From: a virus
Taxonomy: Duplodnaviria > Caudoviricetes
IMG/VR virus record: IMGVR_UViG_3300035670_000226
Span: 1 to 60,246 of that record
DNA: 60,246 nucleotides
Reading direction: 5' to 3' (one strand)
Shown here: positions 1 to 60,246 of the stretch, in pieces
How positions within the stretch are numbered: position 1 is the first letter of the stretch
How the letters are laid out: each line of letters begins with the position of its first letter
Program-made: the position numbers and the translations under genes
Notes under the pieces: generated by a model
What the model saw: only the letters and a program-made list of their open reading frames with translations
Databases searched by the model: none
Told to the model about the DNA's origin: nothing

Positions 1-68
1 CCTACAGTGTAGATGTCAGTGGCGGTAGTTGCGCTCGGTGCGCTCTGTGCTAGTACTTTTACTGCCAT
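1..68 (-). CDS. N-terminal part of a virion/tail-associated protein (runs off window start)
   Basis: ATG at 68 just after the stop of the upstream gene; reads MAVKVLAQSAPSATTATDIYTV, open to window edge. Confidence 0.55.
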   Translation of the reverse strand, partial: MAVKVLAQSAPSATTATDIYTV

Positions 69-69
69 G

Positions 70-450
70 TTAGGCTCCCATCAATAAGAAGATTTGTTTG
101 GTTGGGTCAGTGGTCACCGCTGCCCAACTTGCGTCAGTTCCATCGGTAGTTAGGTACTTACCCGAGTTACCAGTCTGGCTCGGTAGAGCATCGATGTCAG
201 CGTTAACCCAGTTGGTTCCGTTGTACTGAAGAACTTGACCAGTAGCGGCTGAAGTGATTACGACGTCACCGACGTTGTCTAGCGCCTCTAGGTTTCCAAA
301 GTAAGCTAGAGAAGTCCAAGCGGTAGAACCATCACCTAGTTTTACTTTGCCAGTGTTGGACTCTAGGCCCCACTCACCAGCGGCTAGGGTTGGGTTAGCG
401 GTGGTCCACTGGGTGGCAGTACCACGTCGAATCTGAATTTTAGTTGGCAT
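70..450 (-). CDS. Short tail-fibre protein with Mtd_N/hyaluronidase-N-like domain
   Basis: IQIRRGTATQWTTANPTLAAGEWGLE...KLGDG motif typical of fibre N-termini; GQVLQYNGTNW repeat. Confidence 0.75.
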   Translation of the reverse strand: MPTKIQIRRGTATQWTTANPTLAAGEWGLESNTGKVKLGDGSTAWTSLAYFGNLEALDNVGDVVITSAATGQVLQYNGTNWVNADIDALPSQTGNSGKYLTTDGTDASWAAVTTDPTKQIFLLMGA

Positions 451-1526
451 TAGAAACTACTCGCATCTCCACCGTCAATGGCATCCCCAGTGTAGATAGA
501 ACTAGGGTCGCCTCCATCAATTGTACTAGTAATAGGGGCAGGTCCGTTTACCCAAAGTTCTGCAGTTGCGTCGTATTTGAGAATCTGACCATCAGTTGGG
601 GTGTCAATCAGTACGTTGTGCAGCTCTTCTAGCTCAAAGCCGTTTTGTACCTTTACAAAGATTTCTCCGTTACTGGAGTTAACTCTGGTAACAATTCCAA
701 TGAAGACTAAGTGGTCAGGTGCTGTTGGCTTACTAGCCAACCCGTATAGTAGCTGACCAGAGGTTCCTAGCCAGACAGGGTCTCCAGCAGTTGCTCCAGA
801 AGTGTTTAGGCCAGCAAGAAGTCCCTCAGTGACTACAAAGCCAGAGGCATCATCCGCTAACTCTTGTGCAAGAAGTCCAATAGTTTTGCTGGAGGTCATT
901 TCAGCGTCGTTAGAAGCGTATGACACCAGCATGTTAGTACCGTTTGCACCAGAGACGTAGACTGCACGTCCCTTTAGAAGGGTGCCTCCTGTGGTGTTTA
1001 GCACAGTGTGCTTTACCTGAGAGGCGTAGTTCTCAATCCAAGCGGTGTCGTAGTCGTCGTCAGTGGCCTTAGCAAGGATGTACCCCTCTAGACCACCAGT
1101 AGGAACACCTGCAGCGCCACCAGTAGTTGGGTCTACCCAGAAACCATCGTAGTATACGTATATAACACCTTCGGCTGTACTAAACCATACGTCACCAACA
1201 GTGGGGTTAGCGGGGGCAGTCTCAGAGACGATGTAGCCACCGCTGTTGTCTCCTACTTCTACCCAGAAGCTGTCGTAGTAGATGTAGCTTTTAGCTGTAG
1301 TTGAGTCAAACCAGTAAGTACCTTCGCTAGGGTCTGCTGGTGCAGTGTCGGAAACAATTACGCCCCCGCCACCACCGCCAGAACCCTGTGCGATAACCCA
1401 CGTCGTCCCATCATGAACGTAGATTTTTGACTCATCTGATTTAAAGAAGAGGTCACCAGCCGCTCCCGCAGATGGCAGGCTCGTGCCACTGGGGAGTCGG
1501 GGAGGGGTGAGGAATCTTCTGGACAA
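450..1526 (-). CDS. Tail fibre / structural protein
   Basis: Two tandem S[DE]TAP..P..G..WF.....Y.YYD.FW repeats; Gly-rich linkers; coupled stop/start with neighbour. Confidence 0.7.
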   Translation of the reverse strand: MSRRFLTPPRLPSGTSLPSAGAAGDLFFKSDESKIYVHDGTTWVIAQGSGGGGGGVIVSDTAPADPSEGTYWFDSTTAKSYIYYDSFWVEVGDNSGGYIVSETAPANPTVGDVWFSTAEGVIYVYYDGFWVDPTTGGAAGVPTGGLEGYILAKATDDDYDTAWIENYASQVKHTVLNTTGGTLLKGRAVYVSGANGTNMLVSYASNDAEMTSSKTIGLLAQELADDASGFVVTEGLLAGLNTSGATAGDPVWLGTSGQLLYGLASKPTAPDHLVFIGIVTRVNSSNGEIFVKVQNGFELEELHNVLIDTPTDGQILKYDATAELWVNGPAPITSTIDGGDPSSIYTGDAIDGGDASSF

Positions 1527-1536
1527 TTAACTATCC

Positions 1537-2958
1537 TTAGCCGATTACTACTACTCGGTAGCTGTCTGCAGCTACGTTAGCGCCTGCTACCCATGAAAGG
1601 GTAACAACCGAGGTAGAAGTGCGAACTACATCGACCTCAACGTCAGCGTCAGTAGCTAGGTCGTAAACCTGTACGGTTACGTCCTTGGTGCCTAGGTTGT
1701 GGGTTACAGCCCAAGTAACGATGCCAGAAGAAGGAACTAGAGTGTCGTTGCTTGCAGCAAAGCGGGTCATGAACCCTAGGTTGGTCTTTGCACCAGCAGC
1801 AGTAGACGCACCAGTACCACCGTCAGCGACAGCAATGTCGGTACCATTCCAAGTACCAGAGGTGATAGTACCTACGGTAGTAATAGATGACTGACCAGCA
1901 TAAGTGCTAGCGATGTCGATGCTGTCTGCGTTTACGGTGATGCGGTCTGCGGTGCCTACTGCGTCAATGGTGTTGCCAGTCTTGGTAAGACCTGCGCCAG
2001 CGGTAATCTGTCCAGCACCTGAGAACTGAGCAAAAGCAAGCGCAGTGGTGTCTAGGGTGATGGTGTCGTTGGTGGTTAGTACCCAGCCAGAGTCTGCATT
2101 TGCGGTACCCTCTGATACGAAGGTAAACATACCTGCGGTAACTTCAGCAGAGCTGTTTGCGTCGCCAGCTCTCTGTAGCTCCCAGTTTCCACCCTTGTCG
2201 TAAACCTCGTAGATACCGTTCTGCGAAGCAGTGGACTGGTCCTTTACAAGGATGCGGTTACTAACGGCAATCTCTACGCCGTCAATTAGGGTGCCGTAAG
2301 CAACGTTGCCTAGGTTAGCAATGTTTGCAGTGGTAGCCACACGGACAGACTGCTTTACGTCTAGTCCAGAGCGGGCTGCGTCAACATACGCCTTGGTAGC
2401 AGCGTCTTGAGGGCTGGTCGGGTCAGCTAGGCTAACAATCTTCTGGCTGTTCATCGAGAACTCAGCAGCAGGTGCAGTCAGGCTGTTTACAGTGTTAGTG
2501 CTGAGAATTACGGTACCAGAAGCGTCTGGAAGAGTAATAGTGCGGTCAGCGGTAGGGTCAGTAGCAGTAACGGTAAGCTCGTTACCGTCCGCAGTAGCGC
2601 CTTCAAAGATAAGGTTGCTGACGAGGCTAACGTCTCCAGTAAAGACTGGGTTAGCCTTTGGAGCCAACTCGCTTAGCTGAGTCTGGACGTTAGCAGTAAC
2701 ACCGTCTAGGTAGTTAAGCTCAGTGGTGGTGATAGTCGCACCATCAAGGATGTTAATCTCTGCAGCAGATGCAGTAACACCGTTGATACCCACGGCCTCA
2801 AACTCGGTGCCGTTGTAGACACGGAGTTCATTAGCAGAGGTGTTGAAGTAAATCTGACCCAGTACAGGGTTAGAAGGGTCATTCGCCAGATTCTGGATTC
2901 TGGCGTTTAGCAGCTCATTCTTATTAAGATTGAGTCCAGTTAGAAACTGACGAGCCAT
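1537..2958 (-). CDS. Tail fibre protein
   Basis: DAATKAYVD, LDVKQSVRVATT, RILVKDQ...QNGIY and HNLGT motifs typical of phage fibres. Confidence 0.75.
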   Translation of the reverse strand: MARQFLTGLNLNKNELLNARIQNLANDPSNPVLGQIYFNTSANELRVYNGTEFEAVGINGVTASAAEINILDGATITTTELNYLDGVTANVQTQLSELAPKANPVFTGDVSLVSNLIFEGATADGNELTVTATDPTADRTITLPDASGTVILSTNTVNSLTAPAAEFSMNSQKIVSLADPTSPQDAATKAYVDAARSGLDVKQSVRVATTANIANLGNVAYGTLIDGVEIAVSNRILVKDQSTASQNGIYEVYDKGGNWELQRAGDANSSAEVTAGMFTFVSEGTANADSGWVLTTNDTITLDTTALAFAQFSGAGQITAGAGLTKTGNTIDAVGTADRITVNADSIDIASTYAGQSSITTVGTITSGTWNGTDIAVADGGTGASTAAGAKTNLGFMTRFAASNDTLVPSSGIVTWAVTHNLGTKDVTVQVYDLATDADVEVDVVRTSTSVVTLSWVAGANVAADSYRVVVIG

Positions 2959-2967
2959 TTAATTTCC

Positions 2968-3270
2968 TTAGGATAGTTGAGCAATGCCCGACATAGTTGC
3001 CGAGAATTGCAGGGTTAGTTGGTTAACGCTGTTGTGGATAATGTGGCCTTCCACAATATCTCCCGCACTGTTGAAAACAGTAACGTTTGGTTTGAAGCCC
3101 AAGTTGTGAGTGACGGTCCATTGCGAAGCGGTGGCGCTTTGCGTGTGAGTGTACGAGATGAGTGGTATTAGTTGCTTTGAGGTTACTCTCTGCGGAACCG
3201 CAGGGAGAAAATCAGTGTCTATAACAGGGTATAGAGGGTCGACGTTAGTTTCTGGGTAAAACTCAGGCAT
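2968..3270 (-). CDS. Small tail-fibre-associated protein
   Basis: WTVTHNLGFKPNVTV motif, shared with the C-terminus of 1537..2958. Confidence 0.65.
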   Translation of the reverse strand: MPEFYPETNVDPLYPVIDTDFLPAVPQRVTSKQLIPLISYTHTQSATASQWTVTHNLGFKPNVTVFNSAGDIVEGHIIHNSVNQLTLQFSATMSGIAQLS

Positions 3271-4325
3271 TATAAGACCGCCGTTCCGACTCTATCGGTA
3301 AGGAAGTTTCCGCCCTTTATCTCAATTATCTCACCAGTCTCGTCGTCAACAGAGGCTATTTGCCAATAAGTGCGTTGGGCAATCCTCAGTGTTTGGTCTG
3401 CGGTTAAGGAGATAGTAGCGGTATGAGCGCTTCCCACAGCAGTTACAGTAAGAGCAAAGTTTTGAACAATGTACTTGCTTCCTCTTTGGTTTAGGAGGCG
3501 AGCGATAAAGGACTTGTCGGTGAACACACCGCTGAAAGTTACGGTGCCAGAGTAAGCAACCCCCTGGTAAGCGGTAAGTTCGCCACCCTCGGTAGGCCAT
3601 ACAATTGCTGCATCTCCGTAAGTAGGAAGCGGTAGGTCTGCTCGTTGTGGGTGAGACCTGTCATCAACTTCCTGTGGCTTGTATACAGGCACGTATCGGT
3701 TAGTCATCTTAGAGATGCGTCTCAGAGTGAATACATCGATGCTGTACATACCGATGCCCAGCTGAACACACAGCTCACGGTATTGAGATTGACGGGCCTC
3801 AATCATCTCCATAAGCTGGCGATAACGCTCAGAACGTGGGATGGTGACACCATCTGGGGCAAAGATGTTGATGTCAAACGAAGCATCGGTAGCCAGGGTA
3901 TAAAGCGCTAGGGTAGTAGCGTACAAAGCTACTGGGTACTCTTCAATTACAGGAAGATTTTCTAGGGTAATCCGTCTTCCCAAAGCGTCTACGTCACGCC
4001 CAGAATGCTGAGTAACCGCAGTCTGAATGACATTTTCTAGTTCTGTAGTGGTGAAGTACCTGTAGTAGTTGCCAGTTACAGTGAACTCATCATCAATGTC
4101 TGGAAGCTCATCTAGGACAAGTACGCCAGTCTGCTCTTCAATCTCGCAACTGTTGGAGATGTCTATACCGTTTTTAAAAACCTGCACATTTGGTGCGTCT
4201 ACAGGAGCGTAGTTAAGCCTGTATCGGTTAGTGCTAATGTCTGAGATGAATTGAGTAACGAAAGACTTTGGCATATCGCCAAGTTCAAACCGCACTCGCT
4301 CAACTAGCGAAGACAGAGTAGCCAC
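3270..4325 (-). CDS. Putative head-tail connector/neck protein
   Basis: Position after capsid genes; N-terminal LVERVRFELGD helix typical of adaptor proteins; GGAGG SD. Confidence 0.55.
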   Translation of the reverse strand: MATLSSLVERVRFELGDMPKSFVTQFISDISTNRYRLNYAPVDAPNVQVFKNGIDISNSCEIEEQTGVLVLDELPDIDDEFTVTGNYYRYFTTTELENVIQTAVTQHSGRDVDALGRRITLENLPVIEEYPVALYATTLALYTLATDASFDINIFAPDGVTIPRSERYRQLMEMIEARQSQYRELCVQLGIGMYSIDVFTLRRISKMTNRYVPVYKPQEVDDRSHPQRADLPLPTYGDAAIVWPTEGGELTAYQGVAYSGTVTFSGVFTDKSFIARLLNQRGSKYIVQNFALTVTAVGSAHTATISLTADQTLRIAQRTYWQIASVDDETGEIIEIKGGNFLTDRVGTAVL

Positions 4326-4351
4326 AAAACCTCCGTAAATTTACTAACACT

Positions 4352-4387
4352 ATGTTCTCGTATTATGGCCAGAAATACAGCGCAAAC
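4352..4387 (-). promoter_or_regulatory. Putative late promoter GTTTGC-N24-GAACAT
   Basis: One of eight fixed-spacing copies upstream of structural units. Confidence 0.5.
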
Positions 4388-4393
4388 AAGAAA

Positions 4394-4434
4394 GCCCACT
4401 CAGCTGGGAGGAGGGCGGAACCAGCTGAGTGGGC
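4394..4434 (-). terminator. Intrinsic terminator (14-bp stem, 13-nt loop)
   Basis: gcccactcagctgg/ccagctgagtgggc followed by TTTCTTGTTT on the minus strand. Confidence 0.75.
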
Positions 4435-4448
4435 AGCTTATTAGACGA

Positions 4449-4820
4449 TTAGTTAGGTCGCCAAATGTACCCAAGTCCCTCTAGGTAATCAGCAAGGTCT
4501 CTTGGAACGGAGTACTTAACACCAGACTTAAAACTGTAGGTGTTTCCGACTCCATAAGTCATTTCTTCAATGTCGGTGATAGTTCTGATAACTACCTTGT
4601 CGTTGTTTACTGCAACGCCAACTTCTTCAATCTCATCAATGAGAATTGGAGTGTCAGGCTTCTTAGGGTCAAAGACCGCAGTCTCTAGAAGCTCTGCTTC
4701 TGCCTGACGAGTAACTGAAATTTCATCTTGACGCTTGCGCAGCTCATCAGCGTTGCGTCTTGCAGCATCTTCTGCTGCCTTGCCCGTAGCATCTAGCGGG
4801 CTTGTCTTTTGTGTTGCCAC
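4449..4820 (-). CDS. Hypothetical head-associated protein
   Basis: ORF directly downstream of MCP with AGGAGA SD. Confidence 0.6.
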   Translation of the reverse strand: MATQKTSPLDATGKAAEDAARRNADELRKRQDEISVTRQAEAELLETAVFDPKKPDTPILIDEIEEVGVAVNNDKVVIRTITDIEEMTYGVGNTYSFKSGVKYSVPRDLADYLEGLGYIWRPN

Positions 4821-4929
4821 GTTATTTTTCTCCTAGTGTTGAATGTTTGTGTTGGGTGGGGGCTGGAACTGCATAACAGCTCCACGTCGTCCGTCCGGAC
4901 GACGGTGCCCCCACCCAAGGTTTTGGCTA

Positions 4930-6042
4930 TTAAGCGGTGTAAACCTTAACAATAGCCTGGTCGGTGATAACACCTAGACCCCAGATGGCATACCATGCTA
5001 GTGCGTGCTCACGACCGAAGTCTAGAACACCACCGTCACGGAGCTCAACTGGTAGGGAGATTGCGTGACCGAATGCGTTGTCACCAATCATGATGGACTC
5101 GTAAACGTCCGCAGTAGTGGTGCCAGTTGGGGCAGTTGCGCCTGGAGCCTCTGGGTTTCCACCAGAACCTGGAGCGGTGTTTGCCTTTACTGGAGCTGAC
5201 CAGTAGTCAGATGGAGCACCAACCTGAGAGCTGTAGTTAACAGCGGTGCCCGAGGCAATCTTCTTCACCTGAGTGGTCTCAATGAAGACTACGTCGTATA
5301 GACGACCAATCTCACCAAGCATGAAGTTACCTGGAGCAGCGTACTTGGTAACTTCGATGAACTCTGGGTTCGAACGAAGGTCACGAGACTGCTTAGGGTG
5401 GATGAACTGAACGTAGGTCTCACCTAGGCGTGGGATGTTCTTACCAGCAAGGGTAAGAGCTGCATCCTTGATTGCACCAGTGGTGAGCTTGTGGTCAGCG
5501 GAGACACCAGCAATAGAAGTAGCTGGGGTGCCCTCGTCGTAGTTGGTGAATGCGCCACCAGAGATACCTGAGCGGTCGTAACCGAATACTGCAGAGGTTG
5601 CAGCAGACAGGGTGTTACGTGCCTGTAGGTCTAGGTACTGTGCCATGTGGCGACCTAGTAGACGAGATGCGGAAGCCATAACGTCATCGAAAGATGCGTT
5701 TAGCAGTAGCTCTGATACGGCAGTTGCGTAACCGTGCTCAGCAACGGTGATAGCAATCTGCTCTGCAGTCAGAGAGTTGGTGGTCATACGGACACCTTCG
5801 GTTAGTGGAGTTGGGTCCACTGCGAAGTTCTTGTAGCGAAGGAAGTTGACACGAAGACCAGGAGCTACACCGAGCTCAGTCTTCTTGACAGCAAACTGCT
5901 CAAAGCGAAGAATTGGCATCGCCTGGAACAGAATCTCCTTCGACCAGATTGTTTGGATGGCCTGAGACAGCTGAGTGTTGGACCCCGAGTAAGCGGTAGG
6001 GGCCGAAGCTAGCTGGCTAGAACCAGTAATACCTGAAGCCAT
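4930..6042 (-). CDS. Major capsid protein (N4-gp56-like, HK97 fold)
   Basis: 370 aa; LTEGV...EHG, FIHPKQSRDL, GEIGRLYDVVFIET motifs; follows scaffold and portal. Confidence 0.9.
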   Translation of the reverse strand: MASGITGSSQLASAPTAYSGSNTQLSQAIQTIWSKEILFQAMPILRFEQFAVKKTELGVAPGLRVNFLRYKNFAVDPTPLTEGVRMTTNSLTAEQIAITVAEHGYATAVSELLLNASFDDVMASASRLLGRHMAQYLDLQARNTLSAATSAVFGYDRSGISGGAFTNYDEGTPATSIAGVSADHKLTTGAIKDAALTLAGKNIPRLGETYVQFIHPKQSRDLRSNPEFIEVTKYAAPGNFMLGEIGRLYDVVFIETTQVKKIASGTAVNYSSQVGAPSDYWSAPVKANTAPGSGGNPEAPGATAPTGTTTADVYESIMIGDNAFGHAISLPVELRDGGVLDFGREHALAWYAIWGLGVITDQAIVKVYTA

Positions 6043-6099
6043 GGTGGTTCAAGTCCTTTCGGTCGTTAGATGGTTGGTTGATTATTTGGTAGTTTCTCT

Positions 6100-6861
6100 C
6101 TACCCGAACAAACCCTGTCCACTGTTGTTGCCTGAACCAAGAAGCTTGGCCCTGTTCTTCGCATAGTCAGCCATTGACATGTTAGTAATGTCATTAGGAG
6201 AGTACGAACGTTGCTCCGAGTCGTTGTCGAGGGGTCCAGAGGCAGGTACGGTCACCCGTGCTCCCACCATATCCTTTCGGCTCTGGACACCCGCTTGGGC
6301 TACAGAGTCGAAAATCTTTGCAGACTTTTCCTTCAATGACGAGATGCTCTGCTCAATCTCATTCTCGTCATTACCCTGAATCATGTCGATTAGCTCAGGG
6401 ATAATGTTGTCACGCTCTTGCTCCAGTCTCATTGAACGGTAGTTCATGAGCTGCTGGAAGCGGCGCTCCTGCTCAAGAAGTGCAAATGCCTTTTCACGCT
6501 CTAGTCGCTCTGACTCAAGCTGGGCCTGCCACTCCTCTTCCTTTTTCTTGAGAAGGTCTCGCACTTCTAGTGCGGCTTCTTCCTCTTCCTTCTTCTTTTT
6601 AGCAGCCTCTGCCTCACGCTTTTTGCGCTCTTCCTTACGGCGAGCCTCTTCAAGTTCACGCTCAGTTTCACGCTGCTTTAGAAGGTTTAGTTCTTCCTTT
6701 AGCTTCTCTACCTGAGGGTATAGCTTTTCCTTTTCCTGCGCACGTGCTTTAGCAATGTCCTCTGCAGTGAACTGGGGGGTTGGCAACTCGGTAGTCTCCG
6801 CCTCGATTTGTGGGTCTAGTGCGACCTCGGGTGCGTCAACACCCTGTGTAATTTCGTCCAT
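6100..6861 (-). CDS. Capsid scaffolding protein
   Basis: Highly charged coiled-coil ORF between portal and MCP; C-terminal MSMADYAKNRAKLL helix. Confidence 0.8.
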   Translation of the reverse strand: MDEITQGVDAPEVALDPQIEAETTELPTPQFTAEDIAKARAQEKEKLYPQVEKLKEELNLLKQRETERELEEARRKEERKKREAEAAKKKKEEEEAALEVRDLLKKKEEEWQAQLESERLEREKAFALLEQERRFQQLMNYRSMRLEQERDNIIPELIDMIQGNDENEIEQSISSLKEKSAKIFDSVAQAGVQSRKDMVGARVTVPASGPLDNDSEQRSYSPNDITNMSMADYAKNRAKLLGSGNNSGQGLFG

Positions 6862-6932
6862 AAATGTACTCTTTCAGTTCTCTTGGTCGTTTTCCGTATA
6901 AGTAGCTCGATGACCGTTCCTATTACATAACT

Positions 6933-6968
6933 AGTTTTTAGTATTTTTGATTAATTCGGTTGCTAAAC
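6933..6968 (-). promoter_or_regulatory. Putative late promoter GTTTAG-N24-AAAACT
   Basis: Fixed-spacing motif upstream of scaffold/MCP. Confidence 0.55.
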
Positions 6969-6988
6969 AGAATAAATTCCACTAAAAG

Positions 6989-8716
6989 CTAGTCTTTATC
7001 GATGACTGACCTTTGTGACCCAGTAGGTCCGTAAGCGTCATTCAACAAAGTCTGTCTGATGTCTGCCTCAGCTTGCATAGTTACCATCTCTACTTGAGGG
7101 TCAACCGCAGCAGGGTCAGCAGGGCCTAGGGTTCCATCTCCAGGGATGTCCCCCGCAGCAAGAGTCGGGTCAATTGGAGTGGCACTACCGTCAGGTCCAA
7201 TCATCATTCCAGTCAAGTCCATAAGCTGCTTGCTGATTTCTGCACGAACCAAGTTCAGCGCACCTTCAGCCTTCGCCTCGTCTACAAGCTCGGTACGAAT
7301 CTCCTGAAGCTTCTCTTCTGGGAACTCCTCACCAAGAGCACGTAGTGCGCCTGCCTTAGACTCAAGACCCATAGAAATCTTCTGAGCCAACTCGTTCAGT
7401 AGAACAATCTTGTCCAGAGGTAGTGGTGGTGGGAAGTGAGCGTAGGTAGTGTAGGTAAGAGGGTCGTTAGGGTCTAGCTGAGGAAGCTGGCCTGCCTTAA
7501 TTGGACCATCAGTTTCTGGGTTGTAAGTTAGGCTTTCAGGCTCTTTAACGACTAGATTGAGCATAATAAGCTCGTTAATCTTTTCTAGACCCGCCTTGTA
7601 TTGAGCCACCTTGTGAGACCAGCGGTTCATCAAAGGCTGGAACTGAATGCTAAGTGCGACACCAGAAGTGTTAGATACAGGCTGTGCCTGACCAAGAGCA
7701 GACTCTGGGATGTTCATTAGCTCGTGCATGGAGCGCTTAATCATCTCTAGGTACTGCAGAGCGCCCTGAATGCCAGAGCCACCACCTTCTAGGTTAAAGA
7801 CCTGTGCGTCCTTTGGCAGACCACCCCAGACCTTCTTAGCGCCCTTTTCAAGGTTAGACGCTTTAGCACCCACGATAACAGTTACAGGGGCAGCGTGGTA
7901 GTTGATGATGTCAGCGACATCGGTGCTTATTTCGTTGTAAGACCTATTGAGGCTAATAATGTCATGAGCATCAGATAGGCCCCAAGGAGAACCAGAGACA
8001 GGGGTGTTTGGTATGTGTACAACAGGGATAATGCCCAGCGGATTAGGCCTCGAATCAATGAGTTCATCGTTAATGTACTCCTCAATAATGTCGTCCGTAA
8101 GAATTTCAGTGTAAGTAAATACCTGACGAGTACCTTCTAGAGAAGTTCCCCAAAAACGGTACTTCTGCTTGAAACGTAGCAGGCGGGTACGGTCGTGAGG
8201 GTGGAACTCTGGGAAACAGAAAGCGGAGTTTAGAGGAAGAATACGAACACGGCCAGGATGAGCACGACCAATAGAATCTTGCCAAGGCTCTTCATACGCC
8301 ACCTTTACAAAGCAGTCACCAGTAATGCCTCCAATTTGAGCCATTTCAAGCAACACTTTGCCTTTTTCGTTGTCTACTTCCCAGACTCTTTCAAGTCGAT
8401 TGGGGACAATGGCTTCGGTAGCAGCTGGGCTTCTAAAGTAAACGCTATTACCAAAAGTAAAACGAGCCAAGTAGTCTATGAAAGCTCGGTAGTAGTTAAC
8501 CGAGATTTGCATTTCGCCTTGCTCACGGCGATATCCCCAGTGGTGACCAAGATACATGGCCCAGTTCAGGGAGTAACGGTTTAGACGAGGACCGTGGACC
8601 TCAAACTCTTCGTCAGCCAGTTCTACAAGACCAAGCGGCGATATGGAGATTGTTAAGTCAGAAGACGCTGCTCTATAGCTTGGGGGTGAAAAGTCAAAGT
8701 AAGAGCCGCCACTCAT
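6989..8716 (-). CDS. Portal protein (SPP1 gp6-like)
   Basis: 575 aa; NPLGIIPVVHIPN...GLSD and SGVAL motifs; between terminase and scaffold. Confidence 0.88.
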   Translation of the reverse strand: MSGGSYFDFSPPSYRAASSDLTISISPLGLVELADEEFEVHGPRLNRYSLNWAMYLGHHWGYRREQGEMQISVNYYRAFIDYLARFTFGNSVYFRSPAATEAIVPNRLERVWEVDNEKGKVLLEMAQIGGITGDCFVKVAYEEPWQDSIGRAHPGRVRILPLNSAFCFPEFHPHDRTRLLRFKQKYRFWGTSLEGTRQVFTYTEILTDDIIEEYINDELIDSRPNPLGIIPVVHIPNTPVSGSPWGLSDAHDIISLNRSYNEISTDVADIINYHAAPVTVIVGAKASNLEKGAKKVWGGLPKDAQVFNLEGGGSGIQGALQYLEMIKRSMHELMNIPESALGQAQPVSNTSGVALSIQFQPLMNRWSHKVAQYKAGLEKINELIMLNLVVKEPESLTYNPETDGPIKAGQLPQLDPNDPLTYTTYAHFPPPLPLDKIVLLNELAQKISMGLESKAGALRALGEEFPEEKLQEIRTELVDEAKAEGALNLVRAEISKQLMDLTGMMIGPDGSATPIDPTLAAGDIPGDGTLGPADPAAVDPQVEMVTMQAEADIRQTLLNDAYGPTGSQRSVIDKD

Positions 8717-8958
8717 TCTCTATCTCCATGTCCTTTGTGATGCCCATGTTCCGCCATTTCTTGGCGACGCTTCAGCATAGCGTGTAAAATTTCTTTTTTG
8801 CGCTGTTCTACCTCAGAGTCAATAAACTTACCCCCAAGCTCAAGGTAGCGCTTGTGAACCCAGTGGCTAGCACCAGGGGAAGGGTAAATCCTGTACTTAG
8901 CCTTGGCTTGCATAACCACCATGGCATAAAGTTTTGGGTTAGCTGGTTGCTCTGCCAT
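8713..8958 (-). CDS. Small basic hypothetical protein
   Basis: NPKLY...AKAKY..YPS..AS.W....Y..LGG.F; 4-nt overlap with portal; GGAG SD. Confidence 0.65.
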   Translation of the reverse strand: MAEQPANPKLYAMVVMQAKAKYRIYPSPGASHWVHKRYLELGGKFIDSEVEQRKKEILHAMLKRRQEMAEHGHHKGHGDRE

Positions 8959-9022
8959 ACGACTCCTAAGGGACAGCCCGACCCCTGCACTTACGCACAG
9001 GGGGCTAGGCTGACGGGGGTTC

Positions 9023-9418
9023 TTAGTCGTTGACTACGGTTGGGTTTGCACGCATAGTACGGCCACCAGTTGCAATCTTGGTCTCAATGACCTGCTCTGC
9101 GTTCTGGCTGTAAGAACCGTGTGAGAACTCACCTAGGAAGGTAGGAGCCTCAACCCATGCAGCGGAACCAACGTGTGCACGCTCAGAAAGAGTCTCAGCG
9201 GCAGGCTTCTGCCATACTGGAGCATTTCTGTTTGGACGACCTGGGGCTGCTGCAAAACCGCTAGCAATACCCTTCTGGAAGTCAGTTGGGATGTCGGTGT
9301 CGGTAGCGACGCCCTCTTCGAAGCGAAGTGGACCACGGCGCTCGCCGTTGCCTGACATCTTAGTCTCGTAAACCTGAGGCGCACGCTCAGGGAACTGTGG
9401 TGCTGGGGAAAGACCCAT
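9023..9418 (-). CDS. Hypothetical structural protein
   Basis: AAGGAG SD, own putative late promoter, between terminase and portal. Confidence 0.65.
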   Translation of the reverse strand: MGLSPAPQFPERAPQVYETKMSGNGERRGPLRFEEGVATDTDIPTDFQKGIASGFAAAPGRPNRNAPVWQKPAAETLSERAHVGSAAWVEAPTFLGEFSHGSYSQNAEQVIETKIATGGRTMRANPTVVND

Positions 9419-9462
9419 TTGAAACTCCTTAAGTTTTGGAAGTGTCGACTTTTCCAGTTATA

Positions 9463-9498
9463 AGTTTGGCTTGTAATAGCGATTTTGTAATAGTCAAC
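9463..9498 (-). promoter_or_regulatory. Putative late promoter GTTGAC-N24-CAAACT
   Basis: Fixed-spacing motif. Confidence 0.5.
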
Positions 9499-9507
9499 TC
9501 AAACTTT

Positions 9508-11130
9508 TTAAAAGAACATGTTTGAAGCGACTTCAACTTCAGGCATAACTAGGTCCACGGTCATAGCGCAGGCAATGGACAGGGAGTCCACAAAGTCGTC
9601 ATGAGCGTAGTTTTCCTTAGGAGCTTCTACCGTAAAGTTAGGTCCCTTGTAGTGAACTTCTGCGTCAGTCATTTGCTGGTAAAACCTCTTCCATAGCCTC
9701 AACCGCTTGGTTTTAGCATGAGCAGGGTACGCAATCATTCGCCTCTGAATTAGGGCCTGTAAGTGCTTGTAGCGCTTGGACTGCTCGGTAGGGGAAGACG
9801 TAAGGGCGATTACCTCTGCACGAGGCATTAGAACTTTTAGTCGTTGTGCGACGGCGTCTCCGACTCCGTTTGAATCGACGCCGATTGCGAGAACATCATA
9901 GTTATTGAGGAAGTTAACGATTTGAAAATACTGCTCTTCCCAGTCGTCTCCTTGTAGTTCCAGCCAGTTGAGTACTCTGTGGTCATAATAGCCAAATTCA
10001 TCAGGGCGGTCCCAGTCGACCCAGACCACAGTGACAACAGTGGAGTCCATCTTTCTAGCTGGGTCGACTCCGACCACAACAGGGGTTTTATGCCAGACTT
10101 TGACGAGTTCTTGAGACTTATCACCAAGTTCATCCAAGACGGAAGACGTAACAAACATGCCTCGCTCAAGAAGCCATTTGCAGTTATACGACATCTGGAA
10201 CTCATCTGAGTCCTCTCCGATGCGAAGCATCTCTTTCTTAATGAACTTGGCGTAGTTTTCGTTTACCTTTGCTACATCTCGCCAGTCCCACTGGTAGTGG
10301 TTTTGTCGTATACCTCGACCAGTAGCCCTTCGTTTATTTAGCTGGATAGACCGATAAAAGTTATTTTTACTTGTAGTCGGTGTGCCAGTTTTAATCATCG
10401 TTCCTGCGTAGTACGCAAGCATCGGGGAGATTGACTTAGAAACTACGAAGTCATCAGCTTCCTGGCACTCGTCGATAACTACAACGTGAAACGACTTAGA
10501 CTCAATTTTCGCACGAGGGTTTGCCGTCATCATGGTAAGTGTGGAGCCAGATTTCTTGAGGCGAATCATTCGAGTTACACCACCGACTTTGGCGGCTACA
10601 TCGTCAATTTCTGGGTCTTCTAGAACCTCAAGCGCTCGTTCAGAAGTAAGACGAGTAACAGTACGGCTGAATAGAGTTTCAGCCTGCGACTCAGTAGGGG
10701 CGAACATTCCTACCCACAAGCCATCCTTAAAACGCCCCAGTAAATCTGGGTAAATCTTGGCAAGCAAAGGAAGTAGCACCATCAGTGTAGCTAGGGTGTC
10801 TGACACTGTTTCAGTCTTACCTGACTGACGAGAGGCAAGAGCAGTAATCTCTTCACCGTCATTTATGATTACGGATTCTATGATGCGTCTAGCCAGAGGT
10901 TTTTGATACGGGTGGAGGTCGTGGCCAACAAGAACCACCATGAATTGGAGTATTCGTTCAGTCAGCTTATTGACGAATTCTTGAGACAGAGGGTCTTCGT
11001 CTTCTTCTGGCTCAAACTCGGCATCTTCTTCGTAGTCTTCTAGGTAAAACTCAGGGTTGATTTCTTCAAACTTGTTGTCACCTATGTACTCTTCTTCGAA
11101 GAACTCCAAGTCTTCATCAAATTCACTCAT
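9508..11130 (-). CDS. terL: Terminase large subunit
   Basis: Walker A ASRQSGKT, Walker B VVIDECQ, nuclease VGVDPA...HDDFVDS; start taken at MSEFDED. Confidence 0.92.
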   Translation of the reverse strand: MSEFDEDLEFFEEEYIGDNKFEEINPEFYLEDYEEDAEFEPEEDEDPLSQEFVNKLTERILQFMVVLVGHDLHPYQKPLARRIIESVIINDGEEITALASRQSGKTETVSDTLATLMVLLPLLAKIYPDLLGRFKDGLWVGMFAPTESQAETLFSRTVTRLTSERALEVLEDPEIDDVAAKVGGVTRMIRLKKSGSTLTMMTANPRAKIESKSFHVVVIDECQEADDFVVSKSISPMLAYYAGTMIKTGTPTTSKNNFYRSIQLNKRRATGRGIRQNHYQWDWRDVAKVNENYAKFIKKEMLRIGEDSDEFQMSYNCKWLLERGMFVTSSVLDELGDKSQELVKVWHKTPVVVGVDPARKMDSTVVTVVWVDWDRPDEFGYYDHRVLNWLELQGDDWEEQYFQIVNFLNNYDVLAIGVDSNGVGDAVAQRLKVLMPRAEVIALTSSPTEQSKRYKHLQALIQRRMIAYPAHAKTKRLRLWKRFYQQMTDAEVHYKGPNFTVEAPKENYAHDDFVDSLSIACAMTVDLVMPEVEVASNMFF

Positions 11131-11359
11131 TGTCTTCTCGCCTCTTAAGCTCTGTGGTGATGGCAAAAAGTGCCTCAGCACCCATGTGAGCCTCTTCTAG
11201 TAGGTCTTTATCCATTGACCTATTCCAAGTAGTCAAGTTCTTCCCAATAACAAAGAGGGCATTTTCTGCCCACAAAATCAGGTCAGCAGTCCCAATCTTC
11301 TGAACCCTCTTCTGGAGCTTCGTAGGCTGCTGGAGTCCATCCTTCGAGAAAATCTTCAT
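11123..11359 (-). CDS. Small helical protein (possible terminase small subunit)
   Basis: Overlaps terL start; function from position only. Confidence 0.45.
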   Translation of the reverse strand: MKIFSKDGLQQPTKLQKRVQKIGTADLILWAENALFVIGKNLTTWNRSMDKDLLEEAHMGAEALFAITTELKRREDNE

Positions 11360-11603
11360 CTGCTAATACTCGCCCTTCTATTGCCCTTGTTAATGCTTCT
11401 TCTTCTGTACCTATGATACCTGTCCACTTTCCTAGAACTAAGGCTTTGTGGTTAGGCATTCTAAAAATTAATGGCTCAGACGTTCTAAATGGCTCTGAAA
11501 TTTCTTGGGTCCACCCTCTGACCATAAGCTTGTTGCCCCACTGCACAGGAAAGCTGATGTATTGAAAGAAGTGTTTTGGTCCGATGTTGTGAATTTTGGG
11601 CAT
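11283..11603 (-). CDS. Hypothetical protein
   Basis: Coupled stop/start with upstream KTSC gene. Confidence 0.6.
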   Translation of the reverse strand: MPKIHNIGPKHFFQYISFPVQWGNKLMVRGWTQEISEPFRTSEPLIFRMPNHKALVLGKWTGIIGTEEEALTRAIEGRVLADEDFLEGWTPAAYEAPEEGSEDWDC

Positions 11604-12307
11604 TATGGTTTCTTTGGTTTTGCCTGTCTGTTGGCTGTTGCGGGGTTTTTACCTTTTGTTTTGCGAAGAGTTTCCCTTCCCCTAAGAGCGCTTTCTCTGC
11701 GCTTACTTCTGAGCTGGGCTTCACGAGTTCTGTTTAGTTTAGACGACTGCTCTATCTGAGAAGTTCTAACTACTTTATAAAGCAGTTCTCTAATTTGGGG
11801 GTTGATGCTAGATACGTCTGCCAGACCTCTAGGCTTACTCAGAAACAGGCCGTCACTTCCCTGCCTTCTTCCCGCTTTGTTTAGCCAAGGGTTACCCTTA
11901 GAAACAGACGCTTTAAATCCTTGCCATTCACCTGGCGTAACTTGGTAGTAGTTGTAAAAAGTACCATCTCTAAAAACTACTGTCATAGTCTGACGCTGCT
12001 CGTCGTAGCCCGCAGCAATAGTCCTTGGTCTGGAATAGTTGCTGGAAGACGTTGGGATGTCAGACTCAGTAAAGGCAACTGAGTCTAGGCTATCGGGAAC
12101 CTCTTGATTTTTAGCTGGATTTACTAGGTCTCTGGGCCTGTAATAAGCATCAGACATGTTTTCAAAGATATCTGAAGAGGTATCAAACCTATCCGTACCC
12201 TGATTAACTCCGACTGCCTTTACAGCGTCACCGAGAATAGGGCCAAGCTGCTCCCTCAGTTCAGAGCGGGAAGGAAACTCTTGTTCCCCACCAAAGAATC
12301 TGGGCAT
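11603..12307 (-). CDS. KTSC-domain protein with basic C-terminal tail
   Basis: IAAGYDEQRQTMTVVFRDGTFYNYYQV...FKASVSKG matches the KTSC pattern. Confidence 0.75.
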   Translation of the reverse strand: MPRFFGGEQEFPSRSELREQLGPILGDAVKAVGVNQGTDRFDTSSDIFENMSDAYYRPRDLVNPAKNQEVPDSLDSVAFTESDIPTSSSNYSRPRTIAAGYDEQRQTMTVVFRDGTFYNYYQVTPGEWQGFKASVSKGNPWLNKAGRRQGSDGLFLSKPRGLADVSSINPQIRELLYKVVRTSQIEQSSKLNRTREAQLRSKRRESALRGRETLRKTKGKNPATANRQAKPKKP

Positions 12308-12337
12308 TATTCTCCTAAAACTAAACCCCTAGCAACA

Positions 12338-12373
12338 ATGTTACTAGGGGCGTAGTTTTTACAGTCGCTAAAT
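12338..12373 (-). promoter_or_regulatory. Putative late promoter ATTTAG-N24-TAACAT overlapping a terminator-like hairpin
   Basis: Fixed-spacing motif; cccctag/ctagggg stem at about 12326-12350. Confidence 0.5.
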
Positions 12374-13056
12374 TAGCTAGCTGCTGCGTAAGGGGTGATG
12401 GTGATAGCGTCGCCAACCTCAACCTCGTTAGCGCCTGCGGCGACTGACTGGGTCTTGATGGTTCCAGCTACACCGTGGATGTTGCCAGTCTCGTTGATAC
12501 CAGTGGTGTCTGCGACAGTGAAGCCAGTACCAGATACGGTAATGGTAGTGGAGTCAGCTGCAGTTACAGTCCAAGTACCACGTGCGTAGGTAGGTAGGTT
12601 AACTGGGGTGCCACCGTCTGGGGTACCAGCTAGTAGAGTTACCTTTGCGCCTACTGGGTAGTTGGTGCTTGCAGAGGTTACGTATACAACTGCGCTGGTT
12701 GCGCTAGTTGCGTTGAAGCGGGTTACGTTACCCTTTGCGTTGGTAGCAGCGGTAGCTGCGGTTACAACTAGACCTGCATCCTCAAGGATGTCGGTTGCGT
12801 TAGCAGTGGTCTGACCGATAACGCTAGCAACAGTAATGTAGCCTGCGCCCTCTGGTCCTGCACTGTTAGGGGTGTACAGCGGGTATCCGTTCCAACCAGT
12901 GTAAGCAACATTGTGGTTGTCTAGGGCAGCGTTTAGAAGACCGCCACCGTTCTCTTCACGGACATCGTTTGGTTGCATGGGCATGTTACCCCATACGTGG
13001 TCAATGACGACGTTTCCACCGTCGTCTAGCAAGTTGCCATTTTCATTTACGGCCAT
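12373..13056 (-). CDS. Virion protein with interrupted PASTA-like domain
   Basis: VASVIGQTTANATDILEDAGL ... GTIKTQSVAAG..V..GDAITI, separated by a Thr-rich beta insert. Confidence 0.55.
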   Translation of the reverse strand: MAVNENGNLLDDGGNVVIDHVWGNMPMQPNDVREENGGGLLNAALDNHNVAYTGWNGYPLYTPNSAGPEGAGYITVASVIGQTTANATDILEDAGLVVTAATAATNAKGNVTRFNATSATSAVVYVTSASTNYPVGAKVTLLAGTPDGGTPVNLPTYARGTWTVTAADSTTITVSGTGFTVADTTGINETGNIHGVAGTIKTQSVAAGANEVEVGDAITITPYAAAS

Positions 13057-13292
13057 TAGTATTCTTCCTCACATTCATGAATGGATAATTCGTCTTCGTA
13101 TAAGACGTCCCCGCAGTCCTTGCAACGGAACATGTGTACGTCGTCTAGTGCCTCGTGAAGCGAGTCCGAATGATGTTCACCTTGCACCACCCTAGTTTGC
13201 GCAAGAACCTCGGGTGGAAAAGGCCCATGGGGTCTATATGCAGTTTTAGGGATTTCGTGTCCCTGTACTGCAAACTTTCTAATCAGAGCCAT
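13056..13292 (-). CDS. Small C2H-type zinc-finger protein
   Basis: FRCKDCG...HEC. Confidence 0.6.
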   Translation of the reverse strand: MALIRKFAVQGHEIPKTAYRPHGPFPPEVLAQTRVVQGEHHSDSLHEALDDVHMFRCKDCGDVLYEDELSIHECEEEY

Positions 13293-13485
13293 CCGAAGCC
13301 GACTCTTCCTCTACTGGAGCAGACTTCTTGGAAGACTTAGTGGAAGGAACCACTAGCTTCAAAGAGTCGTCCTGTCTAAACGCCCGCAAAAACGAAGGTA
13401 AGTGCTTTGCACAGTAGTGAACGTGCGTAGCCTCATTAAGCTTGTAAGTGTAGACTGCTGAATCTGAACAGTTTGCGCAAGTCAT
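13279..13485 (-). CDS. Small zinc-binding protein
   Basis: CANC...YCAKH. Confidence 0.55.
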   Translation of the reverse strand: MTCANCSDSAVYTYKLNEATHVHYCAKHLPSFLRAFRQDDSLKLVVPSTKSSKKSAPVEEESASDGSD

Positions 13486-14063
13486 GCCTTTGCCACCTTC
13501 TTTGCAGCGGCTTTAGTTGCCGTCTTAACTGCTGTGGTCTTAGCGACTTTTGCCGTGGCAGTAGTGGTCGCTTTTTTAGCCACTGCCTTAGCTGCCACCT
13601 TTTTTGCGACTGCCTTAGCTGCTGTCTTAGCTGCGGCTCCTCCTGGACCCCCCATAACTGTAGTCGCTACATCAGCAACGGTGCCCACGGCTTTTGCTGC
13701 TCGAGCGACCTTTTCTGACTTAGGAGTCTTCGGTTCAGGAGTGTGGGTGCTGAGTTTGATGCCATTTTCAGGGTGAACTTCTAGGTTAGCAATTCTGTTT
13801 TTGTTAGCAGTCTCTGCGTGACCAGCTGCCTCACCGACTCTAATGTCTGCTTTGCCTTTTTCCCACTTGTGAAGAACGTCTACCAATCCGCTAAGCTCTT
13901 CTAGCGAGCTTCCAGCCCCACCTGCACCTCCATGGCCATCGGCAAAGTGCTCGGTTCTAGTCTTGGATGCCGTGTTTTCTTCAGGCTTTGGTAACCTCAT
14001 ACCGAGCCATTCGCTGGCCTTATTCGCCCAGGTGCTGATAGCTCCATCGTTAAACTTAGGCAT
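13482..14063 (-). CDS. Protein with histone-like Lys/Ala-rich C-terminus
   Basis: AAKTAAKAVAKKVAAKAVAKK... repeats. Confidence 0.6.
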   Translation of the reverse strand: MPKFNDGAISTWANKASEWLGMRLPKPEENTASKTRTEHFADGHGGAGGAGSSLEELSGLVDVLHKWEKGKADIRVGEAAGHAETANKNRIANLEVHPENGIKLSTHTPEPKTPKSEKVARAAKAVGTVADVATTVMGGPGGAAAKTAAKAVAKKVAAKAVAKKATTTATAKVAKTTAVKTATKAAAKKVAKA

Positions 14064-14064
14064 C

Positions 14065-14421
14065 TTAATCCTTCGACTTTTCCTCTAGTTTCTGAACCCT
14101 AGAATACAGTTCATCAAACTTTTTATCGCCCTCAACTAGTCTTTCTTCAATACGGTTGACTGTGTCCTTAATAGACTTACCGCCGTTATGAGACAGCTCC
14201 CCATCAATTCTGTTTAGGCGCTCCATGACCCCAGGGACCCTGCCTCTGCCAGGCTCTTCGGGGGTGCCATTCCAGTCATCCAAGAACTTAGAAGTCTTGT
14301 CTGTTAGCACCTTAAGGGCTTTTACTAAAGGTCTTACGAACTTTTCCACTGCAAACCATGCTCCTAGCAAAACCGTTACTACGGTTGCTGCTGCCATTAA
14401 TGAACTAACAAACGGGTCCAT
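14065..14421 (-). CDS. Single-TM coiled-coil membrane protein of the lysis region
   Basis: N-terminal hydrophobic helix, NGGKSIKD..RIE motif; start at MDPFV. Confidence 0.6.
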   Translation of the reverse strand: MDPFVSSLMAAATVVTVLLGAWFAVEKFVRPLVKALKVLTDKTSKFLDDWNGTPEEPGRGRVPGVMERLNRIDGELSHNGGKSIKDTVNRIEERLVEGDKKFDELYSRVQKLEEKSKD

Positions 14422-14422
14422 T

Positions 14423-14596
14423 TTATTTCCCTTTGCCCCCACTTACAGACTCGCCTTGTTGTCCTCTGCCAGTGGATGAGTACACTTTAATTGACGGCTT
14501 TTCTTTACTTTTTAACTTTTTAGAGGCAACGGCTAAACGCCCCGACTTAGCAGTTGGTGTCTGCTGGTTGGGGCGCAAAGCCTTGCGTTTCTGCAT
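14423..14596 (-). CDS. Small basic protein (57 aa; not in ORF track)
   Basis: Reads MQKRKALRPNQQ...GGKGK; fills the gap between neighbours almost exactly. Confidence 0.5.
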   Translation of the reverse strand: MQKRKALRPNQQTPTAKSGRLAVASKKLKSKEKPSIKVYSSTGRGQQGESVSGGKGK

Positions 14597-14598
14597 CA

Positions 14599-14970
14599 CT
14601 AGTCGTTGCGGTCGTCTGGGTCGTCGCCAAACAACTCGTCGTCGTTGTCGTCAAACTCTACGTCATCAAACGTGAAGTCGCCGTCTTCTTCGACCTTCAA
14701 AGCTGCTTCTAGATTCTCGTTGCTCTCAGCGGCCTTAGCTACTGCGGCTCGAAATGCGTTGGCCACGTCCTGACCGTCAATACGGCCTTGCCACGTGAGT
14801 GAAACGCCCAGCATAGTCGCCACGGCCGCAAAAGCGGTGCCAACACCAATGATGGAACCGAGCCACCAGTCACCATTGGTTGCGATAGAACCTACACCAG
14901 TACCTGCGAAGAAAGTCGCCAAGAACAGACCAGCTGCACGAGCGAGAATCTGCTTTATGATGTCCTTCAT
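14599..14970 (-). CDS. Holin-like membrane protein
   Basis: Two hydrophobic segments, acidic tail; coupled to M23 endolysin. Confidence 0.6.
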   Translation of the reverse strand: MKDIIKQILARAAGLFLATFFAGTGVGSIATNGDWWLGSIIGVGTAFAAVATMLGVSLTWQGRIDGQDVANAFRAAVAKAAESNENLEAALKVEEDGDFTFDDVEFDDNDDELFGDDPDDRND

Positions 14971-15410
14971 TATGCGTTCTCCTTAATAGTCTTGTAAAGG
15001 TCTGCCTTGTCAGCAGTAGCGCCAAATACACCCTTTACCTTCTTCGATAGAGTGGCGTGAAGGTGCGGACCGCTTGAGGCGCTACCAGTGTTACCAACTA
15101 GGCCGACTACGTCGCCTAGGGCAACCTTGTCGCCTACCTTTAGGGTTGGGGCTGCCTTTAGGTGGCAGTAACCGATGAACCAAATCTTGCCGTCTTTGTC
15201 AGCGGCAGACTGTACGATGACGTGTCCAAGAACCTTAGACTCACCTACAAACTTGATGGTTCCTTTTGCGATTGCGGGAATCTTAGTTCCCGCTGGCATT
15301 GCCCAGTCGGTACCAGAGTGTGCTTGCATGTTGTTCTTCTTACGGAACTCCGACATAGTGCCGTAGTGACCCGTAATCTTCTTATCTGGAAAAGGTGACT
15401 TCCAACTCAT
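14970..15410 (-). CDS. M23-family peptidase (endolysin)
   Basis: HSGTD and GNTG.ASSGPHLH zinc motifs. Confidence 0.9.
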   Translation of the reverse strand: MSWKSPFPDKKITGHYGTMSEFRKKNNMQAHSGTDWAMPAGTKIPAIAKGTIKFVGESKVLGHVIVQSAADKDGKIWFIGYCHLKAAPTLKVGDKVALGDVVGLVGNTGSASSGPHLHATLSKKVKGVFGATADKADLYKTIKENA

Positions 15411-15444
15411 AATAGTCCTTAAATACTAATTACCCTCAGCATTA

Positions 15445-15480
15445 ATTTTGACTTATTCGAACGGATTTGGGGGTCTAAGC
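15445..15480 (-). promoter_or_regulatory. Putative late promoter GCTTAG-N24-CAAAAT
   Basis: Fixed-spacing motif (one mismatch) upstream of endolysin. Confidence 0.4.
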
Positions 15481-15620
15481 TCAGGTTCGTATCTCAAGCT
15501 CTTCATATACCACAAAACAAATTCTGAGTACTCGTCAGTAGAAAGCTCACGATTTATGCGCTTTTCTAACTGACGAGCCTCAAAATCGGCTTTAGCGAAT
15601 AACTCGTCGTTACTCAGCAT
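15453..15620 (-). CDS. Hypothetical 55-aa protein (not in ORF track)
   Basis: MLSNDELFAKADFEARQLEKR...PNPFE; overlaps upstream stop. Confidence 0.45.
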   Translation of the reverse strand: MLSNDELFAKADFEARQLEKRINRELSTDEYSEFVLWYMKSLRYEPELRPPNPFE

Positions 15621-15795
15621 CTCTCTCATAACGCAGTGGGAAGGTAATAACCCACACTCCTAGGGTAATCCAGATTAGCATTCCTACTACGTCTTTTGCT
15701 GAGCCTTCCAATACAACCCATGCAACGAACATACCGAGCAGGGTCCAGGCTTGGTCAATGATGTCCTTGAATAAGGACTTTATGAAGTGAATCAT
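15610..15795 (-). CDS. Small 2-TM membrane protein
   Basis: Two hydrophobic helices; coupled to upstream gene. Confidence 0.65.
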   Translation of the reverse strand: MIHFIKSLFKDIIDQAWTLLGMFVAWVVLEGSAKDVVGMLIWITLGVWVITFPLRYERDAE

Positions 15796-17666
15796 TATGG
15801 TCTCCTTGCTGCGACTGCTGCCGCACTAGTGGCTGCTGATGTAGCGGTGATTGCGATGTTGGCCACAATCACAGATGCAACAACAACCTTTTCTGACTGT
15901 TCACGGACCTGCGGAGACATGTCTGCTCCCGCATTTCCTAGGGCGTTTAGGGCATCGGCAACTGCGACTACTGCAGCACCGACAACAGGGGCAGAAGCAA
16001 GTTCCTCGTCAATAACGATGTCATCTTGCTGTGCTGCTACTAGAAGCAGGTCTAGAGCCTGCTCGTACTCTTCAGAGCCAGGCTCTGCTGTCTCAAACGT
16101 TTCCATAGCTACGCTTACCAAGACCGCAGCTTGTTCCTCTGTCAAACTGGTAGGTACAACGTTTTCTATAACGGCTATTACATTTTCGATTGGAGTATCA
16201 GATGTCACCTCTTGTGGAGTGGTCGGGACAGGTTCTGGGTCCTGAGTGGGTGTGGGTTCGGGACTTGGTTCTGATGACGGGTCTACTGTGGGGCTTTCTT
16301 CTTCTGGTTCTGGAGCAGGAGTAGGCTCAGGTGTCAACGTCGGCTCAGGTAATTGCGGTTCAGGAGTTTCAACTACCTCTGGAGTTTCTTCCACTGGTGG
16401 TGTGGGGTCTATGGGGGCTGGTTCTGTTGTTGCTTCTGGAGTTAAAGTAGGTTCGGGTGTTGGTTCAGGCTCTGTTGGTGTTGGCGTTGGTAGCGGTTCT
16501 GGGGTTGGTTCTGGACTTGGCTCTACGGAGGGCTGAGGCTCAGGAGTCACAATCGGTTCTGGTTCAACGGGGGCGGGTTGTGGAGCAGGCTCTGGGGCAG
16601 GCGTTTGACTTGGCTCTGGTTGTGGTTGGGGTTCTGGTGCTGTCTCTGGTGTGGGCTCAGGTTCTGGCGTAGGCTCAGGCTCTGCTGGTATAGGCGTAAC
16701 CACCGCTGGAGCGTATTCAAAATCAACTACAAGCTTTTTGTACCATCCTGGGCAAGGGTCACCGAATACACCATTATCTGCAGGCATACTTCCCGCTGAT
16801 TGCCCCATAAATACACTAGCTACTATCGTGCTGACATCCACACCGCAGTCTGTGTCATGAGCTTCGTATCTAGCTATTACGCCAGAGATGACCATTCCTG
16901 TTGGTGCTTGCACTTCTAATGTGCTACCCTCATTTACAACATAATCCCAGACAGGAGTAGGCGATGGAGTTTGGACTGGCGTTGGTTCTGGTTCTGGTGA
17001 TTGGGTCGGTTCTGGCGACTGTGATACGGGAGATTCCGTCACGTCGCTTTCAGTGGGACTGGGCTCAGGACTCGGTGAAGTTGTGGGTGACGGTGAGGCG
17101 CTATCAGAGGGTTCAGGAGCAGGTTCAGGAGAAAGAGTCGGCTCACTAGATGTGGTTGAGGTTTCTGAGCTGGTTGATGACAAATCAGGTGACGAAGTGG
17201 GTTCTGGTGATGCCGATTCTGATGTCGGCTCTGGGGTTGGTGTACTTGTGGGTTCGGGCTCAGGAGCTGCTGTCACGGCCACGCTCATAATAGGGCCAAA
17301 GAAACCGCCCCAATAGCCGTTATCAATGCCCTCTAGACGAATTGTCTGGGTTCCCTCAACAGTGACTGTGTACGTACGAGCATCGTGAATCTCAGAGGAT
17401 TCAATTACGTAGCTGCCTACAATAATTCGATAAGTATCTGGAGTGACTCCTCCACCAATAGTGTTGGTGACGTTATTAGTTACGGTGATGTCAATGTTTG
17501 TGTTGGAGAACTCACGCTGTACATACCCCCAGGTATAGCTGAACTGCACCGTGTCGCCAGAAATAGCGACGTTAGGTGATGCTTGCCAGTTGGCTTGTGC
17601 AGGAGATGATAGGAATAAAGAGCCGAATGCTAGGAGTAGTGCTGCGATTATTCGCAGGTTCTTCAC
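15795..17666 (-). CDS. Secreted/membrane-anchored Pro-Glu-Thr-rich protein with SUEL-type lectin-like domain
   Basis: Signal peptide ending AQA; two PE/PT linkers; NGVFGDPCPGWYKKL motif; hydrophobic C-terminus ending RRP. Confidence 0.7.
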   Translation of the reverse strand: MKNLRIIAALLLAFGSLFLSSPAQANWQASPNVAISGDTVQFSYTWGYVQREFSNTNIDITVTNNVTNTIGGGVTPDTYRIIVGSYVIESSEIHDARTYTVTVEGTQTIRLEGIDNGYWGGFFGPIMSVAVTAAPEPEPTSTPTPEPTSESASPEPTSSPDLSSTSSETSTTSSEPTLSPEPAPEPSDSASPSPTTSPSPEPSPTESDVTESPVSQSPEPTQSPEPEPTPVQTPSPTPVWDYVVNEGSTLEVQAPTGMVISGVIARYEAHDTDCGVDVSTIVASVFMGQSAGSMPADNGVFGDPCPGWYKKLVVDFEYAPAVVTPIPAEPEPTPEPEPTPETAPEPQPQPEPSQTPAPEPAPQPAPVEPEPIVTPEPQPSVEPSPEPTPEPLPTPTPTEPEPTPEPTLTPEATTEPAPIDPTPPVEETPEVVETPEPQLPEPTLTPEPTPAPEPEEESPTVDPSSEPSPEPTPTQDPEPVPTTPQEVTSDTPIENVIAVIENVVPTSLTEEQAAVLVSVAMETFETAEPGSEEYEQALDLLLVAAQQDDIVIDEELASAPVVGAAVVAVADALNALGNAGADMSPQVREQSEKVVVASVIVANIAITATSAATSAAAVAARRP

Positions 17667-17932
17667 TTCTTGGTAGAGTTCCCTTCGTTGTCTACTCCTT
17701 TTAGTGCAACGGTCTGCCTAAATGCGGCATTGATTTCGTCCAGTGTTAGCTTTCCGTCTTCTAGGAACGCAAGTGCTAGGAGTTCAATAACCTTGAAAAC
17801 AGCTAGGATACCTCCCATAGCAGCGGCAATAAGAATGTCTACGCCCATAATTGACCCTGCACCAATAACACCTAGTGCAGATGCCACAAAAGTGGCTACA
17901 ATACGGAGTATTACGTTAAACGTAAGGCTCAT
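17663..17932 (-). CDS. Holin-like membrane protein
   Basis: Two TM segments, DGKLTLDEINAAF tail. Confidence 0.6.
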   Translation of the reverse strand: MSLTFNVILRIVATFVASALGVIGAGSIMGVDILIAAAMGGILAVFKVIELLALAFLEDGKLTLDEINAAFRQTVALKGVDNEGNSTKK

Positions 17933-17981
17933 GATACCTCTCTAAATAGCTGCGCCGTGTTTTGCTACTTATAGAGGCGGA

Positions 17982-18131
17982 TTAAATATCGTCGTCAAAT
18001 TCTAAAAAGTCATACTCATCTGTATCATGCAGAGAGTACAAAATGTCGTCGTCCAGCTCATCCCCATCGAAGTACTCGTCCTCAAACGACTCTTCGTCAT
18101 CAAATGGGTCTATCCTATCATTCCAGCCCAT
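17982..18131 (-). CDS. Very acidic 49-aa protein (not in ORF track)
   Basis: GAAAGG SD; MGWNDRIDPFDDEESFEDEYFDGDELDDDILYSLHDTDEYDFLEFDDDI. Confidence 0.6.
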   Translation of the reverse strand: MGWNDRIDPFDDEESFEDEYFDGDELDDDILYSLHDTDEYDFLEFDDDI

Positions 18132-18160
18132 CGCTCGCCTTTCGACAACTGATTACCAAA

Positions 18161-18196
18161 AGTGTGACATAAGTACTGGATTTTTACGGACTAAAC
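18161..18196 (-). promoter_or_regulatory. Putative late promoter GTTTAG-N24-CACACT
   Basis: Fixed-spacing motif at the head of the leftward lysis/structural unit. Confidence 0.55.
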
Positions 18197-18212
18197 TAAT
18201 CCCCCTGTGTTG

Positions 18213-18241
18213 TTGAACTTCTGGTTAATTTGGACTAGGCT
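18213..18241 (+). promoter_or_regulatory. Sigma-A-type promoter TTGAAC-N17-TAGGCT
   Basis: Near-consensus -35/-10 upstream of the NlpC/P60 gene. Confidence 0.6.
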
Positions 18242-18320
18242 GAGGGCTCATAACTGAATATCGAATGTCACTTTGACAATAAACGACCGAGTACTAAAGC
18301 AATGAAAGGTAGGTCGCTAA

Positions 18321-18935
18321 ATGAAAAAGTTAGCTGTAATAACCGCTATGACACTGATGGTAACTACCTGCAGCGTTCCCGCTACAGGTGACCAGACGGA
18401 GTATGTAGCACATCCTGTGCCACAAAACGTTGGGTTGGTCGAATGGCTTACCGAACAAAAAGAGGCGCAAACCTTGCTGGAACAACAAGCTGAGGCAGCG
18501 GCCAAAAAAGAAGCCGCTGAACAAGCTCAGGAGCAGAAAGTGCTAGACAACACTGTAAAACTAAACGAAGTTGTAGCACGTGTAGTAGACCGAGTCGATA
18601 AAACTCGTTATGTGTTCTCTGGGTCCACACCTAAAGGCTGGGATTGTTCTGGCCTTGTTTTGTGGGCGTATGGAGAACTCGGCATTGAACTAGAGCACCG
18701 TGCCTCTAAACAGCAATACGCAGGCACTGAAGTAGACCACCCTAAACTAGGCGACATTGTGGTCTTTGTATATAACGGACGTAAATCGTCTTATCATGTA
18801 GGTATCTACCTGTATCCAGACACAATGATTCACGCTGGAGGAGACCAGGGAGATGCTACAGAGATTGTTTCCATTAGCAAGTTTGCAGGGAAACACTCAA
18901 CTGTTACATATCGTCGACTTGTAGAAACTCAATAA
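18321..18935 (+). CDS. Secreted NlpC/P60 peptidoglycan endopeptidase
   Basis: Signal-like N-terminus, coiled coil, YVFSG..PKGWDCSGL, HVGIY, MIHA. Confidence 0.9.
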   Translation: MKKLAVITAMTLMVTTCSVPATGDQTEYVAHPVPQNVGLVEWLTEQKEAQTLLEQQAEAAAKKEAAEQAQEQKVLDNTVKLNEVVARVVDRVDKTRYVFSGSTPKGWDCSGLVLWAYGELGIELEHRASKQQYAGTEVDHPKLGDIVVFVYNGRKSSYHVGIYLYPDTMIHAGGDQGDATEIVSISKFAGKHSTVTYRRLVETQ

Positions 18936-18944
18936 GAGATACAA

Positions 18945-18991
18945 TAAGAAAGCCCCCCACATTTCTTGGTTGTGTGGGGGGCTTTCTTTTT
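18945..18991. terminator. Bidirectional terminator between convergent genes
   Basis: aagaaagccccccaca / tgtggggggctttctt with flanking A/T tracts. Confidence 0.8.
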
Positions 18992-19100
18992 AAGCAGTGA
19001 CTAGACGCCGCTTAGCAGCATCAAACTTTTTCGGGCGCTTCTTAGACGCCTTACCATTGTTTCTCTTGTCATTGCGAACTCGTGCACCTTTAGCGGCCAT
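18990..19100 (-). CDS. Very basic 36-aa peptide (not in ORF track)
   Basis: TAATG coupling to upstream gene; MAAKGARVRNDKRNNGKASKKRPKKFDAAKRRLVTA. Confidence 0.55.
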   Translation of the reverse strand: MAAKGARVRNDKRNNGKASKKRPKKFDAAKRRLVTA

Positions 19101-19270
19101 TATCTATCCTTACCCCATCCTGAGCCTTTGAACGTGACCGCTCCTACTCCAAACTTCTTCTGTCTAGGTTTATAGCAATCAGCACAAAGAATAGTAGGTG
19201 ATGCGGTAATTGGGTGAGAAATCTCTACAACTGTACTGCAATGAGCGCAGTAGTACTCATAAGTGGCCAC
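19100..19270 (-). CDS. FmdB-family zinc-ribbon protein
   Basis: TYEYYCAHC...CADC...FKGSGW; GTG start with AAGGAGA SD. Confidence 0.85.
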   Translation of the reverse strand: MATYEYYCAHCSTVVEISHPITASPTILCADCYKPRQKKFGVGAVTFKGSGWGKDR

Positions 19271-19286
19271 ATTTCTCCTTTGCACG

Positions 19287-19366
19287 TGGACTGGGTGGGA
19301 GTCGAACCCACGTTTCTGGAGGAGAGAAAGGAATTAAGCCCCTGCCAGACTTACCAACGCCAGCCC
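19287..19366 (-). ncRNA. Minimal tmRNA-like tRNA mimic (tRNA-like domain only, Ala identity)
   Basis: GGGCTGG/CCAGTCC-A acceptor (G3.U70, A73); stemless D-loop with GG; TCTGG/CCAGA helix; AAC linker; GTGGG-TTCGACT-CCCAC T-arm. Confidence 0.7.
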
Positions 19367-19369
19367 TAA

Positions 19370-19460
19370 GAACAGTGGTGGGGACAAGACCCAGAAGACG
19401 TAATTGAAGGTTTTGTTAGATTAATAGGTGATTAATAAAACCTTGTCCCTACCACTGTTC
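19370..19460 (-). other. Long hairpin (19-bp closing stem) abutting the tRNA mimic
   Basis: gaacagtggtggggacaag / cttgtccctaccactgttc, one mismatch. Confidence 0.65.
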
Positions 19461-19481
19461 AGTTTTGAATAGAAAAGGTTA

Positions 19482-19712
19482 CTACTCCTCAGTTAGAGGT
19501 TCAGCAACAGGTTCAGTATACCGAATTGTGTCAAGGTATGCACTAATTGAGTGGTATGTTGCATCAAAAAATGCACCAGTGTGTGCAAGCAGGTCGCACA
19601 CGTGGGTGTCAGGCTCACGACCATAAGACTGACTCAAATACTCTTCTAGTGCTGGTCCAAAAGTTTCTACAAACTGCTTTGGACTCATGTAGGGCGGATT
19701 AGTGAACGGCAT
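19482..19712 (-). CDS. Hypothetical protein
   Basis: Coupled to hsp20 stop. Confidence 0.6.
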   Translation of the reverse strand: MPFTNPPYMSPKQFVETFGPALEEYLSQSYGREPDTHVCDLLAHTGAFFDATYHSISAYLDTIRYTEPVAEPLTEE

Positions 19713-20236
19713 TAGTTAATCTCAATCTGCTTAGGCTTCTTCTCCTCAGGGAGCTCAAGCTCTAGCATAATGGTTAACAGACCATCTTCAAGCTTGGCGC
19801 TCTTTACCTCAATGTACTCTGCGATAGCAAAGGTAGTGGTGAAGTTGCGCTGAGCGATGCCGTGGTGAATGACTTCGCCGTACTTGCCCTCTTCAGGGAT
19901 GTCGTTGCGGTCTTCAATGTCTGACCGCACCGTGAGAACACGGTCCTTTACAAACACCTCGACCTCTTCCTTCTTGAAACCAGCAAGTGCCATGGTGATG
20001 GTGTAGTTGTCACCAGACTTGGTCAGGTTGTATGGAGGGAAGGAGGGTTTGTGTTGGGACAACTCCTTGAGGGTGCTGAACACAGAGTCGTAGCCAATAC
20101 CCCAACGGTCAATGTTAGGGAATAGAGTGTAAATGGTAGCAGGCTTCTGGTCGACCTTTGCTGGGGTCTTGTAAGGCTGCTTTGGTGGGTAGTGGTCGTG
20201 GTTATCCCACTGTTGGAATTCAGGATTTCTAGACAT
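19712..20236 (-). CDS. hsp20: Small heat-shock protein (Hsp20/IbpA-like)
   Basis: FPPYNL, ALAGF, HHGIAQRNF..TF, AKLEDGLLTI.L...PEEKKPKQIEI. Confidence 0.93.
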   Translation of the reverse strand: MSRNPEFQQWDNHDHYPPKQPYKTPAKVDQKPATIYTLFPNIDRWGIGYDSVFSTLKELSQHKPSFPPYNLTKSGDNYTITMALAGFKKEEVEVFVKDRVLTVRSDIEDRNDIPEEGKYGEVIHHGIAQRNFTTTFAIAEYIEVKSAKLEDGLLTIMLELELPEEKKPKQIEIN

Positions 20237-20322
20237 AGTATCTCCTTAGACGATACGTGCCTCAAGCATCCCTGCCCGAAGCACAGGTTGTGTATGAACA
20301 CCCAGTTAGCGTGTTCGATAAA

Positions 20323-20371
20323 ATTCTAGCACTAAATCTATATTTGTAGCAGTGTAGTGATACAAATATAG
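20323..20371 (-). promoter_or_regulatory. hsp20 promoter (TGC-TAGAAT) with an 11-bp inverted repeat over the -35 region
   Basis: ctatatttgta-N12-tacaaatatag at 20338-20371. Confidence 0.5.
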
Positions 20372-20407
20372 TTTTCAATAAATAAAGGTTATTGTCTGTT
20401 TAATGAA

Positions 20408-20732
20408 AATGGGGCCAGACCTGCCGCAGCAGTGGGTCTGGCCCCCAGCCGTTAGGTCTTGCGGTTACTCGGATTTCTCTCTGCATAGCCGTAAACGGGT
20501 TTGTTACTGTAGCAAACCGAGTGGACTAAGTGTGTAGTTTCCCACACGCCGTGTTCGGCCTTGCCGTGGGCAGTCAGGCGACGAAACCTGAATTACGCCC
20601 TCGTCTAGGCCTGCCCTATTCCGATACGCACCTCGGAAAAACAGTGTCAGGTTATCTGCAGTTCGCCTGAACGGATATGTGACCTACACCGAAAGGGGGA
20701 AGGGTGTTATCAGGGATAACCCCGTCGTTCAT
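20408..20732 (-). ncRNA. Putative ~310-nt structured non-coding RNA
   Basis: No ORF in track; TATACT -10 at about 20738-20743; at least 7 helices; GC-rich terminal hairpin plus ATTTT. Confidence 0.65.
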
Positions 20733-20744
20733 ACTTAAGTATAG

Positions 20745-21086
20745 CTAATTATCCTTAAGTAAGTACGCCACTAAATCAGGGTTGTCTCGCAGAACCATCA
20801 GCAAAGAGTTTTCCCAAATACCAATAAAGTGATGTTCCCAGTCTTCAAAGCTTGCTGACTTATTGGGTTTCGTTTGATTTTCAAATACCATGCGAGCTGC
20901 ATGCATAAGTTCGTGCAGAAGTGTCACGGTCTTTTTGCTGGGGTGAATGTCTTTGTCAATTACAATAGTGTTGTGTGTATCCAATGTATAGCCATAGCTA
21001 CCATCGTTTAGCATGCCGTCTTCTTTTTGGGAGCGCTCAACTACATCAAAAACTTGAGTACCAACTTTGATGCGTTTGGGAAGCAT
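20745..21086 (-). CDS. HExxH zinc metallopeptidase-like protein
   Basis: TLLHELMHA. Confidence 0.75.
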   Translation of the reverse strand: MLPKRIKVGTQVFDVVERSQKEDGMLNDGSYGYTLDTHNTIVIDKDIHPSKKTVTLLHELMHAARMVFENQTKPNKSASFEDWEHHFIGIWENSLLMVLRDNPDLVAYLLKDN

Positions 21087-21094
21087 CGCTCTCC

Positions 21095-21247
21095 TTAGTT
21101 AAAAGTGCTACTACTGTGGTTTGGCATGTTATCCCTACCGCAGTGCTTACAAGTGAGCTTCTTGACTCCTGTAACGGGGCAGGCAGGGCCTACCTCAATA
21201 TTATGGCCTCTGAATAGGCAGACGAGGGCTTTAAGCCAGTTTTTCAT
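21095..21247 (-). CDS. Small zinc-binding protein
   Basis: CLFRGH...CKHCG; start at MKNWL. Confidence 0.55.
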   Translation of the reverse strand: MKNWLKALVCLFRGHNIEVGPACPVTGVKKLTCKHCGRDNMPNHSSSTFN

Positions 21248-21376
21248 TATGGCACCTACAGCTACACAGAGCTGTGTTCCCTTCTCCTGGGCAGTTATCA
21301 TGGTCGTTAGTGCTGCACCAACCAAACATTCCCATCACCTTTACTCCCGACCATTCGTTAGAGGTTGCCTTCTTAG

Positions 21377-21814
21377 TCATGATAGCTTCACACTAAATAG
21401 CCTGCATTTATCTACAGGGATTTCAATAAACTTCTCGCCCTCGGTATAGATGGTGTCTTTGACCACTACCTCAGCTGCTGCTAGGTCTACTCCCTTAGAG
21501 ATGAGCATATGGGTGCGCTCGGAGTTAAACGTCACAAAGCTAACCGACTTGGGGTTTTTTAAGAACTTCTGCTTTCGATTGCTGTAGTGCAAGGAGTCAA
21601 AGGGGAACTTTGCGCCCTTCCAGTTGTGTTTGACTTCCACTTCCCAAGCATGCTCAATCCCCGCCTTGTTTTTAGACAGGACGTCGATACCGTATTGGTC
21701 AGGGTTCACCCAGGCTTCAATCTCCTGAGATGTCAACCACTTAATGAAGATGTCTTTGGCACTGTCGTTTGTATCATACAAAGATGTGCTGAAAGGTTTG
21801 CGTACGTCAGGCAT
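21377..21814 (-). CDS. PD-(D/E)XK-type nuclease
   Basis: YGIDVL...WEVEVK; TGC-TATAGT -10 immediately upstream. Confidence 0.65.
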   Translation of the reverse strand: MPDVRKPFSTSLYDTNDSAKDIFIKWLTSQEIEAWVNPDQYGIDVLSKNKAGIEHAWEVEVKHNWKGAKFPFDSLHYSNRKQKFLKNPKSVSFVTFNSERTHMLISKGVDLAAAEVVVKDTIYTEGEKFIEIPVDKCRLFSVKLS

Positions 21815-21832
21815 AGCCTCACTATAGCAGAT

Positions 21833-22075
21833 TTAGTGGTTTAGGTAATAATCTGAGGGTTTTTGGGGAATGTCGAACAAAGTAGTCTGTTGCCACTCTT
21901 CGGCTGGAGACGACACTGGGTCTGGCTGCTTAGGCTCAGGTATCTGAACCGTCTGTGCAGTGCGCTCCCGCTTACCGCTGAAAGGCCATTGCCCGTGATT
22001 CTCGAAGTAGGTCTTGCGCCACCAATGTGCCTGCCTAGGATTAGCTGGCTCTTTACCACACAACCTATCGCACAT
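21833..22075 (-). CDS. Hypothetical protein
   Basis: AAGGAAG upstream; no recognisable motif. Confidence 0.45.
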   Translation of the reverse strand: MCDRLCGKEPANPRQAHWWRKTYFENHGQWPFSGKRERTAQTVQIPEPKQPDPVSSPAEEWQQTTLFDIPQKPSDYYLNH

Positions 22076-22145
22076 GGTTACTCTTCCTTATGTTTGGACT
22101 CGCATTCCCTTGCCAAAGACTCAACGGGATATGATTTTTTACAAA

Positions 22146-22214
22146 TTGCACAACGTCCACTATTCATTTTGCACAACGTCCACTATTCATTTTGCACAAC
22201 GTCCACTATTCATT
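22146..22214. repeat. Three perfect 23-bp tandem repeats
   Basis: ttgcacaacgtccactattcatt x3. Confidence 0.95.
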
Positions 22215-22410
22215 TGAGACCATTTTCCCACTCTTAGGGCAAAAACGCATCTTATCTCTAAATTTTACGTTATCAACTCAAAAATTGACGTGCCAGGGCC
22301 CCCACAGGCGGCTTATCAGCACACAGGCTGGGTGATTACATCAAACTAGGGTGTAATGCCGTCAGAATCGACTACAAGGCTGTTCTGAGGCTATTCTTAA
22401 AACGCCCCTG

Positions 22411-22767
22411 CTATTTTAGCCCGTTGTGGGCATCTGGGTCCCACGGGTCAGTAATATCGGCAGGACTACCATCATTATCTCGGATATATCGGTATCCGAG
22501 GTTCTCGCCGCCCTTAAATTGTTCTGGGGATAGCGCTCGGTGACGTCCTTGGGGGTCTGGGTGACCTTCGAATAGGGGAATATCTCCAGGATACTTCAGC
22601 AGGTGGTCTGCACCAGCCATAACTTGGTGAAAACTAGGAAGGGTCTTTTGACCACCTTCAGGATTCCCCTGTAAAAACGTACGTGCTGCCTTAGCTGCTC
22701 GGTAGCCAAATAGGTATCCCTCTACACCATCAGTTATCTTTGGTGGAATTGCTTCGTGTCTTCCCAT
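22411..22767 (-). CDS. Hypothetical protein (HRALSPEQFK motif)
   Basis: ORF track; motif shared with neighbours. Confidence 0.55.
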   Translation of the reverse strand: MGRHEAIPPKITDGVEGYLFGYRAAKAARTFLQGNPEGGQKTLPSFHQVMAGADHLLKYPGDIPLFEGHPDPQGRHRALSPEQFKGGENLGYRYIRDNDGSPADITDPWDPDAHNGLK

Positions 22768-22832
22768 ACCTGTTCTTCCAAACCGAACTAATTTTTTTCC
22801 GCCCTCGGATTTTTATCCTTAAAGCGCCCCTG

Positions 22833-23054
22833 TTACCTTGCTACGCCGAACATCTCGGGGTCGAAGTCGTTACGCTTCTTCGTTGGAGTGCCCGTTGGGT
22901 AAGTCTGAGCAAACTGTCTGTCGTCAAGATTGCAGTTACGGCCTCGGTGGGTGACCAATCGGTACCTGAGTTCGTCTGCCATGTGTGGGGTTCCGCCCAT
23001 TAGGTCATGAATGTGCTTGGGCTGGTAAGCCGCTTCGACAAAGTGGTCAGACAT
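22833..23054 (-). CDS. Hypothetical protein (NLDDRQF motif)
   Basis: Abuts upstream stop. Confidence 0.55.
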   Translation of the reverse strand: MSDHFVEAAYQPKHIHDLMGGTPHMADELRYRLVTHRGRNCNLDDRQFAQTYPTGTPTKKRNDFDPEMFGVAR

Positions 23055-23309
23055 TTACTTGAACTGAGTCTTGTTTAGGGCGTGGTGCTTGCCAGCTTCG
23101 TATCCAGTCTGGCCAGTTAGACCTAGAGCGCCGCCAACAGCACTAGCAGTTCCAGAATCTGGCAGGTTTGCACTCATAGATGCTCGTAGGGCATCTGGCA
23201 TACCTGGGTCAATGAACGCACCCTTGCTCGCTAGATAGCCAAGTCCTGCACCGATAGCGGTTACAGTTGCGACTCTACGTACAGACTGAGGGACTTTAGG
23301 TAGTTTCAT
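23055..23309 (-). CDS. Hypothetical protein with Gly-zipper-like segments (HHALNKTQFK end)
   Basis: ORF track; putative late promoter directly upstream. Confidence 0.6.
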   Translation of the reverse strand: MKLPKVPQSVRRVATVTAIGAGLGYLASKGAFIDPGMPDALRASMSANLPDSGTASAVGGALGLTGQTGYEAGKHHALNKTQFK

Positions 23310-23315
23310 GACTCC

Positions 23316-23351
23316 AGTGTGCCAGAGTGTGGGGGCGTTTTAGGGCTAAAT
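23316..23351 (-). promoter_or_regulatory. Putative late promoter ATTTAG-N24-CACACT
   Basis: Fixed-spacing motif. Confidence 0.55.
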
Positions 23352-23900
23352 TGCAGATTTTAGGTATTCAAAGCACATTAGATGACGAGCGGAGTCCCAA
23401 CCTGCATCGTGTGGCTTATAGGTGTCCATGTTAATCCTGGCGTACTCCAAGGACATTTCTTTCCAAGTCTTCATGGAGTGCCCGTTTTTTCCATCCAACA
23501 GCCACAGCATCCCGTTTAGCTCGGCAGTTTGTCTACTAAAAAGGGAGTAAGTCTTAGGCAGAGTCACTCTAACGAAGGGCATATCGAAGCCAGTGATGTT
23601 AAATCCGACTGGAACGGTCTTTAGGCGCTTTTTTGGGTTAGCCCCGTGGCTGATTAGCCACTCATACAGCAGTTCATCGACCTCTTCGGGGTGTTTTCCG
23701 TTAAGCCTGAGCTGTTCTTGGGTGATTTTGTGCACTTCGGCAGCCCTATCCTCCCAGTACATGTCCGCAGGAGGGCGCAGGTAGTAGGAGACAGTCTCAA
23801 TACCAAGGGGCGTAGAGACAGATAGGCCAATCTGGATGAGCTTTCCACCCCTTTCCATGTCAGGGCAGCTCATCTCGCCGTCAATACCTACAAATAGCAC
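23346..23900 (-). CDS. DEDDh 3'-5' exonuclease
   Basis: GIDGE, GFNITGFD, HDAGWD; TGC-TATGCT -10 just upstream. Confidence 0.85.
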   Translation of the reverse strand: MLFVGIDGEMSCPDMERGGKLIQIGLSVSTPLGIETVSYYLRPPADMYWEDRAAEVHKITQEQLRLNGKHPEEVDELLYEWLISHGANPKKRLKTVPVGFNITGFDMPFVRVTLPKTYSLFSRQTAELNGMLWLLDGKNGHSMKTWKEMSLEYARINMDTYKPHDAGWDSARHLMCFEYLKSAI

Positions 23901-24137
23901 CCGAAAAGCATAGCAGGCGGGGGCGTTTTAGTGCGAACGTACTGATTTCGCATGTTTAAGGGGGGTCAAACCGATGCTTTTCGTACCTTTTGGCTACTGC
24001 CTCGACTGAAATAGCATCAACCGTGTGTGAGGCCTGGGGGTCTATTGTTACATTTTGCGGTAATTGTTACTTGTTTGTGATGTTATCAGTTTGTTACATT
24101 GTGGGCGGTTTTCGTTATTTTTCCGTTATCTGGCGGT

Positions 24138-24148
24138 GTGGCATAATT
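24138..24148 (+). promoter_or_regulatory. Candidate early promoter -10 (TGG-CATAAT)
   Basis: Located at the divergence point upstream of the plus-strand block. Confidence 0.45.
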
Positions 24149-24266
24149 TGACTATGAAGAACTGCCACCGCTACGGCTACGGCTACTAGCGGGTCGCACA
24201 CTACACTTCCAAGGTGTCCGTTATCCGTTCGTTACTTGTAGGTAACGAATAGATAACAATTGGTTG

Positions 24267-24321
24267 GTCGCTAGGTATGGTTACGCCTATTGGTTGCGGG
24301 TTCAATTCTCGCACTAGCGAC
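24267..24321 (+). ncRNA. tRNA-like T-arm element in the early leader
   Basis: GTCGCTAG/CTAGCGAC stem plus GCGGG-TTCAATT-CTCGC T-arm; no anticodon arm. Confidence 0.45.
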
Positions 24322-24371
24322 GGTTACCATTCGGTAACTATCCAACGGCGTATTATCACGAAAGGATAACA

Positions 24372-24815
24372 ATGCCATCAGCAACCAAGTCCCGTACTAC
24401 GGGCACCGCTTCACCAGAAACATCCGTACGCAGACCCGTCACCGTCAAGTTGGGTAAGTCCACTGACACGGTACAGGTATTCGACACTGGCGTTCGCCTA
24501 GACACCTCTATGTATGCGGTTCACCAAATCATAGAAGCCCTTAGGAACGAAGCCAGTTCCTGGTATGTAGTAGAAGACACCCCTGCCAACCGTAAGGTCT
24601 TGGCTAAGAAAGACGCTAACCGCAAGGCTAAGGGTAAGTCTCCACGCCCTCGTATCATCGAAGGTGGCTACATCCTTCTAGGTGGTAAAGCAAGACACCA
24701 CCGTGAGCAGGGTACCTCAGTTCCTAACCTAGTACGCACTTACTTGGGCTTCAAGCAAGAGCAGAAGCGTTGGGAAGCCGCTGCTCAAGCACACCGAGAC
24801 GCACTACACGACTAG
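24372..24815 (+). CDS. Basic hypothetical early protein
   Basis: GAAAGGA SD; first gene of the plus-strand block. Confidence 0.7.
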   Translation: MPSATKSRTTGTASPETSVRRPVTVKLGKSTDTVQVFDTGVRLDTSMYAVHQIIEALRNEASSWYVVEDTPANRKVLAKKDANRKAKGKSPRPRIIEGGYILLGGKARHHREQGTSVPNLVRTYLGFKQEQKRWEAAAQAHRDALHD

Positions 24816-24849
24816 GTTTACCAACCGCCTAGCATCACCGCAAGCCATT

Positions 24850-24884
24850 AGCCCGCCTATAAAGCCATTATGGGCGGGCTTTTG
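24850..24884 (+). terminator. Intrinsic terminator
   Basis: agcccgcctata / tatgggcgggct followed by TTTT. Confidence 0.7.
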
Positions 24885-25194
24885 GCTACTGCCAGCCAAT
24901 CAGCAAGGCTAAGCAAGCGAGTGACCAGACTACCAAGGCACCCCCCCAGATGTTATCAAGTAATAAGCTGGCATAGGCGAAAGCACCCCCCTTGCTCATC
25001 TATCCCCCATAGAGTCTATGCGAGCCTGTGGCTTGATAAAGCCTGGCAAGAGAGTATCTATCTCTATGTATGTATCTCTCTCTATCAGTAACACACTAAA
25101 GACCTCCTCTTGAGAGTTCACTCAAGGGGGAGAACCCCCTTAGACCCCCCGTAGCGGGGGCGTTCTAAGGAAAGCCCTAACGAAAGGAAGAAAG

Positions 25195-25413
25195 ATGGGC
25201 AGGAAGAACAAGAACGCAAGCAAGCGTTCTATCCAAGTCACGAAAGTGATTACGCCACACCAGCTAAAGCGAGAAGCCGAAAGAGCACGGCACTTGCTTC
25301 AGGGTATAGAAGAGCCCTATGCCCACCGCACTAGAGAAGAGTTTACTCACAAGGTAAGTGCTTCTCTCTCCGAAGATGTACAAGCCGAACTGATGGCTAT
25401 CTTCCAGAAGTAG
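25195..25413 (+). CDS. Hypothetical early protein
   Basis: GAAAGGAA SD. Confidence 0.65.
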   Translation: MGRKNKNASKRSIQVTKVITPHQLKREAERARHLLQGIEEPYAHRTREEFTHKVSASLSEDVQAELMAIFQK

Positions 25414-25465
25414 AGCCTCAGGGGGGCGAAAGCCCCCCTGTAACCCCCCGTAGAAAGGAACAGCA

Positions 25466-25651
25466 GTGAACAAAAAGTTCAACATTGACTTCGAAGCGTG
25501 GTCGCTTGTCGAAGCCAAAGACCAAGACGAAGCCGAAGCCATCGCACGAAAGATTGTTAGCATCTGTGACAATGCTTTGACTGACGAAGGCTATTCGATG
25601 AGCATGGTTGTCGTTGATGACGGCATTACCGAAGCAGATGAGGAGAACTAA
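25466..25651 (+). CDS. Small acidic protein, VEA-motif family
   Basis: VEAKDQDEAEAIA; AGAAAGGAA SD. Confidence 0.65.
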   Translation: MNKKFNIDFEAWSLVEAKDQDEAEAIARKIVSICDNALTDEGYSMSMVVVDDGITEADEEN

Positions 25652-25833
25652 TGCCTAAGTATGTAATCAAAGCCAAGAGAACACATTGGTATGAAACAAC
25701 CGTTGAAGCAGACGGGGAGATTGAAGCCGCTGACCAAGTGAGAGATTGGTTAGCGGACGATTGGGAAGAAGGAAACTTTGAAGTCCAAGCACAATGGGAC
25801 TTCGATGCCATCAAAGTAGAGGAGGGTAACTAA
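25651..25833 (+). CDS. Small acidic protein, VEA-motif (DpnD/PcfM-like)
   Basis: KYVI...TTVEADGEIEA; TAATG coupling. Confidence 0.65.
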   Translation: MPKYVIKAKRTHWYETTVEADGEIEAADQVRDWLADDWEEGNFEVQAQWDFDAIKVEEGN

Positions 25834-26018
25834 TGGCATACAAGTTGTTTTACATCGACAGCAAAGGTGACAAGCGTTACCTACACAGCACAGAAACAGG
25901 CAAGGTGTGGGAAACAGACAGCAAAGCCGTAGCCCTCAAGATGCGATGGGCAGAATGGCAACAAGGTGGGTTGCTCACCATTGAAAGCACAGACACACGA
26001 CCAAAGGAGGATAACTAA
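25833..26018 (+). CDS. Hypothetical early protein
   Basis: TAATG coupling, GGAGG SD. Confidence 0.65.
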   Translation: MAYKLFYIDSKGDKRYLHSTETGKVWETDSKAVALKMRWAEWQQGGLLTIESTDTRPKEDN

Positions 26019-26224
26019 TGGGTAGAGAAGTTCACTTTGTTATCGCAGTAGATGTAGATACTAAGCAGGTCTACATAGATGACGATACATACTCAGCCAA
26101 GTTTGATTACGAACAAGGCTATTACGACACCGACAAAGAGCAATGGTTTGAAGATGAAGACCGCACCTTGTATGACCTAGCACTAGGCATACTCAACAAC
26201 AAAGCACAACTAGAAAGGGAATAA
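26018..26224 (+). CDS. Acidic hypothetical early protein
   Basis: TAATG coupling, AGGAGG SD. Confidence 0.65.
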   Translation: MGREVHFVIAVDVDTKQVYIDDDTYSAKFDYEQGYYDTDKEQWFEDEDRTLYDLALGILNNKAQLERE

Positions 26225-26227
26225 CAA

Positions 26228-26503
26228 ATGGCTAGATTCGCCGTTGATGTTGTCTTTACATACAAAGCAACATTCTTAGTAGAAGCAGACAGCCACCACA
26301 ATGCCAAAGTTATTGTGGCTGATAGCCCAAACTTGCACCCCAAGTTGTGGCACGGGAAAGAAGTGTTCCCTGCTAACACAGAGCGTGACAATGGTTGGTC
26401 ACGAATAACAATTGGTGAGTCTGAGGTGCTTGACAAAGCACAAGCATCTGCCACCAAGCCAAGAGCAAACTTCCCCGACTACGGGGATGACGGGGAGGAG
26501 TAG
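26228..26503 (+). CDS. Hypothetical protein, VEA-motif family
   Basis: FLVEADSHHNAK. Confidence 0.6.
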   Translation: MARFAVDVVFTYKATFLVEADSHHNAKVIVADSPNLHPKLWHGKEVFPANTERDNGWSRITIGESEVLDKAQASATKPRANFPDYGDDGEE

Positions 26504-26505
26504 AG

Positions 26506-26802
26506 ATGCCTAGTAAGAAGTATTGGAAGATGCTAGACACTGACCACCCTGCTTGTGTGAAGAACACAGCCGCTCTAGCCAGCCTGTCCACTAACTATGA
26601 CTTTCCTTCACCATTCAGTCTGTTCCTAGACCTGATTGGTTGGAGCGAAGACAACCTCGGTGAGAGGTTGTATCAACTAGATAGTCTGCACCTTGACTAC
26701 CTAGCTGGAAGCTACCTCGGTAGTGCTCTGTCTGAGTATTCAGACAAGCCTGACGAGGTTACAGCTTGGGTCACCAAGCTGTGTGCAGAAGAAACAAAAT
26801 AA
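26506..26802 (+). CDS. Hypothetical early protein
   Basis: GGAGGAG SD. Confidence 0.6.
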   Translation: MPSKKYWKMLDTDHPACVKNTAALASLSTNYDFPSPFSLFLDLIGWSEDNLGERLYQLDSLHLDYLAGSYLGSALSEYSDKPDEVTAWVTKLCAEETK

Positions 26803-26824
26803 CAACTGTTCTAAGGAGGACACA

Positions 26825-28591
26825 ATGAGCACAACGCTGCTCACCAAGAGCGACATAATCTTGTCGACTCACGCATCAAGTTACATCCGTATGCAACTTG
26901 ACGGCCACAGGCGTTACCCTGGTGCTGTCTCTGTGTACGGAGATGACCCTGTAGACCTTGACAAGGTTCACAGCGACCCTAACGAGGCTAAGGACTACGA
27001 CAGCCTTGTGCAGACCACTCGTTGGCTTCTCAAGTCTTTCGAGCACGCCGAGCACATCATTAGGAACAAGCACAAGTTCATTGCCCTAGCTGAAGCTAAT
27101 GACGACAGCGTGTCAGTGACCTTCAAGCACGCAGGCATTGTTTCTGTGTGGGATTCAATGCGAGGTACTGATAGCAGGTTGCTCAACATCAGAGCATCTG
27201 CAGTTGGTAAGCTGCTTGAGCCTTACGCAGCTCTGTTGTCATCCGACCACCCCACTGCAATTAGGTACAAAGACTGGGGCTCAAGCGTGTGGGTGTTCAA
27301 CAACCCCAAGCTTCAGCAGAGCTATGTAGGTGACGCACACACACCTACACTGCAACGAGCACTGTGGCTTAGTAAGCGTAACAACTTACTCAACATGCTA
27401 GGCAGTGGTCAGCGTTACGAGACCAAGCGTGACCTAATGGTTGATGACACTCCTCGTATTGCTTTACTTGTACAGCCTGACCACCAGAGCTCAATCACAG
27501 TGAGTGACTTCCGCAAGTTAGCAACAGCAATGGATAGACACGCCAACCACAAGCCGTCTATCTATGACTTGCAGTCCATTCGCTCTGACCTACTCGGTGA
27601 GCAGGTAGCCCTACAACGACACGAGAGTGTTCAGCGTCAGGTCATTGCTCGTGAGAACTTCACCAAGTATTGGGACACACTCAAGCGGGCTATCCGTGAT
27701 GAGGCACCATCGCTTGTGGATGCAGAGCTACAGTGGAGAGAGATACCACTGCACCCAGCAGACACACCAAGCTCACGCACTTGGGGCATTGAGGTCGAGA
27801 CTGTTCGTGCTCACTTGGTTAACCGACCTGCTGGTTGGGACTCACGCTACGATGGCTCACTTCCTGATGAAGGTGGTAGCAGTTGTAACTGTGACTGTGA
27901 CAGCTGCTATGATGGTGACCACTGCAATGACAGAGGCAGTGACTGCTACGACGACAACGATGAGGACATCGAGTCGAGAGAGTTCGTCTCTCCTGTCCTT
28001 GAGAGCTTCAACTCTCGTGGTCTTCGTTCTATCTGTGACGAGCTACCTACCAGAGAGGAACGCACTGAGCCTGGCATCCATGTCCATGTCGGTGCCCGTG
28101 ACTTGACGATAGCAGATGTTGGTAGACTGCTAGTTGCTTACAGCGTAGCTGCACCAATCATCATGCCTCTCTACCACCGAGAGGTATACGGATACTGCAA
28201 GGAGACAGGCACTAGCACCATTCAGTCCTGGCTCAGTGCAGCTCGTAGGTATCTCAAGGAGCAGGGCAGACTGCCTCAGCCTGTAGAAATCTACAGCTCA
28301 CTAAGCAGTGACCGCTACCAAGATGTCAATGTCACAGCACTTGATAGGCACGGCACCATTGAGTTCCGTGCTATGGGTCCTTACTATGACTACGACCACC
28401 TAGTCCGTTGGGCTTGGTTCTGTCGTGAGATGGTCAATGTATCCAAGCTTGGTCTACCTCAGCAGGTATGGACACGGTGCAAGTCTGTACGAGATGTAGT
28501 CACCGTGCTTCGCAAGTACGGTTCAGAGTCACCGTTTGACAAGGACTTCTTGGCAATCGACACAGCATCACTCGTCTTACAAGACGACTAA
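26825..28591 (+). CDS. Putative amidoligase (COOH-NH2 ligase, glutamine-synthetase-like fold)
   Basis: TWGIEVE, EFVSPVL, GIHVHVGA, RYQDVN, GTIEFR; start at MSTT with AAGGAGG SD. Confidence 0.85.
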   Translation: MSTTLLTKSDIILSTHASSYIRMQLDGHRRYPGAVSVYGDDPVDLDKVHSDPNEAKDYDSLVQTTRWLLKSFEHAEHIIRNKHKFIALAEANDDSVSVTFKHAGIVSVWDSMRGTDSRLLNIRASAVGKLLEPYAALLSSDHPTAIRYKDWGSSVWVFNNPKLQQSYVGDAHTPTLQRALWLSKRNNLLNMLGSGQRYETKRDLMVDDTPRIALLVQPDHQSSITVSDFRKLATAMDRHANHKPSIYDLQSIRSDLLGEQVALQRHESVQRQVIARENFTKYWDTLKRAIRDEAPSLVDAELQWREIPLHPADTPSSRTWGIEVETVRAHLVNRPAGWDSRYDGSLPDEGGSSCNCDCDSCYDGDHCNDRGSDCYDDNDEDIESREFVSPVLESFNSRGLRSICDELPTREERTEPGIHVHVGARDLTIADVGRLLVAYSVAAPIIMPLYHREVYGYCKETGTSTIQSWLSAARRYLKEQGRLPQPVEIYSSLSSDRYQDVNVTALDRHGTIEFRAMGPYYDYDHLVRWAWFCREMVNVSKLGLPQQVWTRCKSVRDVVTVLRKYGSESPFDKDFLAIDTASLVLQDD

Positions 28592-28616
28592 CCACTAACG
28601 AATAGGAGAACATACC

Positions 28617-29780
28617 ATGTGTGGTATCGCAGGCTTTAGCCTATCCCCAAACAGCAAGGTCAAGACACGAGAGCTTGCTCATGAACTACTAACATCCATC
28701 GAGGACAGAGGTTACATGGCTTCTGGTTATGCTTACCAAGTCAATGACACGATGGGTTACTTCAAGGCTGCAGTGCCTGGCTCACAGCTACCGCTCAAGC
28801 AGTTGCCTAAGTCAGCACGGCATGTCATCTTGCACACTCGCCTTGCTACTCACGGTGCAGTGACAGACAATCGCAACAACCACCCTGTGTTGTCACCTAG
28901 TCAAGACATTGCTCTAGTACACAACGGTGTCATCTACAACCACCAAGAGGTACGCTTCAAGATTGACGGCGACCTACCTGATGTAGACACCAGCGTTATC
29001 CCTGCTGTCATTGAGCAGCTCGGTGTTGACTCACTAGATGTGCTTGACGGCGATGCAGCTATCGCATGGTTCAACCGCAACGAAGCTAACACCTTGCACC
29101 TTGCTAGGTTCCAGCACTCACCACTTGTCATGTGTCAGATTGAGGATGGCTCGTTCATCTTCGCTAGTACTGAGAAGTTGTTGTGGGAGGTTCTAGTTCA
29201 GCTTGACCTCATGCCTACATGGATGGAGACAGCTAAGGAGCTTGACTACTTCACAATTCGTGATGGCATTGTGCTCTCTAGTAGCAGACTACCTGAGCCT
29301 AAGCACTACAACAACTACTACGACTACAACTACTACCGTCACCAGACTGCTGGTGCTAAAAGTAGCAGTACTACGAGTGGTGCCACCTACAACATCTATG
29401 GCTCTCAGTATGTCGAGGGCTATGGTTGGAGCGAGTGGGATGACTTCGGAGAGGAAGACGACAGATACTTCTACGCTGAGTCATCATCAGACAATGTGAA
29501 TAACAACAGGGTTATCTCTATCCCTGAATACGAGGATGGGTACGAGGACAACATCATTCCCTTCACTAAGCCCGACATCAGTCGTGGCAAGTGGTACACC
29601 CGCATCCTTGAACATGGTGAGGAACAGACCGACCTCTTGGTGTACAACGAGGGACAAGTAGAGCAATGGAAGGATGAGCTGTATCTATTGTCAGATAGCC
29701 GCAGTAACATGACTGTCATTGACTACGGTGTCATCAGACGAGACGGCACTCTAGTGTCTGCTACTGAAGACATCTTCTAA
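28617..29780 (+). CDS. Class II (Ntn) glutamine amidotransferase
   Basis: MCGIAG, RG, LHTRLAT.G, NNHP, LVHNGVI.N, DTS. Confidence 0.9.
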   Translation: MCGIAGFSLSPNSKVKTRELAHELLTSIEDRGYMASGYAYQVNDTMGYFKAAVPGSQLPLKQLPKSARHVILHTRLATHGAVTDNRNNHPVLSPSQDIALVHNGVIYNHQEVRFKIDGDLPDVDTSVIPAVIEQLGVDSLDVLDGDAAIAWFNRNEANTLHLARFQHSPLVMCQIEDGSFIFASTEKLLWEVLVQLDLMPTWMETAKELDYFTIRDGIVLSSSRLPEPKHYNNYYDYNYYRHQTAGAKSSSTTSGATYNIYGSQYVEGYGWSEWDDFGEEDDRYFYAESSSDNVNNNRVISIPEYEDGYEDNIIPFTKPDISRGKWYTRILEHGEEQTDLLVYNEGQVEQWKDELYLLSDSRSNMTVIDYGVIRRDGTLVSATEDIF

Positions 29781-29854
29781 CAGATGTGGTTGGGCTGTCC
29801 CGTGAGGACAGGGGCAGCCCAGCCCAACACAAACAAACACAGAAAGGAACACGC

Positions 29855-30052
29855 ATGGGATACGAACCAGGAGTAATCACACGCATAGCTAATACCTACA
29901 CACTGCTCCAAGATAGAGGGGTCAATGTGTGGTATGGCGAAGCAGGTGACGATACCGAACTAGCCAAGATGACGCTAGACGGCAAGAACTTGCAGGAGCT
30001 TCTTGATTACTGCAAGGAGTATGGATACCTAGATGATGAGGAGGATAACTAA
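29855..30052 (+). CDS. Hypothetical early protein
   Basis: AGAAAGGAA SD before MGYEPG. Confidence 0.6.
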   Translation: MGYEPGVITRIANTYTLLQDRGVNVWYGEAGDDTELAKMTLDGKNLQELLDYCKEYGYLDDEEDN

Positions 30053-30249
30053 TGCCAAGATTTCGAATTGGATACAGCGATGAATCTTATGGCTGGTATT
30101 ACTTTGATGCCGAGAACGCTGAACAAGCTCAGGAGCTAATCTTCTTAGTTGAGGAAGGCGAACTTGATGTAAAGAAACTACCTGCTTTTTCTCACAAGGA
30201 GAACGGCGGTCAACATGAGTGGATTAACCCACTAGAGGAGGTTAGCTAA
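30052..30249 (+). CDS. Hypothetical protein, VEA-motif family
   Basis: YYFDAENAEQAQE; TAATG coupling. Confidence 0.6.
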   Translation: MPRFRIGYSDESYGWYYFDAENAEQAQELIFLVEEGELDVKKLPAFSHKENGGQHEWINPLEEVS

Positions 30250-30349
30250 TGAGTGAGTGTATGCACCCAGAGTTCAGATGGTTGAACTGTGATGAGCATG
30301 GTAAAGACTGCACAGAACAGGTCTGTGTAGATTGTGGAGAGGAGAAATA

Positions 30350-30598
30350 ATGTCAACAGTACCTACGGTCAAAGAGGACCTCAACGCCAAGTACATACAC
30401 AACGAGTATGGGTGGATGGTGGGTAAAACCATCAAAGCAGTTAGACCACTGACTAGAGAAGAAAAAGATAACTACGGGTGGAGCGGTTCAGAAGTTCCGT
30501 TTGTCATTTTCTTTGAGGATAGGTCGTGGGTAATCCCTATGTCTGATGATGAAGGCAATGGGGCTGGAGCACTGGATTACTACAAGAGAGGAATGTAA
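30350..30598 (+). CDS. Hypothetical phage protein
   Basis: GKTIKAVR.L...SDDEGNGAG motif; AGGAGA SD. Confidence 0.65.
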   Translation: MSTVPTVKEDLNAKYIHNEYGWMVGKTIKAVRPLTREEKDNYGWSGSEVPFVIFFEDRSWVIPMSDDEGNGAGALDYYKRGM

Positions 30599-30749
30599 TG
30601 CCAAAAAAACCAATCTGGTTAGATGACTACCAAGCAGAAGTTTTGCTTGGGTATGTAGGTGAACTACTAGACGATAAAAGCAAAGTCCCTGACAATGACA
30701 GGGAAGTGCTAAGTGCTGTATACGAACAACTAATAGAGGAGGAAAAGTA

Positions 30750-31046
30750 ATGGCAATTACAACAAGCGAGAGAGCAGAGCTACGCAATTACCTAGCAGAA
30801 GCTAAAGGTATTGCATGGGATACCTGCCACAAAATCTATGTACTCATGGATGACGAGCAGATGAAACTCATGCATGAGTATGAGTATGACCCACTGATTA
30901 GTTCAGACGAGATGACACCTGCAAAGATGTCAGCAACCATATCCAAGTGGTACAAAGAGTCATGCGGACTCAGATTTGTACAGGCAATCTCTACCTTTGA
31001 TAACGGTGAAGGAGATTACCACGACATAGTTTCACAAAGATACTGA
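30750..31046 (+). CDS. Hypothetical phage protein
   Basis: WDTCHKIY...SCGLRFV; GAGGAGG SD. Confidence 0.65.
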   Translation: MAITTSERAELRNYLAEAKGIAWDTCHKIYVLMDDEQMKLMHEYEYDPLISSDEMTPAKMSATISKWYKESCGLRFVQAISTFDNGEGDYHDIVSQRY

Positions 31047-31265
31047 TAAAAGAAAGGAAACAAAATGCCATACAGTAAAGAAGCACACGACCTACTAGAC
31101 CAAACCTTTGAGGCTCTGAAAACCAAGAAGGGACAGTTTGCTTGGGCGTACATGGTTGGCTTGCTAATGCCTAACGTTTCTCTAGAAGACGCTAAGCGTA
31201 TTGCTGAAATTGTAGAGGGATTAGATAGCGACAAGTAGTCGCTCAATAAAAAGAAAGGAAAACAA

Positions 31266-31757
31266 ATGGGACTAGACATGTATCTAGATGTACGTAAGTT
31301 CATTTCAGTAATCGATTGGAAAAGTGTTCCAAAAGAAGGAGTGCCTGATGGAACGTCTTTCAGTGACTACAAATCAGCTGAGTTCTTGAAGTTAGCAGAG
31401 TTCTTTCCTGAAAGCCTCAAGAAGTATTCTCAGACAGGAAGCTATGCGACACTAAACGTAGGTTACTGGAGAAAAGCGTATCAAATTCATAACTGGTTTG
31501 TGAAGCACGTGCAGAAAGGCAACGACAATTGCGAGCCGTATTGGGTAAGCCGAGACACACTAAAAGAGCTGTTAACTACAGTAGACAAAGTGCTGTCTGG
31601 AAGTAAGCGAACAGCAGAAGAGCTGTTGCCTTCAACTTCCGACTACCACGACTGGTATTACGATGACCTGCGGCACACCAAAGAAATGCTTGAGTCAGTA
31701 TTAGCAGATGTGCCAGAATCATGGGACTACGACTTCTACTACAACTCAAGTTGGTAA
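31266..31757 (+). CDS. Conserved phage protein of unknown function
   Basis: MGLDMYL...YWRKA.QIHNWF...Y.SSW pattern; AGAAAGGAA SD. Confidence 0.75.
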   Translation: MGLDMYLDVRKFISVIDWKSVPKEGVPDGTSFSDYKSAEFLKLAEFFPESLKKYSQTGSYATLNVGYWRKAYQIHNWFVKHVQKGNDNCEPYWVSRDTLKELLTTVDKVLSGSKRTAEELLPSTSDYHDWYYDDLRHTKEMLESVLADVPESWDYDFYYNSSW

Positions 31758-31771
31758 GAAAGGAACAACAA

Positions 31772-31981
31772 ATGAAAACTACTATCAAAGGTAAAACCCC
31801 AAACAATTGGACAGACGGAGATTGGACTGTTCGATTTGTTTATGAGTCCTTCTTCATTGCGGTTAACACAGTAGCAAATAGTGGAGAACAAGCAATCAGG
31901 TATGCCATGAATGAGATACCTGTAATAGAAGCTGAGCCTTTAGAAATAGAGGCTGAGCTTATGGGTACATACAGATACTAG
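31772..31981 (+). CDS. Hypothetical protein, VEA-like motif
   Basis: TVANSGEQAIRYA; AGAAAGGAA SD. Confidence 0.55.
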   Translation: MKTTIKGKTPNNWTDGDWTVRFVYESFFIAVNTVANSGEQAIRYAMNEIPVIEAEPLEIEAELMGTYRY

Positions 31982-31993
31982 AAAGGAAATGCC

Positions 31994-32266
31994 ATGAAAG
32001 ATGATGGTGCAAGAGGTAGAGGAGACGCCAAGTTCTTTTGGAAGAAGACTTGGATGAAAGGGCATGCACTCAATGAGGAACACAAGTACAAGCTAAACGA
32101 GTTAGCAGAAATTCGTGCAAGGTTATTCGATGGCAGAGTTCGGTCGGATGACAAGGTAGACGACATGCTTGCTCGCCAGATGGCGTTGCTTGACATGCTT
32201 TACATTGACGGCGTAGATGTTGAATACAGAAAGGAAGCACCATGTACCACGCAGATGATGAAATGA
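31994..32266 (+). CDS. Hypothetical protein
   Basis: AGAAAGGAA SD. Confidence 0.55.
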   Translation: MKDDGARGRGDAKFFWKKTWMKGHALNEEHKYKLNELAEIRARLFDGRVRSDDKVDDMLARQMALLDMLYIDGVDVEYRKEAPCTTQMMK

Positions 32267-32538
32267 ACGAGCTCTACGAGTTCATGCGAGAAAAGGCTGA
32301 CGCTCGTGAGGAACAAGAAGAGTATGAGGGTGACTCATCCGATACAGAGTCACTAGCAATCGCTAAAAGAATGCACAGAGAGGACTACTAATGAGTACAC
32401 AGCTGACCGAATGGCTGGCAACAATCGCCAGCGCCAACACAAACAAACCCACACTTGACACACATGTGATGGTACGAAAGGATTCTCTTAGCAAGATTAT
32501 CCTGGCCGCATACAAACTAGGAAAGGAAGATGCAGCAA

Positions 32539-32928
32539 ATGAAAACAATAACTGATTGGTCGTATGACCTCAACGTGTTCTCCTCAAACGAAAATGGTGT
32601 TCTTGACACTGTTCAACCCTCAATCTACTTCATGAGGGAGCCTGAAGAACCCTCAATCTTCGAGAAGGTCAGTGACAGGGTATACCTACAATCGTTCAAG
32701 GTGCCTACTAGTGAACGTAAGTCTCTGCGAGTTGCTTTCGATGAAGATGAATGGGGAGATGACTTCTTCCTGAGCTTAGATTGTTTCTACGACGAAATGG
32801 AGAGGTGGGGAGTACCAACGGCGTTCTATAGAATCCTGTCCAACTTACCTGTAATTGGCCACGATTTAGTTCTGTCTGACTTAGAGTACGACAAACACGG
32901 AGAAGTAGTTTGGAACAAAAATGTCTGA
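32539..32928 (+). CDS. Acidic hypothetical protein
   Basis: GAAAGGAA SD. Confidence 0.55.
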   Translation: MKTITDWSYDLNVFSSNENGVLDTVQPSIYFMREPEEPSIFEKVSDRVYLQSFKVPTSERKSLRVAFDEDEWGDDFFLSLDCFYDEMERWGVPTAFYRILSNLPVIGHDLVLSDLEYDKHGEVVWNKNV

Positions 32929-33307
32929 TTCCGATAGTTTTCTAACAGAAGAGGGCATGTTCAAGCTCATTGGGGCACTTACTACTGAAGTGATTAACCA
33001 CGGTCAAAGAGAAGCTGACCTAGTTGGTTTGGATGCTGAAAACCAACTCACGAGCGAGCAAATTGCCATCATCATGAAGACCAACACTCTGCTGTCTACT
33101 TTTGCAGGGGTATTGGTCAAGATTGTTGAACGACAAAACCCTAAGTTTGCTCAGCTTGTACTAGAAGTGTGGACTTCTCCCGCCATTCAAGAGCTAGTGG
33201 AGATTGCCTTTGTAGAAGAAATCAACGGTGCGTTGCTTTTGGTAGAAGAAAGCATCAACAGGTTAGAGCAAGAAATCAACCAGTCAGATAGAAAGGAGAA
33301 CGAATGA
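32921..33307 (+). CDS. Helical hypothetical protein
   Basis: ORF track; overlaps neighbours. Confidence 0.55.
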   Translation: MSDSDSFLTEEGMFKLIGALTTEVINHGQREADLVGLDAENQLTSEQIAIIMKTNTLLSTFAGVLVKIVERQNPKFAQLVLEVWTSPAIQELVEIAFVEEINGALLLVEESINRLEQEINQSDRKENE

Positions 33308-33443
33308 CAATCTACATTTGCGGGTATTGCGAAGAGTTCATTGACGACGAAAAGCAACTTGCGTATTGTCAAGGGTGTAATGACTACAAAGGTCTAATAA
33401 AAGTGGCGGAAACAGACCTAGAGTAAAAAGAAAAGGAGGGCAC

Positions 33444-33713
33444 ATGAGTTACGAAATAGGGCAAGAAATTGCCAATTCCCCTCTCTCGTTAGAGGACAAA
33501 CTATCCTGGCAGCTTACTGCCAATCACTACCCACCAGTTGGAAACGAGTTCATCCCGATTGCTACTTTGGCTATTCTTCATGCCAAAGATAATGATTGGG
33601 ACACAGTTCTAGAGTTTCCTAACGGACTGCAGCGAACCGTATCGTTTGTTGTAGAAGGGCTTCACCTACAACCATTCATCGACGGAATGTCAATTCCAAA
33701 GGAGGACAACTAA
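33444..33713 (+). CDS. Hypothetical phage protein
   Basis: L.ANHYPPV...VEGLHL motif; AGGAGG SD. Confidence 0.65.
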   Translation: MSYEIGQEIANSPLSLEDKLSWQLTANHYPPVGNEFIPIATLAILHAKDNDWDTVLEFPNGLQRTVSFVVEGLHLQPFIDGMSIPKEDN

Positions 33714-33892
33714 TGGCAATCTACGAAGTACACGTTCACACTATCTACAAAGCAGAAGCAAAGTCACCTCAAGAAGCATATAGAAAGATTGACTCTGGGG
33801 CAGAGTTCCCAGTGCTTCCTTATGAAGAAAACACTCACTTTTTAGGCTCAGTGATTCTGGACGTCAAAGAAATGAAAAAGGAGGAATTGTGA
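33713..33892 (+). CDS. 59-aa protein, VEA-motif family (not in ORF track)
   Basis: MAIYEVHVHTIYKAEAKSPQEAYRK; TAATG coupling. Confidence 0.55.
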   Translation: MAIYEVHVHTIYKAEAKSPQEAYRKIDSGAEFPVLPYEENTHFLGSVILDVKEMKKEEL

Positions 33893-34025
33893 GGTACTTG
33901 TGCACTGACTGCAGGGTAGAAACAAGCGAACACCAATGCTACAAGTGTGGTGGTTACAAAGCCATCATGAATGAAGTAGAGGCCCAAGATTATTTGGGGT
34001 ACGACTGGTTTGAGGAGGAACCACA

Positions 34026-34244
34026 ATGAAAAATGCAAAAGACCTTAAACAGCTAATCTTACAGGCAGAGGACCAAGGTTGGCAAATTTTGAAAACTAAC
34101 GGAGACCATCTAAAATGGGTATCACCAACAGGTCTCGTAGTGTTCTCAGGAGCTACGCCGTCTGACCGACGTGCACTCAAGAACATCACACGAGAGTTGA
34201 GGGTCCGAGGTTTCATCGAAATAAAGAAAAAGAATAAGAGGTAA
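34026..34244 (+). CDS. HicA-like mRNA interferase-fold protein
   Basis: L..AE.QGW....NGDHLKW.SPTG...TPSD.RA.KN....LR..G. Confidence 0.65.
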   Translation: MKNAKDLKQLILQAEDQGWQILKTNGDHLKWVSPTGLVVFSGATPSDRRALKNITRELRVRGFIEIKKKNKR

Positions 34245-34246
34245 AA

Positions 34247-34567
34247 ATGGAAAGAAGTCTTGTCAAAGTTACTGATGCTCTGTGTGCTGAGGTAGACCCA
34301 GAGTTATTCTTTGCTCAAGACTCCATGAAGTATGGGGGCACCGCATCGTACATCAACGTCAGGTATGCAAAAATGCTGTGTGCTAGGTGCCCTCTTACTT
34401 ACTCTTGTCTTATGACTGCGGTAAAGAACACTGAGGAGTATGGCATCTGGGGAGGGTCAACTCCTAGCGAGCGCCGTCACATTCACACTAATGCAGACGT
34501 AGTAAAGTTCGTGTCAAAACTCAACGATGAGAACCGAGCTTTGCCTAGGCGCAAAAGAAATAGATAA
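34247..34567 (+). CDS. whiB: WhiB-family Fe-S transcription factor
   Basis: C.EVDPELFF...AK.LC..CP....C...YGIWGG; basic tail RRKRNR. Confidence 0.93.
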   Translation: MERSLVKVTDALCAEVDPELFFAQDSMKYGGTASYINVRYAKMLCARCPLTYSCLMTAVKNTEEYGIWGGSTPSERRHIHTNADVVKFVSKLNDENRALPRRKRNR

Positions 34568-34586
34568 CGCCCCAACACAAACATTC

Positions 34587-34622
34587 CAGGGTCCACCATG
34601 CTTCAAGTGTGGTGGGCCCTTG
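34587..34622. terminator. Terminator between the convergent early and late blocks
   Basis: agggtccaccatgc / gtgtggtgggccct hairpin. Confidence 0.65.
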
Positions 34623-34633
34623 TTATCTACTAA

Positions 34634-36127
34634 CTAGTCTTCAATAGACTCTGAGATAATTCGAGTAGTTGCATCCTCATTTATAGGGTTCTGCATCTCT
34701 CTTAAAGCACTTGCACGGTCACCAAAAATAGCGCTCAAAACACCTCCGCTAGTCTCTCGGCTAGCAGTGATTTGAACAAACTCTTTGTTGCTTTCTAGGT
34801 CCTTCATATTGGACACTAACTTGAACAACCTGTCAATCTCTTGTGACACATTCGGGTCAGCGTATCCGCCACTCATTTCCTCTGCATACCGCATAAATGC
34901 TACCCTCTGGCCTTGCATCTCGATAATCGCAGTGAGCAAATCCTTCAGCTGTTCACGAGTTTTAACCTCTACCGGAAGGTTAAACGCACACATGTTATCT
35001 GGCTTAAATGCAGGGCAATTTGCAGCAACAAAACAGGTGTTACACTGCCTCAAAGAAGACTGCTGAGAACGTACTACAGCCACTTCTTTCAGGTTGTTAT
35101 CAGCGTCTACAATCGTCTTAGATTCAAACCCAAAAACAGGTAAGTTAACCTTTTCTGCAGGGTCTCTAGGCTCAACTTTTTTCCGCTCTACAGAACCCTT
35201 GTTATTAGAAGCCCCTAGGTCCAAATCCATCAAACCCGTATATAGAGACTCGTCGTTGTTATCTACTAACATCTCCTCAATTGATGGTAAATCGCCCTTG
35301 ATAACACGAAATCCGTTCTTCTTTTTATCTTTATCCATGCTCGCTTCTAACTGTAAATACGACCAAATAGCCACTTTAGTAGCCTCTAAAGTGTCGTCAG
35401 AGACAAACTTCTCAAAGTCTAACCCAGCATCACTGACAATACGAGCGTAACGTCTGCGAGCTTGGTCTTTCATTTTTTTAGGATAACGGACTAACTTACT
35501 TCCATCCCAAACAATGGTCTCTCCTCGTCTCATAGGAGAAATCCAAGACAAAGTGCTGGCGGTGTCGAACGGAATCTGACGTAAATTGTCAGGCTTGGCA
35601 GTAGCTAACGCATGAAAAGAAGTTCCATACTGAGCTTTAGCTGCTCTGACTAATCCAGAAAGAAAAGGCACATTCTCTATGGCAGTGCCAGGAATCGCCA
35701 CATTTTGGTATTGAGCTGCCCATTCTCCAACCAATAACGTGCTGTAAGTGTCATGCCAAACAACCCACATCTTCGGGTCATTTTCAAAGGCTGCTCTGTT
35801 CTGGAGTATCCTGGGCAATCCCCAAGCTTGACTATCAAACTCTACCCAGCCCTCTATTCTGTCGTAATTCAAAGCTACGAACTCTTCATAATTAGCTGCG
35901 TACTCTTCTAGCTCTCGCTTGGATAGACCTGCTTTGTCTGCTTGAGTGGCCCCTGAATCTACCCACACTTTCATGTCAGGAAGAAACTGCTCCCCTACCA
36001 TGTAGGCTTTAGTCTTAGGCAGACCTCGCTTACACAAGCCCCAATAGTTCAACATCACGTTGGTAACACCATTGCGTTCTAGCAAGGTGCGATTGCTAGG
36101 AATCTCTACGCCACCAAATATAAGCAT
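34634..36127 (-). CDS. TGT/DpdA-like TIM-barrel protein fused to a Cys-cluster C-terminal domain
   Basis: VWVDSGA, VVWH, VAIPG, FHALA, PFDTASTLSW; CNTC....NCPAF....MC. Confidence 0.6.
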   Translation of the reverse strand: MLIFGGVEIPSNRTLLERNGVTNVMLNYWGLCKRGLPKTKAYMVGEQFLPDMKVWVDSGATQADKAGLSKRELEEYAANYEEFVALNYDRIEGWVEFDSQAWGLPRILQNRAAFENDPKMWVVWHDTYSTLLVGEWAAQYQNVAIPGTAIENVPFLSGLVRAAKAQYGTSFHALATAKPDNLRQIPFDTASTLSWISPMRRGETIVWDGSKLVRYPKKMKDQARRRYARIVSDAGLDFEKFVSDDTLEATKVAIWSYLQLEASMDKDKKKNGFRVIKGDLPSIEEMLVDNNDESLYTGLMDLDLGASNNKGSVERKKVEPRDPAEKVNLPVFGFESKTIVDADNNLKEVAVVRSQQSSLRQCNTCFVAANCPAFKPDNMCAFNLPVEVKTREQLKDLLTAIIEMQGQRVAFMRYAEEMSGGYADPNVSQEIDRLFKLVSNMKDLESNKEFVQITASRETSGGVLSAIFGDRASALREMQNPINEDATTRIISESIED

Positions 36128-36615
36128 TACTCAAACCTAACTGTCTCAGTTCGAATAAGGCGCTTATCTCTAGTCATAAGTTCGTTTTGTTTAGAAATAG
36201 CGTTCTCAATGTCACTCCAAGCTCTCACGGATTTGGGGGCGTCAGGTCGGAACTCTGCTCGTAAATAAGACGGAACACCAAACATCAAAGAGGGAATGCC
36301 CTGCTCAAAAGCAAAAGCCCACAAAGAAGGATTGCTAGTAATAAATAGGTCTACTACACCTTTAGCTCTAGCTAATTTAAGTTGGCGTTCTTTTAAAGGT
36401 TCGCCTTCAAGTGACACAGAGCTGTCAATCATGTTGTCGAAATCAACAATCTTATTTTGGTCTACCCATTGCTTAGCCAATTGTGGGGAAAGCTCAGTTA
36501 TAAAAGTAATCTGATTGTAAGCACTCAGTGCTCCAACAACCAGTATTCCTTGGGAGATAGGCTCATCATTTCTGTGGCCTCTTAGTACTCCGTCTAAATC
36601 TACTACTATGTGCAT
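36127..36615 (-). CDS. HAD-superfamily phosphatase-like protein
   Basis: IVVDLDGVL motif I. Confidence 0.7.
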   Translation of the reverse strand: MHIVVDLDGVLRGHRNDEPISQGILVVGALSAYNQITFITELSPQLAKQWVDQNKIVDFDNMIDSSVSLEGEPLKERQLKLARAKGVVDLFITSNPSLWAFAFEQGIPSLMFGVPSYLRAEFRPDAPKSVRAWSDIENAISKQNELMTRDKRLIRTETVRFE

Positions 36616-36618
36616 AAA

Positions 36619-37506
36619 TTACATACTATTACGATACGTAGCAGCTCGCCTTATCAATGTTCTCGTGTCAGGCAGGTCTACACCATAATTTGGTTCATTT
36701 GATTTGAACTCTTTGACCTGCTTCAAAAGGTTTATAGCACCACTACGCTTGCTCGCTTGCCACCTGTAGTTGTTGAAATCGTAGTATCCAGCGCCATCGA
36801 GCGTAAACGCCAAATGACGATTGCCGTGAATTTCATTAAACAGAGCTTCTGCTTGCTTTTTTGCAGCGTCCATCTTTACTTCGGCATTGCGTCTTGTAGC
36901 GTCTGCATGGGACACTCTAACGTCCTGTAAAGCACTGGTAAACCTAGTGTGAATCTGCTTTGCAGCAATAGCATCAGCATCAGCAGCCACATCCCATTCA
37001 GGATTGACTGGCGCTGTTTGTGTTGGGTCGGGTGGCACTGTCCACTCGTCATACTTCAAATCGTATGCTGCGTATGGGTTAATAGTGCGGATATCGGTAG
37101 CACCTGGATTAACGTAAAAAGTCAACTCGTATCCGTGCCAATTTTCAGTCTTTGGGTAAAGCATGCTGCGGAACAGCTCGTTAATCATGTCTGCAATTTC
37201 AGAATCTAACAACCCTGCGTATTCTGGGTTGGCTTTCCTAAACTGAACGCCGTCTACGCCTACCAAACAATCCAAATCGCCTGGCTCACGGTGTGCTGAC
37301 CACTGGTAACTTACGCCAGAACCCGCCAGCCACGGGTGTGCCCAGAGTTCTGAGTGCCGAAACTCGTGAGAGAAAAAATCCTGCAATAACTGCATAATGC
37401 TCTGTCTTACCCACGACCTCAATCGGCGTCCCTCAAACAGGGTTGGGTCTAACGTCGTAGACGGTTCACTAAAGTACGACGTGCTAAAACTACCCAGACC
37501 AGACAT
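36619..37506 (-). CDS. Pol-beta-superfamily nucleotidyltransferase
   Basis: LAGS.VSYQW.....GDLDCLV and downstream ELTFYVN. Confidence 0.75.
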   Translation of the reverse strand: MSGLGSFSTSYFSEPSTTLDPTLFEGRRLRSWVRQSIMQLLQDFFSHEFRHSELWAHPWLAGSGVSYQWSAHREPGDLDCLVGVDGVQFRKANPEYAGLLDSEIADMINELFRSMLYPKTENWHGYELTFYVNPGATDIRTINPYAAYDLKYDEWTVPPDPTQTAPVNPEWDVAADADAIAAKQIHTRFTSALQDVRVSHADATRRNAEVKMDAAKKQAEALFNEIHGNRHLAFTLDGAGYYDFNNYRWQASKRSGAINLLKQVKEFKSNEPNYGVDLPDTRTLIRRAATYRNSM

Positions 37507-37533
37507 ACGTCTAGTTTATAGAGTTATTAGATA

Positions 37534-37806
37534 CTAGTCAGTCTTAAAACCACGTTCCTTCAAGGCGTCTTTCACCTTGTCAGAAGTGCTTTGTTCGACT
37601 GGTCGAAGGGCCTTAATCACTGTGTCTGCTACCTTCTGCGCCAGAATACTTGACTCAAACTCGTCTACAATCTGCTTGGCAGTGGTGTACACGTCGTAGT
37701 TAGTAATCGGTCTAGCTGTCTCAATGCCCTCTTCAGGCATCTCTGGTAGGGTCATAATCTGACCGTCTTCAGCAATTACTGCAATAAAAAATGCTTCAGC
37801 CTTCAT
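37534..37806 (-). CDS. Hypothetical protein
   Basis: Coupled stop/start. Confidence 0.6.
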   Translation of the reverse strand: MKAEAFFIAVIAEDGQIMTLPEMPEEGIETARPITNYDVYTTAKQIVDEFESSILAQKVADTVIKALRPVEQSTSDKVKDALKERGFKTD

Positions 37807-38363
37807 TAGTACATGCCTCTCATGGCTCGCTTCTTAGTGGTTGCAACAGCGTGGAACGGGCAAAAATGGCACAGGTACACCTTTGGTGCTCCTGAATTTG
37901 CTGGGTCTGGTAACCCCAGTTCCTTGCGCTCTCGGTCGGTCTTTGGTAACAATCGCTTTTGCTCTGATTCATAATCAGTGCAGCCTGGGTCCGATGGCCT
38001 TAGGTGATAGTTGTAGCACTGCATCGCATCTTCTGCGAACTGCATTTTAGTGCTGTAAAACTGCTTCTCAGGGTCCATTGCGTCCAGACCCTCAGAGCCA
38101 CCGCCCTTTAACTGGTCGATGATTGCTTTACGGTTCTCCTGCTTCATCCATGTCTTGACTGGAAGGAGGAACATCTTGCCCATGTGACGCTCACCACTTG
38201 GGAACTCGTGCTTCTCAAGGGTTAGTTCTAATAGAACATCGGTCTCTGGCGGACCATCGTGTGGAGGGAGTTCTTCAATAGTGTTACACACTAAACAATA
38301 AACCAGTCTGATAACTGGGCCATCGTGAAACTCCCGCTTACCAATTAGCGGTGCTTCAGCCAT
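37806..38363 (-). CDS. Zinc-binding hypothetical protein
   Basis: CLVC, H...H, C...H..C, YLCHFCP. Confidence 0.65.
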   Translation of the reverse strand: MAEAPLIGKREFHDGPVIRLVYCLVCNTIEELPPHDGPPETDVLLELTLEKHEFPSGERHMGKMFLLPVKTWMKQENRKAIIDQLKGGGSEGLDAMDPEKQFYSTKMQFAEDAMQCYNYHLRPSDPGCTDYESEQKRLLPKTDRERKELGLPDPANSGAPKVYLCHFCPFHAVATTKKRAMRGMY

Positions 38364-38541
38364 TTAATGGTTCTTTCGTTGTGCTGTCGTATAGCTTGCC
38401 TTTGTATCCAGGCCAAGGGCGCAATCCGTCCTCAGTTACGCCTCGGTCTTTGCCGTATCCTGGACTGTTAATTCCAGAGGCACCTGGGTGAAAAGGTGCT
38501 TTAGTTCCAATAGAGTCGCCCATTTTGTTCTCCAATTTAAG

Positions 38542-38868
38542 TTACTTGCTAGATGGCTTCTTTGTTGCTGGCTTCTTGGCAGCAGGTTTTGCTGCTGGGT
38601 TCTTCTCAGCAGGAGCTTTAGGTGCTGTTGGCTTCTTGGCCGCTGGCTTCTTAGCTGGAGCCTTCTTTGGTGCTGGCTTCTCTTCTACAAACAGCTCTTC
38701 AAGTAGCTGGTCAACTTGCTTCTCTACCTCTTCAATGGTAGGTAGGACAAGGTCTGCTGGACGCTCCCAAATGGTGCCGTCTTGAACCTTGCCATCGCCG
38801 TCTGAATCTACGGCCTTTAGATTTAGATTGGCATCTTTCTTGCCAAACAACTTACTCCAAAATCCCAT
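38542..38868 (-). CDS. Protein with DxDGDG Ca-binding-like motif and histone-like PAKK tail
   Basis: DSDGDGKVQDGTIWERP; KKAPAKKPAAKK repeats. Confidence 0.65.
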   Translation of the reverse strand: MGFWSKLFGKKDANLNLKAVDSDGDGKVQDGTIWERPADLVLPTIEEVEKQVDQLLEELFVEEKPAPKKAPAKKPAAKKPTAPKAPAEKNPAAKPAAKKPATKKPSSK

Positions 38869-38906
38869 TTTGTTCTCCTTGTTAGTGTTAGGGGTTTTAT
38901 TCTATT

Positions 38907-39206
38907 TTAGTACGGATTTGGCCCAAAAAACTTGTGCACTGCTAGTCTAGCTTCCATTACGTGGTCAACTTTACCGCCAGTGTAGCCTGCGTCTTGTGAT
39001 GCTGGGTCGTGTTTTACTACAGAAACGTCGTAGCCTCTCTTAGACACACCCTTACCGTAGTCTAGAGCAGCCTTTTTGTTGTCAAAAAACTGCGTCTTCT
39101 TGTCGCTTAGGCTAGCTATATCCCCTACTATCCTCCACTCATTGTGGGCTAATTCGTAGTGGTTTTGTTGACGCTTTGGGTGAAATGCTCTGTTAGGTTT
39201 TGGCAT
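38907..39206 (-). CDS. Hypothetical protein
   Basis: ORF track, tight packing. Confidence 0.55.
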   Translation of the reverse strand: MPKPNRAFHPKRQQNHYELAHNEWRIVGDIASLSDKKTQFFDNKKAALDYGKGVSKRGYDVSVVKHDPASQDAGYTGGKVDHVMEARLAVHKFFGPNPY

Positions 39207-39208
39207 GA

Positions 39209-39421
39209 TTACTTTCCTGGGTTAACCATCTTGTCGGAAGGAAATTCGGACGTAGTAAATCCATACCCGTAGAATGGGTGTAGGGACTGACGGTTGTTCA
39301 GGGTGTCCTCGTTACCCTTAACGTCAAGCACCTCGGTGTCTGGGCGAACCTTGCGGTACTTACCGTCGGTAGCGCCTTCATTCAAACCTGCGTTCATTGA
39401 ACGGCTTGTGTTAACTGCCAT
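39209..39421 (-). CDS. Hypothetical (probably virion) protein
   Basis: Start MAVNTSRS coupled to upstream stop. Confidence 0.55.
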   Translation of the reverse strand: MAVNTSRSMNAGLNEGATDGKYRKVRPDTEVLDVKGNEDTLNNRQSLHPFYGYGFTTSEFPSDKMVNPGK

Positions 39422-39627
39422 TAGGCCATCTTGCCTTTCACTCGTTGTGCAGCTCTGTCGTTCCTGCACTGGGTACAAATACCCTGGTTGTATAGGTACT
39501 GCACTGGGTCCATTACAATGCCACACTGTGGGCAAGGGTGAGAACCCTTATACATTGTAGCGTTTTGGGCGATTTTGTACGCCTGTAACTCTAGGGTCTC
39601 TCCGCCGTCACCGTCTCCACTAAACAT
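39421..39627 (-). CDS. Small zinc-finger protein
   Basis: CPQCG...CTQC. Confidence 0.6.
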   Translation of the reverse strand: MFSGDGDGGETLELQAYKIAQNATMYKGSHPCPQCGIVMDPVQYLYNQGICTQCRNDRAAQRVKGKMA

Positions 39628-41474
39628 TAACGGCCTCTTCCCTTGCCAGCAGACTGGGCTGCAAGTTTTGCTTCGTATTCAGAAGCAGCTTCTGGACTTG
39701 GAGCAGTAAACGCCGATGGGGTACGGTGTGCTGGAATTACTGGAGCATCAGAAGTCTCCATAATTCCTGTAAACGCCTGCTCTAAACGAGTCTTTCTGCT
39801 CTTAGGAGCAGCTGGCTTCAAGTCAGTCTTTGCCTCAACGTTAGTAGCTACGCCTCGGTTAGTAGGCTTAGCGGTAGTTGGGGTAGAAAAACCCTGCTCA
39901 TTCAGATACCGTTCTGGGTTGTAAACAACCATCTTCATGCGGGCCTTGTTCTTAGTAGCAAATGTGCTGTTGTGGTGATGCATCGCTGCTTCTGCAATGT
40001 TTCCATTGTTAATCATTGCTTGCGTTTCATCTGCGACTATCTTTTCACGCTTTTGACGAATGCTAATTTGAGCTGCGTAACCCGCCATTTCTTTTGCCTT
40101 GTTTTCCTCAGTAATTTTTGCAGCAGCTGCTTGCTGAGAAGTAAACTGTGCTGTGGTACTGGGTGAAAATGGGAAAGGCTTTGGTAAATCCTTAGTAAGA
40201 TTAGGGCTAGGTAGGCCTCGCTCTTTAGGGTCTGCAGTCTTCCAAGACTCCAGCAGCCTGCCTCTGTTTTCTTCGTGCTTTGCTTGCTGCTCTGGGGTCA
40301 GTGGCTCAAACTTTGGCATCAAAGCGCTGGGGTCATATGGAACAGGCTTGGTTGGTGCCTTAGCTTTTTCTGCAGCATCCCGAGCTTCAAAGTAAGCCCT
40401 GTCTGCCGCCGCTGCTCGTTCCCTAGCGGGAGCCGTAGCTTCGGTAATGCGAACACGCTCTGCCTGCTTTGCAGCACCTTCAGCCTGTGTCTCTTCCAAA
40501 GGTCTAAGAGACGGCCGTTGTGGACGAGGCTGCGCTGAAATTGGCTCGTAATCTGGGTCTGTATATGCCTCTGGCTTTGGACTGTACCCTGCTCCTCGCA
40601 AAGCAGCCAAAACAGCTGTCTCTTCAGGCTGCTTCTCTGTCAAGGAGTAGCGGTTTCTCACTACGTTTGACATACCAATGTGGCCTGCGTTTACCTTATT
40701 GTACTTTCCACCTGTAATAGTTTCCAAGTCTGTAGCAGCATTAGTTACGTGAGTTACAGCAGCAGTTAGGTGGTCAGCAGCTCCCTTGATTTTTCCACTG
40801 TTTCTGCTTAGTACGTTTCCCGCAATGTGAGCGTCTTGAGCAGCAGAATTCTTCTCATATGCTTTGCCCAACTGACTCCAGATGCCGTCAAAATCTTCTG
40901 CCTTGCCACCTGCACGGATGTGCTGCTGCATGTGGTGCTCAACGTGAGCCTCTAGCTGCTCAATAGAATCGTGCATCTCAGCAAAATGACGCAAATTAGG
41001 GCTGGCTGCAGTTGTCGCTTGGCTCTCTCCAGTGCGGTAATCATACCCACCAAATTTTGGGTCCATTACCTTTTCGGTTATTCTGGCCTTTTGACCGCCT
41101 TGGTTGACTATTCTCTTTACGTTTCTAGGCGCAGGAGGAATTACTTTTCCAACAGGAGCTTTTACTGCAAAAGATGTAGCAGCTAGGCCTCTAGCACCAG
41201 CGTAAGCTGCCCCTAGCTTGCCTCGGTTTTCAGCGCTAACGCCTGCATTCTCATACAGGTGGTTGTATACCTCTCCAACATCGCTAACTTTGTCTAGTTG
41301 AGCAGCAGGAACTCGGACAGTAGCACCACCTTCTGGCCGTACTACTGCAGGGGTCTCGACCATTGGTGCTACAGAACGTCCTGTAGAGGTAGTCTCTGGC
41401 TGAGATACTCTCTTTAGGTAGTCTTCAGTAGCTTCGCCTTCTTGTGGAAGGTACTTAGAAAAATCAGTAGTCAT
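39627..41474 (-). CDS. Large low-complexity protein (possible internal virion protein)
   Basis: 615 aa, Ala/Pro/His-rich, no Cys. Confidence 0.65.
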   Translation of the reverse strand: MTTDFSKYLPQEGEATEDYLKRVSQPETTSTGRSVAPMVETPAVVRPEGGATVRVPAAQLDKVSDVGEVYNHLYENAGVSAENRGKLGAAYAGARGLAATSFAVKAPVGKVIPPAPRNVKRIVNQGGQKARITEKVMDPKFGGYDYRTGESQATTAASPNLRHFAEMHDSIEQLEAHVEHHMQQHIRAGGKAEDFDGIWSQLGKAYEKNSAAQDAHIAGNVLSRNSGKIKGAADHLTAAVTHVTNAATDLETITGGKYNKVNAGHIGMSNVVRNRYSLTEKQPEETAVLAALRGAGYSPKPEAYTDPDYEPISAQPRPQRPSLRPLEETQAEGAAKQAERVRITEATAPARERAAAADRAYFEARDAAEKAKAPTKPVPYDPSALMPKFEPLTPEQQAKHEENRGRLLESWKTADPKERGLPSPNLTKDLPKPFPFSPSTTAQFTSQQAAAAKITEENKAKEMAGYAAQISIRQKREKIVADETQAMINNGNIAEAAMHHHNSTFATKNKARMKMVVYNPERYLNEQGFSTPTTAKPTNRGVATNVEAKTDLKPAAPKSRKTRLEQAFTGIMETSDAPVIPAHRTPSAFTAPSPEAASEYEAKLAAQSAGKGRGR

Positions 41475-41865
41475 AGTCGTCTAACCTCACTGGGGTTCCA
41501 GAAGAAATGTCAAAAGTTCCTAGTGGCTTTTCCTTCGGCTTTTTAGCAACAGGGGCAGCCGTTTCTCTCTTAACGTTTCTTCCCTTGATGTTCGAAAGAG
41601 TTGATGGAGCTGCTGGCTTTGGAGCCTCTTCCACTGGCGCTGGCTTTGGTAATTCAAAAGGAATGTGAGGACCAGTTGGAACTTGGTCACGGTCAACGGG
41701 TACTACTCGAACCGTTCCTTTAGTCTTTTGTTGGAGTTGACCTGCCAAGGTTAAAGTAGAAATGTCACCTGGCTTAGACAGCTGTAGCGTACGCCAATTC
41801 TGAGAACGAGGCTTGGAGTGCTGAATTGCCCAAAATTGCTGAGACTGCTCTATTCCACCTGCCAT
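41464..41865 (-). CDS. Hypothetical protein
   Basis: Coupled to neighbours. Confidence 0.55.
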   Translation of the reverse strand: MAGGIEQSQQFWAIQHSKPRSQNWRTLQLSKPGDISTLTLAGQLQQKTKGTVRVVPVDRDQVPTGPHIPFELPKPAPVEEAPKPAAPSTLSNIKGRNVKRETAAPVAKKPKEKPLGTFDISSGTPVRLDDYDY

Positions 41866-43337
41866 TATTTGCCCTTCCTTGATGCAATGTGATTCAAAAC
41901 TGCTTGAACGCCCTTTTCTCCAATGTGTTTCCTGGTGTCTGCAGGAATGCGAGCGCCGTTTACGATTGCTTGATACGCAATACCCATGTGCTTAGCCATT
42001 AGTGCTTCTTCTTGAGCTTTGTTGTCGGCTTCAGCATCGATGGCGCTTCTAGGAGTCGCTATCTTAACTGTGGTTGGAACCTGCTCAGCAGACCCTTCAA
42101 TACCTTCTCCACCCTTGTAGCTAGGCTTTCTTACGGAACCACCTGCTTGGACTGGTTTAACATCTCTTACAGCGCCTTCAGTAACTTTTCGTTGACCAAT
42201 AATGCGGGTAGGAGCCTTAGAAGTTCCTGTTTCAGCTCTTTCCGTAAACTCAGAAGTAGCTCGGGAAGCATCTCCTGCGTATCTGCTTATTAAGTCAGAT
42301 GAGGGCAGCTCTACGCCTGCACGTTCGAAAACTTGCCTAGTAATAGGGTCATTTAAGTGGGAAGCTGCTTTGCCGACGTGACGTGCAGCGGTCATTAGTA
42401 CTTTCTCTGCGTCTTTGTCATTTCCTTGACGTAGAGCGTTTTGACCCTGTGCAACTAATCCGCTGGCAGTCACTAGGTTGCTCATAGCTTTAAGGTGCTT
42501 GTTTCTGAATCCCTTGAGAGAAGTAACCACAGCGCTTGACTTTGAAAGTCCCTGAATGTGACCCTGGAGTTCTTCTTCAGACATTCTTTCTGGGTGGCCT
42601 TCAGGCAAAGAGGCCTGTCGGTCAATTGCAGCCTTGTGTTGCAAAGCAGCGTTATAAGCGTTAGTGCTAATTCTTTCTGCTAACTTACCTATGCTCAGGT
42701 CATGCTGAGTTAGGTGGGACATTCCGCTAATTGCTGACCTTAGGTTTTCGGCATGAATCTTGTGAGGCGTAGACAGCGATTTGATGTCCTGTTTTTGTTG
42801 AGTCAACTGCTCGGAAGTTGCCCCCGTAGACTGTTCGGTCTGGTTGTAAACATGGTGGTGGTCCTCAATTTGCTGGTGAGCACTCCACGCTGTGCGAGCA
42901 TCCTCAATAGCTTTATTTTCAGCTTTTTGAGAGTCAGTTAGTGGTCTGTCGGTACCGTCTATGTCAACGGTTTTGTGGCCAAGCATCTTAAATGGGTCTG
43001 GACCACGCTTGGACGAAGGTATGTACTCACCGTTTTTTGGCATGGGAGCAACTGAAACTTTACCCACTTGGGTAAGAGAAAACTCTCCGTCTTGTAGAGC
43101 ACGAGGAGGAGTGTGCCCCTTCAAACCCTTCCATTCAGCTCTCCACTTTTCTTTAGGCAGTGGCATGCTTGGGTTGTTAGGGTGAAAACTAGCGCCACCA
43201 ATCTTTAGGGGCGGCTGCAGTTCAGTAGTAGACGTTGATTGCTGTACTTGAGGTTCAGCGTCAACATTTTTGGGTGTAGTTGGCGTCTCTCTTACTGCAT
43301 TTGCACTATCAGTTAGAGCTTTCGCACTTCTACCCAT
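41865..43337 (-). CDS. Large low-complexity protein (possible internal virion protein)
   Basis: 490 aa, AAGGA SD; shares a helix motif with 39627..41474. Confidence 0.65.
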   Translation of the reverse strand: MGRSAKALTDSANAVRETPTTPKNVDAEPQVQQSTSTTELQPPLKIGGASFHPNNPSMPLPKEKWRAEWKGLKGHTPPRALQDGEFSLTQVGKVSVAPMPKNGEYIPSSKRGPDPFKMLGHKTVDIDGTDRPLTDSQKAENKAIEDARTAWSAHQQIEDHHHVYNQTEQSTGATSEQLTQQKQDIKSLSTPHKIHAENLRSAISGMSHLTQHDLSIGKLAERISTNAYNAALQHKAAIDRQASLPEGHPERMSEEELQGHIQGLSKSSAVVTSLKGFRNKHLKAMSNLVTASGLVAQGQNALRQGNDKDAEKVLMTAARHVGKAASHLNDPITRQVFERAGVELPSSDLISRYAGDASRATSEFTERAETGTSKAPTRIIGQRKVTEGAVRDVKPVQAGGSVRKPSYKGGEGIEGSAEQVPTTVKIATPRSAIDAEADNKAQEEALMAKHMGIAYQAIVNGARIPADTRKHIGEKGVQAVLNHIASRKGK

Positions 43338-43346
43338 TGTTTATCC

Positions 43347-43709
43347 TTAGATATCCTGCAAACTATTTCTTGAAGCGCCTGAATAGCCGCCAACCCCGCC
43401 CGAATACCAAGAAACTCTAGGTTCAGTGTACACTCTATCGACACTTACCACATCGTCAATTGTTGGCTGGTACCTAATACCGTAACCAATTCGGTCTGGA
43501 AACAAACGTATTTGAGGCAAAGGCGGGCGCACCATCTGCTGTAATACGGCACCTGGCATAGTTGCTGGAAGCAACGCTTGCTGAGTTAGGCGCTCTTCAT
43601 TTGAGGCCCACGGACCAGCATAAGTCCATCTGGGCTGTACTACATCAGAAGGTTCTGGACCTCTCCACGGCTTGGTGTAGTCGTATACACCGTCAACACT
43701 TTGGGGCAT
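43347..43709 (-). CDS. Hypothetical (probably structural) protein
   Basis: ORF track. Confidence 0.6.
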   Translation of the reverse strand: MPQSVDGVYDYTKPWRGPEPSDVVQPRWTYAGPWASNEERLTQQALLPATMPGAVLQQMVRPPLPQIRLFPDRIGYGIRYQPTIDDVVSVDRVYTEPRVSWYSGGVGGYSGASRNSLQDI

Positions 43710-43710
43710 C

Positions 43711-44238
43711 TTATCTCCAAACTGGTTTTAGATACGCCATTTGGTCGGCTCTGCGGACATTGATGGTGCCAGGACTGTCAGAACGCATGTTGGCCTTGCC
43801 GTCGTTGACAAGGTGTGGCGCTGGGGTAAGTTGCCATTGAGGAGCTTGGCGAGGAGCTCTGTACACACCTGCTACAGGGTCAAACACAGCTTTCATTTGC
43901 CGCTTGATTCCCATCTCGGCGTTAAACTCTGGTGACCAGTAATAGGCTGAGGCGTCGATTCGTTCACCTTTGTGAACACCTCTTTGATAGGACTTCTGGC
44001 CTACTTTTGACTTGATGCTATCCAACAGGCGGTCATCACGACGGCTGCGGATAGTGCCTAAATACCCGTCTGGATATTCGGCGGACGGTACCCTACCTGT
44101 TCCGATACGGATAGCATCAAGGTCTGAACGGGCTATTCCTCCGCCTGAACCGCCCTGATTGTTGTAGCCCCAAAAACCGTTACCACCTAGGGACTGCCAG
44201 TTTTGGCTGGGGGCAAAAGAGTTGTAATCTCCAGGCAT
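43711..44238 (-). CDS. Hypothetical (probably structural) protein
   Basis: PSAEYPDGYLGTI.SRR.DRLL...YQRGVHKGERID. Confidence 0.65.
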   Translation of the reverse strand: MPGDYNSFAPSQNWQSLGGNGFWGYNNQGGSGGGIARSDLDAIRIGTGRVPSAEYPDGYLGTIRSRRDDRLLDSIKSKVGQKSYQRGVHKGERIDASAYYWSPEFNAEMGIKRQMKAVFDPVAGVYRAPRQAPQWQLTPAPHLVNDGKANMRSDSPGTINVRRADQMAYLKPVWR

Positions 44239-44243
44239 ATCAA

Positions 44244-44504
44244 CTACTTACTTTGGAAGGGATTGCTGCCAGAAGGTTCTCCATCAAAACTGAATACACC
44301 TTTTCTGGTCTGTGAGCTCAGCGAAAGAGGTCTACCCATATTTTCAGCAATCTCAGCAGTCTTAAATCCAGTTGCTCTTTCTGCGGTTGATGAAAGGCCC
44401 TTCTGCAGAGATGCGCCTGCGTTAGGTCCGCCATACCTATACGCAGGGGCCATGCTCTGAGGCTTAGAAAGCGAGCTAATGGGATTAACGTCATACAGTG
44501 ACAT
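44244..44504 (-). CDS. Hypothetical protein
   Basis: AAGGAG SD. Confidence 0.55.
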   Translation of the reverse strand: MSLYDVNPISSLSKPQSMAPAYRYGGPNAGASLQKGLSSTAERATGFKTAEIAENMGRPLSLSSQTRKGVFSFDGEPSGSNPFQSK

Positions 44505-44513
44505 TAATACTCC

Positions 44514-44999
44514 TTAGTACTGGTCGTTAAGTGCATCCATAAAGTTAGGGTTCTGACGTCCCATAACCGACGGAATAACCCGTGAGTTTGCCATGGTAGG
44601 TCCAACGGTTGGGTCCACGGTTGCTGGAGTGGAGACCGAAACCCTGTACGAAGCGCCTAGTTCCTCGTTGTAAAGAACGTTTGAACGGTTAGCCTTACCA
44701 CCAGCGGTTGGGTCCATTGCCTGCACGTTGTGCTTTGGCATTAGAGTGCCTTTTTCTGGCGATGCTGCGTTTGCAGTGTAGTCATCGGCGTCTTGGCGGT
44801 CTGAAATCATTGCGTGACCTTCTTCTTTCTCTTCGTACCCGATAGGGATTCGAGGGCTGTTAGCCTGTTTAGCGTCTTCGTAGTGCTCGTCCAAAGTATC
44901 GTGGTAACGAGTGTTGTCGGACTCTGCTGCCTCAAGGTGGTTAGATGGGGCACCAACACGGCGGCGCATTGCGTGGCCCATATCAGTCCACTTCTGCAT
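44514..44999 (-). CDS. Hypothetical (probably structural) protein
   Basis: AAGGAG SD; putative late promoter upstream. Confidence 0.6.
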   Translation of the reverse strand: MQKWTDMGHAMRRRVGAPSNHLEAAESDNTRYHDTLDEHYEDAKQANSPRIPIGYEEKEEGHAMISDRQDADDYTANAASPEKGTLMPKHNVQAMDPTAGGKANRSNVLYNEELGASYRVSVSTPATVDPTVGPTMANSRVIPSVMGRQNPNFMDALNDQY

Positions 45000-45026
45000 T
45001 TAGACTCCTTAAAAAGTTGTGATACC

Positions 45027-45062
45027 AGAATACGGCGAATTTAGCTCGCTGTAATGGTAAAT
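45027..45062 (-). promoter_or_regulatory. Putative late promoter ATTTAC-N24-TATTCT
   Basis: Fixed-spacing motif at the replication-to-structural boundary. Confidence 0.5.
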
Positions 45063-45337
45063 ATGATTGCGCTAATCTCGCCGTCATGCGACGTAATTGT
45101 GGTAAATCCTGGCTTGCAAGTTAGGTCTAAGCCACGTGGAGCAGCGTACCCTCTGGCGATTGCGATGGCTTTTACAGCTTGATTGACGGCTCCTGCGCCA
45201 ACTGCACGAAGCTTAACGGTGCGGTTGTCATAAACGGCGTGAGCGATTGCTGATGCTACGGATTGAGGGTTAGACCCTGCGGAGACCCGTAGGAAAGGCT
45301 CCTCGGTTGTTTGAGGAGTTAGTTCGTGGTCTGTCAT
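45041..45337 (-). CDS. spoVS: SpoVS-family protein
   Basis: LRVSAGSNPQSVASAIA...AVGAGAVNQAVKAIAIARGY...PGF. Confidence 0.93.
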   Translation of the reverse strand: MTDHELTPQTTEEPFLRVSAGSNPQSVASAIAHAVYDNRTVKLRAVGAGAVNQAVKAIAIARGYAAPRGLDLTCKPGFTTITSHDGEISAIIFTITAS

Positions 45338-45400
45338 TTAGTGTGCCTTTGTTGTCGATGTTGTGCGCCATCCTCGACATCAATGGTGACAGAAAAAAAG

Positions 45401-46000
45401 CTACTTGTCCTTGTATTTAGGGTCTGTTATTTGTTTTACTACGGCTTCCTCCACTGAGGAAGTAGCAATCCCAGCTGCTAGTCTGGCTAGGGCGTAGGAG
45501 TCGGCGGCGTTATCGTCGGTGAACTCTACTCCCCAATTCTTGTAAATCTGCAGCAGCATCTCTTGTTTCTTGGAGTTGCCCTTGCCAGTAGCGTACTTCT
45601 TCAAGGTCATAGGAGGGATTAAAAACGGAGTTCGTAGGTGCTCTTCATAAGGAACCACACTGTACAAGTTTCCATCAAAGTAATTCCAAATAGACATTCG
45701 AACTACCCCGCACAGCTCTGCCAATGGGAGAGTAGATGGGCTGGCCATCACTGGAGTCTCCATAGCAATGTTCTTGACTCTGTGCCCATTTGCGTCTAAA
45801 AAGTCAAACTTAGATTCCATCCACCATTGAATGTCGGCAAGGCGTCGGATACCTCGTAGGTCTGACTTGTAAACCCAAGTCTCATAAGCGTCTGGTCTGT
45901 CTACGTTTAAAGCTGTCAGGGCAAATCCAGTCAAAGACTGGTCAATACCTATCGCTACATTTCCAGGCAGTAAACCACCATCAAAAACTTTTTCGGCCAT
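45401..46000 (-). CDS. ruvC: RuvC-like Holliday junction resolvase
   Basis: IGIDQSL, AME, PMTLKKYATGKGN.KK, DNAADS. Confidence 0.85.
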   Translation of the reverse strand: MAEKVFDGGLLPGNVAIGIDQSLTGFALTALNVDRPDAYETWVYKSDLRGIRRLADIQWWMESKFDFLDANGHRVKNIAMETPVMASPSTLPLAELCGVVRMSIWNYFDGNLYSVVPYEEHLRTPFLIPPMTLKKYATGKGNSKKQEMLLQIYKNWGVEFTDDNAADSYALARLAAGIATSSVEEAVVKQITDPKYKDK

Positions 46001-46020
46001 AGTGTGCCCTCCTATTTGAC

Positions 46021-46305
46021 CTACGCTGCCACAGGAGACTTATAGGCCATACGAGCCTTGGTATCATCGCTGTGAATTGCGTTTACCAAGTTCTGTATCG
46101 CACCTAGACGGAACCCTGACCAGTGCTGAGTTCCTGCCACCACAACAGGAGCTGCATTGTAGCCTAGCTCGTTAGTCACATACTTCATAGCTGCTTCGTC
46201 GGTAGATAGGTCTACGACGCTGAACTGGACACCGCCTCTAGTCAAAGTCTTCTTGGTCATGTCGCACTGTGGGCATGTTGGCGTGGTGTATACAGTAACC
46301 TGCAT
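46021..46305 (-). CDS. nrdH: NrdH-like glutaredoxin
   Basis: VYTTPTCPQC..TKK.L, APVV, HWSGFR. Confidence 0.9.
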   Translation of the reverse strand: MQVTVYTTPTCPQCDMTKKTLTRGGVQFSVVDLSTDEAAMKYVTNELGYNAAPVVVAGTQHWSGFRLGAIQNLVNAIHSDDTKARMAYKSPVAA

Positions 46306-46346
46306 TTGGGGTCTCCTAGGACTAGATTCGGACAATAAGACACCCA

Positions 46347-46811
46347 TTATAGTGACCATTCTTTTCGAGTTGACCTCAAATCGTTTGACCTTCTAGTTAG
46401 CTCTCTACTAACAAGAGAAATATCTCGTTCGTAGTTGCCCAGCATCATCTCAACAAGCTTTCGATACGCATATTTGTCCTCATAATCGTCTGCTAGTGAG
46501 ACAATTTGGTCGTCTATCGCAATCTGCGCTTTCACTAAAGTTACCCGCTCGCCCTTGACTGCTGAACCCATTCTTGTTACCAAGAGCTTGTTCTCCATGA
46601 AGTCAAGCTTCTTTTGAGCAGCACGTTCTTCAATCTGTGCGATTGCCAATTGGGAGGCAGCGTAATCTGCCCATGCTGTAAGAACCGTGAACCTTTCTCC
46701 AAGTTGCTCACTGCTCAAAGTGGTGATGTCTGATGGAAGGTCACCTACGTCCATTGTGGGACGTTGGATGCTTAGTCCAAGCTCCCGTAGTTTAGCTAGT
46801 GCGTCTGACAT
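46347..46811 (-). CDS. Helical protein, possibly a UvsY-like recombination mediator
   Basis: All-helical coiled coil within the RecA/nuclease cluster; function inferred from context. Confidence 0.45.
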   Translation of the reverse strand: MSDALAKLRELGLSIQRPTMDVGDLPSDITTLSSEQLGERFTVLTAWADYAASQLAIAQIEERAAQKKLDFMENKLLVTRMGSAVKGERVTLVKAQIAIDDQIVSLADDYEDKYAYRKLVEMMLGNYERDISLVSRELTRRSNDLRSTRKEWSL

Positions 46812-47653
46812 TATTCGCTGTACCCTTCGCACTGCTTGCAGGTTCCTCCAACGTTGTTGTTGCATGGAGGTTCGGAGTTAGTCTCAACCGCTGTAATCAC
46901 CTTTGCACAGTTATCAAAGATGTGTCGAACAAGCTCGTAATCTGCCTTGACTGAAAACTCCTTGTAGTCTTGGTCGGCCTTCAGCTCATACAGGAATACA
47001 ATCTCGTTGACTTCGTGACCCATACGCTTCATTAGCTCTAGGTACATCTGCCCCTGAAGAAGGTGCGAGCGGAATGGTCGGCGTACGTTTCGCCATGCGG
47101 CCATGAAATCCATCCCAGGCTCAAACAAGTCTGGTGACTCTGCTCGGATTGTTCCAGGTCCAATCGACTTAATTTCAATCAGAGTATCGTCACCGAGACC
47201 CTTAATCCAGCCATCAGTGTGCCCCTTAATTCGCAAAGCGTCATCGGACAAAGTAACTTCGGCGTACTCTAAACGCTTGTGACCACAGTGCTCACAGGTA
47301 TCTGGAGAAGTTCCCCAAGTAATTTGCTCGCAGGCTACACACTCAAACTTTCCGTGTAGTACGCCCATCTCATAGAACCAGTTCTGCCACTTAGCGTGGA
47401 TAGCGTGGCCTTCATCAAAGATGGACTGTAAGCGCAAGTTAGGGCGCTCTTGAATCTTTTGGTGACCCCTTAGAAGGAAGTATGATGCCCTACGACACCA
47501 GTCCTTCTTGATAATCTCTGATGGGTGCAGAACGTCTGTCCTGCGGTCGCCAGGAGGACGGGATAGTAAGTGACGCTCTACGTCTCCGACCAATCGAGTC
47601 TTCTTGTTCTTGGCTTCTAAAAACTTTTTCAAGTCAGTGTTCGTTACTGGCAT
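46811..47653 (-). CDS. Cas4/RecB-like PD-(D/E)XK exonuclease
   Basis: HPSE..WC, G.AIH, GHTDG, IEIKS, Q..MY, C-terminal C..CKQC. Confidence 0.85.
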   Translation of the reverse strand: MPVTNTDLKKFLEAKNKKTRLVGDVERHLLSRPPGDRRTDVLHPSEIIKKDWCRRASYFLLRGHQKIQERPNLRLQSIFDEGHAIHAKWQNWFYEMGVLHGKFECVACEQITWGTSPDTCEHCGHKRLEYAEVTLSDDALRIKGHTDGWIKGLGDDTLIEIKSIGPGTIRAESPDLFEPGMDFMAAWRNVRRPFRSHLLQGQMYLELMKRMGHEVNEIVFLYELKADQDYKEFSVKADYELVRHIFDNCAKVITAVETNSEPPCNNNVGGTCKQCEGYSE

Positions 47654-47984
47654 TTAGGCCCTCCCTTTCTTTAAAGATGTAGTCCTTTAAACTCATCTTA
47701 CCTTTATAGCTCTTTTGCCACTTTCGCACAAGTGCGTTACGTTCTCTATGCGATAAGCCTCCCCATATTCCATGCTGCTCTTCTGTCACCACCGCCTCCC
47801 ACAAGCAGTTTGCTCGAACTGGGCAAGGAAGGGTTCCTTTAGGGCCATTGCAGTATGTTTTAGCTTCTGCGGCTATTTTGTTATATAGAAGCTTGTCTCT
47901 CGGTGGATAGAATATCTCCGTGTCTGCGGTTGCACACTTTGCGTCTGCTCTCCAAGAAAAGTCAAGATTTTCGTCAAGTATCAA
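47634..47984 (-). CDS. whiB: WhiB-family Fe-S transcription factor (second copy)
   Basis: WRADAKC...EIFYP...AK.YC...CPVRANC...GIWGGLS.RER. Confidence 0.92.
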   Translation of the reverse strand: MILDENLDFSWRADAKCATADTEIFYPPRDKLLYNKIAAEAKTYCNGPKGTLPCPVRANCLWEAVVTEEQHGIWGGLSHRERNALVRKWQKSYKGKMSLKDYIFKEREGLNASNEH

Positions 47985-48288
47985 GTTTCTGCACCAGCTC
48001 TAACAGGTCGGTCTCCAATAGAATCACGTAGTCCTCCCCGTCCAAGTGCAGTCCAAAGACAGGCATACGCCCGTCCATAATTGCCTCGGTTGTTATCTTT
48101 TTGAGCTCGGATGATTGAATTGTCTTGGACTTCTTTCCTGTCCACTTGTGCTCAATCAAAAGCTCTTCTGACCTCACATCGCCTTTGCGAGACCAGAACG
48201 CTCCAGAAGCAGCAGTACGAGAACCACCAATAGCTTTTGCTAGGCGGTTCTCGTGCTTGCGAGACTGCTTCTGACCTTCAGACCTCAA
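47974..48288 (-). CDS. PD-(D/E)XK Holliday-junction-resolvase-like endonuclease
   Basis: HE.RLAK..GG.RT.ASGA....KGDV....LIEHK. Confidence 0.75.
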   Translation of the reverse strand: MRSEGQKQSRKHENRLAKAIGGSRTAASGAFWSRKGDVRSEELLIEHKWTGKKSKTIQSSELKKITTEAIMDGRMPVFGLHLDGEDYVILLETDLLELVQKLDT

Positions 48289-48512
48289 GAGAGTGGGTTC
48301 TCCACTAGCTTGAGAGCGTGAAGGAGTCCTTCAGTGTACTGAGTGTGCTTACCAGCTCTAATCGCCATCGTAATGTCTCGGTTAATTACCCAAACCAAAC
48401 GGTTACGTAGCTCCTGCTGGCCATCTTTACGAAAGCCCTCAATTTGCTCTTGTTCGTGCTGAGCCATTAGCTCTTCCTGTTCAGCAAATGACAGCTCATT
48501 CATTTTCGCCAT
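48285..48512 (-). CDS. Hypothetical protein
   Basis: AGGAGG SD. Confidence 0.55.
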   Translation of the reverse strand: MAKMNELSFAEQEELMAQHEQEQIEGFRKDGQQELRNRLVWVINRDITMAIRAGKHTQYTEGLLHALKLVENPLS

Positions 48513-49557
48513 CTTGTCCTCCTACAACAAATGCATCTGGTGTTGATAGTACTTTAGCACGAAGCTCGTCTACCAAGTCAAGCTCTTCCCTCAGCGAGTT
48601 GACAAATGCCTCTTGTCCCTGCCACTTGCGCTCGCCATAGTAAATCCATCCGCCCTTACGGTCTACAACATCCTTAACAATAGACATAGCAGCCACTTCA
48701 CGAGCAACGTCATACTCACCTGCGAAGTTAACTCCGCTGTCTTGGAAGTAGAAGTCCACGTAAGCCACACGCTGTGGTGGAGCAGTCTTGTTCTTGATGG
48801 TGCGAATCTTGATGCGCTGGCCTACACGAACCTTGTTGGTTCCTGAACCTTCTTCAATCCACTCGTCACGACGAACCTCTGAGCGAGTAAAGAATGCGTA
48901 GTTCTTACCTTCGCCACCAGGGGTGGTGCGTGGGTCTCCGTGCATTACGCCAATCTTCATGCGGTACTGGTTGATGATTAGCCCCAAAACAGCTCGCTCG
49001 TCTTCGACAAGAGAACGCTTCATGGCTCCACCAACGACACGGAAGAACTTGTTGGTTAGTAGAGCGCCCTTACCCACAGTCATTTCGCTCATGTCCTTCT
49101 CCATCTCTGGAGCTGGGGATAGCGCTGGCAGGGAGTCAATCACGATGGCGTCAACAGCCTTACGCTCTGCAAAGTTAATTACAGCTTGGTATGCCTCTTC
49201 CATTACGGTGGTCTCTACAACGATTACACGACTCAGGTCAACGCCACACATCTCGGCGTACTCTGGAACCCACTGCTCTGCAGCTACCCACACAGTGGTG
49301 AACTCTGGGTTGGCCTGCTGGTTAGCGGCAATGGTCTTTAATGCGATAGCGGTCTTACCGTGGCTTGGCTCTCCAATAAGCTCATTCCACTGGTTAGCAG
49401 GGAATCCACCGCCAAGGATGTAGTCAAAGGTGGTGGAGCCAGTGGTAAAGCGACCGACTAGGTCAGACCTAATCTCGTTACCAATTACTACGGTATTAGC
49501 ACCAAACTTTTTGTTTAGTTCAGCCATTACCTTCATGGCCTCTGGGTTAATCATCAT
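48496..49557 (-). CDS. recA: RecA-like recombinase
   Basis: GEPSHGKT, IVIDS, INQYRMKIGVMHGDPRTTPGG, KNKTAPP. Confidence 0.93.
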   Translation of the reverse strand: MMINPEAMKVMAELNKKFGANTVVIGNEIRSDLVGRFTTGSTTFDYILGGGFPANQWNELIGEPSHGKTAIALKTIAANQQANPEFTTVWVAAEQWVPEYAEMCGVDLSRVIVVETTVMEEAYQAVINFAERKAVDAIVIDSLPALSPAPEMEKDMSEMTVGKGALLTNKFFRVVGGAMKRSLVEDERAVLGLIINQYRMKIGVMHGDPRTTPGGEGKNYAFFTRSEVRRDEWIEEGSGTNKVRVGQRIKIRTIKNKTAPPQRVAYVDFYFQDSGVNFAGEYDVAREVAAMSIVKDVVDRKGGWIYYGERKWQGQEAFVNSLREELDLVDELRAKVLSTPDAFVVGGQDGENE

Positions 49558-49729
49558 TTTCCTTTCCTCCTCTTAATAGGTCTAACACACGTGTACGAAC
49601 CTCTTCAGATAGAAGCAGGTCCAACTTAACGAGAGTCATGCAACGCTCTAGCTCGTCTTCTCGCCCAAACTTGTAACCATCTTCGTAATGGTTACGCAAA
49701 TCTTCTAGATAACCTTCTGAGAGCTCCAC
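49547..49729 (-). CDS. Hypothetical protein
   Basis: ORF track. Confidence 0.5.
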   Translation of the reverse strand: MELSEGYLEDLRNHYEDGYKFGREDELERCMTLVKLDLLLSEEVRTRVLDLLRGGKENDD

Positions 49730-49911
49730 AGGGAGGCCTTTCGCTCATGTCTCTTGAGGGTGAGCACAGCGTCGTAGTGTCCGTGCTTTTTTAGCACATC
49801 TACAATTCGAATGTACTCGCTCTGTTGGCCTGCTGATTCTCCTCTAGTCATGGCAGCAGCGTAGTGCTCTGCAGCTACTTCTAGCGGGATTAACTGCTCT
49901 AACTTTTCCAT
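49705..49911 (-). CDS. Hypothetical protein
   Basis: Coupled to upstream stop. Confidence 0.5.
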   Translation of the reverse strand: MEKLEQLIPLEVAAEHYAAAMTRGESAGQQSEYIRIVDVLKKHGHYDAVLTLKRHERKASLWSSQKVI

Positions 49912-50288
49912 TAGTTAACCCTTCCAATAATCCCTTGCGGATTGTAGTTGTTAGTGGTGTCATTTCCACGAGCACCCTTAGTATCTCCTACTACTTGTGC
50001 CCCTGTCAAGGAGCCATACTTGCTTCCTGACTGTTCCATCGGGTACCCGCACTCATAACACCGTGACTTTGACCCGTTAAACCCAAAGTACTTGTCTGAG
50101 CCACAGTCGGGGCATGTAGCCGTCTGTGAAGCGCTTTGAGCCTTTGGAGCGTTTGACTGTACCTGAGGGGGTTGATACGCCGTCATAGGCACCTGTGACG
50201 GAGGCTGAGGGATGCTCTGAGTCCTAGCTGGAGGTGGAGTTGGCTGTTGCTCTTGAAGTTTCTTTGCCCACCAGTCTGCACTACTCAT
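49911..50288 (-). CDS. Zinc-ribbon protein
   Basis: CPDCGS...RCYECGYP. Confidence 0.7.
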   Translation of the reverse strand: MSSADWWAKKLQEQQPTPPPARTQSIPQPPSQVPMTAYQPPQVQSNAPKAQSASQTATCPDCGSDKYFGFNGSKSRCYECGYPMEQSGSKYGSLTGAQVVGDTKGARGNDTTNNYNPQGIIGRVN

Positions 50289-50698
50289 TTGTACCTCTTT
50301 GGAATCTCTAGAAGCCCCATGTCTACCAGTTGAGAGATTGACCCCAACAAAGCAGCAATCGAGACTTGCTCTAATAACTTACGGCTATCCCACCAAACGG
50401 CATCAGGTAAGTGGCTGAATGACTCTGGAACATTAGTTCTCTGGTACTCTACGGCACCTTGAGAGAGTGCTTGGGCTTGGGCAAAAATAAGAGGAATTAA
50501 GTGAGAGATTTTCTCTACTCTCTTTTCGCTTTCTTCTTCTTCTTTTTCCATAACCTCTTCGCTAAGCGAGGCACACCCGAGAATAACGCTAATCTCATGA
50601 GCATTGTTAATTTGAGAGTCAAGGATTAGACCACGAACCCTACTATTAAGTTCAGCCATAGAAAGTTCGGCCGTAGAAGTTCGTCTAAACCATCTCAT
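50285..50698 (-). CDS. Hypothetical protein
   Basis: ATGA overlaps on both sides. Confidence 0.6.
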   Translation of the reverse strand: MRWFRRTSTAELSMAELNSRVRGLILDSQINNAHEISVILGCASLSEEVMEKEEEESEKRVEKISHLIPLIFAQAQALSQGAVEYQRTNVPESFSHLPDAVWWDSRKLLEQVSIAALLGSISQLVDMGLLEIPKRYK

Positions 50699-52698
50699 TT
50701 AGCCTCTCCCCATTTATCCACGATGTGTGCTTCAGCGATTAGTGGGACTGTAATCTCCTTTAGTCTAATGCCTTCCATGGACATTTTGATTGCGGCAAGC
50801 GTGTCTTCTGCACGGTCTTCTGGAGTAATTGTTACCAATTCATCGTGAACAGTCAGAATGAGGTTAATGTCAGGTTCGTTGACAAAGCAGCTGTGCGCTC
50901 TCACAATAGCCAGCTTCATGATGTCTGCTGCAGAACCCTGAATCACAGTATTAAAAGCCTGACGTTCTGCCCTAGAAAGCATCCCGAAGTCTTTGCTCTT
51001 TAGCTCTGGAATGTACCTGCGACGTCCAAACAAAGTTTCGACATACGGCACAGATGGACGGTGCTGAGCAAACCTGATAACTTCAGCCTTGTACTTAGCA
51101 ATAGAAGAAAACCGCTTCTCAAAGTCTGTCAATAGATTCTTTGCCTCTTTTAGAGAACACCCGATAGAGCTAGCAATTTTGTCTGGACCCACGCCATACG
51201 AGATAGCTAGTACAAGAACCTTACCTGCTTTACGGTCTACCCCCATGGTGTCACCAATAGTGGTGTAAATGTCTCCACCTTCTAGGTAGTTCTTCATGAG
51301 AATAGGGTCTTTTGAAAGAGACGCAATTACTCGTGGTTCAATCTGAGAGTAGTCAGCCACTACAAGCTTGTAGCCTGGGGGCGCAATAAACAGGTTTCGA
51401 ACCAGCTTGCCGTACTCACCTGAGGATGGGATGTTCTGTAGGTTTGGCTCTGAGGAGCTGAACCTGCCCGTCTCGGCACCATGTGCCTTGAAGTTTGTGT
51501 GCACACGACCGTTAATCAGGAGGCTCTTCTTGGTAATGGTCTTCTTCTTACCGTTGGTCTCACGCTCAACTTCTCCTCCTGTGTAGGGAGTTACGTAAGT
51601 GGTCATGAGCTTATTTAAGTCTTGGTACTCCAGCAAAGCATTCACTAGAGCGTCTTTTCCTCTAAACACTTCAAGAGCGTCTGCACTTACGGAGTACATG
51701 CTAGGGAGTAAATCTTTACCCTGCTTGACAGCCTCTTTACCCTTTGGGGTCAGGGAGTTCTGATAGTTAGGATTTGGCTTTAAACGAGGTTTTCCAGTCG
51801 CAGGATTAACATCAAACAAAAGCTTTTGCTTAATGGGCACAGAGTTAATTGAGAACGCAGCACCTGCTTCTTTAAAAGCATTGGCTTTAGCAGCCTCTAA
51901 GTCTGCGCCAATCTGCTCTTTCAGAGTGTCTAGTTCTTTCCTGTCAATGTACGCACCAGTCAGCTCCATATCGCAAAGAGCGCCAAGGACATCCATCTCC
52001 AGCTTCCAGACCTTTTGAAGTGAGCCGTCAATTTTAGGGGCAAGGACTTTGTATAACTTCCAAGTGACTTCTGCGTCGATGGCAGAGTACTTGGCAACCT
52101 CATCAAAAGCATGCTGGGAGATGTCCTCTCCAACACCCTTCTCAATTTCAATCCCCAATTCTCGTCTAACGCAGGCTTGCAAGCTCAGGTCAAACTTGTT
52201 TAAGTTGTTAACGATAAAGGCTGCCATGAGAGTGTCGAAGTATGGCTTTGCAGGAACTTGCTTCCTGAAGTACTTCGCTACTGACTTCAAATCAAACTTA
52301 ACATTGTGACCAATCTTTAACTGGTCACTAAACATAATTGGTTGGATTGCCTTAAACACTTCTCCAGGCATTAGCTGCTGTGGTGGCTCTCCAAACTGGG
52401 GCTTCCAGTGAGCCTTGTTCTTAGAAAAGTGGGCATCGGTCAGAGGCTTGCCCTTAGCAACCTGTGCTTGACCAGCCTTTAGAAGTGGCTTGGTCCAAAA
52501 CTGAAACTCTCCATTTGGGTGACCCATAGGGATAACGTCTACTCGTCCCTCGGTTGCAAATGAAATCCAACAAACGTCGTTAATTACAGGCTGGATTCTG
52601 TTCTCGCCAATGGTCTCAACGTCAAACGCAAATGCAGGAACTTTTTGATAAAAAGAAACAAACTCTTCGAGCTGCTCTGTTGTAGTAATGATGTTCAT
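50695..52698 (-). CDS. polA: DNA polymerase family A with 3'-5' exonuclease
   Basis: FDVET, GHNVKFD, TGRFSSSEPNLQNIP, ADYSQIEPR, K....AISYG, QGSAADI, VHDE. Confidence 0.96.
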   Translation of the reverse strand: MNIITTTEQLEEFVSFYQKVPAFAFDVETIGENRIQPVINDVCWISFATEGRVDVIPMGHPNGEFQFWTKPLLKAGQAQVAKGKPLTDAHFSKNKAHWKPQFGEPPQQLMPGEVFKAIQPIMFSDQLKIGHNVKFDLKSVAKYFRKQVPAKPYFDTLMAAFIVNNLNKFDLSLQACVRRELGIEIEKGVGEDISQHAFDEVAKYSAIDAEVTWKLYKVLAPKIDGSLQKVWKLEMDVLGALCDMELTGAYIDRKELDTLKEQIGADLEAAKANAFKEAGAAFSINSVPIKQKLLFDVNPATGKPRLKPNPNYQNSLTPKGKEAVKQGKDLLPSMYSVSADALEVFRGKDALVNALLEYQDLNKLMTTYVTPYTGGEVERETNGKKKTITKKSLLINGRVHTNFKAHGAETGRFSSSEPNLQNIPSSGEYGKLVRNLFIAPPGYKLVVADYSQIEPRVIASLSKDPILMKNYLEGGDIYTTIGDTMGVDRKAGKVLVLAISYGVGPDKIASSIGCSLKEAKNLLTDFEKRFSSIAKYKAEVIRFAQHRPSVPYVETLFGRRRYIPELKSKDFGMLSRAERQAFNTVIQGSAADIMKLAIVRAHSCFVNEPDINLILTVHDELVTITPEDRAEDTLAAIKMSMEGIRLKEITVPLIAEAHIVDKWGEAK

Positions 52699-52725
52699 AT
52701 AGTGCCCCTATATCCTCAAAAGTGT

Positions 52726-52775
52726 AAAAAGGGGGAGCCATGATTAAAGGAGGACTACGAAGCCATGGCTCCCCC
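52726..52775 (-). terminator. Intrinsic terminator with a 21-nt loop
   Basis: gggggagccatg/catggctccccc plus TTTTT on the minus strand. Confidence 0.75.
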
Positions 52776-52785
52776 AAGGTGTGAG

Positions 52786-53442
52786 TTAACCCACTAGTTG
52801 ACGAGCAACCTCAACCATTTCTTCGTTAGGGGCAACAAAGATTGCAGTAGCATCGTACTTAACGGCGTTGTTGGCGATGCTGGTTACCTCGTCTGGGTCC
52901 AACTCCCACTCCTCTGCAAGCTCTGAAGCTCGTACACGGTCCAAAGTGTAGCTTGTGTCCAAACCACGACCGATACGAGATACAGCCCAGAAGTGCTTAG
53001 CGAGAGGTCCACGGCGTGGGTCTACGTGAGCAGCTTCTAGTTGCTTGGCAAGGCTAGTAGATGCGGTGAGAATCTGAACATTCGGAGTCTCGTCGCTTAG
53101 TACAAGGACATTAAAGGCTGCCTTTGGTCGTGGAATGTCACCTGCAATGTTGCAAAGAGGGCACTCAGTGCCAGTGCAAACAAACGAGCGACGTCCCTCA
53201 GTGCGGTCAATCCAGTGCTGCTTGTAAACAGCGAAAGGAGAGTCGCCCAAGAACCAAATGAGGCGAGCCTCTTCAGTCCACTTGAAGTCAGTTGGGTAGT
53301 CCTTGTTCTCCCGCTTAGGCTTAATAACTGAGTTGAGTGCGTCCCAACCCGCCTGAACGGTGGTGCCGTGCTTTGGCTCGGCTTCTACTGAGTCGTCAAT
53401 GAAGTAGTCTTCTGCATTGACGTTTGGAGAGGAAATTGCCAT
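52786..53442 (-). CDS. Single-stranded DNA-binding protein (gp32-like)
   Basis: QHWI...FVC...CPLC...FNV; within the replication module. Confidence 0.65.
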   Translation of the reverse strand: MAISSPNVNAEDYFIDDSVEAEPKHGTTVQAGWDALNSVIKPKRENKDYPTDFKWTEEARLIWFLGDSPFAVYKQHWIDRTEGRRSFVCTGTECPLCNIAGDIPRPKAAFNVLVLSDETPNVQILTASTSLAKQLEAAHVDPRRGPLAKHFWAVSRIGRGLDTSYTLDRVRASELAEEWELDPDEVTSIANNAVKYDATAIFVAPNEEMVEVARQLVG

Positions 53443-53465
53443 TTTCTTACTTACTTTCTTATTAG

Positions 53466-53960
53466 TTATTCTTGATTTCTTTTGGCATTTGCTACAGATA
53501 CTTTCCATCGTTCAATAAGAACTTGGGTGAGTTCCTCTAGCAGTTTCCATTCTACACGTGCTGAGCCAAGAAGACCTCGTTTTGCGAATTCTTCAATAGA
53601 AATTTCAATCAGTTCACGAGTGTAAACACGATTTCCATTTACTTTCTGGCCGTTCAGCACTTTAGAACGGAGTCTGTATGGAGCGATAGGGATGTACCCT
53701 TTCTTTTCCCACAGTCGAATAGTTGGGAGCTTCTTTTCCAAGGCCTGTGCAAGAGCACTGACAGTGAATAGCTCCGTCTCTACTCCATTCAGAGTCTTTA
53801 CGATTGGGTTAGCATCCCATCCGTTAGATTCTCCGAAAGCTTTCTTGCGTTGCTTTTGAGCAACAGGGGTGTCTTGGCGGCGTGGCTGACGAGAGCCTGG
53901 AGCCTTGTCCAGTCCCTCGAAAGCCTTGAGGATGTCTTCCTCACTACGCATACCAGGCAT
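53466..53960 (-). CDS. MerR-like HTH DNA-binding protein
   Basis: FTVSALAQAL....TIRLWEKKGYIP...RVYT. Confidence 0.75.
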   Translation of the reverse strand: MPGMRSEEDILKAFEGLDKAPGSRQPRRQDTPVAQKQRKKAFGESNGWDANPIVKTLNGVETELFTVSALAQALEKKLPTIRLWEKKGYIPIAPYRLRSKVLNGQKVNGNRVYTRELIEISIEEFAKRGLLGSARVEWKLLEELTQVLIERWKVSVANAKRNQE

Positions 53961-53961
53961 G

Positions 53962-54405
53962 TTACTTCTTAGGTGTTCTCAATGCCCAGATGACCTGTAC
54001 TGGGAACATCTCGTCTAGCTGTTCTTCAGTAATCTTTCCTTCATAGAAAGAAGCCATAAGAGCGTCTTCGTCAATTACTCGCACCATCTTGTAAACATCG
54101 TCAGACAGACCAGCAGATTCAATGATTCCTTCTGCTGCTTCTTCGTTTAGCTCACGCTTTACTCGACGCTGCTTTTCAAGTCGAAGAACTCCGTCAATAG
54201 GGGCGCTAAATTCGTATAGAACGTTGCCCTTGTCATCTTCGATACCCTCTTCGTCAATCAAAGACATAAGGGTTTCTCTTAGCGCCTTCTTACGAGCTTC
54301 AAGCTCATCTAGTGATTGAGAAAGTCGAATGTACTCCCTAATTTGCGACTCAGGGTCGTTAGGGTCTGATACTGGTCTTGGCGGAATATCCGCTGCTCTT
54401 GCCAT
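53962..54405 (-). CDS. Hypothetical coiled-coil replication-module protein
   Basis: AGGAGG SD; charged helical. Confidence 0.6.
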   Translation of the reverse strand: MARAADIPPRPVSDPNDPESQIREYIRLSQSLDELEARKKALRETLMSLIDEEGIEDDKGNVLYEFSAPIDGVLRLEKQRRVKRELNEEAAEGIIESAGLSDDVYKMVRVIDEDALMASFYEGKITEEQLDEMFPVQVIWALRTPKK

Positions 54406-54413
54406 GATGCCTC

Positions 54414-55967
54414 CTAGTTCATGTTTCTTGTTAGAAAGTCTATAAGACTTCCAACGGTTAAGTCAACTCCTCCTTTGGAGTTTATACCCTCACCGTCAAG
54501 AATAGCTCCTGCAATGTTTGATTTTTGTTTTAGGGTGTCGTATTGTCGCTGTTCGATTGAGTCTTTGATAAGGACATCTTGAATAGTGATGGTAGGCCAA
54601 GTTGATGAAGCACGATTAATCCTACCGTTGCGTTGTACAGCCAAACCAGCGCTCCACGGCTGGTCGAAATTAACCAGGAGATTGGCTTGAGGAAGGTCCA
54701 CGCCATAGCCGCCAGCATCACTGCTAACGAGAACACGAACATCAGGACTAGTCTGAAAACGAACTTTAGCATCTTCTTTCTCCTTTGCGTTCATTTCTCC
54801 TGTGTAGCCTACTGCCCCCCAGCCTAGTTCCGTAAGCGACAGCACCAGTTGCTCTACTGACTTAACGTATGAGGCAAATACTACGGCTTTGTAGCTTGGG
54901 TCAATTTCTAAATGGTCTGAAAGGTACTTTATTGCAACATCCAGTTTAGGCTGTTTGGTGACCTCTGTCACTCGCTCTTTTAGAGAGTGAACAAATGAGC
55001 TTCCTCCATCCTGCTTTTCAAACAACTCGGCGCTGTGTTGGAGTAGCTTGGGAGAAGAGCAGAGCATCCTGAGCGCCGTAATTCTTGACATAATTTGCCC
55101 CCGCATTTCTACGGCTGCGTCCCCCATTTGTTGGAGTTGGCCGTAGTGAACGGCAAGATTAAAAGAAGACCCAAAAGTCGCCCTAGCTTCCACTAGTAGG
55201 TCAAGCAGGTTGCCTGCAATTAAGTCGTATAGCTTTCCACCTTTTGAGTCTAGGGGTACCAAGATTGGCTCTCGATAAATGGCATCTGGAAGGTAAGGCT
55301 TTACGTCTTCGTCTTTTTGAGACTTTCGTACCGAGTGCTCACTCATGGTGCGGTGGAGCAGTTCTAGGTTTCTGTACCTCTGCACTCCTCCAAAGTGATT
55401 TCTGACAATAAAGGTCTTATCAAAGATGTCAAATCTTCCAAGTGCTTCTTTGTCAACAAACTGCATAATGCTATAAATCTCTTCTGGTTTGCCATTTTCT
55501 ATTGGGGTTCCAGTAAGGGCAAATCTGATTGGAATGTTTCGAGATAGCTCTTTTACTTTTTTAGCTCGTTTAGCTCTAAACCCTTTGATAGCAGTGGCTT
55601 CATCGCAGACCACGGCTTTGAAAGGAATGTGCTTAATGATGTCCCAGTCATTTACAACTTGCTCGTAGTTCATTACGGTATAGCCGTGCTTAGCAATTTG
55701 CTTGTACTGTTCTTGTCTTTGCTTTGGAGTACCGTCAATAACAACGGCTGTCCTAGTTGTGAACTTAGCTACTTCTTTTTGCCACTGGTATTTAAGAGAA
55801 GCTAGGCACAATACGAGTGTAGGACCTTCGGGAACAAGCTCTTCGATGGCTGCAATGGTCATGGGAGTCTTGCCAAGGCCCATCTCATAAGCGACTAGGA
55901 TGCGCTTTTTTGCCACCATCTTTGCGACGGCTTCAGTTTGATAGGGCTTGAGCGTTCCCGTAAACAT
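54414..55967 (-). CDS. SNF2-like superfamily 2 helicase
   Basis: LKPYQ, MGLGKT, CDEA, LTGTPIEN, GGYGVDL, QRNGRINR. Confidence 0.92.
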   Translation of the reverse strand: MFTGTLKPYQTEAVAKMVAKKRILVAYEMGLGKTPMTIAAIEELVPEGPTLVLCLASLKYQWQKEVAKFTTRTAVVIDGTPKQRQEQYKQIAKHGYTVMNYEQVVNDWDIIKHIPFKAVVCDEATAIKGFRAKRAKKVKELSRNIPIRFALTGTPIENGKPEEIYSIMQFVDKEALGRFDIFDKTFIVRNHFGGVQRYRNLELLHRTMSEHSVRKSQKDEDVKPYLPDAIYREPILVPLDSKGGKLYDLIAGNLLDLLVEARATFGSSFNLAVHYGQLQQMGDAAVEMRGQIMSRITALRMLCSSPKLLQHSAELFEKQDGGSSFVHSLKERVTEVTKQPKLDVAIKYLSDHLEIDPSYKAVVFASYVKSVEQLVLSLTELGWGAVGYTGEMNAKEKEDAKVRFQTSPDVRVLVSSDAGGYGVDLPQANLLVNFDQPWSAGLAVQRNGRINRASSTWPTITIQDVLIKDSIEQRQYDTLKQKSNIAGAILDGEGINSKGGVDLTVGSLIDFLTRNMN

Positions 55968-56943
55968 AAGCTGCTTCTCCTAAAAGGGCTGACTTAGCAT
56001 TGTCGATGCCCCAGACAATCTCAGCGTCAGTCAGGTCACCTGGGTCTTTCTTTCCAGAGTCTCCGTAATTGAAGAAGTAAAGATTGAGACCATACTTTCT
56101 GGCATACTGCCGCATTTGGTCACAAGCCTTTTTTCCCGCTGAGTCAACATTTGGGTTATCAAACGCAGCAATAATCTTACCGCTATACCTAAGAAGTTTA
56201 ACTTGAGCCTCTGACACTATCGCTCCACAGGTTGCTACGGCACCTTCAATACCAGCGCTGTGGATGCGTAAGCAGTCAAGCGGAGACTCAACCACAATAG
56301 CTACGTCTTCACGCTGCTGAGCTAATCCAAATAAAGTCTTAGACTTCTGCAGTCCAGCAGGCCTGTTCTTAAACGTACGCTCTACGGTGCCCTTTTCCTG
56401 CCAACCCATTAGTGTTGCGTGTTGCGCATCACGCAATGGCAAAATCCAAGTGTGGGTGTTTTTGTTCCAAAGAACTCCATAGTGCTCTGCTGACTGCTCC
56501 GTTAGGTTTCGGTCAAACAAAGCCTCTTCTGGAGGAGACACATAGATAGCCAAACGTGCTTCAGACATTGGAAGCGGCTTTGGTGGTGGAGAAATAAACT
56601 GAGAAATAGATTGAAACTTCTGTTTTAGTTCGTCAATAGTAACTTCAATGGCTGATTCTAACCACGCATTAGCTGCTGCGTAGTCATAAGCAGTAGTGCC
56701 AGAAACCTCTTGTCCCCAGATACTGACGTAGAACTCTTTTACATCACAGACAAGTTGCTGGAGATTGCCCTTGTAACCACAGCTAAAACAAATGTGTTGA
56801 CCTGTGTCTAAGTGAATAAACCATGACGGATTGTGGTCTGGGTTACCCGTGATGCGTTCGTGCATCGGACATAGCCCTTGAGCATTCTCGCCCTTGTCTT
56901 CATAAGGGATTTCTAGAGAATCTAGTACTTTTGCTACGTTCAT
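55933..56943 (-). CDS. dnaG: DNA primase (DnaG-like, CHC2 Zn finger plus TOPRIM)
   Basis: CPMH...CFSC, VES.LD, AFDN..D.AG, KDPGD. Confidence 0.9.
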   Translation of the reverse strand: MNVAKVLDSLEIPYEDKGENAQGLCPMHERITGNPDHNPSWFIHLDTGQHICFSCGYKGNLQQLVCDVKEFYVSIWGQEVSGTTAYDYAAANAWLESAIEVTIDELKQKFQSISQFISPPPKPLPMSEARLAIYVSPPEEALFDRNLTEQSAEHYGVLWNKNTHTWILPLRDAQHATLMGWQEKGTVERTFKNRPAGLQKSKTLFGLAQQREDVAIVVESPLDCLRIHSAGIEGAVATCGAIVSEAQVKLLRYSGKIIAAFDNPNVDSAGKKACDQMRQYARKYGLNLYFFNYGDSGKKDPGDLTDAEIVWGIDNAKSALLGEAAYVYGNAQALSN

Positions 56944-58196
56944 GCGCCCATTCCAAACGGTCCGTTACAAAAACTGCACTTGTACTTTTCGGTCTCGTCA
57001 TGGAAGCAGCCGTTGTCCCAGTTCCAAACAATTGGGGTTGAATCTGGTGGACAGTTTCTAGACTGCACAATCCTAAGAAGCCTTAGGTTTTCATCTGTTT
57101 CGATTGGCTCTAGTCCAAGAATTACGTCAGAGTCTTGGAAGAATGAGGACGAGTAACCAATAGAGTCTGCCGTCACCTTTCCTCCTCGCATCTTCCATAG
57201 CAAGGTCTGTGTGGTAATGACTACAGGAATGTTTAGCTTCTGAGCCACACGCTTTAGTCCACGAGTGATGTTGGTCAACGCTTGTGGGGTGTTCGCTTCG
57301 CCAGTCACTTGGTCGAGCATCAGGTACACACCGTCAACGAACATGATGTCTGGCTTTAGTTGTTCAGCCTTGGCAACCAGTGAGTCAATAGTCAAACCGT
57401 TTACTGCGTCCACCATGTGGAACGGAGACATATCCTTTAGCTCTTCCAGCATGGTTACGTAGCGGTCTTCTTCAGAAGCGGAGAGCTTTCCTCGTCTCAG
57501 AGAGTTAGCGGAAATGTGTGCTCGCATGGCATCGTATCGAAGCGCCTGTTCGTGGTTGTTCATCTCAAAGGATTGAAACATAGGAACGTAGCCAGCCTGG
57601 TGAGTGTTTGCTGCAACTCGCAGTGTGATTTGAGACTTACCAGTCTTGGGAGGAGCAATTACGGTAATTAGCTGCCCGCCCTGAAGACCCGCAGTTGCTT
57701 CGTCAATCTTCTGGAATCCTGTAGGGATGCCGAGAAGCTTGTGGTCTTGTAGGTTTTCGTACTCTTCAAGACGAGCTAGTGGGTTCTTGGTCAAGTCAAG
57801 GTGAGTAGTGCCAACAACTCCCTGAGCGTTTACCTCAGATACGGTCTTGCTCATTTCAGTCAAAGCAGACTCGTGGTCGTTGAGTCCCATCTTTTCTAGG
57901 ACAGCTTCGATACCGTTTCGAGTCAGCTTGTTCCTTCGGAACTCCACCATCTTGTCAAGAAGGTAGTCAAGGGTATCTTCTACCTTGATTGCTTTGAAGT
58001 TTGGGAAGTTGTCTGTGACGGCAATGATGGTAGGCACTTCTCGGTATGAGGAGTAGTGCTCCCGAACAAACTTCCAGACACGGCGCAAATCATCATCAAC
58101 AATCCACTCGTCTTTGATGCCCCGCTCAATTACAGGGATGATGGTTCGGTCAGCAATAACCTTGCTTACTAACCGATACTCGTTGTCGTACGCCAC
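56940..58196 (-). CDS. dnaB: Replicative helicase (DnaB-like)
   Basis: GIPTGF..ID..T.G, APPKTGKS, SFEM, FVDG.YL, QDSD. Confidence 0.92.
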   Translation of the reverse strand: MAYDNEYRLVSKVIADRTIIPVIERGIKDEWIVDDDLRRVWKFVREHYSSYREVPTIIAVTDNFPNFKAIKVEDTLDYLLDKMVEFRRNKLTRNGIEAVLEKMGLNDHESALTEMSKTVSEVNAQGVVGTTHLDLTKNPLARLEEYENLQDHKLLGIPTGFQKIDEATAGLQGGQLITVIAPPKTGKSQITLRVAANTHQAGYVPMFQSFEMNNHEQALRYDAMRAHISANSLRRGKLSASEEDRYVTMLEELKDMSPFHMVDAVNGLTIDSLVAKAEQLKPDIMFVDGVYLMLDQVTGEANTPQALTNITRGLKRVAQKLNIPVVITTQTLLWKMRGGKVTADSIGYSSSFFQDSDVILGLEPIETDENLRLLRIVQSRNCPPDSTPIVWNWDNGCFHDETEKYKCSFCNGPFGMGA

Positions 58197-58212
58197 GTGT
58201 CCTCCTACAGAC

Positions 58213-58632
58213 TTACAGGTTGTTTAGGTCTAGCCCCCAAGAGCCGTATCTTGCAACCTGATTGGGTAAATCTATCACAGCTTTTAAGTTTGAACGATAT
58301 GGTAGCTCACTGACTAAGTCGTGAAAGCTGTCATACAGTTCAGAATAGTTGAATGGGTTGCCTCCACGATTGTCGAGGCGCTCCATCAATTTGGTCACAT
58401 CTTCTTCGTTCCAGCCGTCTTCCCAAAAAGCAGCCAGCTCAATTGCGAGTCCGTAATTAAACGATGCAGTCCAAAGCCTAGACAGCTGAGCATTGTTTAA
58501 AGAACTGATTTTACGACGCAACCTTGGTTTACCAAATACGGTTTTAGTCTTCTCAATTTCAGAGTTGACCACTACGTCAATGGTAACGATGATTCGTGGT
58601 GGCGTCTCGTTTGAGATATCGCCTCGGAACAT
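58213..58632 (-). CDS. Hypothetical protein
   Basis: Coupled stop/start. Confidence 0.6.
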   Translation of the reverse strand: MFRGDISNETPPRIIVTIDVVVNSEIEKTKTVFGKPRLRRKISSLNNAQLSRLWTASFNYGLAIELAAFWEDGWNEEDVTKLMERLDNRGGNPFNYSELYDSFHDLVSELPYRSNLKAVIDLPNQVARYGSWGLDLNNL

Positions 58633-58937
58633 TAGATAACTTCAACCTTGCCGTACTTGATGATGAACTCCCTAAACTGCTGAGAGTCCATGGTTGCAAT
58701 GTCTTCGTTGTCTAGGTCTACATCTTCAGGAATCAAGACTTGGTAGTGACCCTCGTTCTCTTGCATAGCCTGCTTCACATACTTGCTGTGAGCGCACTTC
58801 TTCCTAACAGAAAAAGCCGAACAAGTGCACCTAACTTGCGAAACGTTGTTTGAGTCGACCTCCACTTCAGCCACTCCAGCTTCGTCTAGAAATAGCTGCA
58901 AGGTTCGCCAGTCACTAATCAATCCAAGTTCCTTCAT
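58632..58937 (-). CDS. SWIM zinc-finger protein
   Basis: RCTC..F.....CAH. Confidence 0.75.
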   Translation of the reverse strand: MKELGLISDWRTLQLFLDEAGVAEVEVDSNNVSQVRCTCSAFSVRKKCAHSKYVKQAMQENEGHYQVLIPEDVDLDNEDIATMDSQQFREFIIKYGKVEVI

Positions 58938-59659
58938 TTGTTCCTCCTCAAATCCTTACCTTCAATTATCACACGGTTAAACGCTTCATAAACGAATGAA
59001 CCCATGGCGGTGCCGTATTTAGTTTTCCACTGAGACCGCTCCAAGTTGGTGGTCACAATCGTGGGTAGTCCCTTATCGTAGCGAGTTCTAAGCAATTCAT
59101 CAAATCCAGCTACGTTGTACTCTGACGTTGCCTCTTTACCGAGGTCGTCTAGAACAAGAACCCTGACATTCAAGTGGTCCATCTTGCTCTTGCCGTGAAA
59201 GCCGTCCATTTGAAGCTGCAGCTCTCGCTTTTCGGCAGGCTCTGCTTCAATGATTGACTTTTTTCTAGCAATGAAATCTGGAACGGTCATGTAGTACACA
59301 AACCGAGTAGCAGGACCTAGGTCTTCGTGGTGAAGCTTTAGCAGAGAGCGCATCTTGTCTGGCTCGTCTGGAAGCCTCCGAACTAGCTCCATCAAGCACA
59401 CAACAGAGTGGGTAGTCTTTCCCAGTCCTGCTGGACCGTCAAATAGGAGCCCAACTCCGTTGACTCCTAGACCACCAACATCTTGAATGACCTTGCCCTT
59501 GAGAACTTGGTCAATCCACTCGTTGATTTCTGGAGCGAACTTACCGAGGTCTTGCTCTACGTCTTCGGGGGATAGCCCTAGAAAACGATGCGGGATGTTG
59601 GATGTGTGCATCATCCATTGCCGTTTTAAAAACGGAAGTTGTTTAACGTCATAACTCAT
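58934..59659 (-). CDS. DnaC/IstB-like helicase-loader ATPase
   Basis: GPAGLGKT, LVLDDLGKE, PTIVTTN. Confidence 0.88.
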   Translation of the reverse strand: MSYDVKQLPFLKRQWMMHTSNIPHRFLGLSPEDVEQDLGKFAPEINEWIDQVLKGKVIQDVGGLGVNGVGLLFDGPAGLGKTTHSVVCLMELVRRLPDEPDKMRSLLKLHHEDLGPATRFVYYMTVPDFIARKKSIIEAEPAEKRELQLQMDGFHGKSKMDHLNVRVLVLDDLGKEATSEYNVAGFDELLRTRYDKGLPTIVTTNLERSQWKTKYGTAMGSFVYEAFNRVIIEGKDLRRNK

Positions 59660-60246
59660 TTGTCCTCCTGAGTTCTGCCTCGTGTCGCTCTAATGCCTTA
59701 CGCCCTGGCATTGAGTTATCGAAGCGCCTTCCATCTGAAGCATACACAAAGTCCTCCACAGGTGCAACCATCTCAGAAACATCCTCAGGAGCCTCTGTAG
59801 CGTCCATGTGCAGGTTTTTAAGTGCCTGACCGTAGCGAATGGTGAATGACTTCAAAAAGCGTCCCATAATGAATCCTGGGCTTTGGCGACCCTCGTGCTG
59901 AACCCATGGGTCTTCAAAAAACATGTCCATTAGCTCTAGCTCAATCACGGCATTCACGTTAGAAGTCCTACGCTGCTTAGCTAATGCTCCGCTGAGGTCC
60001 TTGACGCTAAAGGCTTTTCCTGGCATCACTGGCATCAGGCTTCGAACCCTAGCCTCAAACTCTGCAGCCACATCCATCGTGGTCCACTCTGACCTAGGCC
60101 GCTTGTTTCTAGTAGCTGGGTCGTTTTTCTTTACCCTTGGGGTGTTCTTTTCTTTAATTTCGTTATCAAAAAGCCCAAAGCCACTGAGTTGTGCGTCGTC
60201 GTCCTGCCAGTTTCCCATTACCAAGATTTTCTTCTTTCTACCCTTG
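59649..60246 (-). CDS. C-terminal part of a probable replication initiator (5' truncated)
   Basis: Frame open to the window end; directly upstream of the DnaC-like loader. Confidence 0.5.
   Translation of the reverse strand, partial: KGRKKKILVMGNWQDDDAQLSGFGLFDNEIKEKNTPRVKKNDPATRNKRPRSEWTTMDVAAEFEARVRSLMPVMPGKAFSVKDLSGALAKQRRTSNVNAVIELELMDMFFEDPWVQHEGRQSPGFIMGRFLKSFTIRYGQALKNLHMDATEAPEDVSEMVAPVEDFVYASDGRRFDNSMPGRKALERHEAELRRTNEL

What the first reader, a model, noticed from the sequence alone, without database searches (positions are those of the whole stretch)
19287..19366. 80-nt mini-tmRNA: alanine-identity tRNA-like domain with no mRNA-like domain
Seen: the minus strand reads GGGCTGG-CGTTGGTAAG-TCTGG-C-AGGGG-cttaattcctttct-CTCCT-CCAGA-AAC-GTGGG-TTCGACT-CCCAC-CCAGTCC-A. 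This gives a 7-bp acceptor stem with G1-C72, G2-C71, G3.U70 and discriminator A73, a D-loop with GG but no D-stem, a P2-like helix, a 3-nt linker and a canonical T-arm. Established: G3.U70 and A73 are AlaRS identity elements, and a stemless D-loop plus P2 is the tmRNA tRNA-like domain bound by SmpB. Here the roughly 250 nt of pseudoknots and tag ORF is replaced by a short hairpin, and CCA is not encoded. Inference: an alanylatable RNA that either decoys SmpB/EF-Tu or rescues stalled ribosomes without degradation tagging, i.e. phage control of host trans-translation.
Basis: partly seen in the sequence, partly recalled or inferred. Interest (0 to 1): 0.9.

Follow-up and report, generated by a model that had tools for sequence, protein, structure and literature searches.

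The report
Phage mini-tmRNA without tag message
An 80-base phage RNA gene that resembles only the alanine-accepting tRNA end of the bacterial ribosome-rescue RNA (tmRNA); it belongs to a widespread, almost unannotated phage family whose one studied relative is reported to block the host's rescue system.

Summary
Window 19287-19366 (-) folds as described: a 7-bp acceptor stem with G3.U70 and A73, a stemless 10-nt GG segment, a long hairpin, an AAC linker, a T-arm and no encoded CCA. It is a real RNA gene. A covariance model links it to 31 distinct elements from viral contigs (96% of cells paired, 12 of 17 pairs with double-sided changes, G3.U70 invariant). An independent set of 8 comes from isolated Microbacterium phages, where it sits unannotated inside the tRNA array.

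The kind is already published. Mycobacteriophage DS6A carries a 'TLD only' tmRNA, reported to inhibit host tmRNA, perhaps by titrating SmpB. My model, built without DS6A, recovers that element.

The window copy is a divergent variant. Rfam's tmRNA model matches only its T-arm, the canonical D-loop part that contacts SmpB is missing, and its acceptor also equals that of archaeal tRNA-Ala. A close relative lacks the element cleanly.

Function is inferred: most likely a tRNA-like-matured, alanine-chargeable competitor in trans-translation. No expression data exist. I rate it a new variant of a known kind. The breadth of the family and the tractable Microbacterium phages are the useful new points.

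The parts
19287..19366 (-). whole 80-nt tRNA-like-domain-only RNA gene (mature form would probably gain CCA after 19287)
   Evidence: sequence; fold; R1 model 78.2 bits; member of alignment A4
19360..19366 (-). 5' strand of acceptor stem (positions 1-7), G3 at 19364
   Evidence: pairs 1-7 are 100% paired in 31 of 31 sequences, pairs 4-6 covary, pairs 1-3 are invariant
19350..19359 (-). stemless D segment, 10 nt, GG at 19354-19355
   Evidence: GG present in 38 of 38 parsed members, modal length 10 nt
19315..19349 (-). long hairpin in the place of tmRNA helix H2/P2 and everything beyond it (10 bp, bulged C at 19344, 14-nt loop)
   Evidence: all 5 basal pairs show double-sided changes across the family; loop length and sequence are not conserved
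19312..19314 (-). AAC linker before the T stem
   Evidence: AAC or NAAC in 29 of 38 parsed members, but AAC was fixed by the scan pattern
19295..19311 (-). T arm: 5-bp stem and 7-nt T loop
   Evidence: matches Rfam tmRNA model positions 346-363, 13.4 bits (which also covers 19312); 3 of 5 stem pairs covary in A4 and 4 of 5 in A5
19288..19294 (-). 3' strand of acceptor stem (positions 66-72), U70 at 19290
19287..19287 (-). discriminator A73, followed by CGT (no encoded CCA)
   Evidence: A73 in 8 of 8 isolate copies found by BLAST
19100..19273 (-). context: small Zn-ribbon ORF; its AAAGGAG ribosome-binding site begins 6 nt after the element and its ATG 14 nt after
   Evidence: PF09723, E 6.7e-05, below cut-off; no PHROG match

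Best explanation
It is a phage-encoded small RNA gene of the 'tRNA-like-domain-only tmRNA' kind. It has an acceptor/T-arm minihelix with alanine identity (G3.U70, A73), a stemless GG loop that makes the tRNA elbow, and a plain hairpin where tmRNA has helix H2, the pseudoknots and the tag reading frame.

Shown here: the structure, its conservation and covariation, its kinship with DS6A's published element, and its placement inside tRNA gene arrays in isolated phages.

Inferred: it is cut out of the HSP20-operon transcript by the tRNA-processing enzymes, receives CCA from the host enzyme and is charged by AlaRS. It then competes with host tmRNA for SmpB, EF-Tu and/or the empty A site of stalled ribosomes. 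During infection this would damp ssrA tagging, and with it the degradation of proteins from the phage's own broken or non-stop messages.
For: Anatomy.

Family: the scan that left position 70 and the 5' strand free gave 38 distinct non-tRNA candidates, 25 of them with this architecture. 17 of the 19 that came only from that scan have G3.T70.

Covariation: 31 distinct sequences, 96.2% of cells paired against 69.2% in shuffles (0 of 500 reach it) and 44-58% when slid. 12 of 17 pairs have double-sided changes. G1-C72, G2-C71 and G3.U70 hold in 31 of 31. The isolate-only set of 8 gives 91.9% against 29-54% slid, 7 of 17 pairs with double changes, and G3.U70 and A73 in 8 of 8.

Link to tmRNA: DS6A's element (JN698994 28478-28557) scores 43.9 bits with my model although it was not in the seed. 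Rfam's tmRNA model aligns end to end with DS6A (34.7 bits), with 10 of 10 class members (29-50 bits, one above the gathering score), and with L088 and lineage B.

Precedent for function: PMC4131195 and PMC11915505 (passages read) state that a DS6A-like TLD-only molecule strongly inhibits tmRNA in E. coli, perhaps by titrating SmpB. PMC3968760 (passages) reports an isolated alanyl-TLD with SmpB and EF-Tu crystallised on a stalled ribosome.

tRNA-like maturation: in 8 of 8 Microbacterium phage contexts examined the element lies in or at the tRNA array. In lineage B an extended -10 box ends 7 nt before G1 (read from the sequence).

Not an att site: no integrase in the contig or beside the element, and the 5' acceptor strand is present.
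Against: This copy matches Rfam's tmRNA model only through its T-arm (13.4 bits against a gathering score of 47). Its sibling L012 and lineage D match neither tmRNA nor tRNA, lineage C scores best as tRNA, and Franklin22 matches neither.

Only 4 nt follow the D-segment GG, against 7 (aUUCGAC) in the Rfam tmRNA consensus. That stretch holds C18/G19, and a G19C change abolishes SmpB binding (PMC8363625, passages). Only DS6A among 38 parsed members keeps the TCGA motif, so SmpB binding is doubtful for the whole short-loop class.

The acceptor sequence equals that of archaeal tRNA-Ala: 62 of 94 genome hits are tRNA-Ala. A tRNA-Ala origin for this lineage therefore cannot be excluded.

The element is dispensable. 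L019 lacks it cleanly, L018 has a degenerate hairpin and linker, and an element-less junction co-occurs in runs X1 and X2.

No SmpB gene and no conserved protein partner were found. I could not read Mao et al. 2009 and know it only through two citing papers.
Confidence: 0.45

Rival explanations
1. Tag-less rescuer. The alanyl-RNA enters stalled ribosomes (with SmpB) and accepts the nascent chain. With no message to resume on, the peptidyl-RNA is released or hydrolysed, which frees ribosomes without marking phage proteins for degradation. This is the role proposed for CDS-less mitochondrial and plastid tmRNAs.
For: Same anatomy as for the best explanation. PMC11915505 (passages) says CDS-less organellar tmRNAs, co-occurring with SmpB, are thought still to help with incomplete mRNAs. 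An isolated TLD can enter the A site (PMC3968760, passages).
Against: No conserved stop codon or reading frame in the hairpin loop: the loops differ in length and sequence, and lineage C has a 4-nt loop. No release mechanism is known. The same doubt about SmpB contacts applies. The only experiment cited for a phage form reports inhibition, not rescue.
Confidence: 0.15
2. SmpB-independent alanine tRNA mimic. An anticodon-less alanyl minihelix acts outside trans-translation. It could titrate or occupy AlaRS, EF-Tu or tRNA-modifying or tRNA-cleaving enzymes (a decoy for tRNA-targeting defences), or donate alanine to a tRNA-dependent transferase.
For: G3.U70, G2-C71 and A73 are the most conserved features while the SmpB-contacting loop part is gone. 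L018 keeps only the 12-bp acceptor/T stack, with a compensatory T-stem change. The window lineage is recognised by neither the tmRNA nor the tRNA model. The acceptor equals a tRNA-Ala acceptor.
Against: No conserved neighbouring enzyme: no gene family is shared across lineages within 4 kb. Most of the class still aligns to tmRNA better than to tRNA. The hairpin is maintained by compensatory changes, so more than a minihelix is under selection.
Confidence: 0.17
3. RNA-processing or stability signal. A tRNA-shaped punctuation mark draws RNase P and 3' tRNA nucleases to cut the polycistronic transcript, or protects the 5' end of the downstream message. Charging would be irrelevant.
For: Always in sense orientation and intergenic. 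The next start codon is 14 nt (lineage A), 4 nt (lineage B) and 13-14 nt (lineage C) after A73. A very stable conserved hairpin lies just upstream. No own promoter or terminator lies next to it in the window.
Against: Distances to flanking genes range from 1 to several hundred nt across the 31 members, so it is not tied to one gene or to a start codon. A processing signal would not need an invariant G3.U70 and A73. In isolated phages it is one unit in a tRNA array.
Confidence: 0.1
4. Decayed tRNA-Ala gene, or a remnant of an integration site, without function.
For: Absent from L019 and degenerate in L018. ARAGORN and Rfam do not call it.
Against: The same non-cloverleaf architecture recurs in many unrelated phages with compensatory changes. 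The 5' acceptor strand is present, which an att remnant would lack. There is no integrase. The natural variants listed for run X5 fall in unpaired or variable positions plus the 7:66 junction pair (48 further differences were not shown).
Confidence: 0.03

Closest known systems
'TLD only' tmRNA of Mycobacterium phage DS6A (tmRNA Website tmID 11587; Hudson, Lau & Williams 2014, PMC4131195; PMC11915505)
   Same: Both are 80 nt. Both have a 7-bp acceptor stem with G3.U70, A73, a stemless GG segment, a hairpin instead of H2, pseudoknots and tag frame, a 3-nt linker, a T-arm and no encoded CCA. Both are intergenic, in sense orientation and unannotated in the record. Both are found by model R1 (window 78.2 bits; DS6A 43.9 bits, not in the seed). 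Both hosts are probably actinobacteria.
   Different: DS6A keeps a 14-nt D segment with the canonical tmRNA ending and aligns end to end to Rfam tmRNA (34.7 bits). The window element has 10 nt without that motif and matches only through its T-arm. The linker is CAC against AAC, and the acceptor sequence differs (C4-G69 here). DS6A has an integrase; none was found in the 60 kb held here.
tRNA-like domain of canonical bacterial tmRNA (Rfam RF00023)
   Same: Acceptor stem with G3.U70 and A73, T-arm, D-loop without a stem, and a helix leaving between D-loop and T-arm (PMC3968760, passages).
   Different: No mRNA-like domain, tag frame or pseudoknots. The D-loop is shorter, lacking the UUCGAC part that holds C18/G19. 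It scores below Rfam's gathering score (13.4 against 47 bits). It is phage-borne.
CDS-less tmRNAs of jakobid mitochondria and Mallomonadaceae plastids (~65 bp) (PMC11915505, passage read)
   Same: tmRNA reduced to roughly its tRNA-like domain, with no tag reading frame.
   Different: Those are organellar, retained together with SmpB, and regarded as still serving the organelle. I held no sequences of them to compare. Rfam listed no mt-tmRNA match at E up to 10 (lower-scoring clan overlaps are hidden).
tRNA-Ala and alanine minihelices
   Same: G3.U70, G2-C71 and A73. The acceptor sequence is identical to that of archaeal tRNA-Ala genes. From recall, not tested here: acceptor/T-arm minihelices with G3.U70 are substrates of AlaRS.
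   Different: No D stem and no 7-nt anticodon loop or anticodon. ARAGORN finds nothing, and the Rfam tRNA model scores below 13.4 bits on it.

Membership tests
tmRNA (Rfam RF00023) | Acceptor stem formed by the 5' and 3' ends with G3.U70 and discriminator A | tested here: met
   invariant in 31 of 31 and 8 of 8
tmRNA (Rfam RF00023) | tRNA-type T arm | tested here: met
   matches model positions 346-363, E 0.0015
tmRNA (Rfam RF00023) | Reduced D-loop with GG and no stem | tested here: met
tmRNA (Rfam RF00023) | Canonical 3' part of the D-loop (consensus GGaUUCGAC) carrying the SmpB contacts U17, C18 and G19 | tested here: not met
   the window has GG plus 4 nt; consensus; contacts from PMC8363625; the motif is kept in 1 of 38 parsed members, DS6A only
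tmRNA (Rfam RF00023) | mRNA-like domain with resume codon, tag frame and stop; pseudoknots | tested here: not met
   only 35 nt lie between the D segment and the linker; ARAGORN finds no tmRNA, standard or permuted. As a positive control, the same tools find the unannotated permuted tmRNA of phage SM1
tmRNA (Rfam RF00023) | Score at or above Rfam's gathering score, or at least an end-to-end alignment | tested here: not met
   13.4 bits, local, against 47
tmRNA (Rfam RF00023) | Charged with alanine; binds SmpB and EF-Tu | not testable with these tools
   needs biochemistry
TLD-only (CDS-less) tmRNA, DS6A type | About 65-90 nt: acceptor with G3.U70 and A73, stemless D segment, closed hairpin, short linker, T arm | tested here: met
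TLD-only (CDS-less) tmRNA, DS6A type | Shared sequence-structure profile with the published example | tested here: met
   R1, seeded without DS6A, scores DS6A at 43.9 bits, E 6e-07. Caveat: ordinary tRNA-Ala genes reach 39-43 bits with R1, so R1 alone does not separate the two
TLD-only (CDS-less) tmRNA, DS6A type | End-to-end alignment to the tmRNA model with the middle deleted | tested here: not met
   true for DS6A and for 12 of 16 other members scanned. Not true for the window, L012, L005 and L003. Also not true for Franklin22, which is outside that count
TLD-only (CDS-less) tmRNA, DS6A type | Inhibits host trans-translation | not testable with these tools
   reported for a DS6A-like molecule in E. 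coli (PMC4131195 and PMC11915505, citing Mao et al. 2009, which I did not see)
canonical tRNA (Rfam RF00005), tRNA-Ala | Cloverleaf with D stem and 7-nt anticodon loop | tested here: not met
   ARAGORN finds 0 genes; no tRNA match listed at E up to 10; fold
att site / 3' fragment of a tRNA or tmRNA gene carried by a temperate phage | Only the 3' part of the gene, next to an integrase | tested here: not met
   the 5' acceptor strand is present and covaries; no PF00589 match in the contig; the neighbours are not integrases. Caveat: the contig is about 63% complete

The most novel reading that the evidence does not exclude
The short-D-loop elements, including this one and those in lytic Microbacterium cluster EB phages, may form a large unrecognised family of phage-encoded, anticodon-less alanine-acceptor RNAs. 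They would have diverged from the tmRNA tRNA-like domain (or converged on it from tRNA-Ala) far enough to no longer use SmpB. They would then act by a mechanism not yet described, for example entering or blocking ribosomes on their own, sequestering AlaRS or EF-Tu, or acting as bait for tRNA-directed host defences.
Probability: 0.2. Interest if true: 0.8.

Novelty: new variant of a known kind. Interest (0 to 1): 0.55.

Why it matters
Trans-translation is the main ribosome-rescue pathway of bacteria and is being pursued as an antibiotic target. That phages might switch it off with a tiny RNA has rested on one phage gene (DS6A) tested in E. coli. In the passages I read, the 2025 tmRNA database paper names DS6A as the only phage CDS-less form. 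Here the same architecture turns up in dozens of unrelated uncultivated phages. It is also present, unannotated, in about twenty isolated lytic Microbacterium phages that grow on a harmless host. That makes the question 'do phages routinely interfere with ribosome rescue, and how?' directly testable. It also shows a blind spot in annotation: ARAGORN misses these elements or mislabels them as tRNA-Pro or tRNA-Ile, and Rfam mostly scores them below threshold.

Tried and rejected
Expression: the look-up of sequencing runs listed no RNA holder, so nothing can be said about transcription. Read laying used DNA contigs only. I used it for natural variants and for one element-less junction, not for expression or habitat.

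Conserved partner protein: clustering all ORFs within 4 kb of 31 members found no family shared beyond close relatives. The one sub-group with a shared upstream ORF (L093, L101, L180) hits only an unknown-function PHROG, not an integrase.

SmpB in the contig: only a 12.8-bit match against a cut-off of 27.

Host by nearest isolate: the best PolA identity is 37%, to Streptomyces phages. Two WhiB genes suggest an actinobacterial host, but this stays an inference.

Region BLAST of 18900-19800 against isolated phages: no match.

Other branches in isolates: L002 and L180 gave no match. L089 hit only 27-nt T-arm/acceptor stretches in Listeria and Streptococcus phage records, which I did not follow. 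L104 hit annotated full-length tmRNAs of large mycobacteriophages and an unannotated permuted tmRNA in Pseudomonas phage SM1, not mini forms. Synechococcus phage BUCT-ZZ01 gave a weak hit (27.8 bits, A3-U70, mismatches), which I do not count as a member.

A micro-tag in the hairpin loop (resume codon plus stop) was considered and rejected because the loops share no frame, stop or length.

MAFFT alignments A1 and A2 were unusable for the 5' strand and were replaced by the Infernal alignment A4.

Rows left out: A4 holds 31 members that I chose. I left out L164 (G3-C70) and L125 and L152 (C3-G70), which are short D-armless elements scoring 35-40 bits, and the 37-locus 'GAAGGGC' group (A3-U70). 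L138, counted as 'class-like', is probably an ordinary tRNA. C71, C72, A73 and the AAC linker were fixed by the scan pattern, so their invariance in A4 is not evidence.

Literature: five completed searches found no report of TLD-only phage RNAs beyond DS6A. Mao et al. 2009 was not found in the library and was not read. PMC11662646 (host t(m)RNA fragments bound by an anti-CRISPR), PMC10542128 (SmpB-like domain in CoCoNuTs) and PMC9004378 (full two-piece phage tmRNAs) were read in passages and do not bear on this element.

Full report
OBSERVATION. The unconstrained minimum-free-energy fold reproduces the proposed parts:
- a 7-bp acceptor stem with G1-C72, G2-C71 and G3.U70;
- ten unpaired bases containing GG;
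- a 10-bp hairpin with one bulged C and a 14-nt loop;
- an AAC linker;
- a 5-bp T stem with a 7-nt loop;
- discriminator A.

The next bases are CGT, so CCA is not encoded. Folding energy alone is unremarkable: -29.6 kcal/mol, z = -1.81, and 11 of 200 shuffles fold as well. ARAGORN finds no tRNA or tmRNA anywhere in the window, and Rfam finds nothing at gathering score. A permissive local scan finds only the T-arm, matched to tmRNA model positions 346-363 at 13.4 bits against a gathering score of 47.

WHAT THE WINDOW IS. It is a 60,246-bp IMG/VR viral contig, about 63% complete. It carries terminase, portal, family A DNA polymerase, HSP20 and an NlpC/P60 peptidase. Two WhiB-family genes are present; among the 14 control genomes only Corynebacterium has this family. 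The nearest isolate polymerases are from Streptomyces phages at 37% identity. Together these suggest an actinobacterial host, but that is an inference. The element lies in a gap of a minus-strand gene row, between HSP20 with a 76-aa ORF upstream and a small Zn-ribbon ORF downstream. The Zn-ribbon gene's ribosome-binding site starts 6 nt after the element. No promoter-like or terminator-like site adjoins it.

IT IS A CONSERVED RNA, NOT A CHANCE FOLD. A first pattern that fixed the acceptor sequence found the same layout in four unrelated viral lineages, all ARAGORN-negative. Within lineage B the hairpin keeps pairing through three changed pairs.

A second pattern left position 70 and the entire 5' strand free, fixing only AAC, the T-arm core and C71-C72-A73. 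It gave 129 matches in the loci then held: 27 were tRNAs by ARAGORN and 102 were not. The 102 include 38 distinct candidates with a paired acceptor, and 25 of those have the D-armless, long-hairpin, short-linker layout. Of the 19 that came only from this unbiased scan, 17 have G3.T70. One exception (L138) is probably an ordinary tRNA, and the other (L152) is a shorter element with C3-G70.

I built covariance model R1 from 11 sequences and searched all 181 held sources. I then aligned 31 distinct members that I selected. On that alignment:
- 96.2% of cells form standard pairs, against 69.2% in shuffles (0 of 500 reach the observed value) and 44-58% when the partners are slid;
- 12 of 17 pairs show double-sided changes;
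- acceptor pairs 4-6 covary freely, while G1-C72, G2-C71 and G3.U70 never change.

Caveats: C71, C72 and A73 were fixed by the scan pattern, and I left out three short non-G.U elements and a separate 37-locus group.

AN INDEPENDENT SET FROM ISOLATED PHAGES. BLAST of the window element against isolate genomes hit Microbacterium phage Franklin22. There an unannotated 88-nt element plus encoded CCA lies at 39916-40003, between tRNA-Asn and tRNA-Gln, and scores 46.3 bits with R1. BLAST with that copy finds 26 Microbacterium phage records with nothing annotated under the match. In 8 of 8 contexts examined, spanning three phage genera, the element lies in or at the head of the small tRNA array at the right genome end. 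These 8 copies give:
- 91.9% of cells paired, against 29-54% when slid;
- 7 of 17 pairs with double-sided changes (4 of the 5 T-stem pairs);
- G3.U70 and A73 in 8 of 8;
- CCA encoded in 2 of 8.

The paper on these phages describes cluster EB as lytic, with 1-3 tRNA genes at the extreme right end. It does not mention this element in the passages I read (PMC7302621).

RELATION TO WHAT IS KNOWN. Hudson, Lau and Williams 2014 list 'Mycobacterium phage DS6A (TLD only)'. They write that its sequence is little more than the tmRNA tRNA-like domain. They add that a similar molecule, chargeable or not, strongly inhibits tmRNA, perhaps by titrating SmpB, citing Mao et al. 2009 (PMC4131195, passages). The 2025 tmRNA database paper repeats this and names CDS-less forms in jakobid mitochondria and two plastids. 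DS6A is the only phage example in the passages I read (PMC11915505).

I located the DS6A gene at JN698994 28478-28557, where it is unannotated. It is also 80 nt and has the same layout. R1, built without it, scores it at 43.9 bits. Rfam's tmRNA model aligns end to end, with the 312-nt middle deleted, to:
- DS6A, at 34.7 bits;
- 10 of 10 class members tested, at 29-50 bits, one above the gathering score;
- L088 and lineage B.

So the class as a whole is tmRNA-like, and it scores better as tmRNA than as tRNA.

HOW THIS COPY DIFFERS. The window element, its sibling L012, lineage D and Franklin22 are recognised by neither the tmRNA nor the tRNA model. Lineage C scores best as a generic tRNA.

The class has a short D segment: modal length 10 nt, with 4-5 nt after the GG in 26 of 38 parsed members. 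The Rfam tmRNA consensus has GG followed by aUUCGAC. Only DS6A keeps that motif. This matters for mechanism. In E. coli, SmpB's Trp122 sits in a pocket formed by A15, U17 and A334. G19, stacked on C18, packs on SmpB, and a G19C change abolishes binding (PMC8363625, passages). The phage class nearly always has a G at the junction of D segment and hairpin, and an A in the linker (dependent on my parse). These could be the equivalents, but that is conjecture.

The window's acceptor sequence also equals that of archaeal tRNA-Ala genes. Of 94 genome hits to its 3' half, 62 are tRNA-Ala by ARAGORN and none is a mini element. The acceptor therefore cannot decide between a tmRNA and a tRNA-Ala origin for this lineage.

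DISPENSABILITY. Three close relatives were compared by HSP20 synteny:
- L017 has the element almost unchanged.
- L018 has a copy with a shortened hairpin, a changed linker and a 6+6-bp acceptor/T stack. It retains G3.U70 and carries a compensatory T-stem change.
- L019 lacks the element cleanly.

In metagenome contigs, an element-less junction of the L019 type occurs in the same runs as the window's form. The variants listed for a related population fall in the variable D-segment positions, the bulged C, one T-loop position and the 7:66 pair (48 further differences were not shown).

MECHANISM. Shown: the structure, its covariation, the invariant alanine identity set, kinship with DS6A's element and placement among tRNA genes.

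Inferred:
- Maturation by RNase P and 3' tRNA processing, CCA addition and charging by AlaRS. The sufficiency of G3.U70 and A73 comes from the review PMC3968760; that minihelices are substrates is from recall.
[quoted passage not shown] I put about 45% on the inhibitor reading and 15% on tag-less rescue. I put 17% on an SmpB-independent alanine mimic, which the missing SmpB-contact motif keeps alive. I put 10% on a pure processing or stability signal. The remaining 13% covers a functionless remnant (3%) and functions not considered here.

Against an att-site remnant: the 5' strand is present and covaries, the contig has no integrase, and the neighbours are not integrases. No protein partner is conserved next to the element, and the contig has no SmpB. 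No RNA data exist for it.

VERDICT. New here:
- The architecture is widespread in uncultivated phages.
- It is present and unannotated in about twenty cultivable lytic Microbacterium phages.
- Most members, including this one, have a shortened D-loop that lacks the canonical SmpB-contact motif.
- Current tools miss or mislabel them. ARAGORN called two members tRNA-Pro and tRNA-Ile.

I rate it a new variant of a known kind, of moderate interest.

Noticed in passing
window 19367-19465 (-), inverted repeat arms about 19372-19388 and 19442-19458: A very stable long-range hairpin lies directly upstream of the element (-35 kcal/mol, z = -6.16, 0 of 200 shuffles as good). It is conserved with apparently compensatory changes in L017, L018 and L019, and it is present in L019 where the tRNA-like element is absent. 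It could be an RNase III-type processing site or a regulatory structure. Rfam's only hit there is a chance-level miRNA match.
   Followed up: partly
37 loci, e.g. L068, L070, L075, L078, L080 (positions): A separate group of 67-77-nt D-armless tRNA-like elements: 22 distinct sequences, a 6-bp acceptor with A3-U70, the same AAC linker and T-arm, and no CCA. Most come from contigs sharing one metagenome prefix. They do not carry alanine identity and their function is unknown.
   Followed up: partly
L008 8794-8865, L009 2432-2511, L010 750-823: tRNA genes with the same acceptor as the window element, including G3.U70, but ARAGORN calls them tRNA-??? (odd anticodon loop), tRNA-Gly(ccc, 80 nt) and tRNA-His(gtg). 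They could be identity-switched or suppressor-like phage tRNAs.
   Followed up: no
L112 11849-11954 (-): A 106-nt element with a G3.U70 acceptor and a longer D segment ending GGTTTCGAT, close to the Rfam tmRNA consensus. It has only about 60 nt between D segment and T-arm, so it looks intermediate between full tmRNA and the mini forms. ARAGORN is negative and R1 gives 41.3 bits.
   Followed up: no
L125 1616-1678, L152 10676-10739 (-), L164 5539-5602 (-): 63-64-nt D-armless mini elements with C3-G70 or G3-C70, that is, the same shape without alanine identity.
   Followed up: no
L093 6251-6337, L149 808-887 (-): ARAGORN labels these class members tRNA-Pro(agg) and tRNA-Ile(gat), although they have no D stem and carry a long hairpin. 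This could be a source of mis-annotation in phage genomes.
   Followed up: partly
L168 2001-2075 (-): An int-alpA RNA (RF02996, 37.4 bits, above its gathering score of 35.8) lies 12 nt from the mini element at 2087-2160.
   Followed up: no
L289 = Pseudomonas phage SM1 NC_041877 53504-54730: An unannotated permuted (two-piece) tmRNA gene (RF04321 118.6 bits, beta_tmRNA 111.2 bits) and a tRNA-Arg lie in a stretch with no annotated features. The same 27-nt match occurs in PaMx31, FBPa45 and UF_RH6.
   Followed up: partly
window 34271-34480 (+) and 47730-47954 (-): Two WhiB-family genes (69 and 64 bits), pointing to an actinobacterial host.
   Followed up: partly
window 26723-28591 (+): A 622-aa protein with an Amidoligase_2 domain (E 2.5e-09), about 7 kb from the element. 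I found no link to it.
   Followed up: no
L279 1435-1527 = Synechococcus phage BUCT-ZZ01 ON615601, under CDS UTS52133.1: A weak tRNA-like match (R1 27.8 bits) has a T-arm and 3' acceptor identical to the window element's, plus encoded CCA. Its 5' strand is mismatched (A3-U70). It is annotated as a hypothetical protein.
   Followed up: partly

What the first reader, a model, noticed from the sequence alone, without database searches (positions are those of the whole stretch)
19319..19336. The tRNA mimic's apical loop is complementary to the phage's early-gene SD sequence
Seen: the loop and adjacent arm read UUCCUUUCUCUCCU. UUCCUUUCU is the exact complement of AGAAAGGAA, found upstream of early ORFs at 25452, 29841, 31051, 31252, 31757, 31980 and 32228. 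CUCCU complements AGGAG. It also mimics the actinobacterial 16S 3' end (CCUUUCU). Inference: a stable tRNA scaffold presenting an anti-SD guide, which could block initiation on early or host mRNAs, or capture an mRNA in trans as a substitute for the missing mRNA-like domain.
Basis: partly seen in the sequence, partly recalled or inferred. Interest (0 to 1): 0.75.

Follow-up and report, generated by a model that had tools for sequence, protein, structure and literature searches.

The report
Phage mini-tmRNA with 16S-like loop
A phage gene for a small tRNA-shaped RNA, a stripped-down relative of the bacterial ribosome-rescue RNA, carries an open loop that matches the ribosome-binding sites of seven phage genes, but nothing yet shows that the match is used.

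Summary
The sequence observation holds. On the minus strand, 19287-19366 encodes an 80-nt tRNA-like RNA whose predicted 14-nt apical loop ends in UUCCUUUCU. This is the exact complement of AGAAAGGAA, which sits 5-7 nt before the start codon of seven plus-strand genes (8 copies in the window against 0.87 expected).

The RNA belongs to a large, mostly unannotated viral family of "TLD-only" tmRNA relatives. All 33 unique sequences have G3:U70 and A73, no D stem and no anticodon loop. A model built without the window lineage scores the window at 57.6 bits. The one published phage case is mycobacteriophage DS6A.

The anti-SD-like loop is not a family trait. Only the window lineage has it (2 of 36 sequences), and it also has the largest loop (14 nt, median 5). 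Within the lineage the loop never varies, while flanks are 50-78% identical. Other lineages conserve their own, unrelated apical motifs.

Predicted loop-SD binding is no stronger than pairing to a free 16S-type tail, and complementarity stops at the 9-mer. There are no expression data.

Verdict: the scaffold is well supported. Anti-SD guide function is possible, about 0.15-0.2, and untested.

The parts
19287..19366 (-). TLD-only tmRNA-like RNA gene (80 nt to the discriminator A; no encoded CCA)
   Evidence: Fold (-29.4 kcal/mol). Model R1, built without this lineage, gives 57.6 bits and E 2.3e-11 as the only hit in the window. ARAGORN finds 0 genes and Rfam gathering gives 0 matches.
19360..19366 (-). 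Acceptor stem 5' strand GGGCUGG (G3 of the G3:U70 pair)
   Evidence: It pairs with 19288-19294. All 33 of 33 family sequences have G3:U70, and positions 4-7 covary.
19350..19359 (-). D-loop analogue CGUUGGUAAG, no D stem
   Evidence: Unpaired. It varies among haplotypes at 19352, 19353, 19356, 19358 and 19359.
19339..19349 (-). 5' strand of the 10-bp helix (UCUGG-C-AGGGG, one bulge)
   Evidence: In L012 and L076 the bulge shifts by one base and the pairing is kept.
19325..19338 (-). 14-nt apical loop CUUAAUUCCUUUCU; its last 9 nt (19325-19333) are the complement of AGAAAGGAA
   Evidence: It is 14 of 14 identical in L012 and L076. A 42-nt contig piece covering 19302-19343 in run X5 is identical to the window, and no listed difference falls in the loop in 4 runs.
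19315..19324 (-). 3' strand of the helix CUCCUCCAGA (contains CCUCC, but paired)
   Evidence: unpaired probability <=0.1.
19295..19314 (-). AAC linker and T arm (GUGGG UUCGACU CCCAC)
   Evidence: AAC and the T loop are invariant across 31 family sequences, and the first two T-stem pairs covary.
19287..19294 (-). Acceptor 3' strand CCAGUCC plus discriminator A (U70, A73 equivalents)
19371..19458 (-). Conserved long hairpin immediately upstream of the RNA (possible processing or stability element)
   Evidence: Fold of -35 kcal/mol with z -6.4. It is 77.5% identical to L012, with compensatory changes visible in the alignment.
25452..25460 (+). AGAAAGGAA Shine-Dalgarno site, 5 nt before GTG of ORF 25466-25651
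29841..29849 (+). AGAAAGGAA SD before ORF 29855-30052
31051..31059 (+). AGAAAGGAA SD before ORF 31065-31238
31252..31260 (+). AGAAAGGAA SD before ORF 31266-31757
31757..31765 (+). AGAAAGGAA SD before ORF 31772-31981
31980..31988 (+). AGAAAGGAA SD before ORF 31994-32266
32228..32236 (+). AGAAAGGAA SD before ORF 32242-32391
19100..19270 (-). Downstream gene, small zinc-ribbon protein; its SD AAAGGAG starts 8 nt after the RNA's 3' end
   Evidence: Pfam Zn_ribbon_8 at 27.7 bits, below the 34.4 cut-off. Syntenic in L012 and L076.
19712..20236 (-). Upstream gene, Hsp20 small heat-shock protein
   Evidence: Pfam HSP20 at 60.1 bits; phrog_432.

Best explanation
The element is a phage-encoded 'TLD-only' tmRNA relative. 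It is an ~80-nt RNA made of the tRNA-like domain of tmRNA, with no tag-coding part. It has a 7-bp acceptor stem with the alanine identity pair G3:U70 and discriminator A73, a D loop without a stem, and a T arm. A 10-bp helix capped by a loop stands where the anticodon arm would be.

Inferred mechanism: the RNA is cut out of the minus-strand operon transcript like a tRNA, and CCA is added. It then engages the partners of the tmRNA tRNA-like domain (AlaRS, SmpB, EF-Tu). In doing so it competes with or diverts host trans-translation during infection, as reported for the DS6A-type molecule.

The apical hairpin is a lineage-specific add-on module. In this lineage it is an unusually large open pyrimidine loop whose last 8 nt equal the inferred 3' tail of the host 16S rRNA. 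It is therefore complementary to any strong SD of the phage. On present evidence this complementarity is more likely a by-product of that composition, or a binding site for some other partner, than a proven guide.

Shown: sequence, predicted fold, family membership, family covariation, loop invariance within the lineage. Inferred: processing, charging, SmpB binding, any effect on translation.
For: Structure. The element is not a canonical tRNA or tmRNA.

Family:
- Pattern scans of IMG/VR gave 15 loci and 69 loci.
- 33 unique sequences have a fully paired acceptor stem. All 33 have G3:U70 and A73, although C70 was allowed by the pattern.
- The acceptor (positions 4-7) and the T stem covary.
- Model R1, made from 31 sequences without the window lineage, hits the window once at 57.6 bits.
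- R1 also hits Streptomyces phages BRock, pSt2308 and GiJojo at 43-47 bits. These were not selected by my pattern and have the tmRNA-type D loop.
- Three family members pass Rfam's tmRNA gathering score, with model positions 1-374 spanned by ~80 nt.

Literature (passages read):
- PMC4131195 lists the DS6A sequence as 'TLD only' and says a similar molecule strongly inhibits tmRNA, perhaps by titrating SmpB.
- PMC11915505 says the DS6A form inhibits endogenous tmRNA in E. coli.

The apical part is a variable module:
- Only 2 of 36 unique sequences carry the 16S-tail-like 8-mer.
- The BRock group keeps 16 of 17 apical nt while its helix covaries.
- Several unrelated backbones share CCCCAMGAGGG.

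The RNA is under selection. It is 96.2% identical to L012, against 49.8-77.5% for the flanks.
Against: - The window element itself does not reach Rfam's tmRNA threshold.
- Its D loop (YGUUGGUAAG) lacks the tmRNA-type GGUUUCGAC seen in the BRock group, so SmpB binding is less certain here.
- No SmpB gene is in the window (12.8 bits, below cut-off), and the host is unknown.
- There are no expression data.
- R1 was trained on sequences found with a pattern derived from this element, so its score is partly circular.
- Several observations fit a sequence-specific use of the loop and are not explained by a decoy model alone. The loop is large, open and invariant. Its 9-nt match is to the most frequent SD 9-mer. 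BRock has neither that loop nor any AGAAAGGAA.
Confidence: 0.5

Rival explanations
1. One reading: the loop is a working anti-SD guide. The stable tRNA-like scaffold presents UUCCUUUCU, which pairs with the AGAAAGGAA SDs of the plus-strand block (or with host SDs). This lowers 30S binding, for example to shut off that block when the minus-strand operon is expressed.
For: - The 9-nt complement is exact and matches 7 SDs.
- Only 0.6% of composition-matched shuffled loops do as well.
- The loop is predicted open, with an opening cost of 0.67 kcal/mol.
- It is the largest apical loop of 36 family sequences.
- It is invariant in all lineage variants seen, while the D loop and flanks vary.
- The ninth base of the SDs is A in 7 cases and G in 1. 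A pairs with the loop; G would pair better with CCUCC.
- BRock lacks both the loop and the 9-mer.
- Pyrimidine-rich loops that mask SDs are a known sRNA mode in Gram-positive bacteria (recalled, not from a call).
Against: - It is not a family trait.
- Other lineages conserve other apical motifs, so invariance is not specific to this model.
- Predicted binding only equals that of a free 16S-type tail, so repression would need the RNA to be in excess over ribosomes.
- Complementarity ends at the 9-mer. The 14-mer gives 11 hits within 3 mismatches against 6.8 expected, and the 16-mer matches only itself.
- The adjacent CUCCU is paired.
- The sampling is shallow: one lineage and about four sequence variants.
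- Neither timing of expression nor 'early' status is known.
Confidence: 0.17
2. The loop is a decoy copy of the 16S rRNA 3' tail. It binds a protein or nuclease that normally recognises that tail or pyrimidine-rich RNA (for example S1, a maturation or decay enzyme, or a defence factor), rather than mRNAs.
For: - 8 nt are identical to the anti-SD tail implied by the phage's own SDs.
- The loop is open and invariant.
- Other lineages carry small conserved apical hairpins that look like protein-binding modules.
Against: No candidate partner was identified. The tail in the ribosome is a free 3' end, whereas here the sequence is internal to a loop. This is purely inferential.
Confidence: 0.08
3. 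The element is not a trans-acting RNA. It could be a degenerate tRNA gene, a tRNA-like processing signal that cuts the operon transcript between the Hsp20 and zinc-ribbon genes, or the phage half of an attachment site. On this reading the loop sequence is accidental.
For: - It lies inside an operon, 3 nt after a long conserved hairpin and 8 nt before the next gene's SD.
- An alternative local pairing (AGGGG/CCUUU) would give a 7-nt loop CUUAAUU with a UAA 'anticodon'. I read this directly from the sequence.
- The most invariant stretch is the 3' part of the RNA, as in att cores.
Against: - 33 different full-length versions have a covarying acceptor and an invariant G3:U70, which argues for a selected RNA product.
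- The 10-bp helix is kept in L012 and L076 through a shifted bulge.
- No tyrosine or serine recombinase is in the window (the contig is about 63% complete).
- No match was found in 185,579 species genomes to the element's pattern.
- ARAGORN and Rfam reject it as a tRNA.
Confidence: 0.08
4. Split tmRNA: the loop holds an SD-bearing phage mRNA in trans, so that after the alanyl-TLD enters a stalled ribosome, translation resumes on that mRNA.
Against: No other family member has such a loop. There is no precedent. A 9-bp contact only equals the SD-ribosome contact. Nothing tested here bears on it.
Confidence: 0.02

Closest known systems
TLD-only tmRNA of mycobacteriophage DS6A (tmRNA Website; PMC4131195 and PMC11915505, passages read; experiment attributed there to Mao et al. 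2009, which I did not read)
   Same: [quoted passage not shown] The proposed action is the same: interference with host tmRNA-SmpB.
   Different: I did not fetch the DS6A sequence, so there is no direct alignment. The window RNA belongs to a subgroup with a different D loop (GGNNAG rather than the GGUUUCGAC type) and an AAC linker. It carries a 14-nt open 16S-tail-like loop that no other family sequence has.
Canonical bacterial tmRNA (SsrA, Rfam RF00023), tRNA-like domain
   Same: Shared features are a G3:U70 acceptor stem, A73, a T arm with a UUCGANU loop, a D loop without a stem, and a helix leaving the junction where the anticodon arm would be. Three family members pass the RF00023 gathering score.
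   Different: There are no pseudoknots, no resume codon and no tag ORF. The window copy is below the RF00023 threshold, and ARAGORN finds no tmRNA.
CDS-less tmRNAs of organelles (jakobid mitochondria; ~65-bp plastid forms in Mallomonadaceae; PMC11915505, passage read)
   Same: They are minimal tRNA-like-domain-only forms that persist under selection.
   Different: Those are cellular or organellar genes paired with SmpB. This one is viral, with no SmpB gene seen.
SD-masking small RNAs with pyrimidine-rich loops in Gram-positive bacteria (RoxS/RsaE type; recalled, not from a call)
   Same: An exposed C/U-rich hairpin loop is complementary to purine-rich SDs.
   Different: Here the loop sits on a tmRNA-like scaffold and there is no evidence of regulation. 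Its sequence equals the generic 16S tail rather than a target-specific seed, and its complementarity does not extend beyond the SD.
3' tail of 16S rRNA (anti-SD)
   Same: UCCUUUCU in the loop equals the tail implied by the phage's SDs. Predicted pairing energy to AGAAAGGAA is equal, -10.0 kcal/mol for both.
   Different: The sequence is internal to a hairpin loop rather than a free 3' end. The core CCUCC next to it is locked in the helix.

Membership tests
tmRNA tRNA-like domain / TLD-only tmRNA | 7-bp acceptor stem with G3:U70 and discriminator A73 (alanine identity set) | tested here: met
   GGGCUGG/CCAGUCC with G3:U70 and A80 as discriminator. All 33 of 33 unique family sequences share G3:U70 and A73, and 31 of 31 are GU at that pair in A2.
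tmRNA tRNA-like domain / TLD-only tmRNA | T arm with a 5-bp stem and 7-nt UUCGANU-type loop; D loop without a D stem; no anticodon loop, a helix instead | tested here: met
   for the fold, and for family conservation and covariation. ARAGORN finds no anticodon arm.
tmRNA tRNA-like domain / TLD-only tmRNA | Recognised by a curated tmRNA model (Rfam RF00023 gathering score) | tested here: not met
   The window gives 0 gathering matches and only tRNA-Sec at 19.6 bits in the clan. Relatives L069, L072 and L022 pass at 49-52 bits against a cut-off of 47. The window is linked to them by model R1 at 57.6 bits.
tmRNA tRNA-like domain / TLD-only tmRNA | tmRNA-type D-loop sequence (GGUUUCGAC-like) thought to contact SmpB | tested here: not met
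   The window has CGUUGGUAAG. BRock, pSt2308 and GiJojo have GGUUUUGAC, GGGUUCGAC and GGUUUCGAC. That this motif is typical of tmRNA is recalled.
tmRNA tRNA-like domain / TLD-only tmRNA | Charged by AlaRS, bound by SmpB and EF-Tu | not testable with these tools
   No SmpB gene in the window; the host is unknown.
Full tmRNA | Resume codon plus tag reading frame and pseudoknots | tested here: not met
   There are 35 nt between the D loop and the AAC linker, forming one hairpin. ARAGORN finds no tag.
Canonical tRNA | Cloverleaf with D arm and 7-nt anticodon loop, detected by tRNA finders | tested here: not met
   ARAGORN finds 0 genes. The Rfam tRNA model is not reported, and tRNA-Sec scores 19.6 bits against a 47-bit cut-off.
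SD-masking antisense sRNA | Accessible seed complementary to the SD of its targets | tested here: met
   9-nt exact complement to 7 SDs. The loop is open in the predicted ensemble.
SD-masking antisense sRNA | Seed conserved among homologues | tested here: inconclusive
   The loop is invariant in the window lineage but absent from 34 of 36 unique family sequences.
SD-masking antisense sRNA | Expression and target repression | not testable with these tools
   The tools here cannot measure RNA levels or target repression; what was tried is given under Tried and rejected.
Phage attachment site in a tRNA/tmRNA gene | Adjacent integrase and identity to a host tRNA/tmRNA 3' end | tested here: not met
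   No PF00589 or PF00239 match in the window. No match of the element's pattern in genome contigs. The contig is only about 63% complete.

The most novel reading that the evidence does not exclude
A tmRNA tRNA-like domain has been turned into a carrier for a 16S-tail mimic. The alanine-accepting, SmpB-type scaffold gives stability and ribosome affinity. The open UUCCUUUCU loop pairs with the AGAAAGGAA Shine-Dalgarno sites of the phage's plus-strand gene block (or with host SDs). One small RNA would then both interfere with ribosome rescue and time translation of a gene block. This would be a new class of phage riboregulator built on a tmRNA remnant.
Probability: 0.15. Interest if true: 0.8.

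Novelty: new variant of a known kind. Interest (0 to 1): 0.5.

Why it matters
TLD-only tmRNAs are documented in print for a single phage, DS6A. My searches and the 2025 database paper found no other case.

Here the same architecture turns up widely:
- 69 viral loci from one pattern scan.
- 10 Streptomyces phage records, where it is unannotated or covered by a hypothetical-protein call.

This suggests interference with trans-translation may be a common phage strategy that standard tRNA and tmRNA finders miss.

The window's variant is the only one whose apical module copies the ribosome's anti-SD tail. If that loop is used, it would link ribosome-rescue mimicry to control of translation initiation, and it would give a compact natural scaffold for presenting short RNA guides. 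If it is not used, the case warns that any pyrimidine loop resembling the 16S tail will look like a guide against strong SDs.

Tried and rejected
- RNAcofold of the RNA with each of 30 plus-block start regions gave about 0 kcal/mol for the AGAAAGGAA sites, and the window RNA ranked like the controls. I reject this test. Cofold cannot model pairing inside a closed hairpin loop, so I used opening plus duplex energies instead.
- RNA evidence: no RNA holder is listed for this stretch, so nothing can be said about expression.
- Host assignment: the element's pattern has no match in genome contigs. Relatives of the neighbouring Hsp20 gene lie in unrelated bacteria (Polynucleobacter MAG, Alteromonas, Desulfobacterales), which gives no host. 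The nearest cultured phages are Streptomyces phages of the BRock group (terminase 54%, polymerase 37%). The 'actinobacterial' label stays a guess.
- Recurrence of a 16S-tail motif next to a T arm: the scan gave 22 loci. Apart from L012 these were 3' parts of full or two-piece tmRNAs, ordinary tRNAs or unclassified stretches, and none was another TLD-only RNA.
- Longer complementarity of the loop or loop plus arm to anything in the window: none beyond the 9-mer.
- Cis pairing of the loop with the SD of the next gene: not predicted in the 201-nt fold.
- SmpB, tyrosine integrase, resolvase: none in the window.
- Counting AGAAAGGAA in relatives: L012 and L076 hold only 5 kb each and contain only the antisense of the loop. 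The rest of L076's record is not held.
- Supplementary files of papers were not opened. The tmRNA database tables in supplements of PMC11915505 may list more phage TLD-only forms than the text mentions.
- Structure prediction, complex prediction and protein searches were not used because the question concerns an RNA.
Full report
**1. Observation.**
The window is an IMG/VR viral contig of 60,246 bp, estimated about 63% complete. On the minus strand, 19320-19333 reads UUCCUUUCUCUCCU.

- AGAAAGGAA occurs 8 times, all on the plus strand. Dinucleotide shuffles give a mean of 0.87 and a maximum of 4.
- One copy is the antisense of the element itself.
- Each of the seven is followed after 5-7 nt by an ATG or GTG that opens an ORF.
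- The 9-mer ties for the most frequent 9-mer of the window.

**2. Gene layout.**
Genes run on the minus strand at 1-23.9 kb (terminase, portal, lysis genes) and at 34.6-60.2 kb (DNA polymerase, helicase, a queuine tRNA-ribosyltransferase-like protein). They run on the plus strand at 24.3-34.6 kb, which holds many small ORFs plus an amidoligase and a glutamine amidotransferase.

By my own crude gene calls, SD matches of 7 nt or more to an AGAAAGGAGG-type ruler occur at 16 of 30 plus-block genes and 4 of 80 minus-strand genes. That the plus block is 'early' is plausible but not shown.

**3. What the element is.**
Minus strand 19287-19366 folds (-29.4 kcal/mol) into these parts:
- a 7-bp acceptor stem GGGCUGG/CCAGUCC with G3:U70 and discriminator A;
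- a 10-nt unpaired D-loop analogue;
- a 10-bp helix with one bulge, capped by the 14-nt loop CUUAAUUCCUUUCU;
- an AAC linker;
- a T arm GUGGG-UUCGACU-CCCAC.

CCA is not encoded. ARAGORN finds nothing in the window. Rfam finds nothing at gathering level and only tRNA-Sec at 19.6 bits at relaxed level.

The element lies inside a minus-strand operon:
- Upstream are an Hsp20 gene and a 76-aa ORF.
- It follows a long conserved hairpin by 3 nt (z -6.4).
- It ends 8 nt before the SD of a small zinc-ribbon gene.
- A convergent NlpC/P60 gene follows.

**4. Family.**
A scan of IMG/VR for the same acceptor stem plus a T arm gave 15 loci, none a canonical tRNA by eye. ARAGORN called only three, oddly.

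A looser scan left the acceptor sequence free after GGG and required GGNNAG in the D loop, the AAC linker and the T arm. It gave 69 loci.
- 33 unique sequences, window included, have a fully paired 7-bp acceptor stem.
- All 33 have G3:U70 and A73, although the filter allowed C70.
- Before that count I dropped matches whose acceptor did not pair. Among the 42 unique matches of the stricter-register parse, these included true tRNAs and unclear cases.

An alignment of the 31 sequences outside the window lineage (A2) shows:
- compensatory changes at acceptor pairs 4-7 and at the first two T-stem pairs;
- GU at pair 3:70 in 31 of 31.

A covariance model from A2 (R1) hits the window once, at 19287-19366 minus, with 57.6 bits and E 2.3e-11. 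The training set was found with a pattern derived from this element, so this score is partly circular.

Two independent lines support the same reading:
- (a) Three members (L069, L072, L022) pass Rfam's tmRNA gathering score, with the whole 374-position model spanned by about 80 nt. That means 5' and 3' tRNA-like parts with the middle missing.
- (b) R1 finds 78-nt elements in Streptomyces phages BRock, pSt2308 and GiJojo at 43-47 bits. These have G3:U70, A73 and a GGUUUCGAC-type D loop.

The BRock copy is unannotated, lying between tRNA genes. BLAST finds such copies in 10 Streptomyces phage records. No feature is annotated under the match in nine (one of these records carries no annotation at all), and the tenth has a hypothetical-protein call.

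BRock-group phages are also the closest cultured relatives of the window phage: terminase 54% and polymerase 36-37% identity.

**5. Literature.**
- PMC4131195 (passages read) lists 'Mycobacterium phage DS6A (TLD only)'. It states that a similar molecule strongly inhibits tmRNA, perhaps by titrating SmpB, citing Mao et al. 2009, which I did not read.
- PMC11915505 (2025, passages read) mentions CDS-less organellar forms. It cites DS6A as the phage case, shown to inhibit endogenous tmRNA in E. coli.
- Full-text searches found no description of a broad phage family or of an anti-SD loop on such an RNA. The searches were 'TLD-only' + tmRNA (0 papers), tmRNA + DS6A, tmRNA + 'Streptomyces phage' and anti-Shine-Dalgarno + phage + small RNA + mimic. 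For these I saw search listings only. Supplements were closed.

**6. The loop across the family.**
Among 36 unique sequences (33 plus three Streptomyces phages), only the two of the window lineage share 8 nt with the 16S-type tail. All others share 6 nt or fewer, and not the tail end.

With acceptor and T arm constrained, the window lineage has the largest apical hairpin loop: 14 nt against a median of 5 and a range of 3-14.

Other lineages have their own conserved apical modules:
- BRock, pSt2308 and GiJojo keep 16 of 17 nt of AAAGCCGCACGCGGAAC while the helix below covaries.
- CCCCAMGAGGG recurs on four different backbones.

A scan for the tail heptamer next to a T arm found, besides L012, only full or two-piece tmRNAs, tRNAs and unclassified stretches.

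**7. The loop within the lineage.**
- L012 (IMG/VR) and L076 (metagenome) are the only relatives with this RNA type in the collections.
- Against L012 the RNA is 77 of 80 identical and the loop 14 of 14. The upstream hairpin is 77.5% identical, the zinc-ribbon gene 64.3% and the 76-aa ORF 49.8%.
- The three differences lie at position 8 and at the bulge, where pairing is kept by a one-base shift.

Contigs of four public runs laid on 19150-19550 add variants:
- Changes fall in the D loop (19352, 19353, 19356, 19358), at the bulge (19344), in the T loop (19301) and in the acceptor (19294).
- No listed difference falls in 19302-19343.
- In run X5 a 42-nt contig piece covering exactly that stretch is identical to the window.
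- Record 10 has all 12 of its differences listed, none in the loop. Record 9 has three differences I cannot place.
- Differences within about 30 nt of a piece's end are not listed. For the X4, X7 and X11 pieces the loop lies outside that blind zone.

So the apical hairpin is at least as constrained as the T arm. The sample is about four sequence variants of one lineage.

**8. Chance and energetics.**
- Keeping loop composition, 0.6% of 2000 shuffles match 7 or more of 108 start regions over 9 nt, and 28% match at least one.
- The 9-mer is open: opening costs 0.67 kcal/mol.
- Duplex energy with AGAAAGGAA is -10.0 kcal/mol, the same as for a free 16S-type tail.
- With target opening, totals are -7.3 to -9.2 kcal/mol for the loop against -8.0 to -9.9 for the tail.
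- The neighbouring CUCCU is base-paired.
- Complementarity does not extend. The 14-mer gives 11 hits with up to 3 mismatches against 6.8 expected, and the 16-mer matches only itself.
- The base after AGAAAGGA is A in 7 SDs and G in 1. A fits the loop's U. It also fits the common preference for A-rich spacers.
- BRock (112.5 kb) has no AGAAAGGAA and two AGAAAGGAG. Loop and 9-mer therefore co-occur in the one comparison available.

**9. Reading.**
Identity as a TLD-only tmRNA relative is well supported; I put it near 0.9. Its mechanism, engaging AlaRS, SmpB and EF-Tu and disturbing host trans-translation, is inferred from the DS6A precedent and the identity elements. It is weakened here by the non-tmRNA-type D loop and the unknown host.

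In favour of a sequence-specific role for the loop:
- The loop is real, open, unusually large and invariant.
- It is complementary to the phage's most repeated SD.

Against SD masking being that role:
- Family-wide variability of the apical part.
- Conservation of unrelated apical modules elsewhere.
- No energetic advantage over the ribosome.
- No extension of complementarity.
- No expression data.

I put a working anti-SD guide at about 0.15-0.2, a tail decoy for a protein at about 0.08, a non-RNA-product explanation at about 0.08 and the split-tmRNA idea at about 0.02.

**10. Novelty.**
The kind is known (TLD-only tmRNA, DS6A). This copy is a new variant because of its 16S-tail-like open loop. 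The breadth of the family in viral contigs, and its absence from annotation, is itself worth a follow-up.

Noticed in passing
L002-L075 (IMG/VR loci); BRock NC_048650.1 97143-97220 minus; 10 Streptomyces phage records: There is a large family of phage TLD-only tmRNA-like genes. One pattern gave 69 loci and 33 unique full-length sequences, all with G3:U70 and A73. ARAGORN mostly misses them, and in cultured Streptomyces phage records they are unannotated or covered by a 'hypothetical protein' call. In the papers I searched and read passages of, only DS6A is cited.
   Followed up: partly
window 19371-19458, minus strand: An 88-nt imperfect hairpin sits 3 nt upstream of the RNA (-35 kcal/mol, z -6.4). 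It is conserved in L012 and L076 with compensatory changes and has no U tract. It may be a processing or stability element of the precursor.
   Followed up: partly
L029, L027, L042, L066, L034, L072; L002 group and L041; BRock group (L086, L090, L091): The apical parts of the family fall into recurring small GC-rich hairpin modules (CCCCAMGAGGG; UUGCGGGAC; GCCGCACGCGG) on otherwise different backbones. This pattern suggests exchangeable binding sites.
   Followed up: no
L057 4062-4143 plus; L031 2854-2940 minus: Two family members with G3:U70 and A73 are called tRNA-Ile (GAU) by ARAGORN, and one reaches the Rfam tRNA threshold at 30.7 bits. They sit next to a tRNA-Thr. They could be alanine-accepting RNAs with an Ile-like anticodon arm, or simply miscalls.
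   Followed up: no
window 24372-34567, plus strand: The plus block has two SD styles. AGAAAGGAA plus 5-7 nt appears at genes preceded by a gap. GAGGAGG(A/G)TAACTAATG appears where the stop of the previous gene abuts the start, which indicates coupled translation.
   Followed up: no
L096 11703-11741; L112; L097 (viral contigs with two-piece tmRNA genes): The acceptor piece of permuted tmRNAs in L096 and L112 contains UAAUUCCUUUCU, 12 nt shared with the window's loop. L097 differs by one base (UAACUCCUUUCU). There the motif forms part of a CCUUU/AAAGG hairpin. This is probably coincidence after selecting for the heptamer.
   Followed up: no
window 34634-36127 minus; 26825-29780 plus: The window holds a DpdA-like queuine tRNA-ribosyltransferase homologue (phrog_887, E 3e-59) and an amidoligase plus glutamine amidotransferase pair. 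This hints at DNA base hypermodification.
   Followed up: no
L076 2388-2460: The close relative carries a tRNA-Gln (UUG) about 1.4 kb from its copy of the RNA. No tRNA is found anywhere in the 60-kb window.
   Followed up: no

Follow-up and report, generated by a model that had tools for sequence, protein, structure and literature searches.

Does the minus strand of positions 20408–20743 of the window (the whole 60,246-nt stretch of viral DNA analysed here) specify one structured RNA, or a set of separable parts? The initial annotation described a standalone multibranch non-coding RNA of ~310 nt, with its own promoter and terminator, possibly belonging to an undescribed class. All the motifs making up that description were located on the minus strand at the positions assigned to them, including the TATACT hexamer. 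The features discussed below, and the two long-range pairings originally proposed, are listed in Table 1.

Table 1. Positions of the RNA features and of the flanking genes in the window
Feature	Position	Strand	Description
RNA stretch under study	20408..20743	minus	unit of ~325 nt in the window
-10-like hexamer TATACT	20738..20743	minus	directly 3′ of the stop codon of the upstream ORF
M1	20617..20734	minus	structured domain of ~120 nt
M1 H1	GACGG 20726-20722 / CCGTT 20674-20670	minus	
M1 H1 continuation	TTAT 20719-20716 / ATAT 20678-20675; TGAT 20712-20709 / GTCA 20683-20680	minus	
M1 H2	ACACC 20707-20703 / GGTGT 20690-20686	minus	
M1 H3	TCAGG 20670-20666 / CCTGA 20651-20647	minus	loop with palindrome CTGCAG 20661-20656
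M1 H4	TTCCGA 20638-20633 / TCGGAA 20624-20619	minus	around invariant GTGCGT 20631-20626
M2	20568..20616	minus	small three-way junction; closing stem GGGCAG 20616-20611 / CTGCCC 20573-20568
M2 hairpin 1	20610-20597	minus	GCCT-AGACGA-GGGC
M2 hairpin 2	20591-20574	minus	TCAGG-TTTCGTCG-CCTGA
M3	20447..20567	minus	cargo, weakly supported
M3 GAAA-loop hairpin	20547-20532	minus	GTGTGG-GAAA-CTACAC
M3 stem	ACTCGG 20522-20517 / CCGAGT 20472-20467	minus	encloses GTTTG 20517-20513 / CAAAC 20503-20499
T	20405..20446	minus	terminal hairpin plus short U-tract
T basal stem	GGGGCCAGACC 20445-20435 / GGTCTGGCCCC 20421-20411	minus	11 bp
T apical part		minus	(C)TGC-TGCG-GCA(G)
T tail	20410-20405	minus	ATTTTC
First long-range pairing proposed	TAGGTC 20686-20681 / GACCTA 20458-20453	minus	
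Second long-range pairing proposed	CCGTT 20674-20670 / AACGG 20453-20449	minus	
Upstream ORF	20745..21086	minus	113 aa, metallopeptidase-like; outside the RNA
hsp20	19712..20236	minus	downstream neighbour, outside the RNA
hsp20 leader	~20316-20237	minus	

Coding potential, known RNA families and neighbouring genes

The G+C content of the stretch is 0.54–0.555, versus 0.385–0.48 in neighbouring windows of sequence. No ORF of at least 60 aa was found within it, the longest being 46, 44 and 31 aa, and its designation as non-coding was therefore borne out. With the covariance models of Rfam 15, none of the 4227 families matched anywhere in the window at the gathering score; the families tested included Ms1, 6S, RNase P RNA, the group I intron, raiA, GOLLD, ROOL, HEARO and OLE, together with tmRNA, riboswitches and self-cleaving ribozymes. 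A scan of positions 20300–20850 at E-values of up to 10 gave only five chance-level matches (E of 0.72 to 4.4), scoring 12–18 bits against cut-offs of 49–60 and all to unrelated short families. The original statement that no known family could be recognized is in agreement with these results, whereas the resemblance in size to Ms1 or RNase P RNA noted at the same time found no backing from any model, even at that permissive E-value. Approximate size is the only likeness to Ms1/6S RNA and RNase P RNA, and the RNA considered here differs from them in being modular, with a conserved core of only ~120 nt.

No tRNA or tmRNA gene was found in the window by ARAGORN or Rfam. A tmRNA reading of the stretch was rejected, as none of the six frames contains a tag-like peptide and there is no likeness to the true tmRNA of a related locus (L051). 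A group I intron or a split gene was likewise rejected: there is no second half downstream and no model match, and the relatives of the upstream ORF are equally short (115–139 aa), which counts against a split gene. GenBank phage records contained no match to the RNA or to the 11-kb stretch around it. Taken with the comparative data presented below, we rate the locus as a real candidate for an unclassified phage RNA family.

The upstream ORF matched phrog_1233 (E = 8.5e-12) and the metallo-protease phrog_87 (E = 1.9e-6), and its score with Pfam DUF6782 (23.6 bits) was under the cut-off of 27. The downstream gene, hsp20, was identified with Pfam HSP20 (E = 2.5e-16) and phrog_432 (E = 8.1e-37); the best cellular matches of its product, in proteobacterial MAG contigs and genomes (≤44%), are uninformative on the host. 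Close to the RNA, at 20371-20338, is an inverted repeat of 34 nt. No SpoVS-family match was obtained among the 13 neighbouring ORFs with Pfam and PHROGs, the rest of the window being covered for this question with PHROGs only, at E-values of up to 1e-8.

The conserved 5′ domain and the ends of the unit

Homologous stretches were identified upstream of hsp20 in L003, L004, L065, L066, L067, L068, L069 and L070. The single ~310-nt multibranch RNA proposed at the outset did not emerge from their comparison: only the first ~120 nt (M1) are common to all nine copies, and the cargo behind them varies. The gene upstream of M1 also varies among the relatives, and relatives of the upstream ORF in L051–L061 have no such intergenic RNA behind them. 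Model R1 scored the nine M1 copies at 86–146 bits (E of 1e-23 to 1e-41). Run over 80 of 144 sources, it returned these nine copies and one noise match (L006, E = 0.55), the remaining 64 loci being covered by nhmmer single-sequence queries rather than by R1. No further copy was found elsewhere in the window, exact and degenerate pattern scans of viral contigs returned only the known contigs, and a degenerate H3 pattern was found at no place in genome contigs. A looser two-gap pattern yielded three new loci, which were discarded as chance matches because R1 scored none of them, even at E-values of up to 10. Rfam searches of the window and 18 related loci at gathering scores gave nothing beyond the tRNA and tmRNA genes of the relatives, and an E-value scan of L067 1400–2400, the longest array among the relatives, gave two chance matches only.

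In an unfitted MAFFT alignment of M1, 12 of the 26 pairs showed compensatory changes (on both sides) and 93.7% of cells were paired. Slid controls were 29–42% paired and none of 500 shuffles was as high, a comparison to be read in the knowledge that the tested structure was derived from the same sequences, that related sequences can beat shuffles without structure and that the nine copies, all from metagenome contigs, represent ~6 distinct lineages. The corresponding values for the model-fitted alignment were 13 of 26 pairs and 95.5% of cells, but its H4 counts are imperfect because the 3′ strand of H4 of the window was set on a neighbouring segment there. Three of the helices drawn originally (ACACC/GGTGT, TCAGG/CCTGA and TTCCGA/TCGGAA) are exactly those that covary in the relatives. 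Around its invariant GTGCGT, the H4 stem has a different sequence in almost all lineages. The loop of H3 is near-invariant, and its palindrome, which is CTGCAG, CTATAG or TCTAGA depending on the copy, was kept through a double change (CTGCAG to CTATAG). The G-U pairs fit the minus strand only, with UG in 8/8 rows at one M1 pair.

By folding energy, the stretch stands above chance only in part. The whole stretch had a z score of -2.47 (2/100 shuffles fold as well), a signal due to T (z = -4.44; 0/200 shuffles as good) and M2 (z = -2.93 for the 53-nt three-way junction; 2/200) alone. The 5′ 120 nt, corresponding to M1, folded no better than shuffles (z = -0.41), with a minimum-energy fold differing from the covariation model except in H4, and M3 (121 nt; z = -0.25) obtained no thermodynamic support. 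The 5′ domain and the terminal hairpin are above chance because of the comparative data, not because of energy. The covariation among related phages that had been named as a check was found for M1 and T, and not for M3.

Among the six sequences compared for T, 8 of the 14 pairs were changed on both sides (seven from L005 alone and one from L004), and the apical part was invariant. The tail of T in the window contains only 4 U, the hairpin is not followed by a U-tract in L005 and L069, and a strict scanner (loop ≤8) called no terminator. At the other end, a TATAAT-like hexamer (TATACT, TATAAT, TAAAAT, or TAAAAA/TAACTA) lies 7–10 nt before the conserved RNA start in all eight sequences read; in L004 and L067, it precedes an extra 5′ hairpin. 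No -35 box was found, and strict scanning called no sigma-70 promoter at the ends of the RNA. Because the -10-like hexamers are equally spaced in 8/8 sequences despite the differing upstream genes, the RNA very likely has its own promoter. The claim of a dedicated promoter and terminator retains the hexamer and the conserved hairpin in its favour, whereas the scanner results and the short U-tract go against it.

Cargo modules and the architecture of the unit

The modules are arranged as M1-M2-M3-T in the window, in the same order with an additional 256-nt insert in L003, and as M0-M1-M2(duplicated)-M3a-insert-M3b-M7-M6-M5-T in L067/L068. L065 has M1-M2 only and L066 M1 only; in L070, M1 is followed 4 nt later by tRNA-Asn, and the order in L004 is M0-M1-hairpin-tRNA-Asn-long hairpin-T. 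The cargo thus ranges from nothing (L066) through tRNA-Asn (L070 and L004) to ~800 nt of other modules (L067), and the unit spans 125 nt to ~900 nt in relatives with an Hsp20 at least 90% identical. A tRNA-Thr is present in the unit of L069, and tRNA fragments or tRNA-like pieces not called by ARAGORN occur in L005, L003 and L069. The L069 locus also contains an HNH endonuclease gene (phrog_2255, E = 1.1e-32), the ORF of which was recognized by PHROGs and not by Pfam. Module order is often shuffled across the copies, which also commonly show indels and a duplication.

M2 is confined to the window, L003, L065 and L067/L068, and its second hairpin is tandemly duplicated in L065 and L067/L068. 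Its stems carry two substitutions, both one-sided and both keeping the pairing (U-G to C-G and G-C to G-U). M3 is 98–100% identical among the window, L003 and L067, and for this reason holds no covariation information. The history of the locus is shown, by comparison of the copies, to be that of a mosaic; between the window and L067, identity is 83% for M1, 98–100% for M3, 88% for T and 88% for hsp20. The loop of the GTTTG/CAAAC hairpin is the site of the 256-nt insertion in L003 and L067/L068, which is bounded by ACTAAC on both sides, and GTTTGC...GCAAAC surrounds the tRNA-Asn of L004. The insert of L003/L067 includes a T-arm-like CTAAG-TTCGATT-CTTAG, but ARAGORN and the Rfam tRNA model (E up to 5) were negative and its assignment as a tRNA was rejected. 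Run X1, labelled metatranscriptomic and flagged as “probably DNA”, contains 7% of the words. Contigs from this run span 20455-20506 and 20503-20730 and run on into an L003-type insert; as contigs, they carry no information about expression or RNA ends.

We consider it probable, from the comparison of the copies, that the stretch is a modular phage transcription unit for stable untranslated RNAs, in which an M1 core is combined with interchangeable cargo and a terminal hairpin. A promoter directly after the upstream gene would drive the ~120-nt M1, the whole unit being made as one precursor. M1 would be the resident functional core and would act as an independent small RNA; that it can work alone is suggested by L066, which keeps M1, the -10 box and a T-rich tail, without cargo. 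The invariant single-stranded GUGCGU of the H4 loop, together with the near-invariant palindromic loop of H3, may form the surfaces through which M1 contacts a partner or associates with itself. Presumably a strongly expressed locus, the unit could also serve as a landing pad at which recombination adds and removes tRNAs and other small RNAs and, where a tRNA lies behind M1, host RNase P would separate the two by cleavage. In this scheme, transcription, processing and the 5′ and 3′ ends are predictions from sequence. M3 of the window, about one third of the stretch, may be cargo with little or no structure; the support for M3 itself consists of its unusual conservation among three lineages.

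In every copy, M1 occupies the 5′ end and is accompanied by hsp20, an arrangement no less compatible with a cis-acting leader than with a trans-acting RNA. Such a leader might favour elongation through the cargo, protect the 5′ end, or gate read-through to the cargo or hsp20 by a switch between H4 and GUGCGU, and we regard this as rather unlikely. The first element behind the -10 box is M1, preceded only by M0 in L004 and L067/L068, and the cargo always lies downstream; hsp20 is likewise downstream, and oriented the same way, in 9/9 copies. RNAalifold paired GUGCGU with a 5′ ACG and with CAC after H3, in competition with H4 or as a pseudoknot, and H4 of L066 is followed by a tail that is terminator-like as well as T-rich. 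However, the alternative pairing consists of invariant bases only, which carry no covariation signal. In L066, moreover, such a leader would find no cargo to protect, an extended -10-like box and a conserved leader of its own precede hsp20 in each copy, and the T hairpin intervenes between M1 and hsp20 in most copies.

A self-contained multibranch RNA of ~310–330 nt, with a global fold that closes when the 5′ domain pairs over a long distance with the segment just before the terminator, now appears improbable. The z score of the whole stretch, a minimum-energy structure that uses the TAGGTC/GACCTA closure, the shared order of M1, M2 and M3 in the window, L003 and L067/L068, and the higher identity of M3 than of the neighbouring coding gene would all be consistent with it. 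Yet M1 is kept in L065, L066, L070, L069 and L004, all of which lack M3 and some of which lack M2. The (T/C)AGGTCA segment of M1 is retained in the same five copies, so that TAGGTC persists where its proposed 3′ partner is absent (L065, L066 and L070), and CCGTT pairs locally with GACGG within M1, with compensatory changes in 2 of 4 pairs, which leaves the proposed long-range pseudoknot unsupported. The middle of the stretch tolerates the 256-nt insert and tRNA genes, and the energy signal has the two local sources identified above. As a caution, a multibranch fold that looks convincing in one sequence can be a chain of independent modules.

We also give little credence to the idea that the window copy is largely the remnant of a decaying tRNA or small-RNA cluster, with M2 and M3 functionless and conserved by ancestry. 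The lack of energetic or covariation support for M3, the uncalled tRNA pieces of the relatives, the absence of any tRNA from the window and the frequent rearrangements would be expected of such a remnant, but compensatory changes are seen in M1 and T, the fold of M2 beats 198 of 200 shuffles and its stem changes keep the pairing, and the near-identity of M3 where hsp20 is at 88% is the opposite of decay. A DNA-level element, such as a protein-binding or recombination site, could account for the H3 palindromes, the inverted repeat and the behaviour of the locus as a recombination hot spot, but is scarcely credible given G-U pairs conserved on one strand only, embedded tRNA genes that share an orientation, and -10 boxes and a terminal hairpin framing the unit.

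Comparison with phage RNAs found near tRNA islands

GOLLD and ROOL are examples of the structured phage RNAs that occur close to tRNA islands, a group that is abundant, striking in its construction and unexplained in function; these phage-borne, tRNA-island-associated RNAs would be the nearest analogues of the locus in lifestyle, although their models do not match. Two reports describe GOLLD as a phage-borne non-coding RNA of unknown function, often located near tRNA islands, with one conserved and one variable half, tRNAs sometimes present in the variable linker and an HNH endonuclease nearby in mycobacterial tRNA clusters (bioRxiv 10.1101/2024.12.08.627333; PMC6582537). The locus resembles GOLLD in having one conserved domain and a remainder that varies, a tRNA-Asn embedded in L004 and located behind M1 in L070, and an HNH gene in the L069 locus; the tRNA context is that of the relatives L004, L070 and L069, the window itself having no tRNA. 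It differs in that the GOLLD model matches neither the window nor any relative. Conservation falls here on the 5′ ~120 nt, versus a large 3′ domain in GOLLD as described there, and the length is 125 to ~900 nt (~325 nt in the window), versus often >800 nt. The only hint of oligomers of the GOLLD or ROOL type is the 6-nt palindromic loop of H3. ROOL, according to the first of these reports, is found in phages and prophages, often near tRNA islands, has no known function and forms a homo-oligomer held by kissing loops (bioRxiv 10.1101/2024.12.08.627333). Its model gave no match and, as a further difference, the 3′ parts are dispensable here.

As a modular transcription unit, the locus would be a much smaller natural example of such RNAs, with a ~120-nt core and covariation-backed helices. 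Its copies constitute a natural deletion series (the core alone, the core with a tRNA, and the core with many modules), and the role of the conserved part, and whether embedded tRNAs are cargo or partners, are therefore testable. The tRNA gene cluster of phage T4 contains small non-tRNA stable RNAs that are co-transcribed with the tRNAs and released by processing; the locus is likened to these by description only, the T4 RNAs lying among tRNAs and the window containing none. A catalogue of candidate structured RNAs predicted from IMG/VR comprises 10,006 phage motifs without names, among them terminators and motifs that resemble tRNAs (PMC10690425).

A more far-reaching version of the modular unit, which we consider unlikely, has M1 heading a “small-RNA cassette platform” that resembles GOLLD and ROOL on a miniature scale, with self-association through the palindromic H3 loop, a second contact through GUGCGU, and tRNAs and other small RNAs held as exchangeable cargo in stem-flanked slots. 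If true, the locus would define a new class of RNA scaffold in phages, tying RNA self-assembly to the delivery of tRNAs or tRNA mimics. The slot GTTTG(C)/(G)CAAAC would then be empty in the window, occupied by the 256-nt insert in L003 and L067, and occupied by tRNA-Asn in L004.

The conserved 5' domain

Relatives of the locus were collected with Hsp20 as the search handle, giving 48 loci from viral_contigs and 80 of 138 from metagenome_contigs. With the RNA stretch of the window as the nhmmer query, homologous stretches were found only in close relatives (the contig loci L003, L004 and L065–L070; L004, L050 and L062 are one contig); L002 is truncated at the 3' tail. Pattern scans and a covariance model (viral_contigs, genome_contigs and, with the model, 80 sources) provided no further copies. 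As all searches returned few copies, the family is judged to be small, with nine copies in about six distinct lineages. The Hsp20 proteins of these phages are 63–96% identical to that of the window, with values of 90–94% for L065, L066 and L067, the phages with the most divergent RNA content.

The full RNA stretch has a folding z-score of −2.47 against shuffled sequences. Once it is split, only T, the terminal hairpin (z = −4.44), and M2, a three-way junction of 53 nt (z = −2.93), stand out by energy. Neither the first 120 nt (z = −0.41) nor the 121-nt middle/3' part (z = −0.25) folds more stably than shuffled sequence, so the case for structure must rest on comparison. The sole part common to all nine copies is the 5' module, M1, which scores 86–146 bits with its covariance model, R1. 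Its helix H1 forms a long, irregular hairpin made up of three segments, and the hairpin that caps it, H2, varies in length. H3 abuts H1 directly and has an almost invariant loop and a stem, TCAGG/CCTGA, that becomes TCAGA/TCTGA in L004. An invariant CAC lies between H3 and H4, and the loop of H4 contains an invariant GTGCGT on a stem whose sequence varies between nearly all lineages (TTCCGA/TCGGAA, GTCCCT/AGGGAC, CAGCCT/AGGCTG, TCCCCT/AGGGGA, GCCTCGA/TCGGGGC and GCCCCA/TGGGGGC).

In a plain MAFFT alignment of M1, pairing was retained in 93.7% of cells and 12 of the 26 pairs had changed on both sides, across few lineages and for a structure derived from the same sequences. None of 500 shuffles reached the observed values on four of five measures, the fifth (further pair types) being reached by 110; sliding the partners by 1–3 columns lowered pairing to 29–42%, with at most three pairs changed on both sides. 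The model-fitted alignment, in which the 3' strand of the window's H4 is misplaced, gave 95.5% of cells paired and 13/26 pairs changed on both sides. Folded by itself, M1 has a minimum-energy structure that departs from the covariation model except at H4. The minus strand is taken as the transcribed strand because the conserved G-U pairs fit it and the embedded tRNAs run in the same direction. Judged by sequence comparison, M1 is a real structured RNA domain of an unclassified family.

RNAalifold proposed pairing of GTGCGT with both a 5' ACG and the CAC that follows H3; the bases involved are all invariant and hence without covariation, and the predicted pairing might form a pseudoknot with H4 or a switch against it. 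A 6-nt palindrome is present in every H3 loop: the window, L003, L069 and L070 have CTGCAG, L065–L068 have CTATAG, and L004 has TCTAGA, offset by one base. The change from CTGCAG to CTATAG is the sole difference between L065–L068 and L069/L070 within a 26-mer and keeps self-complementarity, which, from one or two events, may point to dimerisation through the loops or to a palindrome acting at the level of DNA. The long-range pseudoknot proposed in the initial annotation (TAGGTC/GACCTA and CCGTT/AACGG) was not upheld as a conserved feature, since CCGTT pairs with GACGG inside H1 (two of its four pairs covary in L069 and L070) and copies without the 3' partner still have the TAGGTC segment; in the window's own sequence, the predicted pairing is possible.

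Coordinates of features in the window and in related contigs
Feature	Sequence	Position	Strand	Evidence
M1, conserved ~120 nt	window	20734-20617	minus	
M2, compact three-way junction	window	20616-20568	minus	
M3, with GAAA-loop hairpin and ACTCGG/CCGAGT stem of the initial annotation	window	20567-20447	minus	
T, long hairpin	window	20446-20405	minus	
34-nt inverted repeat	window	20371-20338		
hsp20 5' leader	window	20316-20237	minus	
Last leader hairpin	window	20256-20239		
hsp20, downstream neighbour	window	19712-20236	minus	Pfam/PHROGs profile searches
Metallopeptidase-like ORF (113 aa), upstream neighbour	window	20745-21086	minus	Pfam/PHROGs profile searches
Amidoligase and glutamine amidotransferase pair	window	26723-29780		profile searches
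WhiB-like regulators (two)	window	34247-34567 and 47634-47984		profile searches
Queuine tRNA-ribosyltransferase-like gene	window	34634-36127		phrog_887, E = 3e-59
HNH endonuclease gene	L069	1910-2359		phrog_2255, E = 1.1e-32
M6, ~70 nt	L067	2168-2240		
M6	L005	~3403-3472		
M6	L069	~1585-1653		
tRNA 5' half	L005	2960-3013		
tRNA-like element	L005	3625-3707		
tmRNA	L051	24-322		
tmRNA	L053	1-280		

Module order and exchange of pieces

Module orders were established by side-by-side reading of the regions and nhmmer mapping of modules, and the tRNAs of the relatives were called by ARAGORN and Rfam.

Order of modules, 5' to 3' (M0 and M5–M7 are modules of the relatives)
Sequence	Order
Window	M1-M2-M3a-M3b-T
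L003	M1-M2-M3a-(256-nt insert)-M3b-T
L067/L068 (~900 nt)	M0-M1-M2 (second hairpin duplicated)-M3a-insert-M3b-M7-M6-M5-T
L065	M1-M2 (duplicated), directly into hsp20 promoter region
L066	M1 only, then T-rich tail
L070	M1, 4 nt, tRNA-Asn
L004	M0-M1-hairpin-tRNA-Asn-long hairpin-T
L069	M1-tRNA-like piece-part of insert-M6-long hairpin-T-tRNA-Thr-HNH endonuclease gene

A single RNA of ~310 nt, as initially annotated, was not borne out, the relatives having M1 with varying modules or none behind it. Identity between the window and L067 changes along the locus (M1 83%, M2 89%, M3 98–100%, T 88%, hsp20 88%), and this mosaic indicates, at the sequence level, that pieces are exchanged by recombination. 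Relative to the window, the 256-nt insert falls within the apical loop of the GTTTG/CAAAC hairpin, with ACTAAC on either side, and the tRNA-Asn of L004 is bracketed by a GTTTGC...GCAAAC pair. The HNH ORF of L069, which is inserted within the RNA locus between tRNA-Thr and hsp20, had no match in Pfam.

The relatives have two one-sided stem substitutions in M2 that keep pairing, and one M2 hairpin is duplicated in tandem in L065 and L067. M3 is nearly identical across its three lineages and hence without covariation information; its folding energy is ordinary. In the basal stem of T, whole pairs are substituted in L005 and one pair is flipped in L004, the apical part being constant; both sides differ at 8 of the 14 pairs, seven of these through L005 alone. 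T may be more than a terminator, because no U-tract follows it in L005 and L069.

Two small modules recur. M6, which has no match in Rfam, has a covarying inner stem (CTGGA/TCCAG versus CCGTA/TACGG) and a small hairpin with the loop TGCAAAT. In the other, GGTTGG...CCAACC encloses a covarying hairpin (CCTG/CAGG or CATG/CATG); it is present in L003/L067, L069 and L005, in a different order. The tRNA 5' half of L005 (acceptor strand and D-arm-like hairpin) immediately precedes tRNA-Asn, and its tRNA-like element, a T-arm ending in ACCA, was not called by ARAGORN.

Known families and interpretation of the locus

When the whole window was searched with cmscan, no Rfam 15 family matched at gathering scores, and a permissive scan of 20300–20850 gave just five matches, of 12–18 bits, all to unrelated short families. 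ARAGORN detected no tRNA or tmRNA in the window, and no tmRNA-like tag was found in any of the six frames. No model matched among Ms1, 6S, RNase P RNA, group I introns, raiA, GOLLD, ROOL and the other Rfam families. Every motif of the initial annotation was found at its coordinates, and its observation of an unclassified structured RNA holds for M1, so that its interpretation is upheld in part; its comparison in size with Ms1 and RNase P RNA drew no model match, and the RNA is taken to be neither. Literature searches on phage tRNA-cluster RNAs and actinophage RNAs yielded no description of this locus; M1, M2 or T may already be present, without a name, in a catalogue that comprises 10,006 candidate phage/virus RNAs (PMC10690425).

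The sequences show a small-RNA locus that is modular and recombining, with M1 at its head; it is probably a phage stable-RNA transcription unit. M1 would be the resident, vertically inherited core and the remainder exchangeable cargo, the presumably well-expressed locus being a place where tRNAs and other small RNAs could land. RNase P would cut M1 apart from any tRNA that follows it, as expected from what is established about tRNA maturation. M1 itself would act as an independent small RNA that makes contacts through its invariant loops; this is favoured because L066 has M1, a -10 box and a T-rich tail with no cargo. Action in trans is a tentative part of this modular reading, plausible rather than probable. 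That M1 is instead a cis-acting leader is unlikely; every copy of hsp20 is preceded by a -10-like box and a conserved leader of its own.

In lifestyle, GOLLD and ROOL come closest; they are described as phage/prophage RNAs near tRNA islands, of unknown function, with tRNAs sometimes held in the GOLLD linker, HNH genes nearby, and RNA-only assemblies driven by kissing loops (bioRxiv 10.1101/2024.12.08.627333; PMC6582537). Unlike in these RNAs, the conserved part here is a small 5' core, not a large 3' domain; membership in either family is excluded by the models (no match) and by architecture.

Putative promoter, hsp20 leader and neighbouring genes

The ~340-nt minus-strand stretch between the 113-aa ORF and hsp20 contains no ORF of at least 60 aa and has a G+C content of 0.54–0.555, versus 0.385–0.48 in the flanks. 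Because a TATAAT-like hexamer is kept 7–10 nt before the conserved start in 8/8 sequences read, despite differing upstream genes, we infer that the RNA unit has its own promoter. No -35 box is evident at the RNA start, and a strict scanner called no promoter and no terminator.

The 34-nt inverted repeat (11-bp arms) lies between T and the hsp20 -10 box in the window, is also found in L066 and L067/L068 and is absent from L003, L004 and L065; it caused a chance microRNA-model match in the permissive Rfam scan. The hsp20 leader is conserved in all relatives. Its first hairpin has a conserved loop and a covarying stem (GAACAC/GTGTTC, GGATAC/GTATCC, GGACAT/GTGTCC, AGACAC/GTGTCT), and its last, GTATC-GTCTAAGGA-GATAC, contains the Shine-Dalgarno sequence just upstream of the ATG. 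The leader looks like a candidate RNA thermometer for the phage small heat-shock gene.

The 113-aa ORF matches phrog_1233 (306 positions) over positions 7–112 only. A split gene was ruled out, since its relatives are equally short (115–139 aa), consistent with a short form. Relatives of this ORF in L051–L061 are without such an intergenic RNA region; the more distant L051 and L053 share the ORF at 65–68% identity and encode a tmRNA ~2.7 kb upstream of it.

The 60-kb virus record, with an estimated completeness of 63%, contains genes for capsid, portal, terminase and replication; its two WhiB-like ORFs suggest an actinobacterial host. The tRNA of three relatives is tRNA-Asn(GTT), one of the tRNA species normally modified with queuosine, and the window carries a queuine tRNA-ribosyltransferase-like gene.
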